A DNA stretch of 63,418 nt, the filler included. It is 7 parts of 7 records of this genome, joined end to end, with 100 filler letters (N's around TTAATTAATTAA, not from the genome) between each part and the next. Parts side by side here need not be neighbours in the genome. Positions count along the whole stretch, not along the records: positions 40,907 to 51,110 come from DRR723986_16059; 6 more parts are not named here. The stretch is one strand, 5' to 3'. The notes under the pieces are model-generated. The model made no database searches, was not told the DNA's origin, and was given only the letters and a program-made list of their open reading frames with translations. Position numbers and translations under genes: made by a program. This document shows, piece after piece, positions 1 to 63,418 of this stretch (position 1 is its first letter; the number at the start of each line of letters is the position of its first letter).

Positions 1-266
1 AGCACGACCTTGTCGCCGGGCGCGTAGCGGTCATCCTCCGAAGCCTCGACGGTTCCGGCGAAGTCGATGCCCGGCACATGCGGATAGCTGCGCACCAGAC
101 CGCCGCCCGGTCCGATGCAAAGCCCGTCCTTGTAGTTCACCGTCGAGTAATCGACCGCGACCGTGACCTCTCCGGCGGGTAGGTCATCCTCTGTCAGGGG
201 CCGAACGGCGGCAGAGGTCTTGCCGGTCTCGGCGTCCTTCTCGACCAAGAGCGCGTTGAATGTCAT
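1..266 (-). CDS. acuI: Acryloyl-CoA reductase / YhdH-family MDR oxidoreductase, N-terminal part (runs off window start)
   Basis: Not in the ORF track. Manual translation from ATG at 266 (RBS GGGAGAG upstream): MTFNALLVEKDAETGKTSAAVRPLTEDDLPAGEVTVAVDYSTVNYKDGLCIGPGGGLVRSYPHVPGIDFAGTVEAS. The motifs YSTVNYKD and PHVPGIDFAGTV are typical of AcuI/YhdH. Confidence 0.85.
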   Translation of the reverse strand, partial: MTFNALLVEKDAETGKTSAAVRPLTEDDLPAGEVTVAVDYSTVNYKDGLCIGPGGGLVRSYPHVPGIDFAGTVEASEDDRYAPGDKVV

Positions 267-293
267 GTCTGTCTCTCCCTTGAAGTGCGTCTG

Positions 294-812
294 TCAAAGC
301 CATGGCCCGTCGTCCGGCATGAAGACCAGATCGCTGAGGGCGCCGCTGGCCCCCGCCGCCGTCAGCATGGCGTGGATCTGGCCCCTGTGGTGGGTCTGGT
401 GATTGAACATGTGAACGATGCAGAGGCTGAGCGGTTTGGACACCTCGGCCTGCGCCAGCCCCGAGTACCACGTCAGATCGCCGGCAAGCTGCACCGCGCG
501 CAGACGTTCGGCCCAGAGCAGGATCTCTCCGTCGGTGTGATAGCGCGCGATCTCCCAATCGGCCGGGGTCTCGCAAAAGCGGGTGCTGTCGCCGAAAGCG
601 ACAGAGGGCCCGGCCGTTCCGGCGAAGCGCGACAGCCACAGCCGGTCGCCCCAGAGCAGATGGTTCGCGGTCGCCAGAAGCGACCCGAAGAAAGCGCCCC
701 GCTCGGCGCGCAGCGCCGCCTCGTCCAGCGTCGCGAAGGCGGCGATCACCTGCCGGTTCTGCCAGGCGTTGTAGCGCGCCATGGTCACGCAATACTCCAG
801 CGTCACGATCAT
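294..812 (-). CDS. DinB/YfiT family protein
   Basis: Motifs MARYNAWQN, AFFGSLLATANHLLWGD and HMFNHQTHHRGQIHAML are DinB-family. Start trimmed to ATG at 812. Confidence 0.85.
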   Translation of the reverse strand: MIVTLEYCVTMARYNAWQNRQVIAAFATLDEAALRAERGAFFGSLLATANHLLWGDRLWLSRFAGTAGPSVAFGDSTRFCETPADWEIARYHTDGEILLWAERLRAVQLAGDLTWYSGLAQAEVSKPLSLCIVHMFNHQTHHRGQIHAMLTAAGASGALSDLVFMPDDGPWL

Positions 813-1215
813 GCTGCGAACCCCCGCCTTGCCACCCTCATCCGGGTCGAACCTTGCAGAGCGCCGCGGCAAGGGCAAACGCTTTCCGCCGCCCCGCTTG
901 CCCGCCGGATGCATGGCGGCCAGCGACGGGCCGCATGACGGAGAGGGCGCAGAGCCACGGGCCCGGCCTAAGGGGGCCCGGCTTCGGCGCGCAGCCGTAA
1001 TTCACCTGATCGGGGTGCAGGCCCGCCGGAGGCCCGTGGCGCCGGCGCGCGCCGCGGAGCAGTCGGCGGTTCGTGGTCCCGACCCTCCGGGGCGACCGGG
1101 GTCGCGGACTGCGTCGAGGACTGGGGCACGGACGGGGGCACGGACCGCCCCGCCCTTGCAGAGGGTGCCGCGGGCAGGGACCGATCCGGTCCCCGCCCGC
1201 CGCCGCGTCAAGGCA

Positions 1216-4200
1216 TTACAGGATCAGATCCGACGCATCGACCGTGGGCGCGCCAAGGAGATCGACCGAGAAGTCGGACCCGCCGTCGCCGTCCACATCG
1301 ATGTAAAGCCGCCCGATCGCCCCGTTGTAGCGCACCTGCCCGGCAGAGCCGGTGAAGCCCGACACGAAGGACAGCGTGCCCGCGAAACCGGACAGGTCGA
1401 TGGTGTCGACGCCATGGGTGAAGTCGGTGATGACGTCGCGGCCCGTTCCATGCGGGCTGTCCGACACCCCGTCGAAGACGAAGACATCCGCGCCCGCGCC
1501 ACCGCTCAGCAGATCCGATCCGCTGTCGCCGGACAGGGTGTCGTCCCCGTTTCCGCCATACAGCGTATCGTCATCCGAGCCGCCGTTCAGCGCGTCCTCG
1601 CCGTCGTTGCCCACCAGCAGGTCGTCGTCGGCGCTGCCGTAGAGCACATCGTCGTCGTCGCCGCCGCGCAGGGTGTCGTTGCCCTCGTCGCCCCGCATCG
1701 TGTCATCGCCGGACCCGCCGTCCATGAGTTCGTTTCCGGTGCCGCCCAGCAGCGTGTCGTTGCCGGCCTCGCCGCTCATGGTGTCGTGGTTGCCGCCGCC
1801 CTCGAGCAGGTCGTCGTCGTTGCCGCCCGACATCTCGTCCGCGCCGGAACCGCCCAGCAGCGTGTCATCGCCAGAGCCGCCAAAGAGCCGGTCGTCGCCG
1901 GAGCCGCCGTCAAGAAGATCCGCGCCGTCGTTGCCGGAAAGCAGATCCTCGTCCTCGCCGCCATACAGGCGATCGTTGCCGTTGCCGCCGCGCAGGGTGT
2001 CGTCATGCTCGCGCCCGGCGATGACGTCGTGACCGTTGCCGCCGGACATGTAGTCGTGCCCGGTCTCTCCGACCATCGTGTCGTTGCCGTCGTTGCCGTA
2101 CATCTGGTCGTGGTTGCCGCCGCCGTTCATCCGGTCGTGGCCGCCGCCGCCCGCCACGGTATCCGCGCCGGAACCGCCCTCGAGACTGTCGTTGCCGTCC
2201 CCGCCGCTGAGCGTGTCCGAGCCCGCGCCGCCGTAGAGGTCGTCGGCCCCCTCTTCGCCGCGCAGGGTGTCGTCGCCGTTGTTGCCGTACAGCGTGTCGT
2301 TGCCGAGCCCGCCCCGGAGCGAGTCGTCGTCCTCGCCGCCGGCCATCAGGTCCCGTCCGGCACCGCCGTCCATGGTGTCGTCGCCGTCGCGCCCGACCAG
2401 AAGGTTGTCGCCCTCGTTTCCGTAAAGCGCGTTGGCGCCCGCGTCGCCGCGCGCCTTGGCGTCGACGCTGCCCGTCAGCCGGATCGCCTCGAAGGTCCCG
2501 AGGAAGTTGCTGCGCAGGTTCGTCAGATCCGTCGTCACGCGGGTGACGATGGTGTCGAAGTCCGTCCCGGCGCCGCTGCGTTCGTCCACGATATCGCGGG
2601 AATCGACGTGATAGACGTCGTTGCCGGTGCCGCCCTGCAGGATGTCGGCTCCGGACCCGCCGATCAGCGTGTCGTCGCCGCTTTCGCCGAAGAGGCTGTC
2701 ATCGCCGCTGCCGCCATCCAGCAGGTCGTTCCCGCGCCCGCCGGTGACGAGGTCGACATCGCCCTCTCCGAAAAGCCGGTCGTGGCCGCCGTTGCCGTTC
2801 AACGTATCCATGCCGGCGCCGCCGATCAGGGTGTCGTCGCCGATCTCGATGCTCTCGTTCGGCACGTCGAGCGTGACGCTGACCTCGGTGCGGTCATCGT
2901 CGGAGGCAACGAGCGTCACCTCGATGCTGTCGCCCGCGCTGGTCGAGAGACCGTCGATGACCGCATCGTACCGCAGGCCAAGCGGCGTGGAGGCAAAGGC
3001 ATCGCCGTCCACGGTCCGGACAAGGGTGCCGTTGACGCGGATCTCCAGCCGGTCCACCTCGGCCGTCTCGACCGGGGACCCCGCCAGACCGGCGGTGAGC
3101 GTCGACGGCTCGAGCACCCGGACGGCGCTGTCATTGTCGATGCCATCGTCCAGCAGGTCCAGCCTGTCGATGTCGGCCCCGGCGCCAAGGCCGAACGCCT
3201 TGATCGTGGCGTTCAAACCGGATGGATTGGTCAGGAACGCCGTCTCGTCCGAAAAGATCTTGTTGTCAGGGTCGGGCTCTCCGTCAGAGATGAAATAGAC
3301 CACGTTCTGCCCCGCCCCCATGCCACCAAGGGCCGAGATCGCCCCCTGCAGGGCGGCTTCGAAGTTGGTGGCCGAGCGCGTGGTCATGCCCGCAAGCGCG
3401 GCATCGACCTCTCCGGTGACGGTGCCGCTGTAGATCTGGAAGGCGGTGTCCGCGAAACTGACGATGGCCAGATCGGACGACGAGAAGCCTCCGGCGATCA
3501 GGCTGTCGTTCAGGGACTGGAACGCGGCCACGGTGCCGTCGATCAACTGGTTGGCCGAGCCGTTGCCGTTGAGGTCGGGGACCGTCTCGGTGCCCACGAA
3601 CTCCCAGTCCATCGAATAGGAATTGTCGATGACGTAGACGATGTTGTAATCGTCGCCGATCGCCGGAACGCGGTTGATGAGGCCCGAGATCTCGATGCTG
3701 GACCCATCCCCGCTTTCGGGCAGGGTCAGCGTCAGCGCCAGATCCTGTCCGGTTTCGGCGACGGTGACCAGATTGAAGGCGGATTGCGTGACATCCCCGG
3801 CCCCGTCGCCGTCGATGCTGTCATTGCCGTCGCCGCCGGTCACGAGGTCGTCGCCCTCGCCCGCGTCGATGCTGTCATCCCCGCCGTTCGCGATGATGAC
3901 GTCGTCGCCCTCCAGCCCGAGGACCTGCTCGCCGCGGTCGGTGGTGACGAGGATGTCGCCCCCCGCCGTGCCCGAGATCGGCCCGGTGTCGGCGTTCAGG
4001 TGAAAGACCGAGATGGCGTCCGAGTTGAAGGCGCTCACGACCAGCAGGGCCTGACCGTCGATCTCGACCGTGTCCATGTAGGCCGCGCGATCCAGCAGGA
4101 TGTCCGCGCCTTCGCTGTGGAACCGGTCGTCGATCAGCGTCAGGCTGCCATCGCCGCCGACAGAGAAGAGCGACAGCGCGTCGTCGTCGATCCCGGTCGC

Positions 4201-5100
4201 CAGCAGGAAGTGGGCGCCGCCGAACTCCAGCAGCTGGATGTCGAAAACGCCGCTGAGGCCAAGGGCTCCGTTGTCGGAGAGGTTGAAGACATTGGTGAGC
4301 ACCCCGCCCGCCCCGAGGGTGAACACCGAGATGCCATCGTCGTAGCGCCCGCCCACGAAGACATGCGGCACGCCGCCGATCACCGCGGCCTCGACCGAGG
4401 CTGCGCCGTACAGTTCGAGCATGGAGTCGTCGGCCCGCGAACTCAGCAGCGACAGCTGTCCGGCGGAGGACAGGCTGAAGACGGTGATGCCGCTCTCGTC
4501 CTGCCCGACCGCAAAGACATAGGAGGTGCCGCCATGCGACAGGAAGGCGGTATCCCGGACTCCGTCCAGCGTGTAGCCCGGAATGCCCGCATCGTCGACG
4601 TTATAGGTGTTCGTCAGCAGCCCGTCGACGCCGATCCGAAAGACGCTGAGGCCGTTGTCATAGGTGCCGTTGACGATCAGGAACTGGTTGCCGCCGGCGC
4701 TAGCGATGGTCAGCTCTCCGGCGGGGGTGTTCAATTCGTAGGCGGCATCGTCCGCGTCCGTGACCAGCTGCACCGGGTTCAGCAGGCCGTCCTCACCGAT
4801 CTCGAAGACCGTGATCGCGTCGTCGTACTCCCCCGAAGCATACAGGTAAGGCGTGCCCCCGACCACGGTCGAGACAAGGCCATGCACGCCGTACAGTCCC
4901 ATGCCGGCGGCGTCGGGAAGGGTCCCGACCGGAACAAGCGACCCGTCGGCAAAGAGTTCGTGAATGGCGATCAGCCGGTCGTTGAACGAGGCTGTGTAGA
5001 CGAACGTCCGCTCCCCAACCGTGACGATTTCGACGCCGATCGCGCCATCGAGGTAGGTTTCCTGCGCGGAATCGGCAAGGTAAAGTTCGGATAGGGACAT
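1216..5100 (-). CDS. Large RTX Ca2+-binding secreted protein with N-terminal beta-propeller-like repeats and an internal vWA domain
   Basis: 1294 aa. The first ~370 aa hold about seven repeats (e.g. YLYASGEYDDAITVFEIGEDGLL). vWA MIDAS motif YVIDNSYSM plus TNFEAAL and YFISDGEP. Dozens of GGxGxDxL nonapeptides. Serralysin-like C-terminus (GADVFVF...DVITDF...DTIDLS). No signal peptide. Confidence 0.85.
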   Translation of the reverse strand: MSLSELYLADSAQETYLDGAIGVEIVTVGERTFVYTASFNDRLIAIHELFADGSLVPVGTLPDAAGMGLYGVHGLVSTVVGGTPYLYASGEYDDAITVFEIGEDGLLNPVQLVTDADDAAYELNTPAGELTIASAGGNQFLIVNGTYDNGLSVFRIGVDGLLTNTYNVDDAGIPGYTLDGVRDTAFLSHGGTSYVFAVGQDESGITVFSLSSAGQLSLLSSRADDSMLELYGAASVEAAVIGGVPHVFVGGRYDDGISVFTLGAGGVLTNVFNLSDNGALGLSGVFDIQLLEFGGAHFLLATGIDDDALSLFSVGGDGSLTLIDDRFHSEGADILLDRAAYMDTVEIDGQALLVVSAFNSDAISVFHLNADTGPISGTAGGDILVTTDRGEQVLGLEGDDVIIANGGDDSIDAGEGDDLVTGGDGNDSIDGDGAGDVTQSAFNLVTVAETGQDLALTLTLPESGDGSSIEISGLINRVPAIGDDYNIVYVIDNSYSMDWEFVGTETVPDLNGNGSANQLIDGTVAAFQSLNDSLIAGGFSSSDLAIVSFADTAFQIYSGTVTGEVDAALAGMTTRSATNFEAALQGAISALGGMGAGQNVVYFISDGEPDPDNKIFSDETAFLTNPSGLNATIKAFGLGAGADIDRLDLLDDGIDNDSAVRVLEPSTLTAGLAGSPVETAEVDRLEIRVNGTLVRTVDGDAFASTPLGLRYDAVIDGLSTSAGDSIEVTLVASDDDRTEVSVTLDVPNESIEIGDDTLIGGAGMDTLNGNGGHDRLFGEGDVDLVTGGRGNDLLDGGSGDDSLFGESGDDTLIGGSGADILQGGTGNDVYHVDSRDIVDERSGAGTDFDTIVTRVTTDLTNLRSNFLGTFEAIRLTGSVDAKARGDAGANALYGNEGDNLLVGRDGDDTMDGGAGRDLMAGGEDDDSLRGGLGNDTLYGNNGDDTLRGEEGADDLYGGAGSDTLSGGDGNDSLEGGSGADTVAGGGGHDRMNGGGNHDQMYGNDGNDTMVGETGHDYMSGGNGHDVIAGREHDDTLRGGNGNDRLYGGEDEDLLSGNDGADLLDGGSGDDRLFGGSGDDTLLGGSGADEMSGGNDDDLLEGGGNHDTMSGEAGNDTLLGGTGNELMDGGSGDDTMRGDEGNDTLRGGDDDDVLYGSADDDLLVGNDGEDALNGGSDDDTLYGGNGDDTLSGDSGSDLLSGGAGADVFVFDGVSDSPHGTGRDVITDFTHGVDTIDLSGFAGTLSFVSGFTGSAGQVRYNGAIGRLYIDVDGDGGSDFSVDLLGAPTVDASDLIL

Positions 5101-5434
5101 GGTTTACAATCCATCTGGTTAATCACTGGAATTCGCCCAAAGGGCGATACGAGTTTTCCGGATTAAACCGCCCTTGCCAACCCTCACCGTGACAATTTCT
5201 GCCCGGAACGATCTGTTCGCAGATCGGGAGCCATGGATCGCCGCCCCGGACAGGGCCCGGTATCCGGCGGTTGGCGCCACCGTTCGGGGGGGCTTCTTCG
5301 TTTGTTCAAGGCGTTTGGTCAGGCCGTCTGATCCGGGCGCCGTCAATCGCCCGGATGGCCTTGCGACCGCCGCCGCCCGCCCGCGACGGTGCCCTGGATG
5401 GGGCCTCGCGACGGGCGGGCGCCGGCGTGCCGCG

Positions 5435-6214
5435 TCACGGCATCATCTGGCCGCCGTTCACCTCGATGGTCTGGCCGATGATGTAGCCGGACAGCGCATC
5501 CGAGGCGAGGAAGAGGTAGGCGCCGACGCATTCCTCGGCGACGCCGTGGCGGCCCATGGGAATCGTGGCGCGCATGGCCTCCATCTGGGCCTCGCTGGAA
5601 TAGCGCTCGTGGAAGGGCGTGGTGATCACCCCCGGCGCCACGGCGTTCACGCGGATGCCCTCGCCGATCCACTCCTTCGCCATGCCGCGGGTGACATTCG
5701 ACACGAAGGCCTTGGACGACCCGTAGAGCCCGGCCCCGCCGCTGGCACCGTTGCGGGCGGCGATGGAGGTGGTGTTGATGACGAACCCGCCCTGCTTCTT
5801 CAGATGCGGCAGCGCGGCCTTCGTCGCCACGAGGATGGAGCGCGCGTTGAGGTCCATGATGGCGTCGTAATCCGCATCCGTCGCCTCGGCGTAGGGCACG
5901 CGCTTGACCATGCCGCCGGCGTTGTTGATCAGCCCGTCGAGCCCGCCAAGGGCCGTGGCCGCCTCTTCGACCGCCGCCGCCAGCGCCGCGCTGTCAGAAG
6001 CGTCGGCGCGGATCGCCACGGCGACGCCGCCCGCCCCCTCGATGTCCGCCACCACCGCCTCTGCGGCCTCGCGGCTGGAGTTGTAATGCACCGCGACCTT
6101 CGCGCCCTGCGCGCCGAAGGCCCGCGCCAGCGCCGCGCCGATTCCCGTCGAGGCGCCGGTGATCAGCACGCGTTTTCCGGCGAGGTCCGGCAGGGTTCCG
6201 TAATTTACTGTCAA
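5435..6214 (-). CDS. Short-chain dehydrogenase/reductase (SDR)
   Basis: TGASTGIG, NNAG, YGSSK (YxxxK) and IRVNAVAPG motifs. Probable TTG start at 6214 after RBS GAAGGGAGAG. Confidence 0.9.
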   Translation of the reverse strand: MTVNYGTLPDLAGKRVLITGASTGIGAALARAFGAQGAKVAVHYNSSREAAEAVVADIEGAGGVAVAIRADASDSAALAAAVEEAATALGGLDGLINNAGGMVKRVPYAEATDADYDAIMDLNARSILVATKAALPHLKKQGGFVINTTSIAARNGASGGAGLYGSSKAFVSNVTRGMAKEWIGEGIRVNAVAPGVITTPFHERYSSEAQMEAMRATIPMGRHGVAEECVGAYLFLASDALSGYIIGQTIEVNGGQMMP

Positions 6215-6348
6215 GGTCTCTCTCCCTTCGCTGTCCGATGCGGACAGGTATTTCATCGACATGTCAGGCAACTGTTGCACGAAAGACCAAATTGCTTCCA
6301 TACTAGAAAACAGTTCGGCCGGACAAACGCCGGACAAGGGAGGAAATC

Positions 6349-7323
6349 ATGAAGACACTTACTGCCGCGGCGACCTGCGCCGCGCTGCTCGCGGGAACGT
6401 CCGTCAGCGCGACCGAACTGGTCGGCGCCGTCCAGTTCGACGAGAACCACGCCTTTACCAAGGCCCTGCGCGAATTCGAACGCGTGGCCGGTGAATGCTC
6501 TGGCGGATCGCTGACCTTCGACCTGCACCTGAACTCCGAGCTTGGCCTCGAGAAGGATTACTTCGAGAACATGAGCCAGGGCATCGCCGTCGATTACGGC
6601 ATCGTCAGCCCCTCGCACATGTCGACCTTCAGCCAGAAGGCGCCGCTGATGGACATGCCCTTCCTGTTCCGGGATCTCGATCACTGGAACGCGGTGATGG
6701 AGCAGGACGCGCTGGCGCCGCTGGCCGAGGACGTGCTGGAAAAGGCCAACGTCCGCCTGATCGGCTATGCCGGTGGCGGCACGCGCAACCTGATCGTCAA
6801 CAAGCCCGTCACCAACATGGCAGAGCTCGAGGGCCTGCCGATGCGGGTCATGGGCGCGCCGATCCAGACGCGCATCTTCGAGGCGATCAAGGCGGCGCCC
6901 TCGGTCATCGCCTATGACGAGGTCTACAACGCCATCCAGACCGGCGTGATCGACGCCGCCGAGAACGAGGCGGCGGGCATCGAGCAGATGAAGTTCTACG
7001 AGGTCGGCCCCGAGATCGCGCTGACCAAGCACGCCATCACCGTGCGCCCCATCGCCTTCTCGAACGCCACCTTCGAGCGCCTGACCCCCGAAGAGCAGGA
7101 ATGCGTCCTGCAGGCCGGCAAGGCCGGTGGCAAGCTGGGCCGCGACGTCGAAAGCGGTCAGGACAGCGAGAAGCTGATGAAGATGGAAGAGGCGGGCCTG
7201 CTGAAGACCCACGAGTTCACCGAGCGCGACAAGCTTCTGGAACTCGCCGGGCCGGTAAAGGCCGCCTATGCCGAGGAACTGGGCGCGACCGACGTCCTGC
7301 AGTCCATCGAAGCCGTCGAATAA
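6349..7323 (+). CDS. dctP: TRAP transporter substrate-binding protein
   Basis: Signal peptide; MPFLFRD, GLPMRVMG and EVYNAIQTGVIDAAEN motifs; RBS GGAGG. Confidence 0.92.
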   Translation: MKTLTAAATCAALLAGTSVSATELVGAVQFDENHAFTKALREFERVAGECSGGSLTFDLHLNSELGLEKDYFENMSQGIAVDYGIVSPSHMSTFSQKAPLMDMPFLFRDLDHWNAVMEQDALAPLAEDVLEKANVRLIGYAGGGTRNLIVNKPVTNMAELEGLPMRVMGAPIQTRIFEAIKAAPSVIAYDEVYNAIQTGVIDAAENEAAGIEQMKFYEVGPEIALTKHAITVRPIAFSNATFERLTPEEQECVLQAGKAGGKLGRDVESGQDSEKLMKMEEAGLLKTHEFTERDKLLELAGPVKAAYAEELGATDVLQSIEAVE

Positions 7324-7333
7324 CGGCGTCCCC

Positions 7334-7368
7334 GGCCCCGGTGCGTGACGGCACCGGGGCCTTTCTTT
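7334..7368 (+). terminator. Stem-loop with U-rich tail between dctP and dctQ
   Basis: GGCCCCGGTGC (7334-7344) and GCACCGGGGCC (7351-7361) form a perfect stem, followed by TTTCTTT. Confidence 0.55.
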
Positions 7369-7392
7369 GCACAACATCGAGCAGGACGCGCC

Positions 7393-7887
7393 ATGCGCAT
7401 GATTCTGGAAGGCTATTACCGCCTTCTGAAGATACTCCTCACCCTGCTGATGGCGGCGCTGATCGTGCCCGTCACCATGCAGATCCTCAGCCGATACACC
7501 GGCCTCATTCCCCGCTACATCTGGACCGAAGAGATCGCGCGGTTCTGTTTCGTCTGGATCATCCTGATCGGCGCCATGATCGCCGTCCGCGACGGCACGC
7601 ATTTCGACGTGGACGTGCTGCCGCACAGCGACAATCCCAAGGTCGAATTCGCCTCGAAGCTGTTCGTCAACGTGGCGATCCTCGCCATGGCGCTGTCCTT
7701 CCTCTGGTGGGGACGGGATTTCTTCGTGCTGGGCGCGCGGCAGAGGTCCGAGATCTTCGGCCTGCCGATGTGGATGATCTACGTCGCATGGCCCCTTGCG
7801 GGCGGCACATGGGCGGTCTTCGTGACCGAGCGCATCGCCAATGACCTGCGCGCATTGAAGGAAGGAGAGCTTCATGGGGCCGGCTGA
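7393..7887 (+). CDS. dctQ: TRAP transporter small permease
   Basis: About four TM segments; WTEEIARFCFVW and HFDVD motifs; lies between dctP and dctM. Confidence 0.9.
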   Translation: MRMILEGYYRLLKILLTLLMAALIVPVTMQILSRYTGLIPRYIWTEEIARFCFVWIILIGAMIAVRDGTHFDVDVLPHSDNPKVEFASKLFVNVAILAMALSFLWWGRDFFVLGARQRSEIFGLPMWMIYVAWPLAGGTWAVFVTERIANDLRALKEGELHGAG

Positions 7888-9178
7888 AGTTGCAATGCTG
7901 CTGTTCGGAACCTTCGGGGTTCTCGTTTTCCTGCGTGTGCCGGTGGCCTTCGCGCTTGGCCTTGCGGTGGTGCCGGTGTTCTTCATCGACGACCGGCTGA
8001 CGCCCGTGCTGCTGATGCGCGAGATGTTCAAGAGCTACAACGCCTTCGTCCTGCTGGCGGTGCCCTTCTTCCTGCTGGCGGCGAACCTGATGAACTCTGC
8101 CGGGATCACCGACCGGCTGATCCGGCTGGCGCGGGCGCTGGTGGGCCACCTGCCCGGCGGTCTGGGGCATGTTAACGTCGTGGTCTCGATGCTCTTTGCG
8201 GGCATCTCGGGGTCATCCACCGCGGATGCGGCGGGCATCGGGTCGCTGCTGATCCCGCAGATGAAGAAAGAGGGCTACAGTGCGTCCTTCGCGGTGGCGA
8301 TCACCGCCTGTTCCAGCGTCATGGGGGTGATCATCCCACCCTCGATCCTGATGGTGGTCTGGGGCGGGCTGATGTCGGTCTCGATCGGCGGGCTGTTCCT
8401 TGCGGGCGTCGTGCCGGGCGTGCTGGTCGCGCTGTCGCAGATGATCACCGTCTATTTCTACGCCAAGAAATACGGCTACCCGGTGCACGACCGCTCCACC
8501 TTCAAGGAACTCATGAGCGCGGCCGCCGGCGCCTCGCTGGCGCTGATGACCCCGATCATCATCGTCGGCGGCATCGTGGGCGGCTTCTTCACGCCCACCG
8601 AGGCCTCGGTCGTGGCGGTGCTCTACTCGCTGATGCTGGGCCTCTTCGTCTACCGGACCATCTCGTTCCGGCAGTTGCCGCATGTCCTCTACGACAGCGC
8701 CCGCTTCGCGGCGATCACGCTGTTCTGCATCGGCACGGCCTCGGCCTTCGGCTGGTGCCTTGCCTACTTCAAGATCCCCGCCGCGCTGGTCTCGCAAATC
8801 GACGCGCTGGGGCTTGGGCTGATCGGCACCGGGATCATGTGCGCGCTGGCCTTCCTGCTGATCGGCATGTTCATCGACGCGATCCCGGCGATCATCATCC
8901 TGGGCACCGTGCTGTTCCCGGTCACGCAGCACGTCGGGATGCACCCGATCCACTTCGCCATCATCGGGGTGCTGAGCCTCGCCTTCGGGCTGGTGACGCC
9001 CCCCTACGGGCTGTGCCTTCTGATCGCGGCCTCGATCGGGAAGATCCGGCTGATCTCGGCCCTGCGGGACGTGGTGGTGATCCTGCTGCCCATGGTCGTG
9101 GTGCTGCTGATCATCATCCTGCTGCCGGACCTGATCCTTGCGCTTCCGCGCTTGGTCATGCCGACCTTCATCCAGTGA
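7874..9178 (+). CDS. dctM: TRAP transporter large permease
   Basis: LLAVPFFLLAANLM, FAGISGSSTADAA, IIPPSI, FTPTEAS and LVTPPYG motifs. Confidence 0.95.
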   Translation: MGPAEVAMLLFGTFGVLVFLRVPVAFALGLAVVPVFFIDDRLTPVLLMREMFKSYNAFVLLAVPFFLLAANLMNSAGITDRLIRLARALVGHLPGGLGHVNVVVSMLFAGISGSSTADAAGIGSLLIPQMKKEGYSASFAVAITACSSVMGVIIPPSILMVVWGGLMSVSIGGLFLAGVVPGVLVALSQMITVYFYAKKYGYPVHDRSTFKELMSAAAGASLALMTPIIIVGGIVGGFFTPTEASVVAVLYSLMLGLFVYRTISFRQLPHVLYDSARFAAITLFCIGTASAFGWCLAYFKIPAALVSQIDALGLGLIGTGIMCALAFLLIGMFIDAIPAIIILGTVLFPVTQHVGMHPIHFAIIGVLSLAFGLVTPPYGLCLLIAASIGKIRLISALRDVVVILLPMVVVLLIIILLPDLILALPRLVMPTFIQ

Positions 9179-9325
9179 ACCGGCCCCGGGCGGAAGCGCT
9201 GCCTTCCGCCCGGGACGCCTCGTCCGGCGCCCCCGGCGCCCCGGCGGGCGCGGACTCGGCGATGGACCGCCCGCGCCGCCCGCGCAAGTCTTGACACCGG
9301 CGCGCGTCCCATGTCTGGAGAGAGC

Positions 9326-9822
9326 ATGGTCGACCTTAAATCCACTGTCATCAAACCGATGCACCCCGAAGGCCGCCGCTTCGTCGCGATCTTTGCGGGC
9401 CTCGCTCTTCTGCTCTTCCTCCTCTGGGAACCGCTGGGCTGGATCGGCACCGGACTCACCGTCTGGTGCTACTACTTCTTCCGCGATCCGGAACGATTCG
9501 CCCCGGACATGCCCGGCCATGTCTTCTCGGCGGCGGATGGCATCGTCTCGGCCGTCGACATGGCCGCGCCGCCGCCCGAACTGGGCCTCGGCGACGTCCC
9601 GATGCAGCGCGTCAGCGTCTTCATGTCGGTCTTCGACGTCCACGTGAACCGGATGCCGGTCGCCGCAACGGTGCGCCGGATCGCCTATCACCCGGGCCAG
9701 TTCCTGAGCGCCTCTCTGGACAAGGCGAGCGAGGTCAACGAGCGCAACTCGCTGCTGCTCGACCTGCCCGACGGGCGCGAGATGGTGGTGACGCAGATCG
9801 CCGGTCTGGTGGCGCGGCGCAT
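9326..9822 (+). CDS. psd: Phosphatidylserine decarboxylase (short type), truncated by linker
   Basis: [36 protein letters not shown] and [10 protein letters not shown] motifs. Confidence 0.92.
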
Positions 9823-9922
9823 NNNNNNNNNNNNNNNNNNNNNNNNNNNNNNNNNNNNNNNNNNNNTTAATTAATTAANNNNNNNNNNNNNNNNNNNNNN
9901 NNNNNNNNNNNNNNNNNNNNNN
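9823..9922. other. Artificial contig linker 1
   Basis: N-run + TTAATTAATTAA (stops in all six frames) + N-run, 100 nt. Confidence 0.98.
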
Positions 9923-10633
9923 CGCCTGCCCGGCAAGCTGGTCGATTGCTCGGCCACCGCCCGCGAGGGCACAGAACTGTTTATCGTCGAAGGCGACAGC
10001 GCGGGTGGCTCGGCCAAAATGGCCCGCGACCGGCGCAACCAGGCGCTGCTGCCGCTGCGCGGCAAAATCCTAAACGTGCTTGGGGCCGCATCGAACAAAC
10101 TGACCTCGAACCAAGAGATATCAGACCTGACACAGGCCCTGGGCGTGGGGCTGGGCAGCAAATTCAACATCGATGATCTGCGCTATGACAAAATCATCAT
10201 CATGACCGATGCCGATGTCGATGGCGCCCATATTGCAGCGCTGTTGATGACGTTTTTCTTTACCCAAATGCGCCCGATGATCGATCATGGCCATCTTTAT
10301 CTGGCCTGCCCGCCGCTTTACCGGCTAACCCAAGGGGCGCGGCGGCTGTATGTGTCGGATGATGCGGAAAAAGATCTGTGGTTGCAAAAGGGGCTGGGCG
10401 GCAAAGGCAAGATCGACGTGCAGCGTTTCAAGGGCCTGGGCGAGATGGACGCCAAAGACCTGAAAGAAACCACGATGGATCCCACCACCCGCAAACTGAT
10501 CCGCGTGACGATTGACGAAGACGAGCCAGGCGAAACCGGCGATCTGGTCGAGCGGCTGATGGGCAAGAAACCCGAGCTGCGTTTTCAATATATCCAGGAA
10601 AACGCCCGTTTCGTCGAAGAGCTAGACGTATAG
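9923..10633 (+). CDS. parE: DNA topoisomerase IV subunit B, C-terminal part
   Basis: LPGKLVDC, ELFIVEGDSAGGSAK, PLRGKILNV, IMTDADVDGAHI and QRFKGLGEM motifs. It lacks the proteobacterial GyrB insertion, which favours ParE. Confidence 0.85.
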   Translation, partial: RLPGKLVDCSATAREGTELFIVEGDSAGGSAKMARDRRNQALLPLRGKILNVLGAASNKLTSNQEISDLTQALGVGLGSKFNIDDLRYDKIIIMTDADVDGAHIAALLMTFFFTQMRPMIDHGHLYLACPPLYRLTQGARRLYVSDDAEKDLWLQKGLGGKGKIDVQRFKGLGEMDAKDLKETTMDPTTRKLIRVTIDEDEPGETGDLVERLMGKKPELRFQYIQENARFVEELDV

Positions 10634-10650
10634 GCGCCTAACCCTGCGCC

Positions 10651-11091
10651 CTAACCCTGCACCTGAATGCTTTCCAAATAGCGCAGCAGGGCGGCCAGGG
10701 GGCGCGGCACCGGCGTTTGGCTGCCATCCTCTAGTGTCACGGGCACAGTGGGGCCATCCAGAAAGGCGCCAAATTCCGGCATGGCGCCGCCGCGCGTGCC
10801 TTTGGCATAGCCATCAATCGCCGAAAGCACCCGTGTGCGGGGAAAATCACCATCGTTTTGCGCAGAAATTTGGGTCAGATTGGCGGGCTTGCGCATCATG
10901 TCTTGCACCAGTTCCCCATCGCCCTGCCCGGTGCTGCCATGGCATTGCACGCAATTTTGCGCATAAAGGCGCTGCCCCTCGGCCGGGCTTGGCATGAAAG
11001 ACCACAGCGCGCAGCCTGCCAAAACGGGCAAGGCAAACACAGACACCACAAGCAGCGGCAGACGCGGTTTCAACGGCAGGGGTTGGGCCAT
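10651..11091 (-). CDS. Monohaem cytochrome c, possibly lipid-anchored
   Basis: CVQCH haem-binding motif, candidate axial Met in GAMPEFG, hydrophobic N-terminus with an LAGC lipobox-like sequence. Confidence 0.8.
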   Translation of the reverse strand: MAQPLPLKPRLPLLVVSVFALPVLAGCALWSFMPSPAEGQRLYAQNCVQCHGSTGQGDGELVQDMMRKPANLTQISAQNDGDFPRTRVLSAIDGYAKGTRGGAMPEFGAFLDGPTVPVTLEDGSQTPVPRPLAALLRYLESIQVQG

Positions 11092-11264
11092 GATCACAAC
11101 TTTCTTAGTCTTTGCCCTACCCTGCCCAAGCGCTGCCAATTAGGCAATGGGGCGGGCCGAAAAATGCCCCTTCCACGCCAATGGCAGGTGACAAGCCGCC
11201 CAAACCCGGCCATTCTGCCCTTGGTCCTGACAGGCCCAACGACAACAGCACAGGGGCGCGAGGC

Positions 11265-11669
11265 ATGCAAAAAGACGCAGCACAGGCTATTTTGGCAACA
11301 GGGTTTGCCCCTTGGGTGCAGGCGCTGGATATTACGGTCGATGCCATTGGCGATGACCGCGCCACCCTGTCTATTCCCATCACCGATCACATCGCGCGCA
11401 TGGGCGGCATCGTGTGCGGGCAGGCGCAGGCCACGCTGGCCGATACATCGATGGTTTTTGCCTGTTTTGCAGCCCTTGGCGGCCCGCACCCTGTGGCCAC
11501 CACAAACCTCGATACCCAATTCATGCGCCCCGGCACCGGCACGCGGCTGCGCTGCGAGGCCCAGGTGGTGCGCCGTGGCAAGTCCTTGCTATTTGCGCGC
11601 GCCGATCTGTTTGCCGAACCCGAAAACAAGCTGATCGCCAGCGCCACCGCCACATTTTTTCAGCCATAG
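11265..11669 (+). CDS. PaaI family (hot-dog fold) thioesterase
   Basis: GGIVCGQAQATLADT, TTNLDTQFMRP and VVRRGKSLLF motifs. Confidence 0.85.
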   Translation: MQKDAAQAILATGFAPWVQALDITVDAIGDDRATLSIPITDHIARMGGIVCGQAQATLADTSMVFACFAALGGPHPVATTNLDTQFMRPGTGTRLRCEAQVVRRGKSLLFARADLFAEPENKLIASATATFFQP

Positions 11670-11677
11670 GCCCCACC

Positions 11678-12121
11678 ATGCAATCACCCCAAGTTTACGC
11701 AGCCGTCATGCTTTTGGCAGGGGTCGGCATACCGTTGATGGCCGCGCTGAACGCCCAATTGGGCGTGCGCCTTGGCGCCCCCGTGGCCGCGGCCGCCTGC
11801 CTGTTTTCCATCGCCTTGCTGTGCAGTCTGGCCCTGTTGGCCGTGCAAGGGCCAAGCGCCCTGCTAAAGCTGCCCCAGGCCCCCAAACACCTGTTTCTGG
11901 GCGGGGTTCTGGTGGCGTTTTACGTGCTGTCAGTTACCTTTATCGCCCCGCGGTTTGGCGTGGGGAATGCGGTATTTTTCGTGCTGCTGGGCCAGCTGAT
12001 CAGCGCAGCGTTGATCGATCATTTTGGCCTGTTTGGCGCCCGCGTCAGCCCCGTATCTGCCCAGCGTTTGGGCGGCATCGCTTTGATGGCGGCGGGGGTG
12101 TTTTTGACGCAAAAGGCCTAA
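11678..12121 (+). CDS. DMT/YdcZ-type small membrane transporter
   Basis: About five TM segments; [16 protein letters not shown] and [13 protein letters not shown] motifs. Confidence 0.85.
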
Positions 12122-12813
12122 ACTTTGGTCAAAATCCCCGCCTCTAGCCGCACCACCCGGTCCATACGGGCGGCAAGATCCATGTTATGGGTGGCCACAA
12201 GCGCCGAAAGGCCGGTATCGCGCACCAAAGCGATCAGGGTTTCAAAAACGGTATCCGATGTTGCCGGGTCCAGGTTGCCGGTCGGCTCGTCTGCCAGCAA
12301 AACCTGTGGCGCATTGGCCAAGGCCCGGCAAAAGGCCACGCGCTGCTGCTCGCCACCTGACAGCGCGGCAGGGCGATGCGCCGCGCGCCCCTGCACCCCC
12401 ACCTGCGCCATCAGCGCCATCGCGCGGGCCTGCGCCGCCCTTTGGCCCACACCGGCAGCCAGTTGCGGCAGCATGATGTTTTCCAAGGCCGAAAATTCCG
12501 GCAAAAGATGGTGAAACTGATAAACAAAGCCCACGTCTTCGCGGCGCACAAGGGTGCGGCGGCGATCTGACAGGCCCTGCATCGGCTGTCCGGCGATCTC
12601 GACACTGCCCGCGTCGGGCGTGTCCAACAGCCCCGCCATATGCAGCAGCGTCGATTTGCCCGCCCCCGATGGCGCCACCAGCGCCACCATCTCGCCGCGC
12701 TCTAGCACCAAATCAACGCCGCGCAGCACCTCGATCGCGCCAGCTGTGCCGCGGTTGTAGGTTTTCTTGACGCCGCTCAGGCGCAAAGCCGGCGGGGGGG
12801 CGGTGTTATTCAT
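12118..12813 (-). CDS. lolD: Lipoprotein-releasing ABC transporter ATP-binding protein
   Basis: APSGAGKS, the LolD motif [26 protein letters not shown] and [10 protein letters not shown]. Confidence 0.92.
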
Positions 12814-14110
12814 AGCGCAATGCCTCGACCGGGTTCATACGCGCCGCACGGCGGGCGGGGAAAATTGTAACGACAAAAGACAGCCCCAAAGACAGGCCCA
12901 CCGCCGATAACACATCGTTCATTTCCAGCCGGGCGGGCAGGTAATATATGCCGCGGATCGACGGATCCCAGGCGTTGCCACCGCTTAAGCTGTTGATAAA
13001 GCTAAATATCGGGTCGATATACAGCGCAAAAAGGCAGCCCAGGGCCACGCCGAAAACCGTGCCCAAAATGCCCGTGAAGGCACCACAGATAAAAAACACC
13101 CGCAAAATGGCGCCTTCGGTCAGGCCCATGGTGCGCAAAATGCCAATATCGCGGCCCTTGTTTTTTACCAGCATGATCAGCCCCGAGACGATATTCATCG
13201 TGGCGATCAGCACCAGGATCGACAAGATCACAAACATCACCCTGTCTTCGATTTCCAGCGCCGATAAAAACCCGCTGCTGGCGTCGCGCCATGTCCAGAT
13301 TTGCGCGCGCGGCCCGCCTGCGGCCAGCAAGGCGGTTGCCATATCGTCTACACGTTCGGGTGCGGCCACCATCACCTCTAGCTCGTCGGCCACGCCTTGG
13401 CGGTTGAAAAACGATTGCGCCTCGGAAAAGGGCAGGTAGACGCGGGTGCGATCGATATCATAGCGGCCCGCCGTAAACACATAGACCACCTCATAGGGGC
13501 TGACGCGGGGCTTGGCGCCAAAGGGGGTTTTCACCCCATCGGGGCTGATGAGGCGAATGGTATCGCCCACCCCCACATTCAGCTCGCGCGCCACGCCCGA
13601 GCCAATGGCGATGCCGGCGGAAAAGCGGCCAATATCGCCCAAATGCCCATCCCCCTGCCCCACACGCGGAATGGCCTGCAGATCAGCCGGGGCAATGCCA
13701 AACACCTCGACCCCGGCGTTGCGGGTGCGCGCGTTGATCATCACCTGGCCCTTCACCAAGGGCGCCACGCGGGTGACACCGGGCAGCTTGGCAATATCTG
13801 TGGCGATTTGTGCATAATCGGGCATGGTGCGATCCAGCCGGCCTGTCACCGGGTCGATCTGGCCCATGGAATAGATCGTGACATGGGCATTGGCGCCCAA
13901 GATCGTATCGACAAATTCCGCCCGAAAGCCCGAGCGCACCGCCAAAGTGGCAATCAAGGCAAAGACCGCCAAGGTAATGCCAATCAGGCTGATCCATGTC
14001 ATCACGCTAACGCCGCCCTCGGCCCGGCGGGCACGCAAATAGCGCCACGCGATCATCCATTCATAGCGGGCAAACGGCGCAGGCGATGGGGGGCGCTTTG
14101 GCGGCGGCAA
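12806..14110 (-). CDS. Lipoprotein-releasing ABC transporter permease (LolC/E family)
   Basis: [19 protein letters not shown] and [18 protein letters not shown] motifs; sits between proS and lolD. Start codon uncertain. Confidence 0.9.
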
Positions 14111-14212
14111 GGGGAAACTCCGTACTGGCGTGCCGCGCGACCTTGCGCATTCGGGGCGGGCGGGTCAACCCCGCCAGCGCCCGCTTAGGCGGGTGCATGC
14201 CCAAGGCTGGCG

Positions 14213-14488
14213 CTAATGGCGGCGCAACACCATGCGCACCTGTGCGGGGTCTTTCGTGCCCTCAAGCACCACCTCGCCCCTGTTCAGCTGCAAGAGCACA
14301 TCGCCATTGGCGGTATGGGCACAGCGAATATCGGGCAGGGCTGCGCCATGGGGCTGCATCAGCACAACGGTATTGAACCCACCATCTGCCGTCGGCGCCA
14401 CGATTCGCCGCGTCAGCCGGTTGGAAACATAAAGCGCGTTTTGCCAATACTCGTCGCGCAAATCGCTGTTATCAAAGGCAATCATCAC
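14213..14488 (-). CDS. Hypothetical protein (91 aa)
   Basis: Plausible globular composition and co-oriented with neighbours; no recognisable motif. Confidence 0.45.
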   Translation of the reverse strand: MMIAFDNSDLRDEYWQNALYVSNRLTRRIVAPTADGGFNTVVLMQPHGAALPDIRCAHTANGDVLLQLNRGEVVLEGTKDPAQVRMVLRRH

Positions 14489-14645
14489 ACATCAGCCCTT
14501 TGCAGGCTTTTCTGCCTGTCACACACACCACACACCAGGGCCACAGCGCCACACACGCACCACAGGCCCTGCCACAACTTGGCAGAGAATTTACCCAACC
14601 CCAAGCAAAAGCGGCGAAACAATGGCGTGCGCGATTAGCGACAAT

Positions 14646-14678
14646 AAAAAGGGCGCCCGGCCACTGGCCCGGCGCCCC
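14646..14678 (-). terminator. Probable intrinsic terminator after proS
   Basis: GC-rich hairpin (GGGCGCC...GGCGCCC) followed by a T-run on the minus strand. Confidence 0.55.
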
Positions 14679-14701
14679 CCGAAAATGCGATGTTCTTTGC
14701 C

Positions 14702-15074
14702 TTAAAGCCCGCTTACCCGATGCGGCGCATAGATCTGCACCAGCCGGTCAACCGCAGCCTGGGGCGACATTTCCTCGCTTTCGCCGGTGCGGCGGCAGGT
14801 CAGCTCTACCACGCCTTTTTCCAGCCCGCGCGGCCCGATGGTGACACGCCATGGCAGGCCAATCAGATCCATCGTGGCGAATTTACCGCCAGCACGCTCT
14901 TTGCGGTCGTCATAAAGCGGCTCTAGCCCCTGGGCCACAAGCGCAGCATAGAGGCTATCGCAGGCGGCATCGGCGGCGCTGTCGCCTTGTTTGAGGTTCA
15001 CAATACCTGCGTGGAACGGTGTAACACCCTCGGGCCAGGTGATACCGCGCTCGTCGTGGCTGGCCTCGATGATG
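14702..15074 (-). CDS. proS: Prolyl-tRNA synthetase, C-terminal anticodon-binding part
   Basis: [20 protein letters not shown] and [23 protein letters not shown]. Confidence 0.92.
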
Positions 15075-15174
15075 NNNNNNNNNNNNNNNNNNNNNNNNNN
15101 NNNNNNNNNNNNNNNNNNTTAATTAATTAANNNNNNNNNNNNNNNNNNNNNNNNNNNNNNNNNNNNNNNNNNNN
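15075..15174. other. Artificial contig linker 2
   Basis: Same N/TTAATTAATTAA/N structure. Confidence 0.98.
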
Positions 15175-15175
15175 C

Positions 15176-15712
15176 CTGGGTGGAACCGGACTGCTGGCCA
15201 AACTGGACGGCGAGCCGAGCGCGAGACTTCTGGCGGAAGCCAAGAAACGTGGCCGCACGGTCACCTTCGATTTGCTGGGAGCCAACGAAAACACAATCGA
15301 CCTGCTCCTGCCGCTGCTTCCTCATGTCGATTATTTCATGCCGTCGATCGAAGAAGCCCGTCTGATTTCCGGTGCAGGCGACATCCAGGAAGCAGGACGT
15401 TTTTTCCTGGATCGCGGCGTCAAGCAGTGTGTCTTCACGCTTGGTGGTGACGGTGTCTGCTTCATGGATCACCAGGGTGAGTTTGTCCGCCAGCCAGCGT
15501 TCGAAATTTCCGTCGTGGATACGACCGGCTGCGGCGACGCCTTCGATGCCGGGTTCATCACGGCCCTTCATCACAAGATGGATCTGAAGACTGCGCTGAA
15601 CTTTGCGCAGGCCTCGGCGGCGCTTGTGGCGACGGGGCTCGGGTCTGACGCGGGCATCAAGAGCTTCGAGGACACCGTCAACTTCATGAATTCGGCAAAG
15701 GTTCTTGCCTGA
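15176..15712 (+). CDS. PfkB-family carbohydrate kinase, C-terminal part
   Basis: PfkB signature VVDTTGCGDAFDAGF; frame is open from the contig edge. Confidence 0.9.
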   Translation: MGGTGLLAKLDGEPSARLLAEAKKRGRTVTFDLLGANENTIDLLLPLLPHVDYFMPSIEEARLISGAGDIQEAGRFFLDRGVKQCVFTLGGDGVCFMDHQGEFVRQPAFEISVVDTTGCGDAFDAGFITALHHKMDLKTALNFAQASAALVATGLGSDAGIKSFEDTVNFMNSAKVLA

Positions 15713-15731
15713 CCGACGGTACGCGCGGGCC

Positions 15732-16712
15732 TCAGCCCTTGAGGAGAGCCCGCGCCGTTTCCAGGTCGGTGACAAAATGGGTTGCATAGCCACCCTTCAG
15801 CGTTGCGCGGATTGCCTCGAGCTTTGACAATCCGCCTGCCACGCAAAGCCGGCGTGGAATGGCGCGCAGCTCATCGAGTTCGATCCCCATCATGCGCTTA
15901 TCGAATTCCCGCGTGATCTGATTGCCCTCTTCATCAAGGAACCGGCAGATCAGAACGGCTTTCGCACCGTCTTCACCGTAGGCGTCGATTTCCTCGTCCG
16001 TCGCGATGTCGGCAAAGCGGATGGTGCTTTCCGGCCCAAGGCCACCGAGCCCGAAAACGATCGTACGGGCTTGCCGGATCATGTCGAACTGGCGTTCGAG
16101 GGCAGGTTCCCGTCGCAGCGCCTGGCACAGGTCTGCGCTGGACAGAACAGCCGGTGCATTCAGGTTCATGCTGATCGCACCAAGCTTACGGGCCATGATT
16201 GCGGTGCAAAGTTCGGCGGAAAAGTCGCGCTTGCTGGTCGCGGCTCCTGTCACCTGAACCACCGTGACCCCGTCGACGTCGCTCATGGGTTTCAACGCGT
16301 CGGCAACCGCAAGAACAGTCTTGCCCCAGGAAACACAGAGGATCTCACCGGGGTCGATCATCCGCTCCAGCTGGCGCGCACCGGCTGCACCAAGGGTCAA
16401 TAGCCGTGTCTGGGCATCCGCGCCGGGTTGATGCTGCACCACCAGCGTTTCGCTGAGGCCAAAGCGTTCGCATATCTCCCTTGAGAGGTCGGAACGTGCC
16501 ATGACGCCCGCATCCATGGCGATGCGAACGACACCCCGCTCTCGTGCTTCCTGAAGATAGTTCACGATGGTCGCGCGCGAGACACCGATGATGCCGGCAA
16601 TGTCGCTCTGGTTGAGCGATTCTTCGTAATAGAGCCAGGCTGCCCAGACGACGACATCGTCAAACTCCGCAGGTACGCGGCGATTGACCTCTCGAGACGG
16701 TTCCATTGTCAT
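15732..16712 (-). CDS. SorC/LsrR-type sugar-binding transcriptional regulator
   Basis: HTH AAWLYYEESLNQSDIA...VSRATIVNYL; VSWGKTV; VAGGLSKLEAIRATLKGG...FVTD. Confidence 0.9.
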   Translation of the reverse strand: MTMEPSREVNRRVPAEFDDVVVWAAWLYYEESLNQSDIAGIIGVSRATIVNYLQEARERGVVRIAMDAGVMARSDLSREICERFGLSETLVVQHQPGADAQTRLLTLGAAGARQLERMIDPGEILCVSWGKTVLAVADALKPMSDVDGVTVVQVTGAATSKRDFSAELCTAIMARKLGAISMNLNAPAVLSSADLCQALRREPALERQFDMIRQARTIVFGLGGLGPESTIRFADIATDEEIDAYGEDGAKAVLICRFLDEEGNQITREFDKRMMGIELDELRAIPRRLCVAGGLSKLEAIRATLKGGYATHFVTDLETARALLKG

Positions 16713-16881
16713 GACCGCTCCCCCCTTTGTTGCCGATCTGAATTGCACGATTTCGGCCGATAGTCCAATCCGCCGATTAGTGAATCTGACTTTTGGCAAC
16801 ATTAAGTAACATTTGTCATTTCGTTGCAACAAAAGACGACAATGTCACGATTGTCTGGAGACAAGAATTGTCGAGAGGATC

Positions 16882-17739
16882 TCAGGCAAGCCGTACGTCG
16901 ATTTTTCTGGACAGCATTCGGTCGACAAGCAGCGGGGGAACGGCGGAATTCACGACAACCGCGTCGTAGTCACGAAGATCGTTGCCACCGTAAAAGGCCT
17001 TCTTGTCGAACATCCCATGGCTGGCAACCAGGATGATCCGCTTGGCCTTTTCCTGCATGGCTTTCCGAACGGCCAGGTCTTCTTCGGTCTCGTAGAAGGT
17101 CTTTTCCTCGAAGATCGCATCCGCAGAGACAATCGCCGCATCCGCATCGATGTCATTGATTTCCCGGATCGTTTGCGGACCGTGGAAACAGCCAGACCAG
17201 GATTTGAACGTCCCCCCGAGCCCGATGAGAGAAATATCGGGAAGCTCGCGGAAATCGTTCATCAGATCGAGGGAGTTGGTCACGATGGTGAGCGGCACCT
17301 TGCTGGCAAGGTACCTGGCTGCGTGCCTCAGGATTGGGGAACCTGCGAGAAAAACGGTCTGACCGGGCTGGATCAGATCCGCAGCGGCCGCTGCGATCGC
17401 GTGATAGTCGCCGGCGTCAGTTGCCGCGGTATCAGCCGGTTCAGCTAAACCAGCAGCACTGGTTCTGGAGGTGATCACACCGCGGGACTTCGAGACAAGC
17501 CCGTCCTCGACCAGCGTGTCGATATCGCGATGGACCGTCATCAGGCTGATGCCGAAGCGTTTCGAAATCTCGTCGATGCGCGCACTCTGGCGGCTGTTGA
17601 CGTAGTCGGCGATCAAACGCCTGCGCGCGATCTGGCGCGCCTGTCGGCTGTCGGTGGGAAGGTGGGGCCGGTTTCCGGGAGAACTGCTGTTGTCCGATGC
17701 CACGCTGTGTCGCTTCTGCTGCTGCTCGATCAGCTTCAC
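16882..17739 (-). CDS. DeoR/GlpR-family transcriptional regulator
   Basis: HTH FGISLMTVHRDI and sensor-domain motif TIVTNSL. Start uncertain. Confidence 0.8.
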   Translation of the reverse strand: MKLIEQQQKRHSVASDNSSSPGNRPHLPTDSRQARQIARRRLIADYVNSRQSARIDEISKRFGISLMTVHRDIDTLVEDGLVSKSRGVITSRTSAAGLAEPADTAATDAGDYHAIAAAAADLIQPGQTVFLAGSPILRHAARYLASKVPLTIVTNSLDLMNDFRELPDISLIGLGGTFKSWSGCFHGPQTIREINDIDADAAIVSADAIFEEKTFYETEEDLAVRKAMQEKAKRIILVASHGMFDKKAFYGGNDLRDYDAVVVNSAVPPLLVDRMLSRKIDVRLA

Positions 17740-17794
17740 TTAACGTCAAAGTCCGAATTTGGCAAAGTGGCAGCGTTGCGGTCCGGTTGCCCGG

Positions 17795-17826
17795 AAAAAA
17801 GCGGAGGCACCTTGCGATGCCTCCGT
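17795..17826 (-). terminator. Probable intrinsic terminator after the ABC substrate-binding gene
   Basis: CGGAGGCA/TGCCTCCG stem followed by T6 on the minus strand. Confidence 0.6.
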
Positions 17827-17840
17827 CAGGTGGGGAGGTA

Positions 17841-18788
17841 TTATTGGGTCAGGGTGAAGGCTGCCGTGACCTTGTCGACGTTGTCGGCCGTGATCAGCAC
17901 GCAATCGAAGAGCTGCTTTTCGCTTTCCGCGCCGGTGGAGCCGGTCTTGATGTACTTGTCGGCCTGGCGGATTGCTTCAGCGGAGAAGACAGCAACCGGC
18001 TGCAGCACGGTGTACTGAAGTTCGCCAGCACGGATGGCAGCAACCGCGTCCGGCGAACCGTCAAAGCCGCCGACCTTCACCTGGTCAAGCTTGCCGGCTT
18101 CCTTCAAGGCAGCGATGGCGCCGAGAGCCATTTCATCGTTGCCGGAAATGACGCCGATGATGTCCGGATTGGCCTGAAGCATGGACTGCATTTTCTGATA
18201 ACCCTGGGTACGGTCCCAGTTGGCGACTTCCTGTGCTGCCTTTTCCAGATCCGGGTACTGGGTCAGCACGGTTTCGAAACCGTTGGAACGGGTCGCTGCG
18301 TTGTTGTCGGACGGCGCACCGAAAAGCTCGACGTATTTACCCTCTTCACCAACGGCTTCCACCCACTGCTGTGCACCGATTGCAGCGCCCTGGGCGTTGT
18401 TGGAAACGAGCTGTGCCTGGGCAAGGCCTTCCTGGTTGATTTCAGCGTTGATGAGGAACACCGGAATGCCGGCGGCCACGGCCTTCTTCACCGCACCGAC
18501 AGAACCGTCTGCATTGGCCGGGTCGAGAATGATTGCCTTGGACTGGTTGGTGATCGCGGTGTCGATCAGGGTGCTTTCGGTGTTGGTGTCACCCTTATGG
18601 GCGCTGACCTGGGCCTCGTAGCCGAGTTCTTCCGCAGTAGCCTTTGCCACATGGCCTTCGGTGTACCAGTAGGGGTTGGCCGGATCGTTGACGATGATCG
18701 AGATCAGGCCGTCGGCAAGAGCCGGGCTTGCAATCATCGGCAGGACAGCGGCAGCGGCAAGCAGGGTCCGTCTGGTAAATTTCAACAT
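17841..18788 (-). CDS. eryG: Sugar/polyol ABC transporter substrate-binding protein (RbsB-like; erythritol by context)
   Basis: Signal peptide; NPYW, ANWDR, NDEMALGA and GFDG motifs; linked to eryABCD. Confidence 0.8.
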   Translation of the reverse strand: MLKFTRRTLLAAAAVLPMIASPALADGLISIIVNDPANPYWYTEGHVAKATAEELGYEAQVSAHKGDTNTESTLIDTAITNQSKAIILDPANADGSVGAVKKAVAAGIPVFLINAEINQEGLAQAQLVSNNAQGAAIGAQQWVEAVGEEGKYVELFGAPSDNNAATRSNGFETVLTQYPDLEKAAQEVANWDRTQGYQKMQSMLQANPDIIGVISGNDEMALGAIAALKEAGKLDQVKVGGFDGSPDAVAAIRAGELQYTVLQPVAVFSAEAIRQADKYIKTGSTGAESEKQLFDCVLITADNVDKVTAAFTLTQ

Positions 18789-18886
18789 CGAGTATTCCTC
18801 CCTTAGCGTGAATGGGGGTCGCCAATTGGCGGGTATTCCCGCTCCCTAAGTCCTCCGGGAGCGGCGAAATCTGATCGAGGCGGTGG

Positions 18887-19936
18887 CTATTTCTTACGGG
18901 CGCCGCCGTATTGGATGGAGTTCATCAGGACGGCGAGCACGATCACGGCACCGGTGAAGACGGTCTGCCAGTAGGACGAGACGCCGATGATCACGAGGCC
19001 ATCGGACAGGAAGCCGATGACGAAGGCACCCAGCATGGTGCCTCGGACGGTGCCTCGGCCACCGGTCAGGGCTGCACCGCCGATCACCACAGCAGCAATT
19101 GCGGTCAGCTCGTAGGTCGTTCCCGCAGTCGGGCCAGCGGATGTCAGCTGGGACGAGAGAACAAGACCTGCGATGGCCGCAAGAATGCCGGAGAGCGTAT
19201 AGACCGACACCTGCACCTTCTTGACGGGAACGCCGGAAAGATCGGCCGCGTGGGCATTGCCGCCGGAAGCGTAGAGCCAGCGACCGAAGGCGGAACGGCT
19301 GAGCATCAGGCCGGCAACGATCGCAAGTGCCGCCAGCACCAGAACACTGATCGGTACGCCGAACAGACGGTTGAAACCAAGCCAGTCGAAACCGGTGTTT
19401 CCAAGCGAAGGATCGCCTGACAGGTTGTTGTAGGTGAGGCCATTGGTCATCAACAGGGCGATACCGCGGGCGACATACATGACGCCGAGCGTTGCCACGA
19501 AAGCCGGAACGCGGAACCAGGCAATCAGGATCCCGTTGACCGCACCAACCAGCGCTCCGACGACACAAGTAATGACGACCACCGCCCAGACCGGCGGATA
19601 GACGATGACGCCGAAGACATCCAGAACGATGCCCTGCATCTGGAAGCCGGCAATGACACCGGACAGGGCCAGAATGGAGCCGACCGAAAGATCGATGCCG
19701 CCGTTCAGGATCACCAGCAGCATGCCGATGGCCAGAATGCCGTAGATCGCCACATGCGAGGACATGATCAGGAAGTTCCCGACCGTGAAATAATGCGGCG
19801 ACAGGAACGAGAAAACGGCAATGATCGCAATAAGGGCGAAGAAAGCGCGGCCTTCGAGAAGCAGCCTTCCTATATTGTGCTCGCGGGACTGGCGGTTCTT
19901 GGCGACCGGTTGCGTGTTGGCGCTCGTAACGCTCAT
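18887..19936 (-). CDS. eryF: Sugar/polyol ABC transporter permease (RbsC-like)
   Basis: GGIDLSVGS, PAFVATLG and YELTAIAAVVIGG motifs; ATG at 19936 with RBS GGAG. Confidence 0.82.
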   Translation of the reverse strand: MSVTSANTQPVAKNRQSREHNIGRLLLEGRAFFALIAIIAVFSFLSPHYFTVGNFLIMSSHVAIYGILAIGMLLVILNGGIDLSVGSILALSGVIAGFQMQGIVLDVFGVIVYPPVWAVVVITCVVGALVGAVNGILIAWFRVPAFVATLGVMYVARGIALLMTNGLTYNNLSGDPSLGNTGFDWLGFNRLFGVPISVLVLAALAIVAGLMLSRSAFGRWLYASGGNAHAADLSGVPVKKVQVSVYTLSGILAAIAGLVLSSQLTSAGPTAGTTYELTAIAAVVIGGAALTGGRGTVRGTMLGAFVIGFLSDGLVIIGVSSYWQTVFTGAVIVLAVLMNSIQYGGARKK

Positions 19937-19949
19937 GATCTGATCTCCG

Positions 19950-21491
19950 TCAGGCGACCACGGCTTCGCCGGAGGCAGCCATGATCTTTTCCTTGCTGAT
20001 GGTTGAATCGAATTCCGCCGAGATCCGGCCCCTGTGCATGACGATGATGCGGTGGGCGATGGACAGGCATTCGCCGACTTCCGAGGTCGAGTAGATGACT
20101 GCCAGACCTTCGCGGGCACGTTCGGCCAGGAGCCGGAACACTTCCGCCTTGGCGCCGATATCGATGCCGCGGCTTGGCTCGTCGAGCATGATCACCTTCG
20201 GCTCGGTGGCCAGGATCTTACCGATCACGACCTTCTGCTGGTTGCCGCCAGACAGCGAGCCAATCGCCGCGTCCGGTCCGGAGGTCTTGACGGTGACCTT
20301 GCGGATGCTGGTTTCGATGAGATCGGATTCCAGCTTTCTGGACGTGAAGATGCCGCGCGTGAAATCCATGATGGAGGCAAGCGACAGGTTCTGGCCGACC
20401 GTCATTGTCTGGACGAGGCCGTCCTTCTGCCGATCCTCGGGAACAAGCGCGAGACCGTTGGCAATTCTCTGGCCGATCGAGAGTGGCGAGACATTGCCGC
20501 CGTTCAGGAGGATGTCTCCCGTCTCCTGCTTCAACCGCCCGGCGACGGTTTCCAGAAGTTCGGTGCGTCCGGCGCCCATCAATCCGTAGATGCAGACGAT
20601 CTCGCCGGCTTTCACGTCAAGCGACAGGTCGTCGACCACGTTGTAATCCGCGCCTGACGGGTCGGCGACGGTCAGATTGCGAATGGAAAGGGCGGTTTCG
20701 CCAAATTCGTAACCGGTCGGTGGTGAGCCGAGATCATAGTTCTCGCCCACCATGTTGCGGACGATCCATTCCAGGTCGATGTCGCTGCGTGGCGCATAGG
20801 CGGTCATCACGCCGTCCCGCAGGACAACCGCGTGATCGGTGATCTGGAGCGCTTCTTCCAGGTGATGGGAAATATAGACGATGGAAACGCCGCGGCTCGT
20901 CAGATCGCGAATGACCTTGAACAGCACTTCCACTTCCGAGGCGGACAGGGCAGAGGTTGGCTCGTCCATAATCAGGATGCGGCTGTCATATGAAAGCGCA
21001 CGGGCAATTTCGACGATTTGCTGCTGGCCGAGGCGCAGATCCTCAACCGGCGTCAGCGGGTCGATATCCTCTTCCAGCTCCACCATCAGCGCGCGCGTCT
21101 GGCGTTCTTCCTCCGCGAAGTCGACCCCCATCGGTCCGCGAATTTCACGGCCCATGAAGATGTTGTCCCGCACGGAAAGGTTCGGCGCCAGGCTCAGCTC
21201 CTGGTGGATGATGGAGATGCCTCTGTCCCGGGCTTCGGTGGCCGAGGCAAAGGTGATCGGTGCGCCATCCAGGATGATTTCACCCGTCGTCGGCGTCGTG
21301 ATGCCGGACAGGATGCGCATCAAGGTCGACTTGCCGGCGCCGTTTTCGCCGAAAAGGGTGGTGACCTGGCCACGATGAATGTCGAAGTTGACACCCTTCA
21401 GAGCCTGGATCGCACCGTAGGACTTGGCGACATTACGCGCGGCGAGCACGACTTCGTCTTCAACTGCGGCAACGGGATGGATCGCGTTCAT
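19950..21491 (-). CDS. eryE: Sugar ABC transporter ATP-binding protein (RbsA-like, two domains)
   Basis: GENGAGKS, MDEPTSAL, LSGGNQQK and LDEPSRGIDIGAK motifs. Confidence 0.82.
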   Translation of the reverse strand: MNAIHPVAAVEDEVVLAARNVAKSYGAIQALKGVNFDIHRGQVTTLFGENGAGKSTLMRILSGITTPTTGEIILDGAPITFASATEARDRGISIIHQELSLAPNLSVRDNIFMGREIRGPMGVDFAEEERQTRALMVELEEDIDPLTPVEDLRLGQQQIVEIARALSYDSRILIMDEPTSALSASEVEVLFKVIRDLTSRGVSIVYISHHLEEALQITDHAVVLRDGVMTAYAPRSDIDLEWIVRNMVGENYDLGSPPTGYEFGETALSIRNLTVADPSGADYNVVDDLSLDVKAGEIVCIYGLMGAGRTELLETVAGRLKQETGDILLNGGNVSPLSIGQRIANGLALVPEDRQKDGLVQTMTVGQNLSLASIMDFTRGIFTSRKLESDLIETSIRKVTVKTSGPDAAIGSLSGGNQQKVVIGKILATEPKVIMLDEPSRGIDIGAKAEVFRLLAERAREGLAVIYSTSEVGECLSIAHRIIVMHRGRISAEFDSTISKEKIMAASGEAVVA

Positions 21492-22162
21492 CGAACGGTG
21501 ACCTCCGTCGGTGTTACAAGCCAGTTCTTGGGATTGATCAGGCGGAACGTGCCGGTGACCTGAATGGTCTTGCCGGTGAGGGCGCTCGTGTCGAGGCCTT
21601 CAAGCACCACCTGCTTCATTGCCCGGTTGATGGCGGAAGCGGCGTTCTGATACTCGATCTGGTTCTTGAAATCGCCGAAGGCGATATCCCCCGGGACATC
21701 GCGAAGATCCGTGCCGTTGATGGCAGGACCCGTCTGGACGCGAACCCGGATTTCCGACGGCACACCGTCAATCGTGACGTTGTAAAGTCCCGACTTTCCT
21801 TCGCCGACGACACCTTCGAACTTCACCGGAATGATCGAGCCGGTAGACGAAGCCGTGCCGTAGGTTTCGGCCAGCTTTGCTTTGTCGGAAAGCGCCAGGG
21901 CGCCAATCTCGCTAGCTTCGACGGCCTTCTGCGCAACGAAGTCGCGAATACGCGGGAAAGTGTCCACACCATAGACGTCAGGTGAAAAAGCCTGTTGCCG
22001 AATGTCGCTCTCGGAGCCGACACGCACGACCTTGGTGTCCAGGACTATGGCGCCGGCCACTACAGCGGCGATCGCGACCGCGATCCACTTTCCATAGCTG
22101 GGCTTCACGAATGATGCGCCGCCGACTGCTGTTTCGACCTTGGCCATATCTTCCTCCGGCAT
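21488..22162 (-). CDS. DUF2291-family membrane-anchored periplasmic protein of polyol ABC operons
   Basis: N-terminal TM segment; QTGPAINGTDLRD...FGDFKNQIEY motif; stop overlaps the ATPase start. Confidence 0.8.
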   Translation of the reverse strand: MPEEDMAKVETAVGGASFVKPSYGKWIAVAIAAVVAGAIVLDTKVVRVGSESDIRQQAFSPDVYGVDTFPRIRDFVAQKAVEASEIGALALSDKAKLAETYGTASSTGSIIPVKFEGVVGEGKSGLYNVTIDGVPSEIRVRVQTGPAINGTDLRDVPGDIAFGDFKNQIEYQNAASAINRAMKQVVLEGLDTSALTGKTIQVTGTFRLINPKNWLVTPTEVTVR

Positions 22163-22705
22163 GCAATTCTCGTTCGGCCGCGAAAAGGCTTGCGGCCGGC
22201 ATGTTCTTCTCGTGTCAGGAGCTGGATGTGTCGGACGCCCGTTAACCGCGCCCGTTCAGCACGTCCTTAGCGGCTATGCTCAACTGAATGCGCAAATGCC
22301 CGGCGCTGCGTGCGGCATTGGTCCGCGATGCGCTTCCGGGTGGCCGCGATTTCTAACGTGAAAACCATTGTTCTCCTCCCAGTCCGCGCTTGCGCGGCTT
22401 TTTCGTTTGAGGGTCCCGTTCCTGCGAACGTTGCTCCCACCCTCGCACCGGGAGAAATGCCTGCTGCATGCCTCCCAATGACAATCACCCTAGATGAAAT
22501 AAATTACTTTGTCAGTAAAAAAATACATGCATATGAGATAATAGTGTTATATATAGACTGCAGAAGCTTCGTCCCGAACGGCGCATGCAGGGCTGTGCAA
22601 ACAGTCAGGATCTGCGAGAGTCCGGTCAGTTGAAGCTTTCTGGGAGGAATGAAATGCAAGCCGAAATAGCGGCTCTTGAGCATGGCTTGGGCGGTGGATG
22701 CCATC

Positions 22706-24307
22706 ATGCATAAGGGCGACATTCTTATCGGAATCGACTCCGGCACGTCCGTGGTGAAAGCGGTGGCGTTCGACCTTTCAGGCACCCAGATTGCGGTGGC
22801 TTCGGTCACGAATGCCTATGACACTGGCGCCGGAGGTGCCGCGACCCAGTGCATGAGCCGAACCTGGCAGGACTGTGTCACAGCCCTGAAACAGCTTGGT
22901 AATCTGGTCGAAGGCCTGAGCGGGCGCACTGTCGCGATCGGCGTGACCGCGCAGGGTGACGGAACCTGGCTGGTGGGGCGGGACAATGTTCCGGTCGGTG
23001 ACGCCTGGCTTTGGCTTGATGCCCGTGCCGCACCTACTGTCAGCCGGCTGGAAGGAAATGCGCTGAACCGGGCCCGGTTCGAGGCAACGGGAACAGGGCT
23101 GAATACCTGTCAGCAAGGCGCCCAGCTTGCGCATATGGACTGGTTTGATCCGGCAAGCCTGGACCGTGCGGAAGTCGCGCTTCATTGCAAGGACTGGCTC
23201 TACCTGAACCTCACGGGCGTCCGGGCAACGGACCCGTCCGAGGCTAGTTTCACCTTCGGCAACTTCCGGACCCGGCAATATAATGATGTGGCTATCGAAG
23301 CGCTCGGCCTCAGGCACCGGCGGCATCTGCTGCCGGAGATCGTCGAGGGAACGGAAACGACCTGCGGGCTGAGCGATGCGGCCGCGAAGGTGACGGGCCT
23401 TCGGGCAGGGACACCGGTTTCGCTCGGCTACGTCGACATGGTGATGACGGCACTTGGCGCCGGTGTCTACACGGGCGAAGCGGATGCCGCCTGTTCGACG
23501 ATTGGCTCCACCGGTGTGCACATGCATGCCAAGCCAGCCGAAGAAGTGCACCTCAATGCTGAAGGCACAGGTTATGTGATTGCGTTGCCGGTGCCGGGCA
23601 TCGTCACCCAGGTGCAGACCAACATGGCGGCCACGCTCAATCTCGACTGGGTTCTCAACATTGCCGCGGACGTGATGCGCGGCATGGGACAGGATGTCTC
23701 TCACCGCGATCTGGTGTCCCACATCGAGGGCTGGCTTGCCGTCGGCAAGCCGGGCGCCATCCTCTATCACCCCTACATCTCTGAAGCCGGCGAACGTGGC
23801 CCCTTCGTCAATGCCAACGCCCGCGCCGGATTTACCGGGCTTTCCGCCGCAAATGGCTACGCGGATCTGGTGCGCGCGGTGGCGGAAGGTCTCGGTATGG
23901 CCGCCCGTGATTGCTACGCCGCAATGGGAGCACTTCCTTCCGAACTTCGGTTGACCGGAGGCGCGGCACGCTCCCCGGCACTGCGTCAGATACTGGCAGC
24001 CGCGGTGAACGCACCGGTTCGCGTGTCGGCCCGGGACGAGGCAGGAGCGGCGGGTGCCGCAATGATGGCGGCGGTTGCCACCGGCGTTTATCCGGACATG
24101 CGCAGCTGCATCAGCGAGTGGGTCACGCCCTTGCTTGGACAGGCGGAAGCACCCGATCTCGGCCTGGTCCGGTCCTACGAGACTATTTTCCCAGTCTTTG
24201 CAGGTCTTCGCAGGGATCTTGCAGGCACATGGGACCTGCTCGCGAAACTGCGCACCGAAAGCCGTGACGAGACGGAACCTGCCAGCAGTGTCACCACAGG
24301 AGCATGA
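22706..24307 (+). CDS. eryA: Erythritol kinase (FGGY family)
   Basis: IGIDSGTSVVKAV, WLWLDAR and GERGPF motifs; first gene of the eryABCD order. Confidence 0.88.
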   Translation: MHKGDILIGIDSGTSVVKAVAFDLSGTQIAVASVTNAYDTGAGGAATQCMSRTWQDCVTALKQLGNLVEGLSGRTVAIGVTAQGDGTWLVGRDNVPVGDAWLWLDARAAPTVSRLEGNALNRARFEATGTGLNTCQQGAQLAHMDWFDPASLDRAEVALHCKDWLYLNLTGVRATDPSEASFTFGNFRTRQYNDVAIEALGLRHRRHLLPEIVEGTETTCGLSDAAAKVTGLRAGTPVSLGYVDMVMTALGAGVYTGEADAACSTIGSTGVHMHAKPAEEVHLNAEGTGYVIALPVPGIVTQVQTNMAATLNLDWVLNIAADVMRGMGQDVSHRDLVSHIEGWLAVGKPGAILYHPYISEAGERGPFVNANARAGFTGLSAANGYADLVRAVAEGLGMAARDCYAAMGALPSELRLTGGAARSPALRQILAAAVNAPVRVSARDEAGAAGAAMMAAVATGVYPDMRSCISEWVTPLLGQAEAPDLGLVRSYETIFPVFAGLRRDLAGTWDLLAKLRTESRDETEPASSVTTGA

Positions 24308-24308
24308 A

Positions 24309-25826
24309 ATGACGAGCGAAACGCAGACGATCGATCTTTTGGTGATTGGTGGCGGCATCAATGGCGCCGGCATTGCGCGCGATGCTGCCGGCCGGGGATT
24401 GTCCGTCTGGCTCTGCGAAAAGGACGACCTTGCGCAAGGAACGTCATCCCGGTCGGGCAAGCTGGTTCACGGTGGTCTGCGGTATCTGGAATATTATGAA
24501 TTCCGGCTGGTGCGCGAAGCTCTGATCGAGCGGGAAGTGCTCATGAATTCCGCCAGCCATATCATCTGGCCCATGCGCTTCGTGCTGCCGCACAGCCCGG
24601 CGGACCGCCCGGCCTGGCTCGTGCGTCTCGGCTTGTTTCTCTACGATCACCTGGGAGGCCGCAAGAAGCTGCCGGGCACCCGGACGCTCGATCTGCACAG
24701 GGATCCGGAAGGCGCGCCGATCCTCGACAATTACAAACGCGGTTTCGAATATTCCGACTGCTGGGTCGACGATGCCCGCCTTGTTGTCATCAACGCATTG
24801 GATGCCTTCGAGAAAGGGGCCCGGGTTCTCACGCGTACGGCTGTTGCCAGCGCGCGCCGCGACAACGGCGTCTGGCTGGCAACATTGCGCAACAGCGAGA
24901 CCGGAGAAACGTCAACAGTTCGAGCCAGGTGCATCGTCAATGCGGCAGGTCCCTGGGTATCCGATGTCATCTTGAACGTAGCCGGATCGAATTCCAGCCG
25001 GAACGTGCGTCTGGTCAAGGGAAGCCATATCGTTGTGCCGAAGTTCTGGCAGGGGCAACAGGCCTATCTGGTCCAGAACGACGACAAACGGGTGATCTTC
25101 ATAAACCCCTATGAGGGCGACAAGGCCCTGATCGGAACCACGGATATCGCTTATGAAGGCCGCGCCGAGGACGTGCAGGCCGAGGAATTCGAGATCAAAT
25201 ATCTGATCAAGGCCGTGAACAGGTACTTCAAGGCAAAGCTGCGCCGGTCGGATGTCCTGACCTCCTTCTCGGGTGTGCGTCCATTGTTCGACGACGGCAA
25301 GGGCAATCCTTCCGCGGTGACGCGCGACTATGTGTTCGATCTCGACATGACGGACAATGTCCCGCTTCTGAATGTCTTTGGCGGCAAGATCACGACTTTC
25401 CGCGAGCTGGCCGAGCGGGCGATGCATAAGCTTGACCGGATCTTCCCGCAGATGGGCGGCGACTGGACGGAAACCGCCACGTTGCCTGGCGGCGAAATTC
25501 CGAATGCGGATTTCGAAAGCTTTTCGGAAACGATGCGGGAGGCCTATCCGTGGATGCCGCGTGCCCTTTTGAAACACTACGGGCGCTGCTACGGGGCAAG
25601 AACCAGCCGGATAGTCGGCTCGGCCACCGCACTGGACGGGCTTGGCAGACACTTCGGCGCGCAACTCTATGAGGCCGAGGTGCGCCATCTCGTCAACGAG
25701 GAATGGGCGCAGACCGCCGATGACATCCTGACCCGGCGGACCAAACACGGCTTGCACCTGAGCGCGGATGAAAAAGCGGCCTTCTCGAGCTGGTTCAACG
25801 CCGAATACGCCGCACGCGCCGCCTGA
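24309..25826 (+). CDS. eryB: Erythritol-phosphate dehydrogenase (GlpD-like FAD enzyme)
   Basis: IGGGINGAGIARDAAGRG, GTSSRSGKLVHGGLRYLE and GGKITTFR motifs. Confidence 0.88.
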   Translation: MTSETQTIDLLVIGGGINGAGIARDAAGRGLSVWLCEKDDLAQGTSSRSGKLVHGGLRYLEYYEFRLVREALIEREVLMNSASHIIWPMRFVLPHSPADRPAWLVRLGLFLYDHLGGRKKLPGTRTLDLHRDPEGAPILDNYKRGFEYSDCWVDDARLVVINALDAFEKGARVLTRTAVASARRDNGVWLATLRNSETGETSTVRARCIVNAAGPWVSDVILNVAGSNSSRNVRLVKGSHIVVPKFWQGQQAYLVQNDDKRVIFINPYEGDKALIGTTDIAYEGRAEDVQAEEFEIKYLIKAVNRYFKAKLRRSDVLTSFSGVRPLFDDGKGNPSAVTRDYVFDLDMTDNVPLLNVFGGKITTFRELAERAMHKLDRIFPQMGGDWTETATLPGGEIPNADFESFSETMREAYPWMPRALLKHYGRCYGARTSRIVGSATALDGLGRHFGAQLYEAEVRHLVNEEWAQTADDILTRRTKHGLHLSADEKAAFSSWFNAEYAARAA

Positions 25827-25871
25827 TATCCGGCTCGGACGCCTGCCATTTCCCCGACGACTGGACACTTC

Positions 25872-26804
25872 ATGCCCCTGACGCTTTCGCTCAACACAAA
25901 CCCGCTGGTCAATCGCTACGCGGATCCCGCGGATCTGATCGAGACGGTTGCACGCGACCTGAAGATCCGCGACCTGCAGTTGACGCACGAGTTCATCAAC
26001 CCCAGCTGGCCGGCGCCTCTTATCCGGAGGTTGACGCGCGAGATGTCGGCGTCACTTGCCAGGACAGGTGTGCGGGTGACCAGCGGTATGACGGGCCCCT
26101 ACGGCCGTCTCAATCATTTCGGTCATCCAGATGCCGATGTGCGGCGTTATTATGTAGACTGGTTCAAGACCTTCGCCGACATCATCGGCGATCTCGGAGG
26201 CGTTTCCGTCGGCACCCAGTTCGCGATTTTCACCTACAAGGATTACGACGATCCGGTCCGGCGGGACGACCTGATCAGGATCGCCATCGATTGCTGGGCG
26301 GAGGTTGCCGAGCACGCGAAGGGGGCGGGCCTGGAATATGTTTTCTGGGAGCCGATGAGCATTGGCCGGGAATTCGGCGAGACCATAGCGGCCTGCCTTG
26401 CCCTTCAGGAGCGAATTTCGGCCACGCCGATGGCCATTCCGATGTGGATGATGGCCGATATCGACCACGGTGACGTGACCAGCTCAAATCCGGACGATTT
26501 CAACCCCTTTGCCTGGGCCGAAGCCGTTCCCCGGTTGTCGCCGATCATTCACATCAAGCAGAGCCTTCTGGACAAAAGCGGCCATCGACCTTTCACGGCG
26601 GAATTCAACGCCCGTGGCCAGATCCATCCCGAGCCGCTTCTGGAAGCTTTGGCGAAAGGCGGCGCCGAGGACAATGAGATCTGCCTGGAACTCAGCTTCA
26701 AGGAGCGCGAGCCAAATGACCGCCAGGTCATTCCGCAGATCGCCGAGAGTGTTGCCTTCTGGGCACCTCATATCGATACGGGCCAGCAGGATCTCAACAT
26801 CTAG
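25872..26804 (+). CDS. eryC: EryC (TIM-barrel erythrulose-phosphate epimerase)
   Basis: LSLNTNPLVNR, MTGPYGRLNHFGHPD, WEPMSIGREFGET and ADIDHGD motifs; third gene of the operon. Confidence 0.85.
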   Translation: MPLTLSLNTNPLVNRYADPADLIETVARDLKIRDLQLTHEFINPSWPAPLIRRLTREMSASLARTGVRVTSGMTGPYGRLNHFGHPDADVRRYYVDWFKTFADIIGDLGGVSVGTQFAIFTYKDYDDPVRRDDLIRIAIDCWAEVAEHAKGAGLEYVFWEPMSIGREFGETIAACLALQERISATPMAIPMWMMADIDHGDVTSSNPDDFNPFAWAEAVPRLSPIIHIKQSLLDKSGHRPFTAEFNARGQIHPEPLLEALAKGGAEDNEICLELSFKEREPNDRQVIPQIAESVAFWAPHIDTGQQDLNI

Positions 26805-26941
26805 CTGATCGCGTCTTCGGCTATTTGCCAACGGGCTTGCGGTAGCAAGGCCCCGATATCTAAGCTATTGAAATCAGGTGACCGTCGTGGTTCGGCTGGC
26901 GGCGGCAAGCGGCATTGCGAATTATTGGGAAGGTACGCAAG

Positions 26942-27886
26942 GTGAGGGATATCGACCCGGAGGAATCGCTCGCGACGCGGGCTGCCTGGCTGCATTACGC
27001 CGGTGGGCTGACACAGGCGGCCGTGGCAAAGCGGCTCGGGGTTGCCTCTGTCAAGGCGCACCGGCTGATCGCAAAAGCGGCTGCCGAAGGGGTGGTGAAG
27101 GTCTCCATTGATGGTGCGATCATCGAATGCGTCGAGTTGGAGGACAGCCTCTGCGACCGTTTTGGCCTCGAATTCTGCGATGTCGCACCGGATCTGGGCG
27201 AGCCCGGCATGCCGCTGCGGGCTCTGGGCCAGGCCGGTGCGGATTTCATCCGCCGGGAAATCGAGCGCAAGGAGCACAAGGTCATTGGCCTTGGCCATGG
27301 CAGGACGCTTTCCAACGCCGTTCGTCTGATGAGCCGCATGGATGCAGGCGGTGTCCAGTTCGTTTCCCTGCTCGGCGGATTGACCCGTAACTTTTCCGCC
27401 AATCCATATGACGTCATGCATCGCCTGGCCGAAAAGACGGCGGCGAGCGCTTTTGTCATGCCGGTACCCTTCTTTGCCAATTCGTCGGAAGACCGGGAGG
27501 TGCTGCTCGCGCAGCGCGGGGTTCAGGACGTGTTCGACATGGCGAACGCAGCCGATATCAAGCTCGTCGGGATTGGCACCGTCGAGCCGCAGGCGCAGCT
27601 GGTCTCGTCCGGCATGATCGAACTCAGTGAGATCCAGGAAATCAAGGCCGGTGGCGGTGTCGGTGAAATGCTCGGCCACTTCTTCGATGCCAGTGGACGG
27701 ACACTGGAAACGACCCTGACCGCCCGCACGCTTGCGGCCACGCTGGACGAACGGGCCGACAGTCAGATCATCGCGATTGCAGGTGGTCCTGAAAAGATCG
27801 AGGCCATTCGCGCAATCTTGCGCAGCGGACGCCTGCGTGGCCTCATCACCGACGAGACCACCGCGCATGCCCTGACCGGAGCGTGA
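26942..27886 (+). CDS. eryD: EryD, SorC-type repressor
   Basis: LATRAAWLHYAGGLTQ...KAHRLI, GLGHGRTL and GLITDE motifs; follows eryC. Confidence 0.85.
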   Translation: MRDIDPEESLATRAAWLHYAGGLTQAAVAKRLGVASVKAHRLIAKAAAEGVVKVSIDGAIIECVELEDSLCDRFGLEFCDVAPDLGEPGMPLRALGQAGADFIRREIERKEHKVIGLGHGRTLSNAVRLMSRMDAGGVQFVSLLGGLTRNFSANPYDVMHRLAEKTAASAFVMPVPFFANSSEDREVLLAQRGVQDVFDMANAADIKLVGIGTVEPQAQLVSSGMIELSEIQEIKAGGGVGEMLGHFFDASGRTLETTLTARTLAATLDERADSQIIAIAGGPEKIEAIRAILRSGRLRGLITDETTAHALTGA

Positions 27887-27912
27887 CCGGTCAGGATACG
27901 CAGGCGGCTTGA

Positions 27913-29928
27913 TCAGCCGACCAGAGACTTCGCCTTGCGGGCAATCTCTTCTGTCGTGATGCCGAATTCCTCGTAGAGGCGTTCGGCCGGGGCTGAAGCT
28001 CCGAAACCACTCAGGCCGATGACATTGTCTTCACTGCCGACATAACGGGCCCAGCCAAGTTTTCCCGCGGCCTCGATGGCAATGCGCGGGGCAGAACCGA
28101 GAACGTCGGCGCGGTAGGTTTCCGGCTGTGCGTCGAAAAGTTCCCACGACGGCATCGATACGACCGCAACGGCCAGTCCATCGGCTGCCAGGCCCTCGGC
28201 TGCCTCAACCGCCAATGCGACTTCGGTTCCGGTCGCGATCAGCGTGATGTCGCGGCCTTCTCCGAACTGGCGGATGACATAGGCACCGCGTGCCGTCAGG
28301 TTCTCCTCTGTCCGCTCCAGGCGCAGTTGCGGGACAGCCTGACGGGAAAGTGCCAGAAGGCTCGGCGCATTCATGGAGCGAATGGCACAGTCCCAGGCTT
28401 CCAGCGTTTCAACCGTGTCTGCCGGTCGGAACACCGTCAGGTTGGGGATTGCCCTCAGCGAGAGGAGATGTTCGACCGGCTGATGGGTTGGGCCGTCTTC
28501 GCCAAGACCGATGGAATCATGTGTCATGACATAGATGGAGCGCAGCCCCATCAGGGCCGAGAGGCGAATGGCGTTCCTTGCATAGTCGGAAAAGACAAGG
28601 AAAGTGCCGCCGTAAGGCAGAAAGCCACCATGCAGCGCGAGGCCGTTCATGGCTGCCGCCATGGCAAATTCACGAACTCCGTAACCGATATAACGGCCGG
28701 ACGCTTCGCGCGAAAACTGGCTGTTGACGGCAGGAACACGGGTCAGGTTCGATCCGGTCAGATCGGCTGATCCCCCGATCATTTCTGGCAGGGCCGGGGC
28801 AAGGGCTTCCAGAGCCATCTGGCTTGCCTTGCGGGTAGCAGCGGACCTGGGCTCTGAAAAGAGGCTGTCACGCGCACTGGAGACCGCAGCCTCATAGCCT
28901 GCCGGCAAGGGGCCGCTCACGCGTCTATCGAATTCGCGGCGCTTGTCTTCAGGCGTAGCTGCCAGCCGGCCTTCCCAGGCCTTTCGGCTGTCGTGCCCAC
29001 GTGTCCCGATCTTCTTCCAGCTGTCGGCGAGATCATCCGGAATGGCGAAAGCAGGAGCCGTCCATCCGAGAGCCTTCTTGGTCGCGTCCGCTTCGTCCTT
29101 GCCAAGCGCCGCGCCATGCACGCCGGCTGTGCCTGCCTTGTTGGGGGAGCCAAAGCCGATCACGGTCTTCAGGGCGATCATCGAGGGCTTGTCGGTGGCT
29201 GCCTTGGCTGCGGTCAGTGCGGCGTCGACTGCAGATCCGTCGTGTCCGTCGCACGTTTGCACATGCCAGCCACAGGCTGCGTAGCGGGCCGGAACATCCT
29301 CGGAAAAGGAAACGTTGGTTGGGCCGTCGATGGTGATGGAATTGTCGTCGTAGAGAACGATCAGTTTGCCAAGGCCCAGATGACCGGCAAGGCTGATCGC
29401 TTCCTGGCCGATACCTTCCTGAAGGCAGCCGTCACCGACGATCACATAAGTTTTGTGATCTACGAGTTCATCACCGAACTCATCTGCAAGACGCCGTTCG
29501 GCCAGGGCCATGCCGACAGCGGTCGCAATGCCCTGGCCAAGAGGGCCGGTGGTGGTTTCGACGCCTTTGGCGTGACCATGCTCGGGATGACCTGCGGTTA
29601 TCGAGCCCCACTGCCGGAAATTTCGGATCTCCTCGATGGTCATGTCTTCATAGCCGCACAGATGCAGCAGGCTATAGAGGAGCATGGAGGCATGGCCGTT
29701 TGACAGCACAAACCGGTCCCTGTCCGGCCAGTCCGGAGTTTTTGCGTCAAACTTCAGGTGTTTGCGAAACAGCACGGTCGCTGCATCCGCAAGACCCATG
29801 GGCGCACCGGGATGTCCGGAAGCGGCTGCCTCGACGGCATCTATGGACAACGCCCGAATACAGTTGGCGAGTTTGAAATTTTCCGGGTCCAGGGCTGCTT
29901 TCGACGATAGAAATGTGTCTGTAGTCAT
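27913..29928 (-). CDS. tkt: Transketolase
   Basis: SGHPGAPMG, DRDRFVLSNGH, TTTGPLGQG, GDGCLQEG and THDSIGLGEDGPTHQP motifs. Confidence 0.96.
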   Translation of the reverse strand: MTTDTFLSSKAALDPENFKLANCIRALSIDAVEAAASGHPGAPMGLADAATVLFRKHLKFDAKTPDWPDRDRFVLSNGHASMLLYSLLHLCGYEDMTIEEIRNFRQWGSITAGHPEHGHAKGVETTTGPLGQGIATAVGMALAERRLADEFGDELVDHKTYVIVGDGCLQEGIGQEAISLAGHLGLGKLIVLYDDNSITIDGPTNVSFSEDVPARYAACGWHVQTCDGHDGSAVDAALTAAKAATDKPSMIALKTVIGFGSPNKAGTAGVHGAALGKDEADATKKALGWTAPAFAIPDDLADSWKKIGTRGHDSRKAWEGRLAATPEDKRREFDRRVSGPLPAGYEAAVSSARDSLFSEPRSAATRKASQMALEALAPALPEMIGGSADLTGSNLTRVPAVNSQFSREASGRYIGYGVREFAMAAAMNGLALHGGFLPYGGTFLVFSDYARNAIRLSALMGLRSIYVMTHDSIGLGEDGPTHQPVEHLLSLRAIPNLTVFRPADTVETLEAWDCAIRSMNAPSLLALSRQAVPQLRLERTEENLTARGAYVIRQFGEGRDITLIATGTEVALAVEAAEGLAADGLAVAVVSMPSWELFDAQPETYRADVLGSAPRIAIEAAGKLGWARYVGSEDNVIGLSGFGASAPAERLYEEFGITTEEIARKAKSLVG

Positions 29929-29970
29929 GAGGTCCTCCTCTGCGCTTACGGCATAGGCGTAGCGGAGGAT

Positions 29971-30026
29971 GTCACAAAAATAAATCACAAAATCACAAAA
30001 TAATTTTGATTTTGTGATTTTGTGAT
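29971..30026. promoter_or_regulatory. Operator-like repeat array in the tkt / DeoR divergent promoter
   Basis: ATCACAAAATCACAAAAT (29984-30001) and its exact reverse complement (30009-30026), plus an extra TCACAAAA at 29972. Confidence 0.7.
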
Positions 30027-30071
30027 GTTAGATATCAAGCATCCGGTGAACGCCGGACGAGGAGGATTTGC

Positions 30072-30365
30072 GTGAAACGCGAAGAACGAAGACAGGCGAT
30101 CATGGATCTGCTCGTGGAGCACAGGGAAGTCGATCTCGACGACCTTGCGGAGCGATTTGCCGTCTCGAAAATGACAATTCACCGGGATCTGGACGAGCTC
30201 GAACAGGCCGGCGTGCTGCGAAAGGTGCGCGGCGGTGCCACTGCGGATTCAGGAACGCAGTTCGAAAGCGACTTCCGCATCCGGGCCCGCCAGGACGCGG
30301 CCGCGAAGGAGCGGATGGCCCGTGCGGCTCTGGAACTGATCGAACCCGGCATGACCGTGATGATC
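30072..30365 (+). CDS. eryR: DeoR-family regulator (EryR-like), truncated by linker
   Basis: FAVSKMTIHRDLDELE...LRKVRGGAT; GTG start with RBS GGAGG. Confidence 0.7.
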
Positions 30366-30465
30366 NNNNNNNNNNNNNNNNNNNNNNNNNNNNNNNNNNN
30401 NNNNNNNNNTTAATTAATTAANNNNNNNNNNNNNNNNNNNNNNNNNNNNNNNNNNNNNNNNNNNN
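30366..30465. other. Artificial contig linker 3
   Basis: Same linker structure. Confidence 0.98.
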
Positions 30466-30783
30466 CATCAGGATCGGCGCGGGCGGGTTGTCGATGCGCA
30501 GGCGGCCCGGGTCTTCCTCGCCGCGCAGCACCTCGATCAGCTCGTCGTGGACGATCTTGACGACCTGCTGGCCGGGGGTCACCGATTTGGTGACCGCCGC
30601 GCCGGTGGCCTTCTTCTCGACGGCCTTGACGAACTGGCGCGTCACCGGCAGCGAGACGTCGGCCTCCAGCAGGGCGACGCGCACTTCGCGCATGGCGGTG
30701 CGGACGTCGTCCTCGGAGAGGGCGCCCTGCTTGGTCAGCCGGTCGAAGACGCCGCCAAGGCGTTCGGAGAGATTTTCGAACAT
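30466..30783 (-). CDS. ffh: Signal recognition particle protein, N-terminal part
   Basis: MFENLSERL...MREVRVALLEADVSL...PGQQVVKIVHDEL. Confidence 0.96.
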
Positions 30784-30867
30784 GAGGGAGACCCCTCCTT
30801 CTGTCTGTCTCGGGTACGTCTCCAAGGTAGGCGGAGCGGACCGGCTTCTCAATCGCGGCGGGTCAAA

Positions 30868-30915
30868 GCACGAGAGCCCCCGTGGGCGCAACGCGCTGAC
30901 GGAGGGCGATCCCGG
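30868..30915 (-). ncRNA. Probable alphaproteobacterial ffh leader RNA motif
   Basis: Minus strand GGGATCGCCCTCCGTCAGCGCGTTGCGCCCACGGGGGCTCTC, about 90-130 nt upstream of ffh. It resembles my recollection of the conserved ffh 5'-UTR motif; not verified by a covariance search. Confidence 0.5.
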
Positions 30916-31148
30916 GCAATGCCCATGGGACCGGAAGGCAGGAACGCTTCCGGGGTTGTGTGCCCGTGTGGACGAAACCGGGCGCGGAGTCAAGGCCGGG
31001 TCGGTCGGGGGGCGCGCGGTCGCCCCGGCGGGCTGGTCTAGGCGGGGGCTGACCCTGCTGCGTCAATGCGTCAACTCCACCCCGGGCGGCGCGCCGTGCC
31101 AAAAGGCGGCACTTCCCTGCCAAATCATTCGAACAGCGTCGGACGACC

Positions 31149-31592
31149 ATGCCCGCCAGTTACAAGATCGTGCCGCATCTGAACCTCTACCTCGTCGAGT
31201 TTCGAGGCGACATCACGGTCGATCAGAACATGGAGGTCTACAGGGCCTACCGCGCCGATCCGCTGTATGATGGCGGTCAGCATCTCTTGCTGGATACGGA
31301 GGGCTGTCGGTTCCCCGACAACTTCTTCGCCGAGGTCCAGCGCATCGCGATGCGCATGACGCCCTACAGCGTGTCGCGCGACCCACGTGCGCGCACCTCC
31401 ATCTATGCGCCGGAAAAGGTGCCCTACGGGATCTGTCGGCTGTACCGGGATGCGGTGAAGGAGCATATCAGCTACCAGCTCGATGTGTTCCGCGATCCGG
31501 TGAAGGCGCTGGAATTCCTCGATCTGGATGTGCGCAAACCCGATGTGCGCAGTCTGCTGCTGACCGGGCGGACGGGGTACGGGGCGCTCTGA
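31149..31592 (+). CDS. Hypothetical protein (147 aa; weakly STAS/SpoIIAA-like alpha/beta pattern)
   Basis: RBS-like GGAC upstream, high-GC3 codon usage, globular composition. The fold is a guess. Confidence 0.65.
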   Translation: MPASYKIVPHLNLYLVEFRGDITVDQNMEVYRAYRADPLYDGGQHLLLDTEGCRFPDNFFAEVQRIAMRMTPYSVSRDPRARTSIYAPEKVPYGICRLYRDAVKEHISYQLDVFRDPVKALEFLDLDVRKPDVRSLLLTGRTGYGAL

Positions 31593-31677
31593 CGCCGCCG
31601 CGCCCGGTGCGACTGGGCGGTGGCCGATCGCGGTAAGGGGGGCGCGCCGCGATCCTGTCGCGACACGCCCGGACGGA

Positions 31678-32259
31678 TCAGGCGGCCAGACCGTCGAGAT
31701 CGGTCTCGGCGCGGGCCGAAGAGGCCGCTGCATCCACCATCTGGCGATCGGAGCGCACGACCTGCACATCGGTGATGCCGATGAACCCCAGCACCTGCCG
31801 CAGGTAGGGCGTGGCGAAGTCGACGGGGCTGTCGACCTCGGTCCCACCCGAGGCCACGGCGAGGATGGCGCGCTTGCCGGACAGCAGCCCTTCGGGACCG
31901 GCTTCGGTGTAGCGGAAGGTGACGCCCACGCGGGCAACCATGTCGATCCATGCCTTCAGGGCCGAGGGCACGCCGAAGTTGTAGATCGGGACACCGATCA
32001 CCAGCGTGTCGGCGGCCTTGATCTCCGCGACCAGTTCGTCTGACAGCGCAAGGGTCGCCCGGTGGTCGTCGGCGCGCTCGGCCTCGGGGGTGTAGTTGGC
32101 GGCGATCCAGCCCGAGTCGATCAGCGGCAGGCCGCCGGCGAGGTCGCGGGTGATGGTCCGCGCGGGCGCCAGCTTTTCGATGATCCGGTCGGTCAGGGCG
32201 CGGCTGGTCGAACCTTCGGTGCGGGCGGATGCGTCTATGCGCAGCAGGGTCTCTGTCAT
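31678..32259 (-). CDS. azoR: FMN-dependent NADH-azoreductase
   Basis: LLRIDASAR...SRAL, PIYNFGVPSALKAWID and VGVTFRYTEAGPEGLL motifs. Confidence 0.9.
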   Translation of the reverse strand: MTETLLRIDASARTEGSTSRALTDRIIEKLAPARTITRDLAGGLPLIDSGWIAANYTPEAERADDHRATLALSDELVAEIKAADTLVIGVPIYNFGVPSALKAWIDMVARVGVTFRYTEAGPEGLLSGKRAILAVASGGTEVDSPVDFATPYLRQVLGFIGITDVQVVRSDRQMVDAAASSARAETDLDGLAA

Positions 32260-32368
32260 GGTGTCCTCATTCCGGGAGTATGCGTCTGCGGCAGAGATTG
32301 CCTCTTGCACCCGTGAACGCAATTCGCGCAAATGCATCCTATATGTTTATCCTTGCACAGGTGATCAC

Positions 32369-33250
32369 ATGGACAACTGGGACGAAGTGCGCACGGCCTA
32401 TCAGGTGGCCCGGCTGGGCACCGTCAGCGGCGCGGCAGAGGTGCTGGGTGTGCACCATGCCACGGTGATCCGTCACATCGACGCGCTCGAGGGGCGTCTT
32501 GGGGTGAAGCTCTTCCAGCGCCATGCGCGCGGCTACACGGCGACCGAGGCGGGCACCGACCTGCTGCGCGTCGCCCAGACCACCGACGATCAGTTGCAGC
32601 AACTCGAAGGCCGCATTCGCGGGCGCGGCTCGGACGTGTCGGGGGACCTCGTGGTGACGTCGCTGGTCTCTTTCGCGCCGCTTCTGGTGCCGGCGCTGAC
32701 CTCCTTCCGCGAGGCCTATCCGGATGTCACGGTGCGCCTCCTGACCGGCGAGCGCGTGTTCCGGCTGGAATACGGCGAGGCGCATGTGGCCCTGCGCGCC
32801 GGCAAGGCGCCGGAAGAGCCGGACAACGTGGTGCAGCGTTTCAAGGCGCAGCAGGTCGGGCTTTACGCGACGAAGGGCTACATCGCCCGCATGGGGCGGC
32901 CCGAGACCGAAGAGGATCTCCCCCGGCACGAATTTGTGTCCCATGACAATGCCGACAGCCGGGCGCCCTTCCTGCGCTGGCTGGCGGAAAAGGTGCCGCG
33001 CGACCGCATGGTCTTTCGCAGCAGCGATCCGAGGGTCATGGACATGGCGGTTCTGGCGGGTGCGGGCATCGGCTTTCTGGGGATGCGCGACGCGGCGCTC
33101 TATCCGGATCTCGAGCTCATCATGGGGCCGAACGACGCGTGGGAGGCGAACCTCTGGCTGGTCACGCATGTCGACCTGCACCGCACCGCCAAGGTGCAGG
33201 CCTTCCTGAAGCATCTCAAGGCCTTCGCGGAAGAGTCCTGTCTGGCATGA
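32369..33250 (+). CDS. LysR-family transcriptional regulator
   Basis: HTH GTVSGAAEVLGVHHATVIRHIDALE...KLFQR; divergent from azoR. Confidence 0.92.
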   Translation: MDNWDEVRTAYQVARLGTVSGAAEVLGVHHATVIRHIDALEGRLGVKLFQRHARGYTATEAGTDLLRVAQTTDDQLQQLEGRIRGRGSDVSGDLVVTSLVSFAPLLVPALTSFREAYPDVTVRLLTGERVFRLEYGEAHVALRAGKAPEEPDNVVQRFKAQQVGLYATKGYIARMGRPETEEDLPRHEFVSHDNADSRAPFLRWLAEKVPRDRMVFRSSDPRVMDMAVLAGAGIGFLGMRDAALYPDLELIMGPNDAWEANLWLVTHVDLHRTAKVQAFLKHLKAFAEESCLA

Positions 33251-34137
33251 CGGAGGCGCAGCGGGGCCATGCCGCGATGCTGTGCTTCTCGGCGCTGGTG
33301 GCGGGGTCGTTCAGCCTTGGCAGCACGGTCGGGCCGTTCATCGAACCCGCAGTCCTGAACACGGTCCGCTTCGGTCTGGCGGCGGTCCTGCTGTGGGTCA
33401 TGGCCCTTGCCACCGGAAGCGTGACGCGCAGCGCGCTGGCGGCGCCGTGGCGGTACTTTGCCCTCGCGGGTCTTTTCGCCTTCTACTTCGTGACCATGTT
33501 CGAGGGCCTGAAGACGGCGGAGCCGATCAGCATGGCGGCGGTCTTCACGCTGAACCCGGCGCTGACGGCGGTCTTTGGCTACCTGCTGCTGCGGCAGGTG
33601 ACGACGGCGCGGATGGCGCTGGCCATCGCCGTGGGCGGGTTCGGGGCGCTTTGGGTGATCTTCCGCGCCGACATCCGCGTGCTGCTGGCCTTCGAGGTCG
33701 GGCGCGGCGAGGCGATCTATTTCTGGGGCTGCATCGCCCATGCGCTGTATTCGCCGCTGTTGCGCCGGCTCAGTCGCGGAGAGCCGGCGCTTGCCTTCAA
33801 CGCGGGCATCCTGACGGCGGGTACGGTGATCCTCTGCCTTTGGGCCGGTCCGCGCGTGCTGGCGACGGACTGGGCCGCGATGCCGCCGGTGGTCTGGGTG
33901 ACGATCCTCTACGTCACGCTCTTCGCGACGGCGCTGACCTTCATGATCCTGGGCTATGCGACGCTGCGCCTGCCCTCGGCCAAGGTCATGGCCTATACCT
34001 ATATCGTGCCGTCATGGGTGATCCTGTGGGAGCTGGCGTTGGGGCGGGGCGTGCCCTCGGCCTTGGTGCTGCCGGGGATCGGGCTGACGGCCCTGTCGCT
34101 GGTGCTGCTGCTGAAGGATGAAGAAACCCCGGCCTGA
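33247..34137 (+). CDS. DMT/EamA-family transporter
   Basis: About ten TM segments in two repeats; ATGA overlap with the LysR gene. Confidence 0.85.
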   Translation: MTEAQRGHAAMLCFSALVAGSFSLGSTVGPFIEPAVLNTVRFGLAAVLLWVMALATGSVTRSALAAPWRYFALAGLFAFYFVTMFEGLKTAEPISMAAVFTLNPALTAVFGYLLLRQVTTARMALAIAVGGFGALWVIFRADIRVLLAFEVGRGEAIYFWGCIAHALYSPLLRRLSRGEPALAFNAGILTAGTVILCLWAGPRVLATDWAAMPPVVWVTILYVTLFATALTFMILGYATLRLPSAKVMAYTYIVPSWVILWELALGRGVPSALVLPGIGLTALSLVLLLKDEETPA

Positions 34138-34200
34138 CCCCCGGAACGAAGCGGCCCCGTCCAGCGTTGGCCCCGCACAAATGGAACGGGAGACAGCACC

Positions 34201-34278
34201 ATGGTGCGCAATATCATCTATATCATCGGTCTGGTCGTGGTCGTCGTGGCGGTGATCCGCCTTGCGGGCCTCGCCTGA
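34201..34278 (+). CDS. Small single-TM protein (25 aa)
   Basis: MVRNIIYIIGLVVVVVAVIRLAGLA*; RBS GGGAGA upstream; below the ORF-track size cutoff. Confidence 0.65.
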   Translation: MVRNIIYIIGLVVVVVAVIRLAGLA

Positions 34279-34287
34279 GCGAAAGCG

Positions 34288-35142
34288 TTACCGGGTCACG
34301 GCGGCGAAGATCTCCGACAGGGGGGCATGCGCGGCAAGGCCCTGCGGCGACAGCCAGACGGAATGCCGGGGATAGCTCAGCCTTGCGCCCGTCAGGAGCG
34401 GCAGGGTAAAGGGCTGCACGCCGCGCGTCAGGGCGCTGGAACGGCGCAGGATTCGCCGGTCGTCGAGGTAGACCTCGACGCGCATCACCCCGGACAGGCC
34501 GGCCGCTGCCAAGGGCGTGCCATCCGGTCGCATGATGCTTCGAACGACGGTCAGGCGCGGAGCGGCATCCACCGTGGGCGCCGTAACCATGCACCCCCCG
34601 GCTGCCATGCATCCGGGGGTGTCGCTGTCCAGACGGGCGGACAGGCCCTCGGGCGGCTGACCAAAGGGCGGAACGAGGATCACCTCATCCAGAAGCCCCC
34701 CCGACAACAGATCGAGACAATCCGCAGGGCAGGTGACGCCGCGTGCGTAGACCTCGCCGTTGCGGTAATCCGCCAGCCGGACCCGGCGCGGAGCGGCAAT
34801 GACCTCGGTCGGGCCAAAGTCGGAGGCGAAGACCGGCGCCAAGGCCCGCATGTGCTGCCCGCGATCCCACGCGGGATAGCCGAGAGACAGGGCCGCCAGT
34901 CCGGCAGCGGACAGGCTGAGACCGGCGACGAGAGAGACCCCGCCGGTCACGCGATAGATCGCCCAGCCCAGAATGGCGCAGAGGACCAGCATCACACCGG
35001 CCAGAAGGAACAGGATGATCAGCGACCCGGGGGCGTGGGCGACCGCAAGCGCAAGCCATTGGCTTCCCGCGCGGGTCATCAGCGCCAGCACCGGCAGGAA
35101 GGCCAGAAAGGCCAGAATGTCACCCAATCGTGTCAGCCGCAT
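34288..35142 (-). CDS. Hypothetical membrane protein (three N-terminal TM segments + soluble domain)
   Basis: Likely real start MRLTRLGDIL at 35142 (RBS AAGGGAG), inside the artefactual 911-aa ORF; contains a CPADC motif. Confidence 0.65.
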   Translation of the reverse strand: MRLTRLGDILAFLAFLPVLALMTRAGSQWLALAVAHAPGSLIILFLLAGVMLVLCAILGWAIYRVTGGVSLVAGLSLSAAGLAALSLGYPAWDRGQHMRALAPVFASDFGPTEVIAAPRRVRLADYRNGEVYARGVTCPADCLDLLSGGLLDEVILVPPFGQPPEGLSARLDSDTPGCMAAGGCMVTAPTVDAAPRLTVVRSIMRPDGTPLAAAGLSGVMRVEVYLDDRRILRRSSALTRGVQPFTLPLLTGARLSYPRHSVWLSPQGLAAHAPLSEIFAAVTR

Positions 35143-35186
35143 CGCCGCTCCCTTCACCGCGCCGGGTGTGGCAGGCGAAAATGGCA

Positions 35187-35516
35187 TCAATCGGGCTGTC
35201 GGAGTTCGTTTTCCAGAAATCGCTCGAAGCCGTCGAGGTCGAGGGGATCGACCTGCCCGAAGGCCCGCATCCAGATCGCCGCCTCGCGCAGGGCCTCGGG
35301 TTCCAGCTTGCACCACTTCACGCGGCCGCGCTTGTCCTGACTGATCAGGCCCGCGTTGGTCAGCACGCCGAGGTGCTTGGAGATCGCCGCCAGCGAGACG
35401 TCGAAGGGGTCGGCGACATCGGTCACCGCCATGTCGTCTTCCAGCAGCATCGTCAGGATGCGGCGGCGGGTTGGGTCCGCAAGGGCGGCGAAGACGATGT
35501 CGAGGCGGTCGCTCAT
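35187..35516 (-). CDS. ArsR-family transcriptional regulator
   Basis: FAALADPTRRRIL...SLAAISKHLGVL...KRGR. Confidence 0.9.
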   Translation of the reverse strand: MSDRLDIVFAALADPTRRRILTMLLEDDMAVTDVADPFDVSLAAISKHLGVLTNAGLISQDKRGRVKWCKLEPEALREAAIWMRAFGQVDPLDLDGFERFLENELRQPD

Positions 35517-35763
35517 GTATGCGGATTAGCGTGAAACGGCGGGTTTGCACAGGGCGCGTGACGTCCCCGCGTCCGGGCCGATGCGCCATGCTCAACTGCG
35601 GGGTTGAATATGCGCCACGCGCATCGAAACGGGCGTCGGGGCTTCCGCCACCTTTGCCCTGCCCGGATAGGTCCGAAATAAATCTATTTATGTCAACGGC
35701 TTGCGGAAATGGTCGCAGCGCGCAACACGGCGTTGACTCCGTTGCCCCCTGCGCATAGCAACC

Positions 35764-36153
35764 ATGGCAAATCTGAAGGGACCTTCCCGCGTGGCCGACC
35801 CCGATCCGAAACGGCAGTTGCAAGATCTGGATGCCCGGCTTTCGGCGCTGAAAGCGGCGCAGAAAAGCGAGAAGGCCCATCAGGAAGAGCACTATTCCCA
35901 GGCGCAGGTCGCGTGGCGGATGGTGACGGAAATGGTGGCCGGTCTCGGGATCGGCTTCGGCATCGGATACGGGCTCGACTACGCCTTCGGCACGACCCCG
36001 TTCCTCATGGTGCTGTTCACATTGCTGGGCGTCGCGGCGGGCATCAACGTGATGCTGCGGACCGCGAAAGAGGTCCAGGCGACACAGATGGCCGCGCAGG
36101 CGGCCCGGGACAAGACAGGCGGCCCCGACGGGGGCGAGCACGAGGGGAAGTGA
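35764..36153 (+). CDS. atpI: ATP synthase protein I (AtpI/AtpZ)
   Basis: AWRMVTEMVAGL...IGYGLD...FGTTP; first gene of the F0 operon. Start may instead be GTG at 35791. Confidence 0.85.
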   Translation: MANLKGPSRVADPDPKRQLQDLDARLSALKAAQKSEKAHQEEHYSQAQVAWRMVTEMVAGLGIGFGIGYGLDYAFGTTPFLMVLFTLLGVAAGINVMLRTAKEVQATQMAAQAARDKTGGPDGGEHEGK

Positions 36154-36156
36154 CAG

Positions 36157-36969
36157 ATGGCGACTGAGACGGACACCCATGCGGCCGACGTGGCCGCAGA
36201 TGTGGCCCACGCAGCGGATGCTGCGGCGGCTGACGGCGGCTCCGGTCTCGTGTTCCACCCGATGGACCAGTTCATCGTCAAGCCGCTGTTCGGCCATGGC
36301 GAAGTGGGCATGTTCACCATCACCAACGTCACCCTCTGGCTGTTCATCACCATCCTCGCGATCCTCGGCATGATGGTTCTGGGCACCTCGCGCCGCGCCA
36401 TCGTGCCGTCGCGCAGCCAGTCGGTCGCCGAACTGGCCTATGGCTTCATCCACAAGATGGTCGAAGACGTGACCGGCAAGGAGGGGTTGAAGTATTTCCC
36501 CTACATCATGACCCTGTTCATGTTCATCGTCTTCGCCAACTTCCTCGGCCTGCTGCCGATGTCCTTCACCACGACCTCGCATTTCGCCGTGACCGTGGTG
36601 CTGGCCCTGGCGGTCTTCCTGACGGTGACGATCCTCGGCTTCGCCAAGAACGGCGCGAGCTTCCTGTCGCTGTTCTGGGTGTCCTCGGCGCCGCTGGCGC
36701 TGCGGCCGGTGCTGGCGGTGATCGAAGTCATCTCGTACTTCGTGCGCCCGGTCAGCCACTCGATCCGTCTTGCCGGCAACCTGATGGCCGGACACGCCGT
36801 CATAAAGGTCTTCGCGGGCTTCGCTGCCCTCGCGGCCGTGTCGCCCTTCGCCATTCTCGCGATCACCGCGATGTACGGGCTGGAGATCCTCGTGGCCTTC
36901 ATTCAGGCCTACGTCTTCACCATCCTGACCTGCGTCTACCTGAAGGACGCGCTGCATCCGCATCACTAA
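36157..36969 (+). CDS. atpB: F0F1 ATP synthase subunit a
   Basis: [23 protein letters not shown] and [13 protein letters not shown] motifs. Confidence 0.96.
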
Positions 36970-37048
36970 GGGGCGCGGTGGGCCTGCGGTCCGCCCTGTC
37001 CGAAGAACAACCCGACTTCTCAACTTCCAATCGTAAGGAGATACCCCA

Positions 37049-37273
37049 ATGGAAGGTCAACTCGCACACATCGGCGCAGGTCTCGCAGGTCTCGGCACGG
37101 GTCTCGCCGCCCTCGGCGTGGGTAACGTCGCTGCAAACTTCCTGGCGGGCGCCCTGCGCAACCCGTCGGCCGCTGCATCGCAGACCGCGACCCTGTTCAT
37201 CGGCATCGCCTTCGCCGAAGCCCTGGGCATCTTCTCGTTCCTCGTTGCCCTGCTGCTGATGTTCGCCGTCTAA
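37049..37273 (+). CDS. atpE: F0F1 ATP synthase subunit c
   Basis: IGAGLAG...ALRNP...AFAEALGIF. Confidence 0.96.
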
Positions 37274-37371
37274 GTCAGTCCTTCCGACTGATCCTTACGC
37301 GCGGGTGGCTCGGGGCAATCCCCTGAGCCGCCCGTACGACGAATTTCGCAACCGTTCCGACGGAGGACACC

Positions 37372-37926
37372 ATGGCAACCGAAACAACCGGGGCCGAACA
37401 CGCAGCCAGCGCATGTGTCGATGCAGGCGGCTCTGCCGTCGGGATGCCGCAGCTTTGCGGCGACTGGATCGGCAACCAGGTGTTCTGGCTGATCATCACG
37501 CTGGTGGTGATCTACTTCATTCTGGCACGCATCGCGCTGCCGCGCATCGCCTCTGTTCTGGCCGAGCGTCAGGGGACGATCTCCAACGACATCGCCGCCG
37601 CCGAAGCGCTGAAGCGCAAGGCGGAAGAGGCGGAACTGGCCTATGACAAGGCCCTCGCCGACGCCCGCGCCGAAGCGCAGGGGATCGCGCAGAAGACCCG
37701 CGACGACATCAAGGCGGACCTTGCCAAGGCCATCGAGAAGGCCGACGCGGAGATCGCCGCGAAATCCGCCGAATCCGAGCAGGCGATCGCCGAGATCCGC
37801 GCAAGCGCGCTGGAGAACGTGCAGATCGTCGCCAAGGACACCGCCGCCGCCATCGTGCAGGCGCTGGGTGGACAGGCAGATCAGACCCGCATCGACGCCG
37901 CCGTCGACGCGCGGATGAAAGGCTGA
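37372..37926 (+). CDS. F0F1 ATP synthase subunit b'
   Basis: GMPQL...NQVFWL, TM segment, then an Ala-rich coiled coil. Confidence 0.9.
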
Positions 37927-37932
37927 CCCGAG

Positions 37933-38493
37933 ATGAAAAAGCTTCTTCTCCTCGCTCCCGCCGTTCTGGCCGCCGCGCCCGCTCAGGCCGCGTCCGGCCC
38001 GTTCTTCTCGCTGGGCAACACCGACTTCGTGGTGCTGATCGCCTTCATCCTGTTCCTTGCGGTGCTGGTGTACTTCAAGGTTCCGGGCATGCTGGCCAAG
38101 CTGCTGGACAAGCGTGCCACGGACATCCAGTCCGAGCTCGACGAGGCCCGGCAGCTGCGCGAAGAGGCGCAGGCCCTGCTGGCATCCTATGAGCGCAAAA
38201 GCCGCGAGACCCAGGATCAGGCCGACCGCATCGTGGCTCAGGCCAAGGCAGAGGCCGAGCAGGCCGCCGCTCAGGCCCGCGAGGACCTGAAGGTCTCGAT
38301 CGAGCGTCGCCTTCTGGCCGCCGAGTCGCAGATCGCCTCGGCCGAAGCCTCGGCCATCAAGGAAGTGCGGGACCGCGCCGCGACGGTGGCCATCGCCGCC
38401 GCCCGCGAGGTCGTGGCCGAACAGATGAGCGCGGACGACCGCAGCAGGCTGATCGACGAGTCCATCGCGACCGTGGGCGCCAAACTGCACTGA
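37933..38493 (+). CDS. atpF: F0F1 ATP synthase subunit b
   Basis: GPFFSLGNTDFVV, TM segment, LDKRA...ELDEARQLREEA. Confidence 0.9.
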   Translation: MKKLLLLAPAVLAAAPAQAASGPFFSLGNTDFVVLIAFILFLAVLVYFKVPGMLAKLLDKRATDIQSELDEARQLREEAQALLASYERKSRETQDQADRIVAQAKAEAEQAAAQAREDLKVSIERRLLAAESQIASAEASAIKEVRDRAATVAIAAAREVVAEQMSADDRSRLIDESIATVGAKLH

Positions 38494-38691
38494 CGTCTCC
38501 GTCCTGACGGACCTGCGGCCCGGCCTCGACAGAGCGCCGGGCCGTTTCCGTTCCGGGCCTCCGGGCTGGAGACATCGGGTCGGGCGCGCGGGGTGCATCG
38601 CGCCCGCGACGGGGCCTCTTGACGGCGTCGTCAGGATCATGTTGCACCGCAGAACCAACCGCAGAGACGGGGGCACAGGCAGAGGCAGGGC

Positions 38692-39501
38692 ATGGCACAT
38701 ATCATCGTCATCGGGAACGAAAAGGGCGGGGCGGGGAAGTCCACCGTCTCCATGCATATCGCGACCGCGCTTGCGCGGCTGGGCCATCGTGTCGGCGCCA
38801 TCGACCTTGACGTGCGGCAGAAGAGCCTTGCCCGCTACCTCGAGAACCGGCGCAAGCATCTCGACAGCATGGGGATCGACCTGCCCACGCCCGACTACAT
38901 GGACCTGCCCGAGATCGACGAGACCGCGCTCCCCCCGGGGGAGGACCCCGCGGACAGCCGCCTTCACGCGGCCGTGTCGGCGCTGGCGCAGTCCTCTGAT
39001 TTCGTCATCATCGACTGCCCCGGCTCTCATACCCGGCTGGCGCAGGTGGCGCATTCGCTGGCGGACACGCTGGTGACGCCGCTCAACGACAGCTTCGTCG
39101 ACTTCGATCTGCTGGCGCATATCGACAGCGACGGCGACCGCATTCTGGGCCCCTCGGTCTACTCCGAGATGGTCTGGGCGGCGCGCCAGCAGCGCGCGCA
39201 GGCGGGGATGAAAGCCATCGACTGGGTCGTCCTGCGCAACCGTCTGGGCGTGCAGCAGATGGTCAACAAGATGAAGATCGAACGCGCCATCGCAGAGCTG
39301 TCCAAGCGCATCGGTTTCCGCATCGCGCCCGGGTTTTCCGAGCGCGTTGTCTTTCGCGAACTCTTTCCGCGCGGGCTGACGCTTCTGGACCTGAAGGACG
39401 TGGGCGTGCGGCAGTTGAACATCTCGAACGTCGCCGCGCGGCAGGAACTGCGCGACCTGCTGAAGGCGCTGAACCTGCCGGGGGTCGAGGTCAAGTTCTG
39501 A
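38692..39501 (+). CDS. mipZ: Division-plane positioning ATPase MipZ (ParA-like)
   Basis: MAHIIVIGNEKGGAGKST, ADTLVTPLNDSFVDFDLL and ERVVFRELFPRGLTLLD motifs. Confidence 0.92.
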   Translation: MAHIIVIGNEKGGAGKSTVSMHIATALARLGHRVGAIDLDVRQKSLARYLENRRKHLDSMGIDLPTPDYMDLPEIDETALPPGEDPADSRLHAAVSALAQSSDFVIIDCPGSHTRLAQVAHSLADTLVTPLNDSFVDFDLLAHIDSDGDRILGPSVYSEMVWAARQQRAQAGMKAIDWVVLRNRLGVQQMVNKMKIERAIAELSKRIGFRIAPGFSERVVFRELFPRGLTLLDLKDVGVRQLNISNVAARQELRDLLKALNLPGVEVKF

Positions 39502-39725
39502 CGCGTCCCGGTCCGGCACCCGGCAGGGCGTTCCGGCGCCGCCGCTGACAGGGCTGCCTTCCCCCGAGAGCCGAGGCGGTCCTGAACGCCTGACAATGCC
39601 CCGTTGTCCGCCCGGACGATCAAGGCACGGCGGCACGCAGGAGAACCTTCACGACCAAGGCGCTGCGGCTGGCTGCGCCCACGCCCATGACCACCCCAAC
39701 GGGCAAGGCCCGGACGTGATGCCCC

Positions 39726-40271
39726 TCAGGACAGGATCTGCGCGCGGAAGCAGGCCTGCTGGACCGGGGGCACCGTGCCTGCGGGGGTCACTTCGAAGGG
39801 CTGCTGGAGCAGGACCTCTCCCTCCGAGACGATCTGGAAGAGCCACGGCCCCTCCACCCGTTCGAAGTCATGCTCGAAGGTGAAGAGGTTGATGGAGGTC
39901 TCTCCGGCGTTCATCACGGCGCCCCAGCGTTCGACGGTGATGCCCCGGTCGCCCATGGGCGGATGGGTCACGACGATATCGACCATGCCGGGGATGGCGG
40001 TGCCCGGCAGCAGGCCCGCGCGGATGCCGAAGCTGAGCCCGAGATCGGCGGGCACGCGCGGCGTGACGACGTCGATCTCGCGGTTCTGATCGACGATGTT
40101 GAGGATGCCGGAGACGGTTTCGGGCGCCTCGCGCTGACCTTCCAGTTCCACGTCGCAGATCACCCCGAAGCCCAGCAGTTGGACCGGGCTGTTGGCGAAG
40201 GCGCCCGTGGCGGTCTCTGCCGTGGCGGCAGAGCCGGAGAGGGCGAGGGCGAGAAGGGCGGCGCGGGTCAT
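39726..40271 (-). CDS. Secreted DUF3859-like protein
   Basis: Signal peptide; VPADLGLSFGI, VTHPPMG and EGPWLFQI...QQPFEV motifs. Confidence 0.7.
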   Translation of the reverse strand: MTRAALLALALSGSAATAETATGAFANSPVQLLGFGVICDVELEGQREAPETVSGILNIVDQNREIDVVTPRVPADLGLSFGIRAGLLPGTAIPGMVDIVVTHPPMGDRGITVERWGAVMNAGETSINLFTFEHDFERVEGPWLFQIVSEGEVLLQQPFEVTPAGTVPPVQQACFRAQILS

Positions 40272-40436
40272 GGCGTCTCCGGTTGGCTGACGCGGGTAGG
40301 GTAACATGGCGGGACGGGGGGCGGAACGCACGGGGTGGTGAGGGGCGCAAAGCCGCTGCCAGGCGGTTCGCCTGCGCTCTGCGCCGGGTCGCCGGGGGCT
40401 CGACGGCCCATCCCCGGAAGCCTGAGCCCGAAAGGA

Positions 40437-40468
40437 AAAGGCCCCTCCGCTGTGGCGAAGGGGCCCTT
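40437..40468 (-). terminator. Probable intrinsic terminator after pckA
   Basis: AAGGCCCCTCCGC...GCGAAGGGGCCCTT imperfect stem with a T-run on the minus strand. Confidence 0.55.
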
Positions 40469-40493
40469 GTTCGTTCCGGTTCAGGCCTCGGCC

Positions 40494-40806
40494 TCACCCG
40501 ATGGCGGCGGCCTTAACGTCGTCGTCGATATAGGGCACGTATTGGGCAAAGTTCTCGGCGAACATGCCCACCAGCTTTTGGGCCTGCGCATCATATCCCG
40601 CCTTGTCGTCCCATGTCTTGCGCGGGTCGAGCAGAAGCTCGGGCACGCCCTCGACGCTCACCGGCACCTCGAAGCCGAAGTTCGGGTCCTTGCGGAACTC
40701 TGCATCCGCCAGCGAGCCGTTCAGGGCGGCGTGCAGCAGCGCGCGGGTCGCCTTGATCGGCATCCGCGAGCCGGTCCCGTAGGCGCCGCCGGTCCAGCCG
40801 GTGTTG
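40494..40806 (-). CDS. pckA: Phosphoenolpyruvate carboxykinase (ATP), C-terminal part
   Basis: [24 protein letters not shown]...LLDPRKTW. Confidence 0.95.
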
Positions 40807-40906
40807 NNNNNNNNNNNNNNNNNNNNNNNNNNNNNNNNNNNNNNNNNNNNTTAATTAATTAANNNNNNNNNNNNNNNNNNNNNNNNNNNNNNNNNNNNNN
40901 NNNNNN
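40807..40906. other. Artificial contig linker 4
   Basis: Same linker structure. Confidence 0.98.
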
Positions 40907-41052
40907 TTTGATAGCATTTATTGCAGCAAAGGAGACTGACGATGGGACTGAAACGGACGGACGAATTCCGCCAAGATGGAGTGCGGATTGCACTGACCAG
41001 CAGGCTGACTCCTAAGCAGGTTGCTGATGATCTTGGCGTCGGGATGTCGACG
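40907..41052 (+). mobile_element. IS3-family remnant (5' part of orfA only)
   Basis: RBS AAGGAG and ATG at 40942 give MGLKRTDEFRQDGVRIALTSRLTPKQVADDLGVGMST, an IS3 OrfA-type HTH. The similarity stops abruptly at about 41052. Confidence 0.75.
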
Positions 41053-41990
41053 TGCCGTTTGAACTGCGTTCAGCCTGCTTGCAGCCAGTGACGAGTACAG
41101 ATGACAAACATTGCCACTTTTGCAAAGAAGCGCTTCCCAGAGATGAAAAAGATACCAAACTGTTCGAACTCCGAATGGATATCGACGGTCAGATAGTCGA
41201 GAGTAAACGACTGCAGGGAAAGCGAGTAGCAAAACTGGAAGCGGCTAAGAAATCTGCCACAGACCTAAAGTCGCGTATGACACGGGCAATGAAACAGTTT
41301 GATGAGCTTCGCAACGCTTCTGTAGATGGGAGAACCGCGCTGGTTTCTGAAAAGAGCCGAGAACTTGGGAAAATTGACGCTCGACTTGATGAGTTGAACA
41401 AGTTTTCGGACCTTAGAAAACAAATCAATGGTCTCAAAGAGGCGAAAGAGCTAGCCTCAGCTGAGATAACAAAACTTCGGAATGCTATTGAAGCGCTTGA
41501 GCTTGCCCGCGAAACGCGACGACGCGTAGTAAAGACAGAAATCGTCTCAGATACTAAACGGGTTCTGGAAAAGGATCTCAAGGAGCATAATGACTTCGAA
41601 GCGTTGGACAATTTCGACTTCAGCTTCGAAGACGATTGGTTCGCGATCAATGGCGATCCCAATATCACCACCAGCGCTAGTGGCATGGTCGTGGTGAAGA
41701 ACAGCCTTTTTCTAGGTATGTTGCTAGCTTCGTTGAAAGACCATCAAATGATGTATCCGCGTTTTCTTTTGTTGGACAACGTAGAAGACAAAGGAATGGT
41801 AGGCGACCGTGTTCGCAACTTCCAAAAAGCGATAGCTGACCTGATGGATCAAGAAAGCGCGCCGCATCAAATTATTATGACGACTTCGACACTAAACCCA
41901 GCTTTGGCCCGTGAAGACTATATCGTCGGCCCTTCGTACTCCAAACAAAACAGAACTCTAAAAATTCAAGGTGGTGCGTTGGGTGCATGA
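41052..41990 (+). pseudogene. C-terminal half of an SMC/Rad50-like ABC ATPase (ABC three-component / Lamassu LmuB-like), 5'-truncated
   Basis: Zn-hook-like (R)SAC...CHFC, long coiled coil, signature SASGMVVVKNS, Walker B FLLLDNVEDKGM and QIIMTTS. No Walker A. Confidence 0.7.
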
Positions 41991-42090
41991 TAATTGGAGC
42001 CTCGACACCCAATTGGCACCCAGTCGCGACGGCCACAAACTACTAGCACACTAGTACTTACATCAACCACTTGAATCTATTTGGTAAAAA

Positions 42091-42108
42091 TGGTGCCCAG
42101 GGGCGGAA
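42091..42108 (-). repeat. att core: displaced copy of a tRNA 3' end
   Basis: TGGTGCCCAGGGGCGGAA matches TGGTGCCCGGGGGCGGAA at 51084-51101 in 17 of 18 positions. Confidence 0.9.
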
Positions 42109-42214
42109 CCATTACCCACCCTTATCGAAACCCGTACGCTATGTCAAATATAAGCAATATCAATTAGTTACGAAATCAATCATTCGGAAAACCTCCACCG
42201 ATTGATCTTTTTCT

Positions 42215-42234
42215 GCCCCCTCAATTGCCCCCTC
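42215..42234 (+). repeat. Putative integrase arm-type site, left copy
   Basis: GCCCCCTCAATTGCCCCCTC (GCCCCCTC twice), identical to 51031-51050. Confidence 0.8.
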
Positions 42235-42259
42235 CGCACTCGCCTGATACAAGGCGGTC

Positions 42260-43636
42260 ATGCCTATCAATTTGCTTTCAGATGCACGATGCCGAACGGC
42301 GAAAAAAGGAGAACATGGCGACGGCGGTGGCCTGTATCTCGATGTTAAAGAGTCTGGCACGAAAAGCTGGAAATTCCGCTGGTCCTCTCCCCCCGGTGAC
42401 ACGGCAAGACCCAAAATGGGTCTAGGATCATACCCCACCATTTCACTTGCCGAAGCTCGCATTGAAGCCCAGCGCTGCCGCAAACTGGTCGCACAGGGCA
42501 TTGACCCACGTGGCGAGCGCAACAAGGTGCTACGTCCGGAGACCTTCCGGGAAGCCACCAACACCTATTTCGAATTGAAGAGAGAGGGTTTGAAAGGTGG
42601 TGGCAGCGCAGGTCGGTGGATGAGCCCGATCAATCAGCACGTGTTGCCGGAGCTTGGTGACAAACCGGTTGCGCAGATGACTCTCAACGATCTGGTCAAG
42701 GTGTTGAAGCCAATCTGGCAGACAGACACAGGCCGGAAAACGCTCAACAGGGTAGACCAGATTCTGACGAATGCGAAAGCCCGCAATCCGGAAGTGCTAC
42801 CGGGGGTTTCCAATATCTCTAAGAGCACCCAAGCCTTGCTGCCCCACGTAAAACGAAAAAACACGCACCACCCTTCGTTACCGTGGAGTCAAATGCCAAA
42901 GCTCTGGATGGCATTAGACAACTCTGTCACCAATCTGGGCTTCAAATTCTATCTCCTTAACCTTCCGCGTACCGCCAACGTAACCAAAATGGTTTGGGCG
43001 GAAGTCGACTGGGAAGAGCGGATTTGGGATATTCCCCCCGAACGCATGAAGACGGATGTTGGCTTCTCTGCCCCACTATCAAGGCAATCGGCTGAAATCC
43101 TGCGAATTGCGCGCGCCCGATACAAGTCTGAGACAGATTTTGTGTTTCCATCTGCGACCGCTTGGAAGAAAGGTGTCATCTCAGAAAACACATGGGGAAA
43201 GTGGCTTAAAGCCCATGATTGGAAAGCTGAAGATGGTCGGCATGCTGTACCACACGGCTTTCGCGCCACTTTTGGTACATGGTGTGGCGACAACCAAATC
43301 TGCGACAAAGAAATGCAGAAGCGGTGCATTCAACATGTGGTCGAAAACCCCGAAGACGCCGCTTATCTAAGGTCAAAGCTCCTGCCGGAGCGACTGGAAG
43401 TTATGCAAAAATGGGCCTATTTCGTAACCAGTTTGGAACGCGAACAAAGTGAAGCAAGGCGTCGACACGTTGAACATCAACAGTCACTGGACCATCCTGT
43501 GGAAGCTGCCGGTAAGGACGGGACCTCAAGAACGCGCCGTGAAGTCGAAGAGTGGCTTCGCCCGGATTCTGAGGAGGAAGCGGAGGCATATGCGATGCGT
43601 ACAGGGCTCCACCCAAACCGAAAGAACCGCAAATAG
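42260..43636 (+). CDS. P4-like tyrosine integrase with N-terminal arm-binding domain
   Basis: Arm domain HGDGGGLYLDV...MGLGSYPTISLAEAR; catalytic R (LPRT), K (RMKT), HGFR, QH and Y (AAYL). Confidence 0.93.
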   Translation: MPINLLSDARCRTAKKGEHGDGGGLYLDVKESGTKSWKFRWSSPPGDTARPKMGLGSYPTISLAEARIEAQRCRKLVAQGIDPRGERNKVLRPETFREATNTYFELKREGLKGGGSAGRWMSPINQHVLPELGDKPVAQMTLNDLVKVLKPIWQTDTGRKTLNRVDQILTNAKARNPEVLPGVSNISKSTQALLPHVKRKNTHHPSLPWSQMPKLWMALDNSVTNLGFKFYLLNLPRTANVTKMVWAEVDWEERIWDIPPERMKTDVGFSAPLSRQSAEILRIARARYKSETDFVFPSATAWKKGVISENTWGKWLKAHDWKAEDGRHAVPHGFRATFGTWCGDNQICDKEMQKRCIQHVVENPEDAAYLRSKLLPERLEVMQKWAYFVTSLEREQSEARRRHVEHQQSLDHPVEAAGKDGTSRTRREVEEWLRPDSEEEAEAYAMRTGLHPNRKNRK

Positions 43637-43844
43637 AAAAACGGGGCGAATAGCACCTCTGTGAGAAGCCCTGACGCACTTTGCAGTGCGCCGTATCAAA
43701 TTCGCCGATGGCACCTAAGATGTCGAAGGAGTTTTGACACCCAGAGGACTACCCATCCCCGACGAATTCCAAATGTAAACGACACTAAAAATGACTGAAA
43801 TTGGCGAATATCAGCTAAGGCTTTGAATGAAAACGGAAAAGCGC

Positions 43845-44157
43845 CTGAGTCACCCAGAGTCACCAGCCTAAACCCTTATTTTTAAGGGGTTTGGCGATTT
43901 AGAGTGACTCAGTGACTCACGATCCCATACTCAGCTCTAGAAATCTGTTATATATTATATAACTAGAGTGAATACTTTTACATTGCTTACGCACATAATG
44001 GATGGGTGCGTGTCCGCCTAAAAAGTATTCACTCGTGTCGCACATATATATAACCGATTCATAGGCACGGGGATGCCGACTTGAATCACCTGAATCACCA
44101 AAATGCCTCAAACCCCTTATTTATATAGCCAATCGCCGGTGACTCAGAGTGACTCAG
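43845..44157. other. Dyad-symmetric iteron array with AT-rich core (putative replication origin)
   Basis: Four tandem pairs of TGA(G/A)TCAC / GTGACTCA at 43846-43864, 43904-43919, 44082-44099 and 44139-44156, mirrored around ~44000. AT palindrome at 43947-43963. The structure is seen directly; the function is inferred. Confidence 0.6.
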
Positions 44158-45101
44158 CGTCTCTCGGAAACCTAAACTTCTGATTACACGAGTGAATACT
44201 TTTGTGGGTTCATACTCAAGTTCCTCGATATGGACGTTTTCTCGCCCGGATCAGGTTAAAAGGATGCACTCGTGTAGTAGACATTACACATGTGTACCGC
44301 GTTAGCGGTGAGTGCATCTTTTTTGATGATTTGGTCATTTATCGTGACATTTCGGAAAAATTGGACCCAAGTTAAAGGGTTTTCTGACAGGTAAGGGCCT
44401 TCCCTTTTTTCACTAGCCTGAAAAACATCCGCACATGGCGGAGGTGGCGTAGCGGAAACCTAGTGGTCGGAACTCCCCGCTGAAGCACCGCTGACAAGCT
44501 TTGCGCAATGCGCGAATGGTCGCCGCGCAGGCATCGATGATGCCTCTGTCAGAAAACTGATATTGTTAAGGTGGGCTAACCAAAAATGCATACACTTTAC
44601 GTGAAAGGGCGGGGCGTCAATTATCCTGTAAACAATTGGAATTAAACCATAATCCTACCTCCCTCAAAACCAAGATCGACTACTTGTCAAGTTGAACCAA
44701 GTGTTAACATCCCTCCTGCAGGTAGCTGCTGCAAGGGTATGAGCCCCCGGGGCGGTATCCCCCTTTGGGTCCCCCCCTTTGCTTGCAGCATACGAATTGA
44801 GGCTTTGACCGGTGCCTCGCAACGGCGGAATGGCAATGGCTTGCAAGCATTCACCTCTTCCATATGGGGTTGGGGCAGTTTGTGACCGCAACTGATCATC
44901 TGATGCGTCGCGGTGCCGATGACGTCTCACATGGGACGTCCCTTGTGATCTTCACGGACTGCTTCACTTACCGTCTCAAAACTCCATCCCCTACGATCCC
45001 AACGGTAATTCTTGCAGGTTTTGAATTCGTGCGCGACACGAGTCCTCGGCTGCCGTGGACTGATTGTTTCCAAAACCACTATCGCTTTGCCGCTTAGATA
45101 G

Positions 45102-45127
45102 TGTTATTTTTCTTGAGAAAAATAACA
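45102..45127. promoter_or_regulatory. 26-bp 12-2-12 inverted repeat, putative serine recombinase binding/crossover site
   Basis: TGTTATTTTTCT-TG-AGAAAAATAACA with perfect arms, 34 bp upstream of the recombinase ATG. Confidence 0.6.
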
Positions 45128-45161
45128 GCTAACCACGCCAACTAACCGGTTTGTATAAGTA

Positions 45162-45851
45162 ATGTCAGCAAAGAAAATTCCAGCCTTCGCCTATCTCCGC
45201 ACCTCAAGCGCTCAAAACGTTGGGCCTGACCGAGACTCTGATAAACGCCAACGGGCGGCAGTCAAAGCTTACGCTGACGCGAACGGCTATGAGATCGTGG
45301 GTGAATATTATGACGCCGCCGTGTCTGGCACTGACCTAATCGACGCCAGACCGGGCATGATGGAACTTCTGGACGCTGTATCGAGCAAAGGTACGCAGAC
45401 GATTCTTGTGGAATCGCCAGATCGTTTTGCGCGGGATGCGGTTGTACAGGAACTTGGACACCGCATGTTGAAAGAACGCAGCGTTGACTTGATACCGACA
45501 ACCGCTCCCGATTACTTTACAGTTGATACTGCTACCACTGAGCTTGTTCGCACCATTCTTGGAGCCGTGAATGCTTTTGACAGGCGTCAGACAGTGGAAA
45601 AGCTCAGGGCAGCGCGTGACCGCCGCTCAGAAACGCTAGGACGCCGTGTAGAGGGCCGCAAGCCCGTCGCTGACGCGACCATACAAGAAGCGAAACGGCT
45701 CTACCGGCGCAGCCCGAAGACAGGTAATAGACGCAGCCTGCGCCAGATATCGAACGAGCTAGCAGCACTTGGCCACACTCTGCCAAGCGGGAAAGTTTTC
45801 AATCCAAATAGCGTACGCCAGATGCTTGAGCGCGCTGGGGTATATGCGTGA
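45162..45851 (+). CDS. Small serine recombinase (resolvase/invertase family)
   Basis: AYLRTSS (catalytic Ser), DAAVSG...RPG, VESPDRFARD and a C-terminal HTH (RSLRQISNELA). Confidence 0.92.
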   Translation: MSAKKIPAFAYLRTSSAQNVGPDRDSDKRQRAAVKAYADANGYEIVGEYYDAAVSGTDLIDARPGMMELLDAVSSKGTQTILVESPDRFARDAVVQELGHRMLKERSVDLIPTTAPDYFTVDTATTELVRTILGAVNAFDRRQTVEKLRAARDRRSETLGRRVEGRKPVADATIQEAKRLYRRSPKTGNRRSLRQISNELAALGHTLPSGKVFNPNSVRQMLERAGVYA

Positions 45852-46178
45852 TCAGCACCAAGCCTATCGGGATGCACAGAGGCACGTTGCACCTGCTATG
45901 TTAGTCCTCAGTTGTCGCGAAATGCCCTAAGAAGACTTGGAGAAAAGTCTGGGACCTGAGAGGGGTAAGCTTCCACTTGCAGCGGTAGGTGCCGTTCAGA
46001 GGGCGCTTGGTTGCCTTTCACGCCTCAATCACGCTTGTTCGGCATCAGAAAGTTGATGCGGATCAACGCCAAGTTGCACCTGTACTGTTTCAATCGCAAG
46101 GCATACCTTTGCCGTGACCCGCCCTTCGGGCGGATTTTGGAAATCGTAAGGGTACACATACCTCAGAGGGTGATTTTG

Positions 46179-46856
46179 ATGGACGAATTTGAACAAGAAC
46201 CATTTGTAGACGCAGTTTTGCAGGAAAACCCAGAGCCAAGGTGCCCAGTGCTTTTGTTGTTGGATACTTCATATTCAATGAACGGCGCGCCAATTTCAGA
46301 ATTGAACGAAGGACTGGCAACGCTTCGCGAAGAGTTGTTGTCAGATTCACTGGCAGCAAAACGTGTCGAACTAGCGATGGTGACTTTTGGGCCGGTAGAG
46401 ACCCGCAGTGAGTTCGCAACAGTCGATAACTTTTATCCAGAAACCTTGGAAGTTGGCGGGGCAACTCCAATGGGGGAGGCAATCCTTTCCGGCTTGGAAA
46501 TGCTTCGTGCGAGAAAAGACCACATCCGTTCGAATGGCCTCAAGATTTTCCGCCCTTGGGTCTTTCTGATTACCGACGGCGCGCCAACGGACAGTTGGGA
46601 CGAAGCCAAACGCCGGGTGCATGAAGGCGAAGAACGCAAAGAGTTCATGTTCTACACGGTAGGCGTGGAACAGGCGGATATGGGTGTGCTTGGGCAGATC
46701 GCGACCCGCCAACCCCTTAAACTCAAAGGGCTGGCCTTCAAGGAACTGTTTCAATGGCTATCCAGTTCGCTTAGCGCCGTTTCTCAATCAAACCCCGGCG
46801 ATTCCGTTCCTCTTGCAAACCCCACCGCCCCCGATGGTTGGGCTGTAGCGGAATAG
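46179..46856 (+). CDS. terY: TerY-type vWA protein (YegL-like)
   Basis: [18 protein letters not shown] (MIDAS), [23 protein letters not shown] and [12 protein letters not shown] motifs. Confidence 0.9.
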
Positions 46857-46860
46857 CGAC

Positions 46861-47607
46861 ATGGCATGGCGTTGGGCGGCTGCGTCCGAGATTGGCACGT
46901 CTCACATTCGCAATGGCGTTAGGCTTCAAGATGCCTACGCTGTAAGGGCTATAGGGGATGAGTGCATTTTTGCTATCGTTTCGGATGGTGCGGGTAGCGC
47001 TGAATTCAGCGCATTTGGCGCATGGCTTGTATGTCGCACTTTAACCGTTCGATTTCGCGATTGGCTCTACGCTAATTCGGATTTTCCGGATGACGAAGTA
47101 ATTGCCGAATGGGTTGATGAAATTCGCGACCGGATAGCCGCGATAGCTGACCGCAGGGAAACCACTCCCCGTCAATTTGCGTCTACATTGGCGGCAGTTG
47201 TTTCAACGCCAGACGAAACACTGACCATGCACGTAGGAGATAGCGCTGTTGTTGGCCGCCGAAATGAAGAATGGGACGTTCTTTGCTGGCCCGAAAATGG
47301 CGAATACGCATCAACAACGTACTTTGTGACTGATGACCCAGAACCCCGCCTCAATATTGCGCGGTACTCGCGCGAGTATGACGCATTCGCCTTGTTCTCA
47401 GATGGTGTTGGCGATCTGGCGTTATCCCATTCTGAACAGACTGCATCCCCTCAATTCTTCACGCCTATGCTACGCCCTGTGGACAACACACAGAGTGTTG
47501 GGCGATTGCCTGAGTTGTCAGCTAAGCTGCGCACCTATCTTGCCGGTCCTGCGATTTGTGAACGAACCGATGACGACAAGACGCTCATCCTTATTTCTGG
47601 GGGCTGA
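46861..47607 (+). CDS. PP2C-like phosphatase of the TerY-P triad (YegK-like)
   Basis: GTSH...QDA, VSDGAGSA, HVGDSAVV, GEYASTTYF, FSDG and ERTDDDKTL motifs. Confidence 0.9.
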   Translation: MAWRWAAASEIGTSHIRNGVRLQDAYAVRAIGDECIFAIVSDGAGSAEFSAFGAWLVCRTLTVRFRDWLYANSDFPDDEVIAEWVDEIRDRIAAIADRRETTPRQFASTLAAVVSTPDETLTMHVGDSAVVGRRNEEWDVLCWPENGEYASTTYFVTDDPEPRLNIARYSREYDAFALFSDGVGDLALSHSEQTASPQFFTPMLRPVDNTQSVGRLPELSAKLRTYLAGPAICERTDDDKTLILISGG

Positions 47608-47609
47608 AC

Positions 47610-49775
47610 GTGAAGGATATCGTCATCGGAAAGGACCGCGTTTCCGTTGCGGAACTGATTGGCAAGGGTGGCGAAGGTGAAGTCTATGCAATCAAGGGGC
47701 GTTCTGGGCAGGCGGTAAAAATCTATAACGCCAACCTACGTTCAAAACGGGAAGACAAAGTGCGTGCGATGGTGGGCGAAGGTCTTGCCGTCAAGACTGA
47801 GCTTATTGCCTATCCCGGCGAAGTCGCAACCGACCGGCGCGGCAACTTTCTTGGTTTCGTCATGCGGCTTGTGTCGGGCTATCGCCCTCTGCATGAGCTT
47901 TACAGCCCCAAGTCGCGGATGCGTCATTTTCCCAAGGCAGACTATCGTTTTTTGATCCATGCCGCTTTGAACGTCGCGCGTGCCGTTGGAAAGGTGCACC
48001 AGACGGGATGTGTCATCGGTGATTTGAACCATTCGGGTATCCTTGTTGCGCCGGATGCAACCGTTGCTTTGATTGATGCAGACAGCTTTCAGTTCCGCCT
48101 TAACGGCACGTCCTACCCTTGTGTTGTAGGGGTGCCAGATTTCACGCCACCTGAGCTTCACGGCAAGAACCTCGCAACAGTAGAACGCACGATAGCTCAT
48201 GACAATTTCGGCTTAGCCGTCGCGATCTTCCATTTGCTCTTCATGGGCAAGCACCCATACGCCGGAATTCGTAAAGGCCCGGAAACCTCAATGGGCGAAG
48301 ATATTGCTCAAAACCGGTTCGCATATTCCTTGCAGCGAAGTGCGCAAACACAATCCAAGCCACCACCCGGCGCACTGACGCTAGACCTGTTTCCAGAAGT
48401 TATGTCCAAGACGTTCGAAGCTGCTTTCGGACTAACACCGGGCGCGCGTCCTAGCGCGCTCGAGTGGATACACGCCTTGTCAAAGCTGGAAAGCTCACTA
48501 AGCCACTGTACGAAGGTCAAGACGCACTACTACCCAAGTGCCGCCAAGGGCTGCGTCTGGTGCAAGCTGACAGCTAAGAGCGGTCTGGATATGTTCCCGG
48601 ACCTGTCGGCGATAACGCCCAACATTCCGACCGATGCGCGAGGCACAGAACAGGCCATTCGTGAGATAATGGCTTTTCGCTTCCCAGTAGTTGGTGATTT
48701 GCTTCCAACGGTCACGGTTCGCGGTGCCAGTTCTGCGCTGAACGAAGCCAAGAGCGGCAAGCGTGGGCGCTCGTTTTTGGGCTTGCTCATGATGGGCGGC
48801 GCGGTCGCCGGGTTCATTTTCGCCGCGCCGGTGTTCTACATCTGGATTGGACTGGCAATCTGGGGGTGGTCCACATTCTCAGACCGCGAAGTCTCGTCCA
48901 GCCCATTTTTGCAAGCTTTCAGAGAATCCGATGAACGGATACAGCGCGAGTTAAATGCGTTTGTGCAGCGCAATGGCCTGACTGAGGTGGTTAAGGTTCG
49001 CGGCGATCTAGATGCCACCATTGCAGCCTACAAAGGCCATGACGACGCACTTGCCCGTGAGGTGATGATACTCAAATCCAACCGGGAGTCGCGTCAGCGA
49101 CAGGCATTTCTTGATCGGTTCTCAGTACGGCGCGCGAACATCTCCGGTATTGGTCAAGCCAAGACTGCGACGTTGATTTCCTTCGGGATCGAAACCGCAG
49201 GCGATGTGAGCCGTTCCGCCGTGATGCAGGTCCCCGGATTTGGCGAAGTGATGACCGGAAAGTTGGTGGCGTGGCGGCGTCGGCACGAGACCCGGTTCAA
49301 ATATGACAGGACGCCCACCGCCCAAGACGTTGCCGACGAAAGGGCGTTGCGTGGGCGCTTTGCGGCTGAGAAAGCCAAGCTGGAATCCACGATCCGCAAC
49401 GGGTTGGGTACCCTTCGCAATGCGCGCGCGAAGCTCGATTCCTTACCTGCCCGCGCGAAAAACGATAGGGCGCTTTCGGATGCCCTTGCGACACGTGCAC
49501 AAGCTGAACGGGACTTGAAAGAATTGGGTGCGTCTGTTCCAGCCTCTTCCGTCGCCTTGACGGTGACGCCACCGTCGCGAGCTGCACCACAATCACCCAG
49601 AGTCCGAGTTGCTACCACCAAAGCGCATGGGGCAACCAATTTATCTGGTGCGCCAAGCTGCCCACGCTGTGGATCACACATGATACGGAGAACGGCGAGG
49701 CGCGGGCGGAATAGAGGGAACCAGTTCTGGGGATGCTCGCGCTACCCTAGTTGCCGTGGAACCAGAAACATTTAA
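47610..49775 (+). CDS. Ser/Thr kinase of the TerY-P triad (YegI-like) with TM, HhH and C-terminal topoisomerase-type Zn ribbon
   Basis: GKGGEGEVY, AVKIY, IGDLN, LIDADS and FTPPEL; CVWC; two TM segments; HhH motifs ISGIGQAK and VPGFGE; CPRCGSHM...FWGCSRYPSC. Confidence 0.9.
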   Translation: MKDIVIGKDRVSVAELIGKGGEGEVYAIKGRSGQAVKIYNANLRSKREDKVRAMVGEGLAVKTELIAYPGEVATDRRGNFLGFVMRLVSGYRPLHELYSPKSRMRHFPKADYRFLIHAALNVARAVGKVHQTGCVIGDLNHSGILVAPDATVALIDADSFQFRLNGTSYPCVVGVPDFTPPELHGKNLATVERTIAHDNFGLAVAIFHLLFMGKHPYAGIRKGPETSMGEDIAQNRFAYSLQRSAQTQSKPPPGALTLDLFPEVMSKTFEAAFGLTPGARPSALEWIHALSKLESSLSHCTKVKTHYYPSAAKGCVWCKLTAKSGLDMFPDLSAITPNIPTDARGTEQAIREIMAFRFPVVGDLLPTVTVRGASSALNEAKSGKRGRSFLGLLMMGGAVAGFIFAAPVFYIWIGLAIWGWSTFSDREVSSSPFLQAFRESDERIQRELNAFVQRNGLTEVVKVRGDLDATIAAYKGHDDALAREVMILKSNRESRQRQAFLDRFSVRRANISGIGQAKTATLISFGIETAGDVSRSAVMQVPGFGEVMTGKLVAWRRRHETRFKYDRTPTAQDVADERALRGRFAAEKAKLESTIRNGLGTLRNARAKLDSLPARAKNDRALSDALATRAQAERDLKELGASVPASSVALTVTPPSRAAPQSPRVRVATTKAHGATNLSGAPSCPRCGSHMIRRTARRGRNRGNQFWGCSRYPSCRGTRNI

Positions 49776-49799
49776 CTCATAATCAGACGAGTTCAAAAG

Positions 49800-50960
49800 A
49801 TGGCTTTGAGATTTCGAAAGACCTTTACCCTCTTTCCGGGCGTTCGCCTCAACGTCGGCAAGTCTGGTATCAGCACCAGCATTGGAACACACGGGGCGAC
49901 GGTAAACGTTAGCGGTCGCGGTGTACGCGCAACCGTTGGAATTCCCGGAAGTGGATTGTCGTACACAACTCCGAACGTACCGTATGGCTCGTCAGGCTCG
50001 CAGAGCATGCCAGTAGGCAATGCCCGGTACGAGGAAGAGCACAGACTACAAAATGAAACGCCGCCAGTCTATATCCCTAGGGAAGGCATGCGTGAAATCG
50101 GTAGCGCTTCCGTTAAGGTTCTAACTAGCCCAAATCTGCAACCACTCAAGGACATGTTCGAGACGGCAACTGTACAGCAACGCCAGATCGAGAGAGACCT
50201 GTCCGACGCCGAGATCGAACTGACTCAGAAACAATCAGAATTGCTCAGAAAATCGGGCAGTATTTTTCGCTGGTTTTATCGGAAGAGGATCGCCGAACTT
50301 GAAGAAAGTGTTCCTGTGGTCAATGCAGAGGTTGAGCGATTGCAGGCGTGGAAAAAGGACACCCACATAAGTGTTGAATTCGAGTCCAACGATAAGGCGC
50401 AAAAGGCCTACGCGGCGCTTGTTCGTGCATTCGAGGGCCTTCGAGGCTGTAGAAAAGTCTGGGACATTACGAGTGACCGGGATACGAACCGTTTAGTAGA
50501 ACGGACTGAGGCAACCAGAGTCATTGACCGACATCCTGCAAAGCTTGAATTCTCCCAATCCGAGCTAATCCACTTCGATGGAAGAGCGATGCGTTTCGAG
50601 AACGTCAACGGGGAAGACATATTGCTCTACCCGGGCATTGCAGTGATGCCTCGACCAGATGGGGCGTTTGCTCTGATCGACCTGCGAGACCTAGAAGTTT
50701 CCGCCGAGCTCACCGGCTTCGTAGAGGACGATGCAGTGCCACCTGACGCTAAGGTGGTGGCGCAAACTTGGGCAAAAACCAACAAAGACGGTTCGCCCGA
50801 CCGTAGATTCAAGGACAACTATCAAATTCCAGTTTGTGAGTATGGTCGACTGGTACTCCGATCCGGCAAGGGGATTGCTGAGGAATACCAAGTATCAAAA
50901 GGCGATGCCGCTATTGCTTTCGCCGCTTCGCTAAAAAACTATCAAAACGCCCTAGACTGA
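49800..50960 (+). CDS. DUF4236-domain protein
   Basis: N-terminus RFRKTFTLFPGVRLNVGKSGISTSIG...GIPGSGLSY; coiled coil; C-terminal NKDGSPDRRFKDNYQIP. Confidence 0.85.
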   Translation: MALRFRKTFTLFPGVRLNVGKSGISTSIGTHGATVNVSGRGVRATVGIPGSGLSYTTPNVPYGSSGSQSMPVGNARYEEEHRLQNETPPVYIPREGMREIGSASVKVLTSPNLQPLKDMFETATVQQRQIERDLSDAEIELTQKQSELLRKSGSIFRWFYRKRIAELEESVPVVNAEVERLQAWKKDTHISVEFESNDKAQKAYAALVRAFEGLRGCRKVWDITSDRDTNRLVERTEATRVIDRHPAKLEFSQSELIHFDGRAMRFENVNGEDILLYPGIAVMPRPDGAFALIDLRDLEVSAELTGFVEDDAVPPDAKVVAQTWAKTNKDGSPDRRFKDNYQIPVCEYGRLVLRSGKGIAEEYQVSKGDAAIAFAASLKNYQNALD

Positions 50961-51030
50961 GTCTTTTTGAAGTCACCCGGTTTGAAACATTTTGTAGTAG
51001 GCGGAATTGCAGGGCCATCGAATGCGATTC

Positions 51031-51050
51031 GCCCCCTCAATTGCCCCCTC
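51031..51050 (+). repeat. Putative integrase arm-type site, right copy
   Basis: Identical to 42215-42234. Confidence 0.8.
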
Positions 51051-51083
51051 TGGACCGAAAAAATTTAATGTTTTCAGTAGAAG

Positions 51084-51110
51084 TGGTGCCCGGGGGCGGA
51101 ATCGAACCAC
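51084..51110 (-). tRNA. tRNA 3' portion (T-arm, acceptor strand, CCA), probably tRNA-Phe; rest cut by linker
   Basis: Minus strand GTGGTTCGATTCCGCCCCCGGGCACCA has a GTTCGA T-loop and CCA end. The anticodon is not visible; Phe is assigned from resemblance to alphaproteobacterial tRNA-Phe 3' ends. Confidence 0.8.
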
Positions 51111-51210
51111 NNNNNNNNNNNNNNNNNNNNNNNNNNNNNNNNNNNNNNNNNNNNTTAATTAATTAANNNNNNNNNNNNNNNNNNNNNNNNNNNNNNNNNN
51201 NNNNNNNNNN
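51111..51210. other. Artificial contig linker 5
   Basis: Same linker structure. Confidence 0.98.
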
Positions 51211-51519
51211 TCTACACCTCTCGAAAATCTTGGGAACCGAGAATCCAGACGCAAAACACGCTGCGCTCGAAGACTTAAATGTTCGAATACCGTGAGATGC
51301 CAAGACGCCGAGTTCCCGGCTTACAACATGCCGCCGCACTCTAAGACCCAAAGACTCAAACTCAGAAGCATCAAAGACCTAAAACGCTCAACCCAAAGAC
51401 AAACAAAATAGTCAAGAGAACCTGAGGGCGAATCCGAGCAGCATGCGATGGAGAGGACTCAAAGTGGTCAAGCCCCAATCCCTGTGTGATGCATCCCAAA
51501 TTGACCGCGCCCCAAAATG

Positions 51520-52764
51520 CTAAGCCGCGCTCTCAATCGCCGGAATTTCAATGGTGAAAGTGGTGCCCTTGCCAGGTGTGGACTCCTTGATAAAAATACG
51601 CCCGCCATGATACTCTTCAATAATGCGCTTGCACAAACTTAAACCCAATCCCCAGCCACGCTTCTTAGTCGTAAAACCCGGCTTAAACACGCTGCGTTTA
51701 AGACTGACCGACATGCCCTTACCCGTGTCACTGACGTTAATAATCGTGCGTTTAGGCAACTGCTCCACCTGAATCGTGATCGTGCCGGCGGCCTGCTCCA
51801 TCGACTCCGCTGCGTTTTTGATAAGGTTTTCGATCACCCACTCAAAAAGGACCGAGTTAACGCCTGCACGGACGCCATCCGGGAAATCGCGCTGGACGTC
51901 AACACGTTTGCCGAGGCGTGGCAGGCGCTGCTCGTAATAGCGTGCCACCTTTTCTATTAAGGCCGAAAGATTCTGCTCCTCGCGGTCGGGCTTGGAACCA
52001 ATTTTGGAAAAACGATCGGCAATTTTGTTTAAGCGCTCGATGTCAACACGCATTTCGTGGGCGGCTTCCTCCACCTGACTGGGCTTGTCGGAATCGTACT
52101 TAAGAATTTCAATCCAGGCCATTAAACTGGAAAGGGGCGTGCCCAACTGGTGTGCGGCTTCCTTGGCCATTCCGGCCCAGACGTTGGACTGTTCGGTACG
52201 GCGCAAATAGTTAAAGCCTACAAATCCAATAAAAATAAATCCGCTGATTGCCGAGAACTGCAACAGCGGAAAGAGCTGCAGGCGCGTGATTTGTTCTGAA
52301 TTGGCGTAGAAAAGGAGTTGCACAGCTTCGCCTGATACATCGCGAAGCACAATTGGGTCGTTCTCAGATCGGAATTGCTCGGCTAATTCCAAAGTGTAGG
52401 CCAACTTTTCGTCTTCAGTTTTATGCAGCTCAGGATCAAATACAACGTTGGAGACCGAATGCTCGATGGGTGATCTTGTTATCTCGCCGTTCTGATCGGT
52501 CAAGATCATCGGAAAGTGAATCTGAGGCAGTAGGATATCCTGAAAAAAGCCAAGAACTTCAGTGGATGGGTCCTCTTGGTTTAACATCAGCTCGGTATAC
52601 TTGGCATAGAGCGCCGCCAGATTTTCCTCATTCTGGCGCAGGTCCGACACCAGAGTATTGGTATAAACCATAACAACTGTAATGATGAACGCAGCCAGGA
52701 ACGCCAGCAACCATTTGATACGACTTGCGGTAGGCTGAAGGTATTTGTTAATCGCGGAATTCAT
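51520..52764 (-). CDS. Membrane sensor histidine kinase
   Basis: Two TM segments; H-box WAGMAKEAAHQLGTPLSSL; N-box ENLIKNA; DTGKGM; PGFTTKKRGWGLGL. Confidence 0.93.
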   Translation of the reverse strand: MNSAINKYLQPTASRIKWLLAFLAAFIITVVMVYTNTLVSDLRQNEENLAALYAKYTELMLNQEDPSTEVLGFFQDILLPQIHFPMILTDQNGEITRSPIEHSVSNVVFDPELHKTEDEKLAYTLELAEQFRSENDPIVLRDVSGEAVQLLFYANSEQITRLQLFPLLQFSAISGFIFIGFVGFNYLRRTEQSNVWAGMAKEAAHQLGTPLSSLMAWIEILKYDSDKPSQVEEAAHEMRVDIERLNKIADRFSKIGSKPDREEQNLSALIEKVARYYEQRLPRLGKRVDVQRDFPDGVRAGVNSVLFEWVIENLIKNAAESMEQAAGTITIQVEQLPKRTIINVSDTGKGMSVSLKRSVFKPGFTTKKRGWGLGLSLCKRIIEEYHGGRIFIKESTPGKGTTFTIEIPAIESAA

Positions 52765-52882
52765 ATTACTAGTTTCCCGGGTCGAGGTTTGCCTGATAAT
52801 AATTCGGCGTCGAGCGGCGTTTCAGCAAACAAAACGTTTTACGCGGCGCGGCAATTGAGGTACTTAGACATGCATGCACAAA

Positions 52883-53554
52883 TTATTGCGCCGAACTTTG
52901 CTGCAGTAGAGTTCGCAGCGGTGCATCCAACAGCGGATATTTACGCCAGTCGATGGCATCGTAATGCCACCACTCACGGCTGTGTGATGTAAAACCATGC
53001 CGACGCATCGTAGTTCGCAGCAGGGCACGATGCCGTTTAGCAGCTTCTGAAGCGCCTTCATAATCATGATGCGCACGTTCGCTAAAATCGTCAAAGTCAC
53101 TCGGCATTTCAAGTGCTTCACCATCAAGAGTAACCAGCGTCAGGTCTACCGCTGCGCCGTGATTGTGCCTGGAGCCATTTTTAGGCGTGGCCACATAGTC
53201 CGGGTCGCGTACGATTTCCCACATGCGCACCGTGACTGAATACGGCCTGTAGGCATCAAAAACCTTGAGTGCATAACCATGTGCGCGCAAATCCAGCCAC
53301 ACCCTATGGAGACGCTCGGCAACACCACGCCGCACAAAACAGGCAGCCGTGTCATAGAGCACTTCGCCGGTGAAGTTGTTACGCGTGGCATAACGGATAT
53401 CCAGGAAAATGCCGGGGATGACACTGCGCAGTTCAACCATATCCTGCGGGTTGCGCCCGGCGGAAGCGCTACTGGACGCAGATGCTGAGTGCGAATCTGG
53501 ACTGATACTCATAAGCACAAAACTTAAAACAAGCAATATAAGCCTTCGGGGCAT
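52883..53554 (-). CDS. D-Ala-D-Ala dipeptidase (VanX/DdpX, peptidase M15D) with signal peptide
   Basis: DIRYATRNNF, FDAYRP, SRHNHGAAVDLTL and EWWHY motifs. Confidence 0.9.
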   Translation of the reverse strand: MPRRLILLVLSFVLMSISPDSHSASASSSASAGRNPQDMVELRSVIPGIFLDIRYATRNNFTGEVLYDTAACFVRRGVAERLHRVWLDLRAHGYALKVFDAYRPYSVTVRMWEIVRDPDYVATPKNGSRHNHGAAVDLTLVTLDGEALEMPSDFDDFSERAHHDYEGASEAAKRHRALLRTTMRRHGFTSHSREWWHYDAIDWRKYPLLDAPLRTLLQQSSAQ

Positions 53555-53727
53555 GCTGCCGGCCTCGATGAAGTTTCTGCGGCTGCGTGCCGCGAACATG
53601 TAATATACTCGTAAAAATTGCTGGCATGGACGCCGCGGCGGCCCCGCAGATTGCGTCAGTGGTTTTGTAGTTGACCTGCTGCGCACTAATTTCGGCAAAC
53701 TGCTTTCACATCGGGATCGGATATCAC

Positions 53728-54015
53728 ATGTCTGAACACGCGGCTCTACGGCCCTGGAAAATTTATCTGCTGCTAGCCTTGCTGTGCCTCCTATGCGTGC
53801 CCTGGTGGGTCACGGAGGCCAACAACTTCACGATTCTGGGATATCCGGCCTGGGCTTTGTACGCCCTCGGGATGTCGCTGCTTTTTGCTGGAGGTATCAT
53901 CACGATTATTGGTCGTTTTTGGGAGCGGCTGGAAGTTCGGCACGAAAGCGGGCATTCAGCGGCAGACGACAATTCCGGCAATCCAAAAGATGCAGGTGAC
54001 CGCAATGTTACCTGA
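53728..54015 (+). CDS. Small two-TM partner protein of an SSS transporter (DUF997/DUF3311-like)
   Basis: Two hydrophobic segments and ILGYPAW; overlaps the symporter start. Confidence 0.7.
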   Translation: MSEHAALRPWKIYLLLALLCLLCVPWWVTEANNFTILGYPAWALYALGMSLLFAGGIITIIGRFWERLEVRHESGHSAADDNSGNPKDAGDRNVT

Positions 54016-55474
54016 CTTTGAACTCGGTATTGACGGTCTGATCGTGATGGTTCTATACTTGCTGGCGCTCGTGGGTATCGGCATAGCCGGCCGCAAGAGT
54101 CGCAAAGAAAACTCGCTGGATGACTTCTATCTGGGCGGTCGCGGCATGGGTTTCCTGGTGCTGCTCCTGACCCTGTACGCCACGCAGTATAGCGGCAACA
54201 CACTGATCGGATTTGCGGGCCGCGCCTACCGCGAGGGTTTCCTGTTTTTGATGAGTGTGACCTTTATGATGGCAGTCATAGCGGTCTATATCACTTATGC
54301 GCCGCGTCTGCGCAAACTTGCCGAACGCCATCGTTTTATTACGATCGGCGACTACGTACAGCATCGCTACAACTCTACAGCTCTGACTGTGCTGATTAGT
54401 GGACTTTCAATCTTTGCGCTGGGCAATTACATTTTAACAAACTTAAAAGCAATCGGCTCGGTGGTTGAACTCGTCAGCGGTGGCGCGATTCCATTTGCTT
54501 ACGGCATCATCGGCCTCTCGCTGATCATGGTCGTCTATGAAACACTTGGCGGCCTGCGTAGCGTAGCCTGGACGGACGTGCTGCAGGGTGTGATACTCCT
54601 GCTCGGCTGTGTGGCGATCTTCTTTGCCGTCGAATATCTCTACGAATCGACCGGTGGCACGGTGGCGGCGCTTAAGGCGGCACGCCCCGGACTGTGGGAT
54701 GCGCCCAGCGGCGCACAGAAAATCTCGTGGTTAAGTACGCTGATATTGCTCGGCGTCGGGATTGCGATGTACCCACATGCCATTCAGCGGATTTACGCTG
54801 CCAAAAGCTCCAAATCACTCAAACGTTCGCTGCAGTGGATGGCGGTTCTTCCGTTGGTGACAACACTTTTCATGGTCTACGTCGGCATCGTCGGCAACGC
54901 TCATTTCCCCGAACTGAGCCGCCTGGAAAGCGAGAACATTACACTGCTCTTATTGGGTGAGTTAACACAGTCATATGCAAGCATCGGCTGGCTGGTTATT
55001 TTGTTTGTCTGCGCGGCAACAGCGGCAATTATGTCAACGATCGACTCGGCGCTGCTGGCTATCTCCTCACTCTTCACGCAGGACATCTACCGGCGCATCC
55101 GTCCCGTCAGCAAACAGGCGGACCTGACGCGTTTTGGCAAAGTTCTCTCCTGGCTGATTATGGCGGGCATGGCCTGGCTGGCGGTTGAATCGCGCGAGAC
55201 GATCTGGCGGCTGCTCGAAATCAAACTTGAAATCTTATGCCAGGTGGCGCCGGCCGTCATCCTGGGAATCAACCTGAAGCGCGTCAACAAACAAAATATC
55301 ATCGCCGGGCTGCTGGTGGGCCTGCTGGTGACGGTAGTGCTGATGTTTGGCGAGGCTGAGTGGAAAAAACCTTGGGGCGTGCATGCCGGCGTCTGGGGAC
55401 TCGCCGCTAATTTGCTGGTGGTCTGGCTGTTTATGCCCGGCAAATCTGCCAAGGCGGAACTGCCGCGCTCCTAG
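54005..55474 (+). CDS. Sodium:solute symporter (PanF/PutP-like)
   Basis: DDFYLGGR, ATQYSGNT, GGLRSVAWTD and AAIMSTIDS motifs. Confidence 0.92.
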   Translation: MLPDFELGIDGLIVMVLYLLALVGIGIAGRKSRKENSLDDFYLGGRGMGFLVLLLTLYATQYSGNTLIGFAGRAYREGFLFLMSVTFMMAVIAVYITYAPRLRKLAERHRFITIGDYVQHRYNSTALTVLISGLSIFALGNYILTNLKAIGSVVELVSGGAIPFAYGIIGLSLIMVVYETLGGLRSVAWTDVLQGVILLLGCVAIFFAVEYLYESTGGTVAALKAARPGLWDAPSGAQKISWLSTLILLGVGIAMYPHAIQRIYAAKSSKSLKRSLQWMAVLPLVTTLFMVYVGIVGNAHFPELSRLESENITLLLLGELTQSYASIGWLVILFVCAATAAIMSTIDSALLAISSLFTQDIYRRIRPVSKQADLTRFGKVLSWLIMAGMAWLAVESRETIWRLLEIKLEILCQVAPAVILGINLKRVNKQNIIAGLLVGLLVTVVLMFGEAEWKKPWGVHAGVWGLAANLLVVWLFMPGKSAKAELPRS

Positions 55475-55598
55475 TGGTGTACAGTCCACCCTAATCCGGC
55501 CATGCCAATCCGGCCATCTGGATTCGGAACGCCACACTTTTTGCGTAAGCGACAAAACCAACTGATCCGGCGCTACACGCCTGGGAATACGATAAAAT

Positions 55599-58226
55599 AT
55601 GAGCAAAACACAGAACACACTTGCGACAGGTTTAACGCTACCGGCGGCACTTTGCGCAACATTCATTCTCGCTCTGGCGCTAAACATTCAGAGCACATTT
55701 GCGGCAATTGAAAACGATGCGCTCCCCGGCGAGCGCGGCACGCCTCTGCTCGTCGGTTACTCCCCCACGGTTCAGTTAAACGCCGCTGAGATTCAGGTGG
55801 AGCTGCAGCGTTTGACAACACAGAAAACTGTGCTGTATCTGGCGGCGCATCCCGACGATGAAAATCAGGGCGTGCTGACCTGGTGCCGCTCCGAGCTTGG
55901 CGTGCGCACCGGTTACCTTTCGCTCACACGCGGCGATGGCGGCCAGAACCTGATTGGCAGCGAAAAAGGCGATGCCCTCGGGGTTTTGCGTACCGAGGAG
56001 TTGCTGTCAGCCCGCCGCGTTGACGGCGCTGAGCAGTTTTTCACGCGAGCATTGGATTTTGGATATTCAAAAACGATTGACGAGACGCTGGCCGCCTGGA
56101 ACAAGGATTCGATTCTTGCGGATGTGGTCTGGGTGATTCGCAATTTTCAGCCCGACATCATAATTACGCGTTTTCCAGGCGATGGTCAGGGCGGCCACGG
56201 CCACCATACAGCTTCAACGCAATTGGCAGTTTTGGGTGCAGAGGCGGCCAAAGATCCAAGCAAGTTCCCCGAGCAGTTAAAACAAACTTCAACCTGGGAA
56301 GTCCAGTCGGTGCTTTGGAACAGTTGGATGCCGGAAGGTCCGCTACATGGCGTGCCAACCAAAAGCGTCGCACAGATTGAAACCGGCATGTTTAACAGTC
56401 TCCTCGGTGAGTCCTACCTGGAAATCGCGGCACGCGCGCGCAGCCGCCACCGCTGCCAGGGTTTTGGCGCATCACCGCAGCGCGGACAGCGCACGGAATA
56501 TTTTTGGCAACTATACGGCAAAAAGCCGTCTGACTCACAGCGACTGTTCAGCGATGCAGAACTCTACGGCATCGGCCAGGATCAGCCCGGATCGGCAAAT
56601 GCAATGTTTAATTTGGCATTAAACAACTACGATCCGGAAAACCCTCAGGCTGTCACCGAATATCTACTCAAGGCGCTCGAAGCCTTGCGGCAGGCCCCTA
56701 CAAAAACTTCGCTCAACCTGGCTAAACAACGTGCGACTCAGAGGCTTATCGCGGCGGTCAACGGCATGTGGCTGGAGGCTCGCAGTTTTGCCGAATCGGT
56801 GGCGCCGGGTGACAGTCTGCGTTTACAGGTGCGTCTGCTGCAGCGCAATCGCATGGACAATAACTCCGCCATGAATGCGGACATGCAATTGCGCAATATT
56901 AACCTGATTGTTGATGGTATGCCTGCACAGTTGCAGGCCGGCGGTGTCACACTCCAGCGCGACCTGACGATTGAAGAAACCGTCTTGCTGCCCGCCGAAA
57001 TGTCCTTATCTCAGCCCTATTGGCTGCGCAATCCCAAAAATGGCGCGATGTATGCTGTGCCGGATCAACAGCAGATTGGTCGCGCCTGGAATGCTCCCGA
57101 AGTTTATGTGACCTGTGGATTAATGATCGGCTCCGTGCCCGTGACCTTCGCCCTGCCGCTGCGCTACCGCTGGACGGACCCAACGCTGGGCGAGAGATTT
57201 AAACCGCTCGAAGTCACTCCGCCTGCCACCGTCACCTTTACACGTCCAACGCAGTTGTTTATAGGCAACGAGTCGCGTCCTTTAAGTGTTAAAGTCAAAA
57301 GTTATCGCGACGGGCTGGCCGGACGTGTTAACCTGGAGATTCCTAGAGGATGGAGACTTGAGCCTGCATCTTTTAACTTTGAGCTTAACAAAGGCATTGA
57401 GCAGGTCTTCGAATTTAGTCTGCGTCCCCCGGCGGAAAATCAGGAAGAAACTGTGTTTAAGGTGCGCGCCCTGGCTATCATTCCCGACGGCATGCTCGCC
57501 GTCAGCGAAGGCGAAGAAGTGATTGACTACGAACACGTGCCACGCCACACCATTTTTAGTCCATCGACCATCAAAGTCATGCGCAGTAGCATAGAAAACT
57601 CAGCACTCGTGGTCGGTTATATTATGGGATCGGGCGATAAGGTTCCCGAGGCACTCGAGCAGATGGACGCCAGAGTAGACCTGCTCAGCGATGAGATGTT
57701 AACAAACATGGACTTAAACAACTACGATGCAATTATTGCCGGCATCCGCGCCTACAATACGCGCGAACATTTGCGACAGGTGCAGGACAAGCTAATGGAG
57801 TATGTTAAGGACGGCGGCGTCTACGTGGTGCAGTACAATACGAACCGCGGAACGGTGGTTGACGAACTTGGCCCCTACGAGTTTAACCTCTCGCGTGGAC
57901 GAGTGACTGACGAAACTGCTACGATGCAGCTTCTGGCGCCCGACCACGATTTACTTAACATTCCCAACAAGATTCGCAGCTCTGACTTTGACGACTGGAT
58001 TCAGGAGCGTGGCCTGTACTTTGCGGTGGACATGGACGACAACTACGAGATGCCGTTTGCGAGCCAGGACAAGGGTGAGGAAGCGCTGGACGGCAGCGTA
58101 ATCTACGCGCAGTACGGCAAGGGTGTGTTTATTTACACGGGGATTTCATTTTTCCGTCAGCTTCCGGCGGGTGTTGCGGGCGCCTTTAAGCTCTTTGCCA
58201 ACATTGTGTCGGGCGGCCGCGAGTAG
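55599..58226 (+). CDS. Large secreted PIG-L/LmbE-family deacetylase with Ig-like and C-terminal GATase-like regions
   Basis: Signal peptide; AAHPDDEN, LTRGDGGQNLIG, DFGYSK and HGHH; C-terminal GYIMGSGD...GIRAY...WIQERGLYF...FFRQLPAGVAGA. Confidence 0.9.
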   Translation: MSKTQNTLATGLTLPAALCATFILALALNIQSTFAAIENDALPGERGTPLLVGYSPTVQLNAAEIQVELQRLTTQKTVLYLAAHPDDENQGVLTWCRSELGVRTGYLSLTRGDGGQNLIGSEKGDALGVLRTEELLSARRVDGAEQFFTRALDFGYSKTIDETLAAWNKDSILADVVWVIRNFQPDIIITRFPGDGQGGHGHHTASTQLAVLGAEAAKDPSKFPEQLKQTSTWEVQSVLWNSWMPEGPLHGVPTKSVAQIETGMFNSLLGESYLEIAARARSRHRCQGFGASPQRGQRTEYFWQLYGKKPSDSQRLFSDAELYGIGQDQPGSANAMFNLALNNYDPENPQAVTEYLLKALEALRQAPTKTSLNLAKQRATQRLIAAVNGMWLEARSFAESVAPGDSLRLQVRLLQRNRMDNNSAMNADMQLRNINLIVDGMPAQLQAGGVTLQRDLTIEETVLLPAEMSLSQPYWLRNPKNGAMYAVPDQQQIGRAWNAPEVYVTCGLMIGSVPVTFALPLRYRWTDPTLGERFKPLEVTPPATVTFTRPTQLFIGNESRPLSVKVKSYRDGLAGRVNLEIPRGWRLEPASFNFELNKGIEQVFEFSLRPPAENQEETVFKVRALAIIPDGMLAVSEGEEVIDYEHVPRHTIFSPSTIKVMRSSIENSALVVGYIMGSGDKVPEALEQMDARVDLLSDEMLTNMDLNNYDAIIAGIRAYNTREHLRQVQDKLMEYVKDGGVYVVQYNTNRGTVVDELGPYEFNLSRGRVTDETATMQLLAPDHDLLNIPNKIRSSDFDDWIQERGLYFAVDMDDNYEMPFASQDKGEEALDGSVIYAQYGKGVFIYTGISFFRQLPAGVAGAFKLFANIVSGGRE

Positions 58227-58278
58227 GTGTGTTTCTGCGCGCCGTTTTTGCAGACACTTCCGGCTTACTTTTCTACCA

Positions 58279-58378
58279 NNNNNNNNNNNNNNNNNNNNNN
58301 NNNNNNNNNNNNNNNNNNNNNNTTAATTAATTAANNNNNNNNNNNNNNNNNNNNNNNNNNNNNNNNNNNNNNNNNNNN
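58279..58378. other. Artificial contig linker 6
   Basis: Same linker structure. Confidence 0.98.
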
Positions 58379-59561
58379 TCGGCCAACCGCGTGTTCGTGT
58401 TCAGCGGGCCTGCGCGCGACCTCGCGGGCTGGGAGCAGGCGATACAGGCCAAGCTCGCGTGCCTGGCCTATCTCTCCCGCAAGGCCCGCTCCCACGCCGA
58501 GCCCAACCACCAGATCTTGCACTTTGCCAACCATCCCAAGCTGACAAGCTTTGTGTTTGGCGACTCGGGCGACCCGGGCGATGGCGACGACGGGGGGAAC
58601 GGAAAGAAGGAGGGGAAGGGGGAAGCGGGGGCGAAGGGAGGAGGCGAGGGAGGCGAGGCGCCGCGGAGGGGGAAGAGGGGAGGGACTCGCTTCCTTCCCT
58701 CGGACGCGCGGTGCGTGGTGCCGTACCTGTCGTGGGTGTCCGGTGTGACTTCGGTTGCGTTCCGTGGCGTGAGGCTCAGCGACAAGTCGCTGTCACTTCT
58801 TTGTACCGCGTTCGAGCGCAACCCAGGCATCCGCATCCTCGACCTTTCCAACAACCGCCTCACCGACGCTGGCGCGCGCAGCCTGGCCGTGTCGTTTGCC
58901 CACTTCCGCGGCAACCACCCGTTCTCGCTGTGCAAGCTGGTGCTGGACAACAACCCGCTCGGCGATGCCGGCGTTGCGGCGCTCAGCGGCCTGCTGTCGG
59001 GCGATGCCACCAACGGCCTGTCGTGCCTGTCCCTGCGCGGGGTGGGGATGGGCGACAGGGGCGCAGAGAGCATCGCGGGCGCGTTGGTGCAGCGGGGCGC
59101 CAAGCCCGAGCCCTTCTTCGAGCGCCTGTTGGTGGACAACAACAGCGTTGGCGATGCCGGCGCTGCCAAGCTGGCGGACGCGCTGAAGCGGTCGCAGCTG
59201 AAGGACTTGTCCCTCAGGAACAACAAGGTGGGGGGCGGCGGGCGGGGGGTCGGGCTTGTTGGTTGTTGTTGGGCTGTTGGGTCGTTGCTGACGATGCCCT
59301 CTCTCTCCTTCCCCTTGTTTTTGAGAGCAGATCGGGGATCCCGGAATGACGGCCATCGCCGGTGGGCTGGAAGGCTCGTCGCACATCCGCCGCGTCAACG
59401 TGGAGGCCAACCCGTTCTCCGACGACGTGGGGCTGGTGGCGCTGAGCCGTGCCTTGCTGCGCAACAACACGCTGGAGAGCGCCAACCTCACCCCCAACCA
59501 GCGCCTGGACGCGCCCTCGCTTGCTGCCCTGCGCTTGATGCAGCACACGCTCTTGGCGTGA
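58379..59561 (+). CDS. Eukaryotic RNI-like leucine-rich-repeat protein, 3' part; exons 58379-59227 and 59331-59561
   Basis: Repeats LDLSNNRLTDAGA, LVLDNNPLGDAG and LSLRNNK|IGDPG. The GT...AG intron 59228-59330 has a pyrimidine tract, and its removal restores the LRR frame. Confidence 0.85.
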
Positions 59562-59881
59562 GGCTTGCGCTGTGGCACGGTGTGTGTTGGGGGCCGTGTG
59601 TTGCCTTTCGTTTGTTTGCCATCGTCCGATCCCATCCCCCCAAAAAACACTGGCCAAACAAAGTGGTGGGTGGTGAGTGCCTGCGTGTTCGTTTCCTCCC
59701 AAAAGAAAAGGGCGTGCGGGTTGGGAGGGAAAGCGAGGGTCAGGGGCCGCAACACAACGACAAGCCAAGCATCGAGAAGGGGGGACAAAGGGGGGCAAGG
59801 GCAAGAAGCGCGCGCACGTGTGCGGTCGGGTGTCACAAACAAACACGCGCATCCCACACCATCGCCACGGCAGGAGCCAGC

Positions 59882-62800
59882 TCACATCTCCACGCGGAAG
59901 ACAGCGGCGGCGCCCATGCCGGTTCCGATGCACATGGAGACCACGCCACGGCCGCCGCCACGACGCGCCAGCTCGTGGATGATGTCCACGGTCATGCGGC
60001 AGCCCGTCATGCCCAGCGGGTGCCCAATGGCGATGGCCCCGCCGTTGGGGTTGACGCGCTCCTTGGGCAGGTCCAGCTTCTCAACGCAGTACACGGCCTG
60101 CGACGCGAACGCCTCGTTGATCTCGTACACGTCAATGTCGTTGACGGACAGCCCGGCCATGTCCAGCGCCGCGGGGATCGCAAACGCGGGGCCAATGCCC
60201 ATCTGCGAACGGAACCGCCGACAAGCGGGAAGGTCGGGATGTGGAACAATAAAAGATAAGGGAGGGGGGGTGGGGTGTGCTCACGATGGCAGGGTCGAGG
60301 CCGCGGACCGCGTACGCCTCGAGAACGGCAAGGGGCTTGAGGCCCAGCATCTGCGCCTTGCCGCGCGTCATCACGATCACGCACGCAGCACCGTCCGAGG
60401 TCTGCGACGCGTTGCCTGCGGTGGTGGAGCCGTCCTTCTTGAACGCGGGCCTGTGTGCGGGTGTGTGGGGGGGGAGAGGGAAGAGGGAGGGGGCAAACGC
60501 GCTTGAGCCAACCCGCTCAACAAAAAAAAGACGAAAAGAAATGGTTGTGATCCGACGCACTTGAGCGAGTTCAGGCCCTCGAAGGTGGTGCCCACGCGCA
60601 CGCCCTCGTCCATCTTGACGACGACCGACTCCAGCTCCTTGGAGGCGGGGTTGATCTTCTTGGTGTGCACGGGGACGATGTGGTTGAGCTTGCCGGCCTT
60701 GATGGCGGCCTCGGCCTTGGCGTGCGACTCCACTGCGAACCTGTCCTGCTTCTCCCTGCTGATGCCAAACTTGGCGGCAACGTTCTCGGACGTGATGCCC
60801 ATGGGGATGTAGCACGACGCCACGGAGGGGTCGCGCAGGACGCTGGGGTTGGGCTTGAAGTCCTTGGGCGCCATTTGGTTGAGCGACATGCTCTCGGCAC
60901 CGCAGGCCATGCCCACGTCGTAGAGGCCGGCGCGGATGGCGGCGGCCACGTCCACGATGGCCTGAAGGCCGGACGAGCACTGGCGGTTGATGGTGCGCAC
61001 GGGCACGGTGTTGGGCATGCCGGCCATCAGCATGGCCGTGCGGGCCTGCGTGGCGCCCATGGACCCCAGCACGGTGCCCACCACCACGTCGCCCACGGTC
61101 GCGGGGTCGAGCCCCTTGGCGTCGTCCAGCGCCTTGCGCATCACCACCTTGAGGAGGTCGTCGATGGGCGTGTTGTTGAACCCGCCCTTGCGCGAGCGCG
61201 CGATGGCCGTGCGGGCGGCGGCCACGATGACAATGTCGTCGTCGCGGGGGGCCGGGGGCCTCGGGGCGCTGACGCGCTCGCCCTTGGCCGCGCACGCCTG
61301 CAGCAGCGGCGACGGCTTGAACAGGTCGTGGCCGAACAGCGAGCGGTAGTGCTCGAGCCGGTCGTGGATGTAGCGCGCGCCCAGGTGGTCGGCCCAGTGC
61401 AGCGGCCCGCCGAGGTGCGCGGGGAACCCCATGCCAAACACCGACGCAATGTCCAGGTCGCTGGCCTTCTCGATGAAGCCCTCGTCGAGGATGCGGCACG
61501 CCTCGTTGATGACGGGGAAGAAGATCACCTCCACCAGCTCCTTGTCGGAGAGGCGGACGTCCTTGAGCCCGCGCTCGCGCCTGCCCTCGGCGATCTTGCC
61601 CGCCACGAACGCGTCGCGCTCCTCCTTGCGCGACCCCTTGGGGTAGGCGTAGAAGCCCTTGCCCGTCTTCTCGCCGAAGCGCTGGTCGGCGGCCATAAAG
61701 TCGAACAGGTCGGTCTTGTACGTGCGGTCGCCAAAGTGCTCGTGGTACTGCTCGGACACGAACGCGCCCACGTCGTTGCCCACCAGGTCGCCGAGGCGGT
61801 ACGGGCCCATGGGCATGCCAAACTGCTTGATCACGCGGTCCACGTGGTACAGGTCCGCCCCGTGCGCCACCGCCATGCGCGCGGCCATCGAGTAGGGGAA
61901 GAACGTGCGGTTGACGGCGAACCCGGGGCAGTTGCCCACCACCACGGGCGTCTTCTTGATCTGCGCCGCGAGCCCCAGCAGGTCGGCCACCACCTGCGCG
62001 CTGGTGGACCCGCCCACCACGATCTCCAGCAACGGCATGATGTGCGCGGGGCTGAAGAAGTGCGCGCCGACCACGCGCGACTGCGCCTTGGTCTTCTGCG
62101 CGATCAGGTCGACGTTGATGGTGGACGTGTTGGTGGCCAGGATGCACTGCGGCGAGCACGCGCGCTCCAGCTCCACGAACACCTGCTGCTTCAGGCTGAC
62201 CTTCTCGATCACGGCCTCGATGACGAGGTCGACGGTGGCGAACTGGTCGTACGTCAGCACGGGCACGAGGCGCGACAGCGTCTGGTCCATCTGCGCCTGC
62301 GTCATGCGGCCCTTCTTGACGCGGCTGGCCAGGTTGCTGCGCACGCGCCCCACGCCGGCGTCCAGGAACTGCTGGCTGACCTCCTTGAGCACCACCTTGA
62401 TGCCGGCCAGCAGCAGCGCCGTGGCGATGCCCGACCCCATCAGCCCGCCGCCCACCACGGCCGCCGTGGCGATCTTGCGCGGCTTGAGGCTCTTGGCCGC
62501 CTTGACCTTGGCCGTGGCGCGCTGCGACAGGAACAGGTGGATCAGCGCCTTGGACACGGGGCCCTTGGCCAGCTTGGCGAACTCGGCCGCCTCCGTCTTG
62601 CGCCCCTTCTCCCCGTGCAGCGCCCCGTCCGCGATGGCCCGCAGCGCGGCGTGCGCCTGCGGCATGTGCGGCGACTGCTTGGTGGCCATCTTGCCCGCCA
62701 TGCTGACCACCTGGTTGATCATCATCGAGTTCTCCAGCTTGTCCGTCTTCTTCAGCGCGTAGTGGCGCGCCTCCGCCCCCGACGCGATCTGCTGCGCCAG

Positions 62801-63350
62801 CGCGATGGACGCCTCCATCAGCTTTGCCGCCTCCACCTTCTTGTCCACGATGCCGAGCTTCACGGCCTTGTCCACGCTGAACGTTTGGGATTGCTGTTTC
62901 GTGCGGAAGCCAAAAAAAGGGAGGTCAACCATCAACAACGCCAATGGGGCACAGCACAAACTAAAACGCACCAGGATCGCGCGGGTGGCGGTCTGCACGC
63001 CGACAAGGCGAGGGAGGCGCTGCGTGCCTGTTGAAGACAATTCCCCCCACCCCCTCCGAATCGTGTGAGCACTTCTTTGAAAGGCGACGCAATCGCACAG
63101 CGCGCGCGACAACTCACCGCCAAGGCCAGGGAGGAGGCCGAGCTGGAGCTCAGGCAGGCCCACCTTGGTCGCGGGAGTGCCGACGCGGTGGCTGCACATC
63201 TGCAAAAGGGACCATTGCGCGCGGAAGCGTGCTTGAGGGACTTGGCTCGCTTTGGTTGTAGGGGTTGGATTGTTTTGCTCACCATGGCAAACTCCAGCCC
63301 TCCGCCAAGCGCCACGCCGTTGATTGCGGCCACCCACGGCTTGGGCCCGT
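59882..63350 (-). CDS. Eukaryotic fused enoyl-CoA hydratase / 3-hydroxyacyl-CoA dehydrogenase / 3-ketoacyl-CoA thiolase (5' end outside window); exons 63283-63350, 63118-63199, 62972-63027, 60561-62893, 60285-60450, 59882-60202
   Basis: Five phase-consistent GT-AG introns of 78-110 nt. Hydratase motifs ALGGGLE and PELQLGLLPGLGGTQRLPRL. Dehydrogenase motifs GGGLMGSGIA, NTSTI and HFFSPAH. Thiolase motifs NRQCSSG, NEAFA, GHPLG and MCIGTGMG. Confidence 0.9.
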
Positions 63351-63418
63351 CTGAGAGAGGGGCAACATGAGACAACACAAAAGCAGGAAAGGGAGGGAAG
63401 GGAGGGAAGGGAGGGAAG

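Follow-up and report, generated by a model that had tools for sequence, protein, structure and literature searches.

A candidate origin-type iteron array lacking a replication gene in a small tRNA-associated island of a marine bacterium

Background

The alpha protein of P4 binds the octamers of crr. This region lies 45 bp after the alpha gene, beside attP/int, and consists of a direct repeat of 120 bp present twice, each copy having five octamers of the TGTTCACC type. Origins of the SaPI/PICI type lie 3' of the rep helicase gene and have iterons on either side of an AT-rich stretch. To our knowledge, all phage satellites described so far, including the 'minimalist' PICMIs, encode their own primase or Rep. 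P4 alpha has a C-terminal winged-helix domain (PMC2777425). PICMIs, the smallest marine satellites described, encode alpA and a primase required for replication (PMC10803314). In the PER (phage-encoded resistance) system, lactococci are protected by a phage origin that has been cloned and is provided in trans (PMC8965321).

In this study, we describe a 313-bp palindromic array of short repeats in a small island from a marine bacterium, and compare it with these systems. Judged by its sequence, the array is probably of the origin type (ori/crr-like) and would be bound by a primase-helicase initiator from a phage or satellite, whose gene the island has lost or never encoded.

Results

The island, its ends and its genes

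The window, that is the whole stretch of DNA analysed (63 kb), consists of contigs joined by N44-TTAATTAATTAA-N44 linkers, and the array lies in the piece 40907-51110. This piece holds an island of ~9 kb beside a tRNA gene, and both true island ends, which an earlier note on this DNA had held to be visible, fall within it, defined by a duplicated tRNA 3' end and by P4-like pairs of arm sites. The features of the island outside the array are as follows.

42093..42112, no strand: left att core, recognised against the tRNA at the right as a diverged copy of its 3' end
42214..42234, plus strand: tandem integrase arm-type sites (TGCCCCCTC, 12 bp apart), left island end
42260..43636, plus strand: P4-type tyrosine integrase, 458 aa (Pfam Arm-DNA-bind_3, Phage_int_M, Phage_integrase)
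45097..45122, no strand: 26-bp palindrome, candidate recombinase binding site, 40 bp upstream of the recombinase gene
45162..45851, plus strand: small serine recombinase, 229 aa (Pfam Resolvase; PHROGs integrase/DNA invertase families)
46011..49775, plus strand: by Pfam, a vWA protein, a PP2C phosphatase and a Ser/Thr kinase whose C-terminus is a zinc ribbon of the Top1 type
49800..50960, plus strand: DUF4236 protein, 386 aa, a phage-family cargo gene (Pfam; phrog_17982, E 3e-138)
51030..51050, plus strand: tandem arm-type sites, right island end
51084..51110, minus strand: tRNA gene 3' end, running off the contig (right att core)

ARAGORN reports no complete tRNA gene, since the one at 51084..51110 is truncated. 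The GC content of the 10-kb piece is 0.50 against 0.60-0.69 in its window neighbours, thus the piece may be mis-binned.

The integrase is 29% identical to P4 Int (E 2e-35) and has relatives at 47-82% identity, among them named Rhodobacterales proteins. Sequence homology among these relatives begins at the left arm-type pair, and 42078-42126 is also conserved beside them. A scan of a genome collection with the integrase gave at least one locus, a distant one, and a viral scan with the integrase alignment gave no match. The integrase relatives carry other cargo, thus modules seem to be shuffled in this island family. One marine metagenome run contains 5% of the sampled words, with no RNA run listed, and the contigs of that run on 42200-46200 comprise integrase relatives and two short near-identical pieces, none of them over the array. 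As a candidate for further integrase arm sites the array was rejected: it lies 1.7 kb from the left core, the true TGCCCCCTC pairs at 42214 and 51030 match the P4 arm core, and it is absent from all eight integrase relatives (55-82% identity) for which downstream DNA is present.

Relatives of the serine recombinase reach 64-93% identity, many of them from Rhodobacterales, and its plasmid homologues (46-53% identity) stand in unrelated contexts. Several of the 64-93% relatives belong to named genomes (Vannielia, Silicimonas algicola, Jannaschia sp. M317, Shimia thalassica and Roseovarius sp. THAF27), and two contigs, to judge by the lengths 5,720 and 7,109 common to both sets of relatives, seem to carry an integrase relative together with a recombinase relative. 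Cultured phage records contain no close homologue, and the recombinase is absent from all 10 virus records searched. Palindromes of the TGTT...AACA type also precede homologous recombinase genes by 10-17 bp in the viral loci L255 and L261, and similar ones, judged by eye, occur in L260 and L251.

The earlier note had taken the cargo for defence genes, and its domains agree. TerY-P triads are defined by a vWA protein, a PP2C phosphatase and a Ser/Thr kinase in one operon (PMC7699616), which is the domain set of the island cargo; PADLOC matched no TerY-P model on it and returned only weak PD-T4-6, MkoA and PDC-M21C matches, thus membership in TerY-P is assigned by domains only. Homologues of the DUF4236 protein (53-56% identity) were found in 35 proviral loci, none of which has the array (0/35) or other island genes (0/35).

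Architecture of the array

The array occupies a 1.5-kb gene-free gap with the P4-type integrase on one side and the small serine recombinase on the other. The features of this gap are listed in order.

43847..43864, minus strand: octamer pair 1, GAGTCACC twice (starts 43847 and 43857, 10 bp apart)
43904..43919, plus strand: octamer pair 2, GTGACTCA twice (starts 43904 and 43912, 8 bp apart)
43947..43963, no strand: AT-only palindromic tract (GTTATATAT...), mirror partner at 44042-44054; candidate unwinding element
43966..44034, no strand: central hairpin with perfect 14-nt arms (GAGTGAATACTTTT) and a 41-nt spacer holding a nested ACGCAC/GTGCGT stem
44082..44099, minus strand: octamer pair 3, TGAATCACC twice (starts 44082 and 44091, 9 bp apart)
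44139..44156, plus strand: octamer pair 4, GTGACTCA twice (starts 44139 and 44149, 10 bp apart)
44186..44323, no single strand: three extra copies of the 14-18-mer, at 44186-44203 (plus), 44258-44276 (minus) and 44310-44323 (plus)
44393..44412, plus strand: terminator-like hairpin followed by a T-run, a consensus match only, the number found being that expected by chance

The imperfect palindrome spans 313 bp (43845-44157) around a centre at ~44001 and is bounded by 23-nt terminal inverted repeats that are 87% complementary. Its eight GA(G/A)TCAC octamers form four tandem pairs, and it also contains two (TA)n tracts as well as an inverted repeat of 14 nt without mismatches. The octamers are spaced 8-10 bp, the four pairs alternate in orientation with both orientations present, and six of the eight copies are still exact. 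Within each half, 39 bp separate the paired octamer sets, and an AAACCC(C)TTA element lies between them. Every motif reported in the earlier note lies at the position given there, and the common mirror axis that it placed near 44000 is borne out: GTTATATA (43947) is mirrored by TATATAAC (ending at 44054), the 14-mer at 43966 has its exact complement at 44021-44034, and the mirrored elements share the axis 44000-44001 to within 1-2 bp. Alignment of arm to arm matched 110 of 162 columns with 12 gap columns, and its score of 112 is far above that of shuffles (3.5 +/- 9.4, n=200, maximum 28.5). A 240-bp tandem duplication was tried as an alternative description (160/277 columns, 68 gaps) and rejected, the palindrome describing the array better.

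Two short AT-only tracts (43947-43963 and 44042-44054) are present, the 30-bp AT profile reaching 0.83 in one bin only, and outside these tracts the AT-richness of the array is only moderate. Neither a DnaA box with up to one mismatch nor a CtrA box was found in the array. To the right of the palindrome, the three further copies of the 14-18-mer, which the earlier note did not list, alternate in orientation and can form two overlapping alternative hairpins.

The octamers are concentrated in the array. All five exact matches of GTGACTCA in the 63-kb window fall here (shuffle mean 1.46; five reached in 1/100 shuffles), and 9 of the 14 window matches of GTGA[CA]T[CA] fall in 43840-44330, where 0.04-0.10 are expected; no second octamer cluster was found in the island. 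Between the arms, octamer columns were kept at 29/32 compared with 67/116 of the other columns (Fisher p = 3e-4), and the 14-mer was kept at 14/14. These figures bear on whether the array is a mobile palindrome resembling a MITE, or an inverted duplication that arose by chance, in either case devoid of any binding function. Such an element would suit the 23-nt terminal inverted repeats, the length of 313 bp and the single end-to-end hairpin, but its flanks show no target-site duplication, no second copy exists in the 63-kb window, the inner motif has three further copies beyond the palindrome, conservation is motif-specific and plasmid and phage records gave no match, all of which makes it improbable.

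As single-stranded DNA, 43835-44335 has a predicted fold of -86.6 kcal/mol, against -50.5 +/- 4.3 for shuffles (z = -8.5). This strong fold, together with the terminator-like hairpin at 44393-44412, is what a structured non-coding RNA gene might display. We consider such a gene highly improbable: Rfam at E <= 1 returned no family, save one sub-threshold animal microRNA match elsewhere, a scan of 43500-45300 gave no promoter-like site and two terminator-like sites, which equals chance, a DNA palindrome folds equally on either strand, and the tandem octamers suggest protein binding.

It is also conceivable that the array is a substrate of the serine recombinase, whose gene lies 1 kb downstream, either as an invertible or resolvable segment or as res accessory sites. 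Words resembling half-sites, GTTATWTWT, are common to the array and to the palindrome preceding the gene, and 4 of the 5 occurrences in the window fall in the array-containing gap, where 0.3 are expected. Dimer sites of resolvases and invertases consist of inverted half-sites of 12-13 bp and measure 25-34 bp in all. Direct tandem octamers 8-10 bp apart do not fit this format, and the conserved palindrome right before the gene, in the island as in the viral homologues, differs in sequence and is devoid of octamers; a role as recombinase substrate is thus quite improbable, more so than a mobile repeat.

Search for a replication gene

No primase, helicase, Rep or relaxase was found on the island ORFs with Pfam, PHROGs and PADLOC, and in tblastn with 21 replication-type proteins including P4 alpha the lowest E on the piece was 0.22, with no match at E <= 0.01 anywhere in the window, in agreement with the earlier note, which had described the island as devoid of these genes. 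The eroded primase that it put forward as an alternative left no remnant that Pfam or tblastn could find: within 43637-45161, the 12 of 20 ORFs of at least 30 aa that were compared with Pfam gave no credible match to a decayed primase or other gene. In tblastn with two further sets of queries, namely 21 chosen replication, terminase and P4 proteins and the 1,836 stop-to-stop ORFs of 16 viral loci, only the N-terminus of the recombinase was matched. An AlpA/Vis-type regulator was likewise not found, P4 orf88 and cI giving no tblastn match and the small island ORFs no Pfam match, and terminase, Par and repressor genes were not found in the island.

At the DNA level, 43640-45160 matched no plasmid or phage record in blastn, and a family of rep-less islands with such arrays, which the earlier note had considered, did not emerge, plasmid and phage records holding no homologous DNA and the integrase relatives lacking the array. 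Sensitive blastn against P4, three cultured phages and G006, a complete 42.8-kb phage of an uncultured marine family, yielded a single 29-nt match at chance level.

Arrays of similar build in phages and satellites

In its build, the array resembles the iteron arrays that adjoin the primase/helicase genes of P4 and of PICI-like elements, as the earlier note had suggested, and also those of marine phages. In all 11 of the replicative primase/helicase lineages examined, the array overlaps the stop codon of the gene or follows it within ~300 bp; these lineages include P4, Salicola phage CGphi29, Roseobacter phages CRP-701 and CRP-406, G006 with its 7 fragments, and the loci L251, L260, L261, L264, L256/257 and L147/L162/L275.

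In the G006 family, the 3' end of the primase-helicase gene carries copies of GTGACTCA spaced 11 bp, then an inverted partner, and further on a second, 18-nt inverted repeat based on GAGTGA. In G006, this 18-nt repeat contains CGAGTGAA, the core of the second motif of the window, which was found once in 225 kb of other loci. The nearest cultured relatives of the G006 primase-helicase are Salicola, Idiomarinaceae and Alteromonas phages (48-54% identity), which infect Gammaproteobacteria, and the relatives of the island integrase and recombinase belong to Rhodobacterales, thus a direct helper relation seems doubtful. Only short motifs are common to the island and G006, P4 and the cultured phages, thus the shared 8-mer could be due to convergence or chance.

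A wider sample consisted of 116 viral loci selected solely by a tandem GTGACTCA pair, with 50 loci selected by an unrelated 15-mer as control. The pair lies inside or beside a replication-initiator or primase/helicase gene in 34 of the 116 loci, the replication genes concerned belonging to four unrelated protein families, and no control locus (0/50) showed an association with a replication gene.

Not every array with this octamer adjoins a replication gene, and it is possible in principle that the island array serves another class of protein, as a pac/cos signal for the small terminase of a helper, as a centromere for partition or as an operator array whose repressor is supplied from elsewhere. 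Satellites that carry the cos or pac site of their helper exist. In L107/L268, the same octamer forms an array with tandem and inverted copies 250-420 bp upstream of the gene for a small terminase of the Sf6 type. L157 has three tandem octamer copies, flanked by genes on the integrase side and by an HTH_3 repressor, and the arrays of L251, L260 and L261 are also upstream of a DUF5681 ORF and terminase genes. On the other hand, in the latter three loci the array is fixed relative to the primase-helicase stop (3-16 bp after it) and its distance to the DUF5681 ORF varies by ~0.3-1 kb, arrays with this octamer are mostly tied to replication genes, and the island has no terminase, Par or repressor gene. 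We therefore give the other protein classes, taken together, only a small chance.

Of the 16 viral loci with a recombinase homologue, 6 (from 5 lineages) show the order replication gene, iteron array, 0-2 ORFs, recombinase, and the order in the island is integrase, array, no ORF, recombinase. The island thus has the phage module order minus its first gene, which would be expected if a replicon module (replication gene, ori and resolvase) had been captured and its replication gene since deleted, leaving the array as an inert relic. The shuffling of modules in this island family speaks for the same course of events, as does the stretch of ~840 bp between array and recombinase, which holds no ORF with a match to any family, whereas the phages have ORFs there. 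Against an inert relic, the octamers and the 14-mer have been kept between the arms with spacers down to 58%, six of the eight octamers remain exact, and the recombinase gene is intact, as is the palindrome that precedes it. A relic is at odds with an array still active in trans, not with its origin-type nature, and we consider it fairly unlikely.

Discussion

An origin-type array seems to be the most fitting account of this locus. Overall, we regard continued activity in trans as possible, at clearly less than even chances, with amplification or hitch-hiking unlikely when taken singly and a decoy function slightly more so; an inert relic would be less probable than activity in trans as a whole. 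The lost-replicon relic and the initiator decoy each fit the data as well as helper-driven amplification does.

For the array to be active in trans, a hexameric primase-helicase would bind the eight octamers through DNA-binding domains of the winged-helix or a similar type, and the two inverted sets in each arm might direct head-to-head loading of two helicase rings, with melting of the neighbouring (TA)n tracts and of the central hairpin. The array would function only in the presence of an infecting phage or co-resident element, because the island has no initiator gene, and that phage or element would have to supply an initiator of matching specificity. The putative outcome is either that the island is replicated or that the phage initiator is titrated.

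More specifically, we propose, as a reading less likely than not, a natural origin-only island, which would have kept the origin belonging to a family of phages able to infect its host. The primase-helicase of an invader would then either fire this origin or be soaked up by thirteen putative sites. If the origin is fired, the island would be copied and the dose of its TerY-P-like and other cargo would rise, perhaps feeding packaging as well, only during infection. If the initiator is soaked up, the island would be a natural chromosomal equivalent of two known effects, the engineered resistance of PER and iteron incompatibility in plasmids.

An island that keeps the cis site alone would, if true, lower the known minimum for hitch-hiking on phage replication. 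Non-coding 'origin mimicry' would then join the natural anti-phage devices, invisible to gene-based defence finders, and the matching of iterons would offer a simple way of linking orphan islands to their phages. Even as a relic, the locus documents the uptake of a replicon module (origin and resolvase) into a P4-integrase defence island.

Comparison with known systems

One close parallel is P4. Both have repeat units in which tandem pairs of an octamer ~9-10 bp apart are combined with inverted copies across an AT-rich spacer of ~35-40 bp, and both octamers share the core TCACC (TGTTCACC in P4, GAGTCACC/GAATCACC in the island). A P4-type integrase adjoins the array in each case, its arm sites have a TGCCCCC core and form tandem pairs in P4 as in the island, and the island is integrated at a tRNA end. 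However, P4 has the alpha gene beside crr and a second site (ori) 4.5 kb away, neither of which the island has, its 120-bp direct repeats differ from the 313-bp palindrome, and the integrases are only 29% identical.

The marine phage arrays (G006, CGphi29, CRP-701 and CRP-406) likewise consist of short tandem and inverted repeats at roughly helical spacing, but these putative origins overlap or abut the initiator gene of the phage itself and have no extended similarity to the island array. Among elements resembling SaPI/PICI, the low-GC loci L147/L162/L275 have a VapE-like helicase gene directly followed by an AT-rich stretch with GTGACTC/GAGTCAC iterons on both sides, which is the layout that the earlier note described for such satellites; PICIs differ from the island in having their own pri-rep, regulators and packaging genes, all of which it lacks. 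PICMIs are also small integrase-bearing islands of marine bacteria with anti-phage functions (PMC10803314), but they carry alpA and a primase, neither of which is present here.

A full-text literature search on a related topic, made with another aim, returned no natural chromosomal island with a PER-like role. PER itself is an engineered plasmid system of Gram-positive dairy bacteria and differs from the island in this respect, but it too places a phage origin without an initiator gene in the host, where it interferes with the phage, and thus provides a precedent for reading the array as a decoy.

Structure of the array

The array is an imperfect palindrome at 43845-44157, centred near 44001, and all the motif positions reported in an earlier note, which had proposed an orphan origin-like array, were recovered. 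Its two arms can be aligned over 162 columns, of which 110 match and only 12 contain gaps (score 112, against 3.5 +/- 9.4 in 200 shuffles), and a reading as a ~240-bp tandem duplication fitted less well (160 of 277 columns, 68 gaps). Going inwards, the first element of each arm is a tandem octamer pair. A spacer of 39 bp with an AAACCC(C)TTA element separates it from a second tandem pair of opposite orientation, after which come the AT-only tract GTTATATAT and half of the perfect 14-nt inverted repeat GAGTGAATACTTTT. Three extra copies of the GAGTGAATACTTTT-type 14-18-mer, overlooked in the earlier note, follow in alternating orientation at 44186-44203, 44258-44276 and 44310-44323. All five exact copies of GTGACTCA in the window lie inside the array region, as do 9 of the 14 window matches to GTGA[CA]T[CA], where 0.04-0.10 would be expected, so that motif clustering is far above chance. 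Arm-to-arm identity is 29/32 in octamer columns, 14/14 in the 14-mer and 67/116 in other columns (Fisher p = 3e-4); what is preserved between the arms is the motifs, not the spacers. Beside this pattern a MITE-like repeat, which could also present as a palindrome, seems improbable. The predicted single-strand fold of the region (-86.6 kcal/mol, z = -8.5) is of a kind that an RNA might give, the array matches no Rfam family, and an RNA is the least credible reading of all.

No DnaA box or CtrA box was found in the array. Contigs from the single matching sequencing run, a marine metagenome, gave no coverage of it. Every array octamer (43847-44155) contains GANTC, the sequence methylated by CcrM in Alphaproteobacteria; a stretch of 491 bp has nine of these sites where about one would be expected. 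Protein binding to the array could therefore depend on methylation state.

The island and its surroundings

The window is not one chromosome stretch: it consists of seven contigs, so pieces lying side by side in it are not genomic neighbours. The contigs are joined by six N44-TTAATTAATTAA-N44 linkers:

9823-9922, linker
15075-15174, linker
30366-30465, linker
40807-40906, linker
51111-51210, linker
58279-58378, linker

GC content of the 10-kb piece with the array (40907-51110) is ~0.50 versus 0.60-0.69 in neighbouring pieces, and this piece may be mis-binned. The preceding contig ends with the final 42 residues of a PEP carboxykinase (40494-40763), a gene truncated by the break between contigs. 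Features of the island are as follows:

42093-42112, diverged copy of the tRNA 3' end, left end
42214-42234, tandem pair of arm-type sites TGCCCCCTC (42214/42226, 12 bp apart), just inside the left end
42260-43636, P4-type integrase with an Arm-DNA-bind_3 domain
45097-45122, 26-bp palindrome, 40 bp before the recombinase gene
45162-45851, serine recombinase, 229 aa
49800-50960, DUF4236 protein (phrog_17982 over its whole length, E 3e-138)
51030-51050, tandem pair of TGCCCCCTC sites (51030/51042, 12 bp apart), just inside the right end
51084-51110, minus strand, tRNA gene 3' end, at the right contig end

The two tRNA-end copies and the paired TGCCCCCTC sites bear out the earlier claim that both island ends are visible; the latter account for the integrase arm sites. 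Left of the island (40942-41990), the beginning of what was judged by eye to be an insertion-sequence transposase precedes a 312-aa ORF that PADLOC aligns with Lamassu LmuB over its C-terminal half alone (E 3e-12); this ORF is a broken defence gene at the same tRNA-side hotspot.

Gene order in the island is integrase, a 1.5-kb gap with the array, serine recombinase, a vWA/PP2C/Ser-Thr-kinase triad and the DUF4236 protein. Of the 20 gap ORFs of at least 30 aa, 12 were compared with Pfam, and none has a credible family match. The earlier note had seen no primase, helicase, Rep or relaxase in the island, and a check of both the piece and the window likewise detected no decayed gene of primase, helicase, initiator, small-terminase-like or AlpA-like type. 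The triad fits the TerY-P definition at domain level, with no TerY-P match in PADLOC; its kinase (47610-49775) has a C4 zinc ribbon of the topoisomerase I type at the C-terminus (Pfam Zn_ribbon_Top1, residues 683-721). DUF4236 homologues with 53-56% identity occur in 35 proviral contigs (L276-L310) that carry no other island genes; in 11 of them the homologue lies right at the predicted provirus boundary. The gene has the look of a moron or candidate defence gene that stands alone.

The array is not part of the integrase module, as the octamers are absent in 8/8 relatives with downstream DNA among nine integrase relatives (55-88% identity). Similarity to metagenomic integrase relatives starts exactly at the TGCCCCCTC arm sites, and these relatives carry cargo different from that of the island. 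The island's recombinase and cargo genes are absent from all 81 loci examined. In L010 (2989-3915), a HamA (Hachiman) gene lies directly downstream of an integrase relative with 55% identity. Integrases of this family seem to mobilise small defence islands whose cargo can be exchanged.

Nor does the array fit a site for the serine recombinase; the separate palindrome at 45097-45122 is a better candidate. Palindromes of 26-32 bp of the TGTT...AACA type lie 10-40 bp before serine recombinase genes both in the island and in viral contigs L255, L261 and, judged by eye, L260 and L251, and probably serve the recombinase as its operator or crossover site. As a reading of the array, recombinase substrate is slightly less probable still than a MITE-like repeat.

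Comparable arrays in phages

Homologues of the island recombinase (39-52% identity) were found in sixteen viral contigs, six of which, from five lineages (L251, L260, L261, L264, L256/257), have an upstream primase/helicase gene of Prim-Pol/AAA_25, PrimPol-PriCT2-VapE or RepB-primase plus DUF5906 type. In all six, tandem and inverted groups of 7-11-bp repeats lie between this gene and the recombinase, starting 3-16 bp past the stop codon in L251, L260 and L261. The island order of integrase, array, empty 840 bp and recombinase is thus the phage order minus the replication gene. The remaining ten contigs lack a primase/helicase gene in the vicinity, and in L253, which is among them, two tyrosine integrases immediately precede the recombinase.

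In uncultured phages (L251, L260, L261, L258, L265, L255, L256/257) the recombinase homologue sits at the junction of replication and packaging modules, in the order origin-like array, DUF5681 ORF (L251, L260, L261), recombinase, HNH gene (L251 only) and large ORF. This last matches Terminase_6N in L251, L260 and L261, is a homologue of these in L258, and without family match in L255, L256/257 and L265. The position is unusual for a resolvase-type gene.

A scan of viral contigs for the tandem GTGACTCA pair alone gave at least 116 loci, and among the 116 listed the pair lies in or beside a replication gene in 34, representing four protein families rather than 34 independent events: P4-alpha-like primase plus AAA_25-type helicase (8), VapE-like helicase (3), phrog_2447 initiator (4) and DnaD-like initiator or replisome organiser (19). 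None of 50 control loci with an unrelated 15-mer showed such association. With a stricter three-site pattern, eight loci matched across the entire collection. Three sit where a VapE-like helicase gene ends and belong to a single family, and one lies within an initiator gene. Another neighbours a RuvC-like gene, another precedes an Sf6-type small terminase gene, and the last two are coding repeats. The octamer was seen too in one terminase-side and one lysogeny-side context, as a packaging, partition or operator array might show; such an array is unlikely here, if the most plausible of the non-origin alternatives. Across the primase/helicase lineages examined, an array of this layout lies at, or within ~300 bp past, the stop codon in 11/11. 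To our knowledge, only in P4 among these has it been demonstrated experimentally as an origin.

Among the loci compared, the nearest parallel to the island array is the group of eight with P4-alpha-like primase and AAA_25-type helicase. It includes G006, a complete phage of 42.8 kb with direct terminal repeats. In this group the stop of the 672-aa primase-helicase gene falls among three GTGACTC(A) repeats spaced 11 bp apart. Their inverted partner comes 31-42 nt later, and after it an 18-nt inverted repeat that has a 32-nt spacer and is based on GAGTGA. The G006 version of this second repeat includes CGAGTGAA, the core of the second motif of the island array, an 8-mer with one occurrence in 225 kb of other loci. 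Homologous primase-helicases of the cultured phages Salicola CGphi29, Roseobacter CRP-701 and CRP-406 are followed by similarly laid-out arrays, each with a different iteron. The likeness lies in layout and short motifs, with no extended DNA similarity between the island array and the compared phage arrays. Among cultured phages, those with the nearest relatives of the G006 primase-helicase have gammaproteobacterial hosts, whereas relatives of the island come from Rhodobacterales.

Comparison with known systems

We consider the array to be, more likely than not, an initiator-binding array of origin type and of the phage primase-helicase class, present without its initiator. Phage P4 (L267) offers a close comparison. 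Its record runs int, attP, crr, and its integrase shares 29% identity with that of the island (E 2e-35). The attP arm repeats (3942-3965 and 4151-4174) have a TGCCCCC core in common with the TGCCCCCTC sites and form tandem pairs on both core sides, as the island's arm sites are likewise paired. P4 crr, 45 bp from the end of the alpha primase gene, comprises two 120-bp direct repeats with five annotated 'ori type 1' octamers each (TGTTCACC and variants), arranged as a tandem pair 9 bp apart and inverted copies across an AT-rich spacer; the same octamers also occur in ori, and a TCACC core is common to island and P4 octamers. The alpha protein binds the crr and ori octamers. Its C-terminal winged-helix DNA-binding domain is described in part of PMC2777425.

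An array of this type could have three fates. An infecting phage or co-resident element might fire it in trans, leading to amplification or hitch-hiking of the island, in line with the proposal of the earlier note; it might titrate the phage's initiator, a possibility that recalls PER resistance in lactococci from phage origins cloned in trans (an extract of PMC8965321); or it might be what is left, now inert, of an origin-plus-resolvase module captured earlier. A live element is slightly favoured by conservation being specific to the motifs and by the recombinase being intact. PICMIs, the smallest described satellites, retain a primase according to an extract of PMC10803314, so an origin-only island, if live, would be a new variant.
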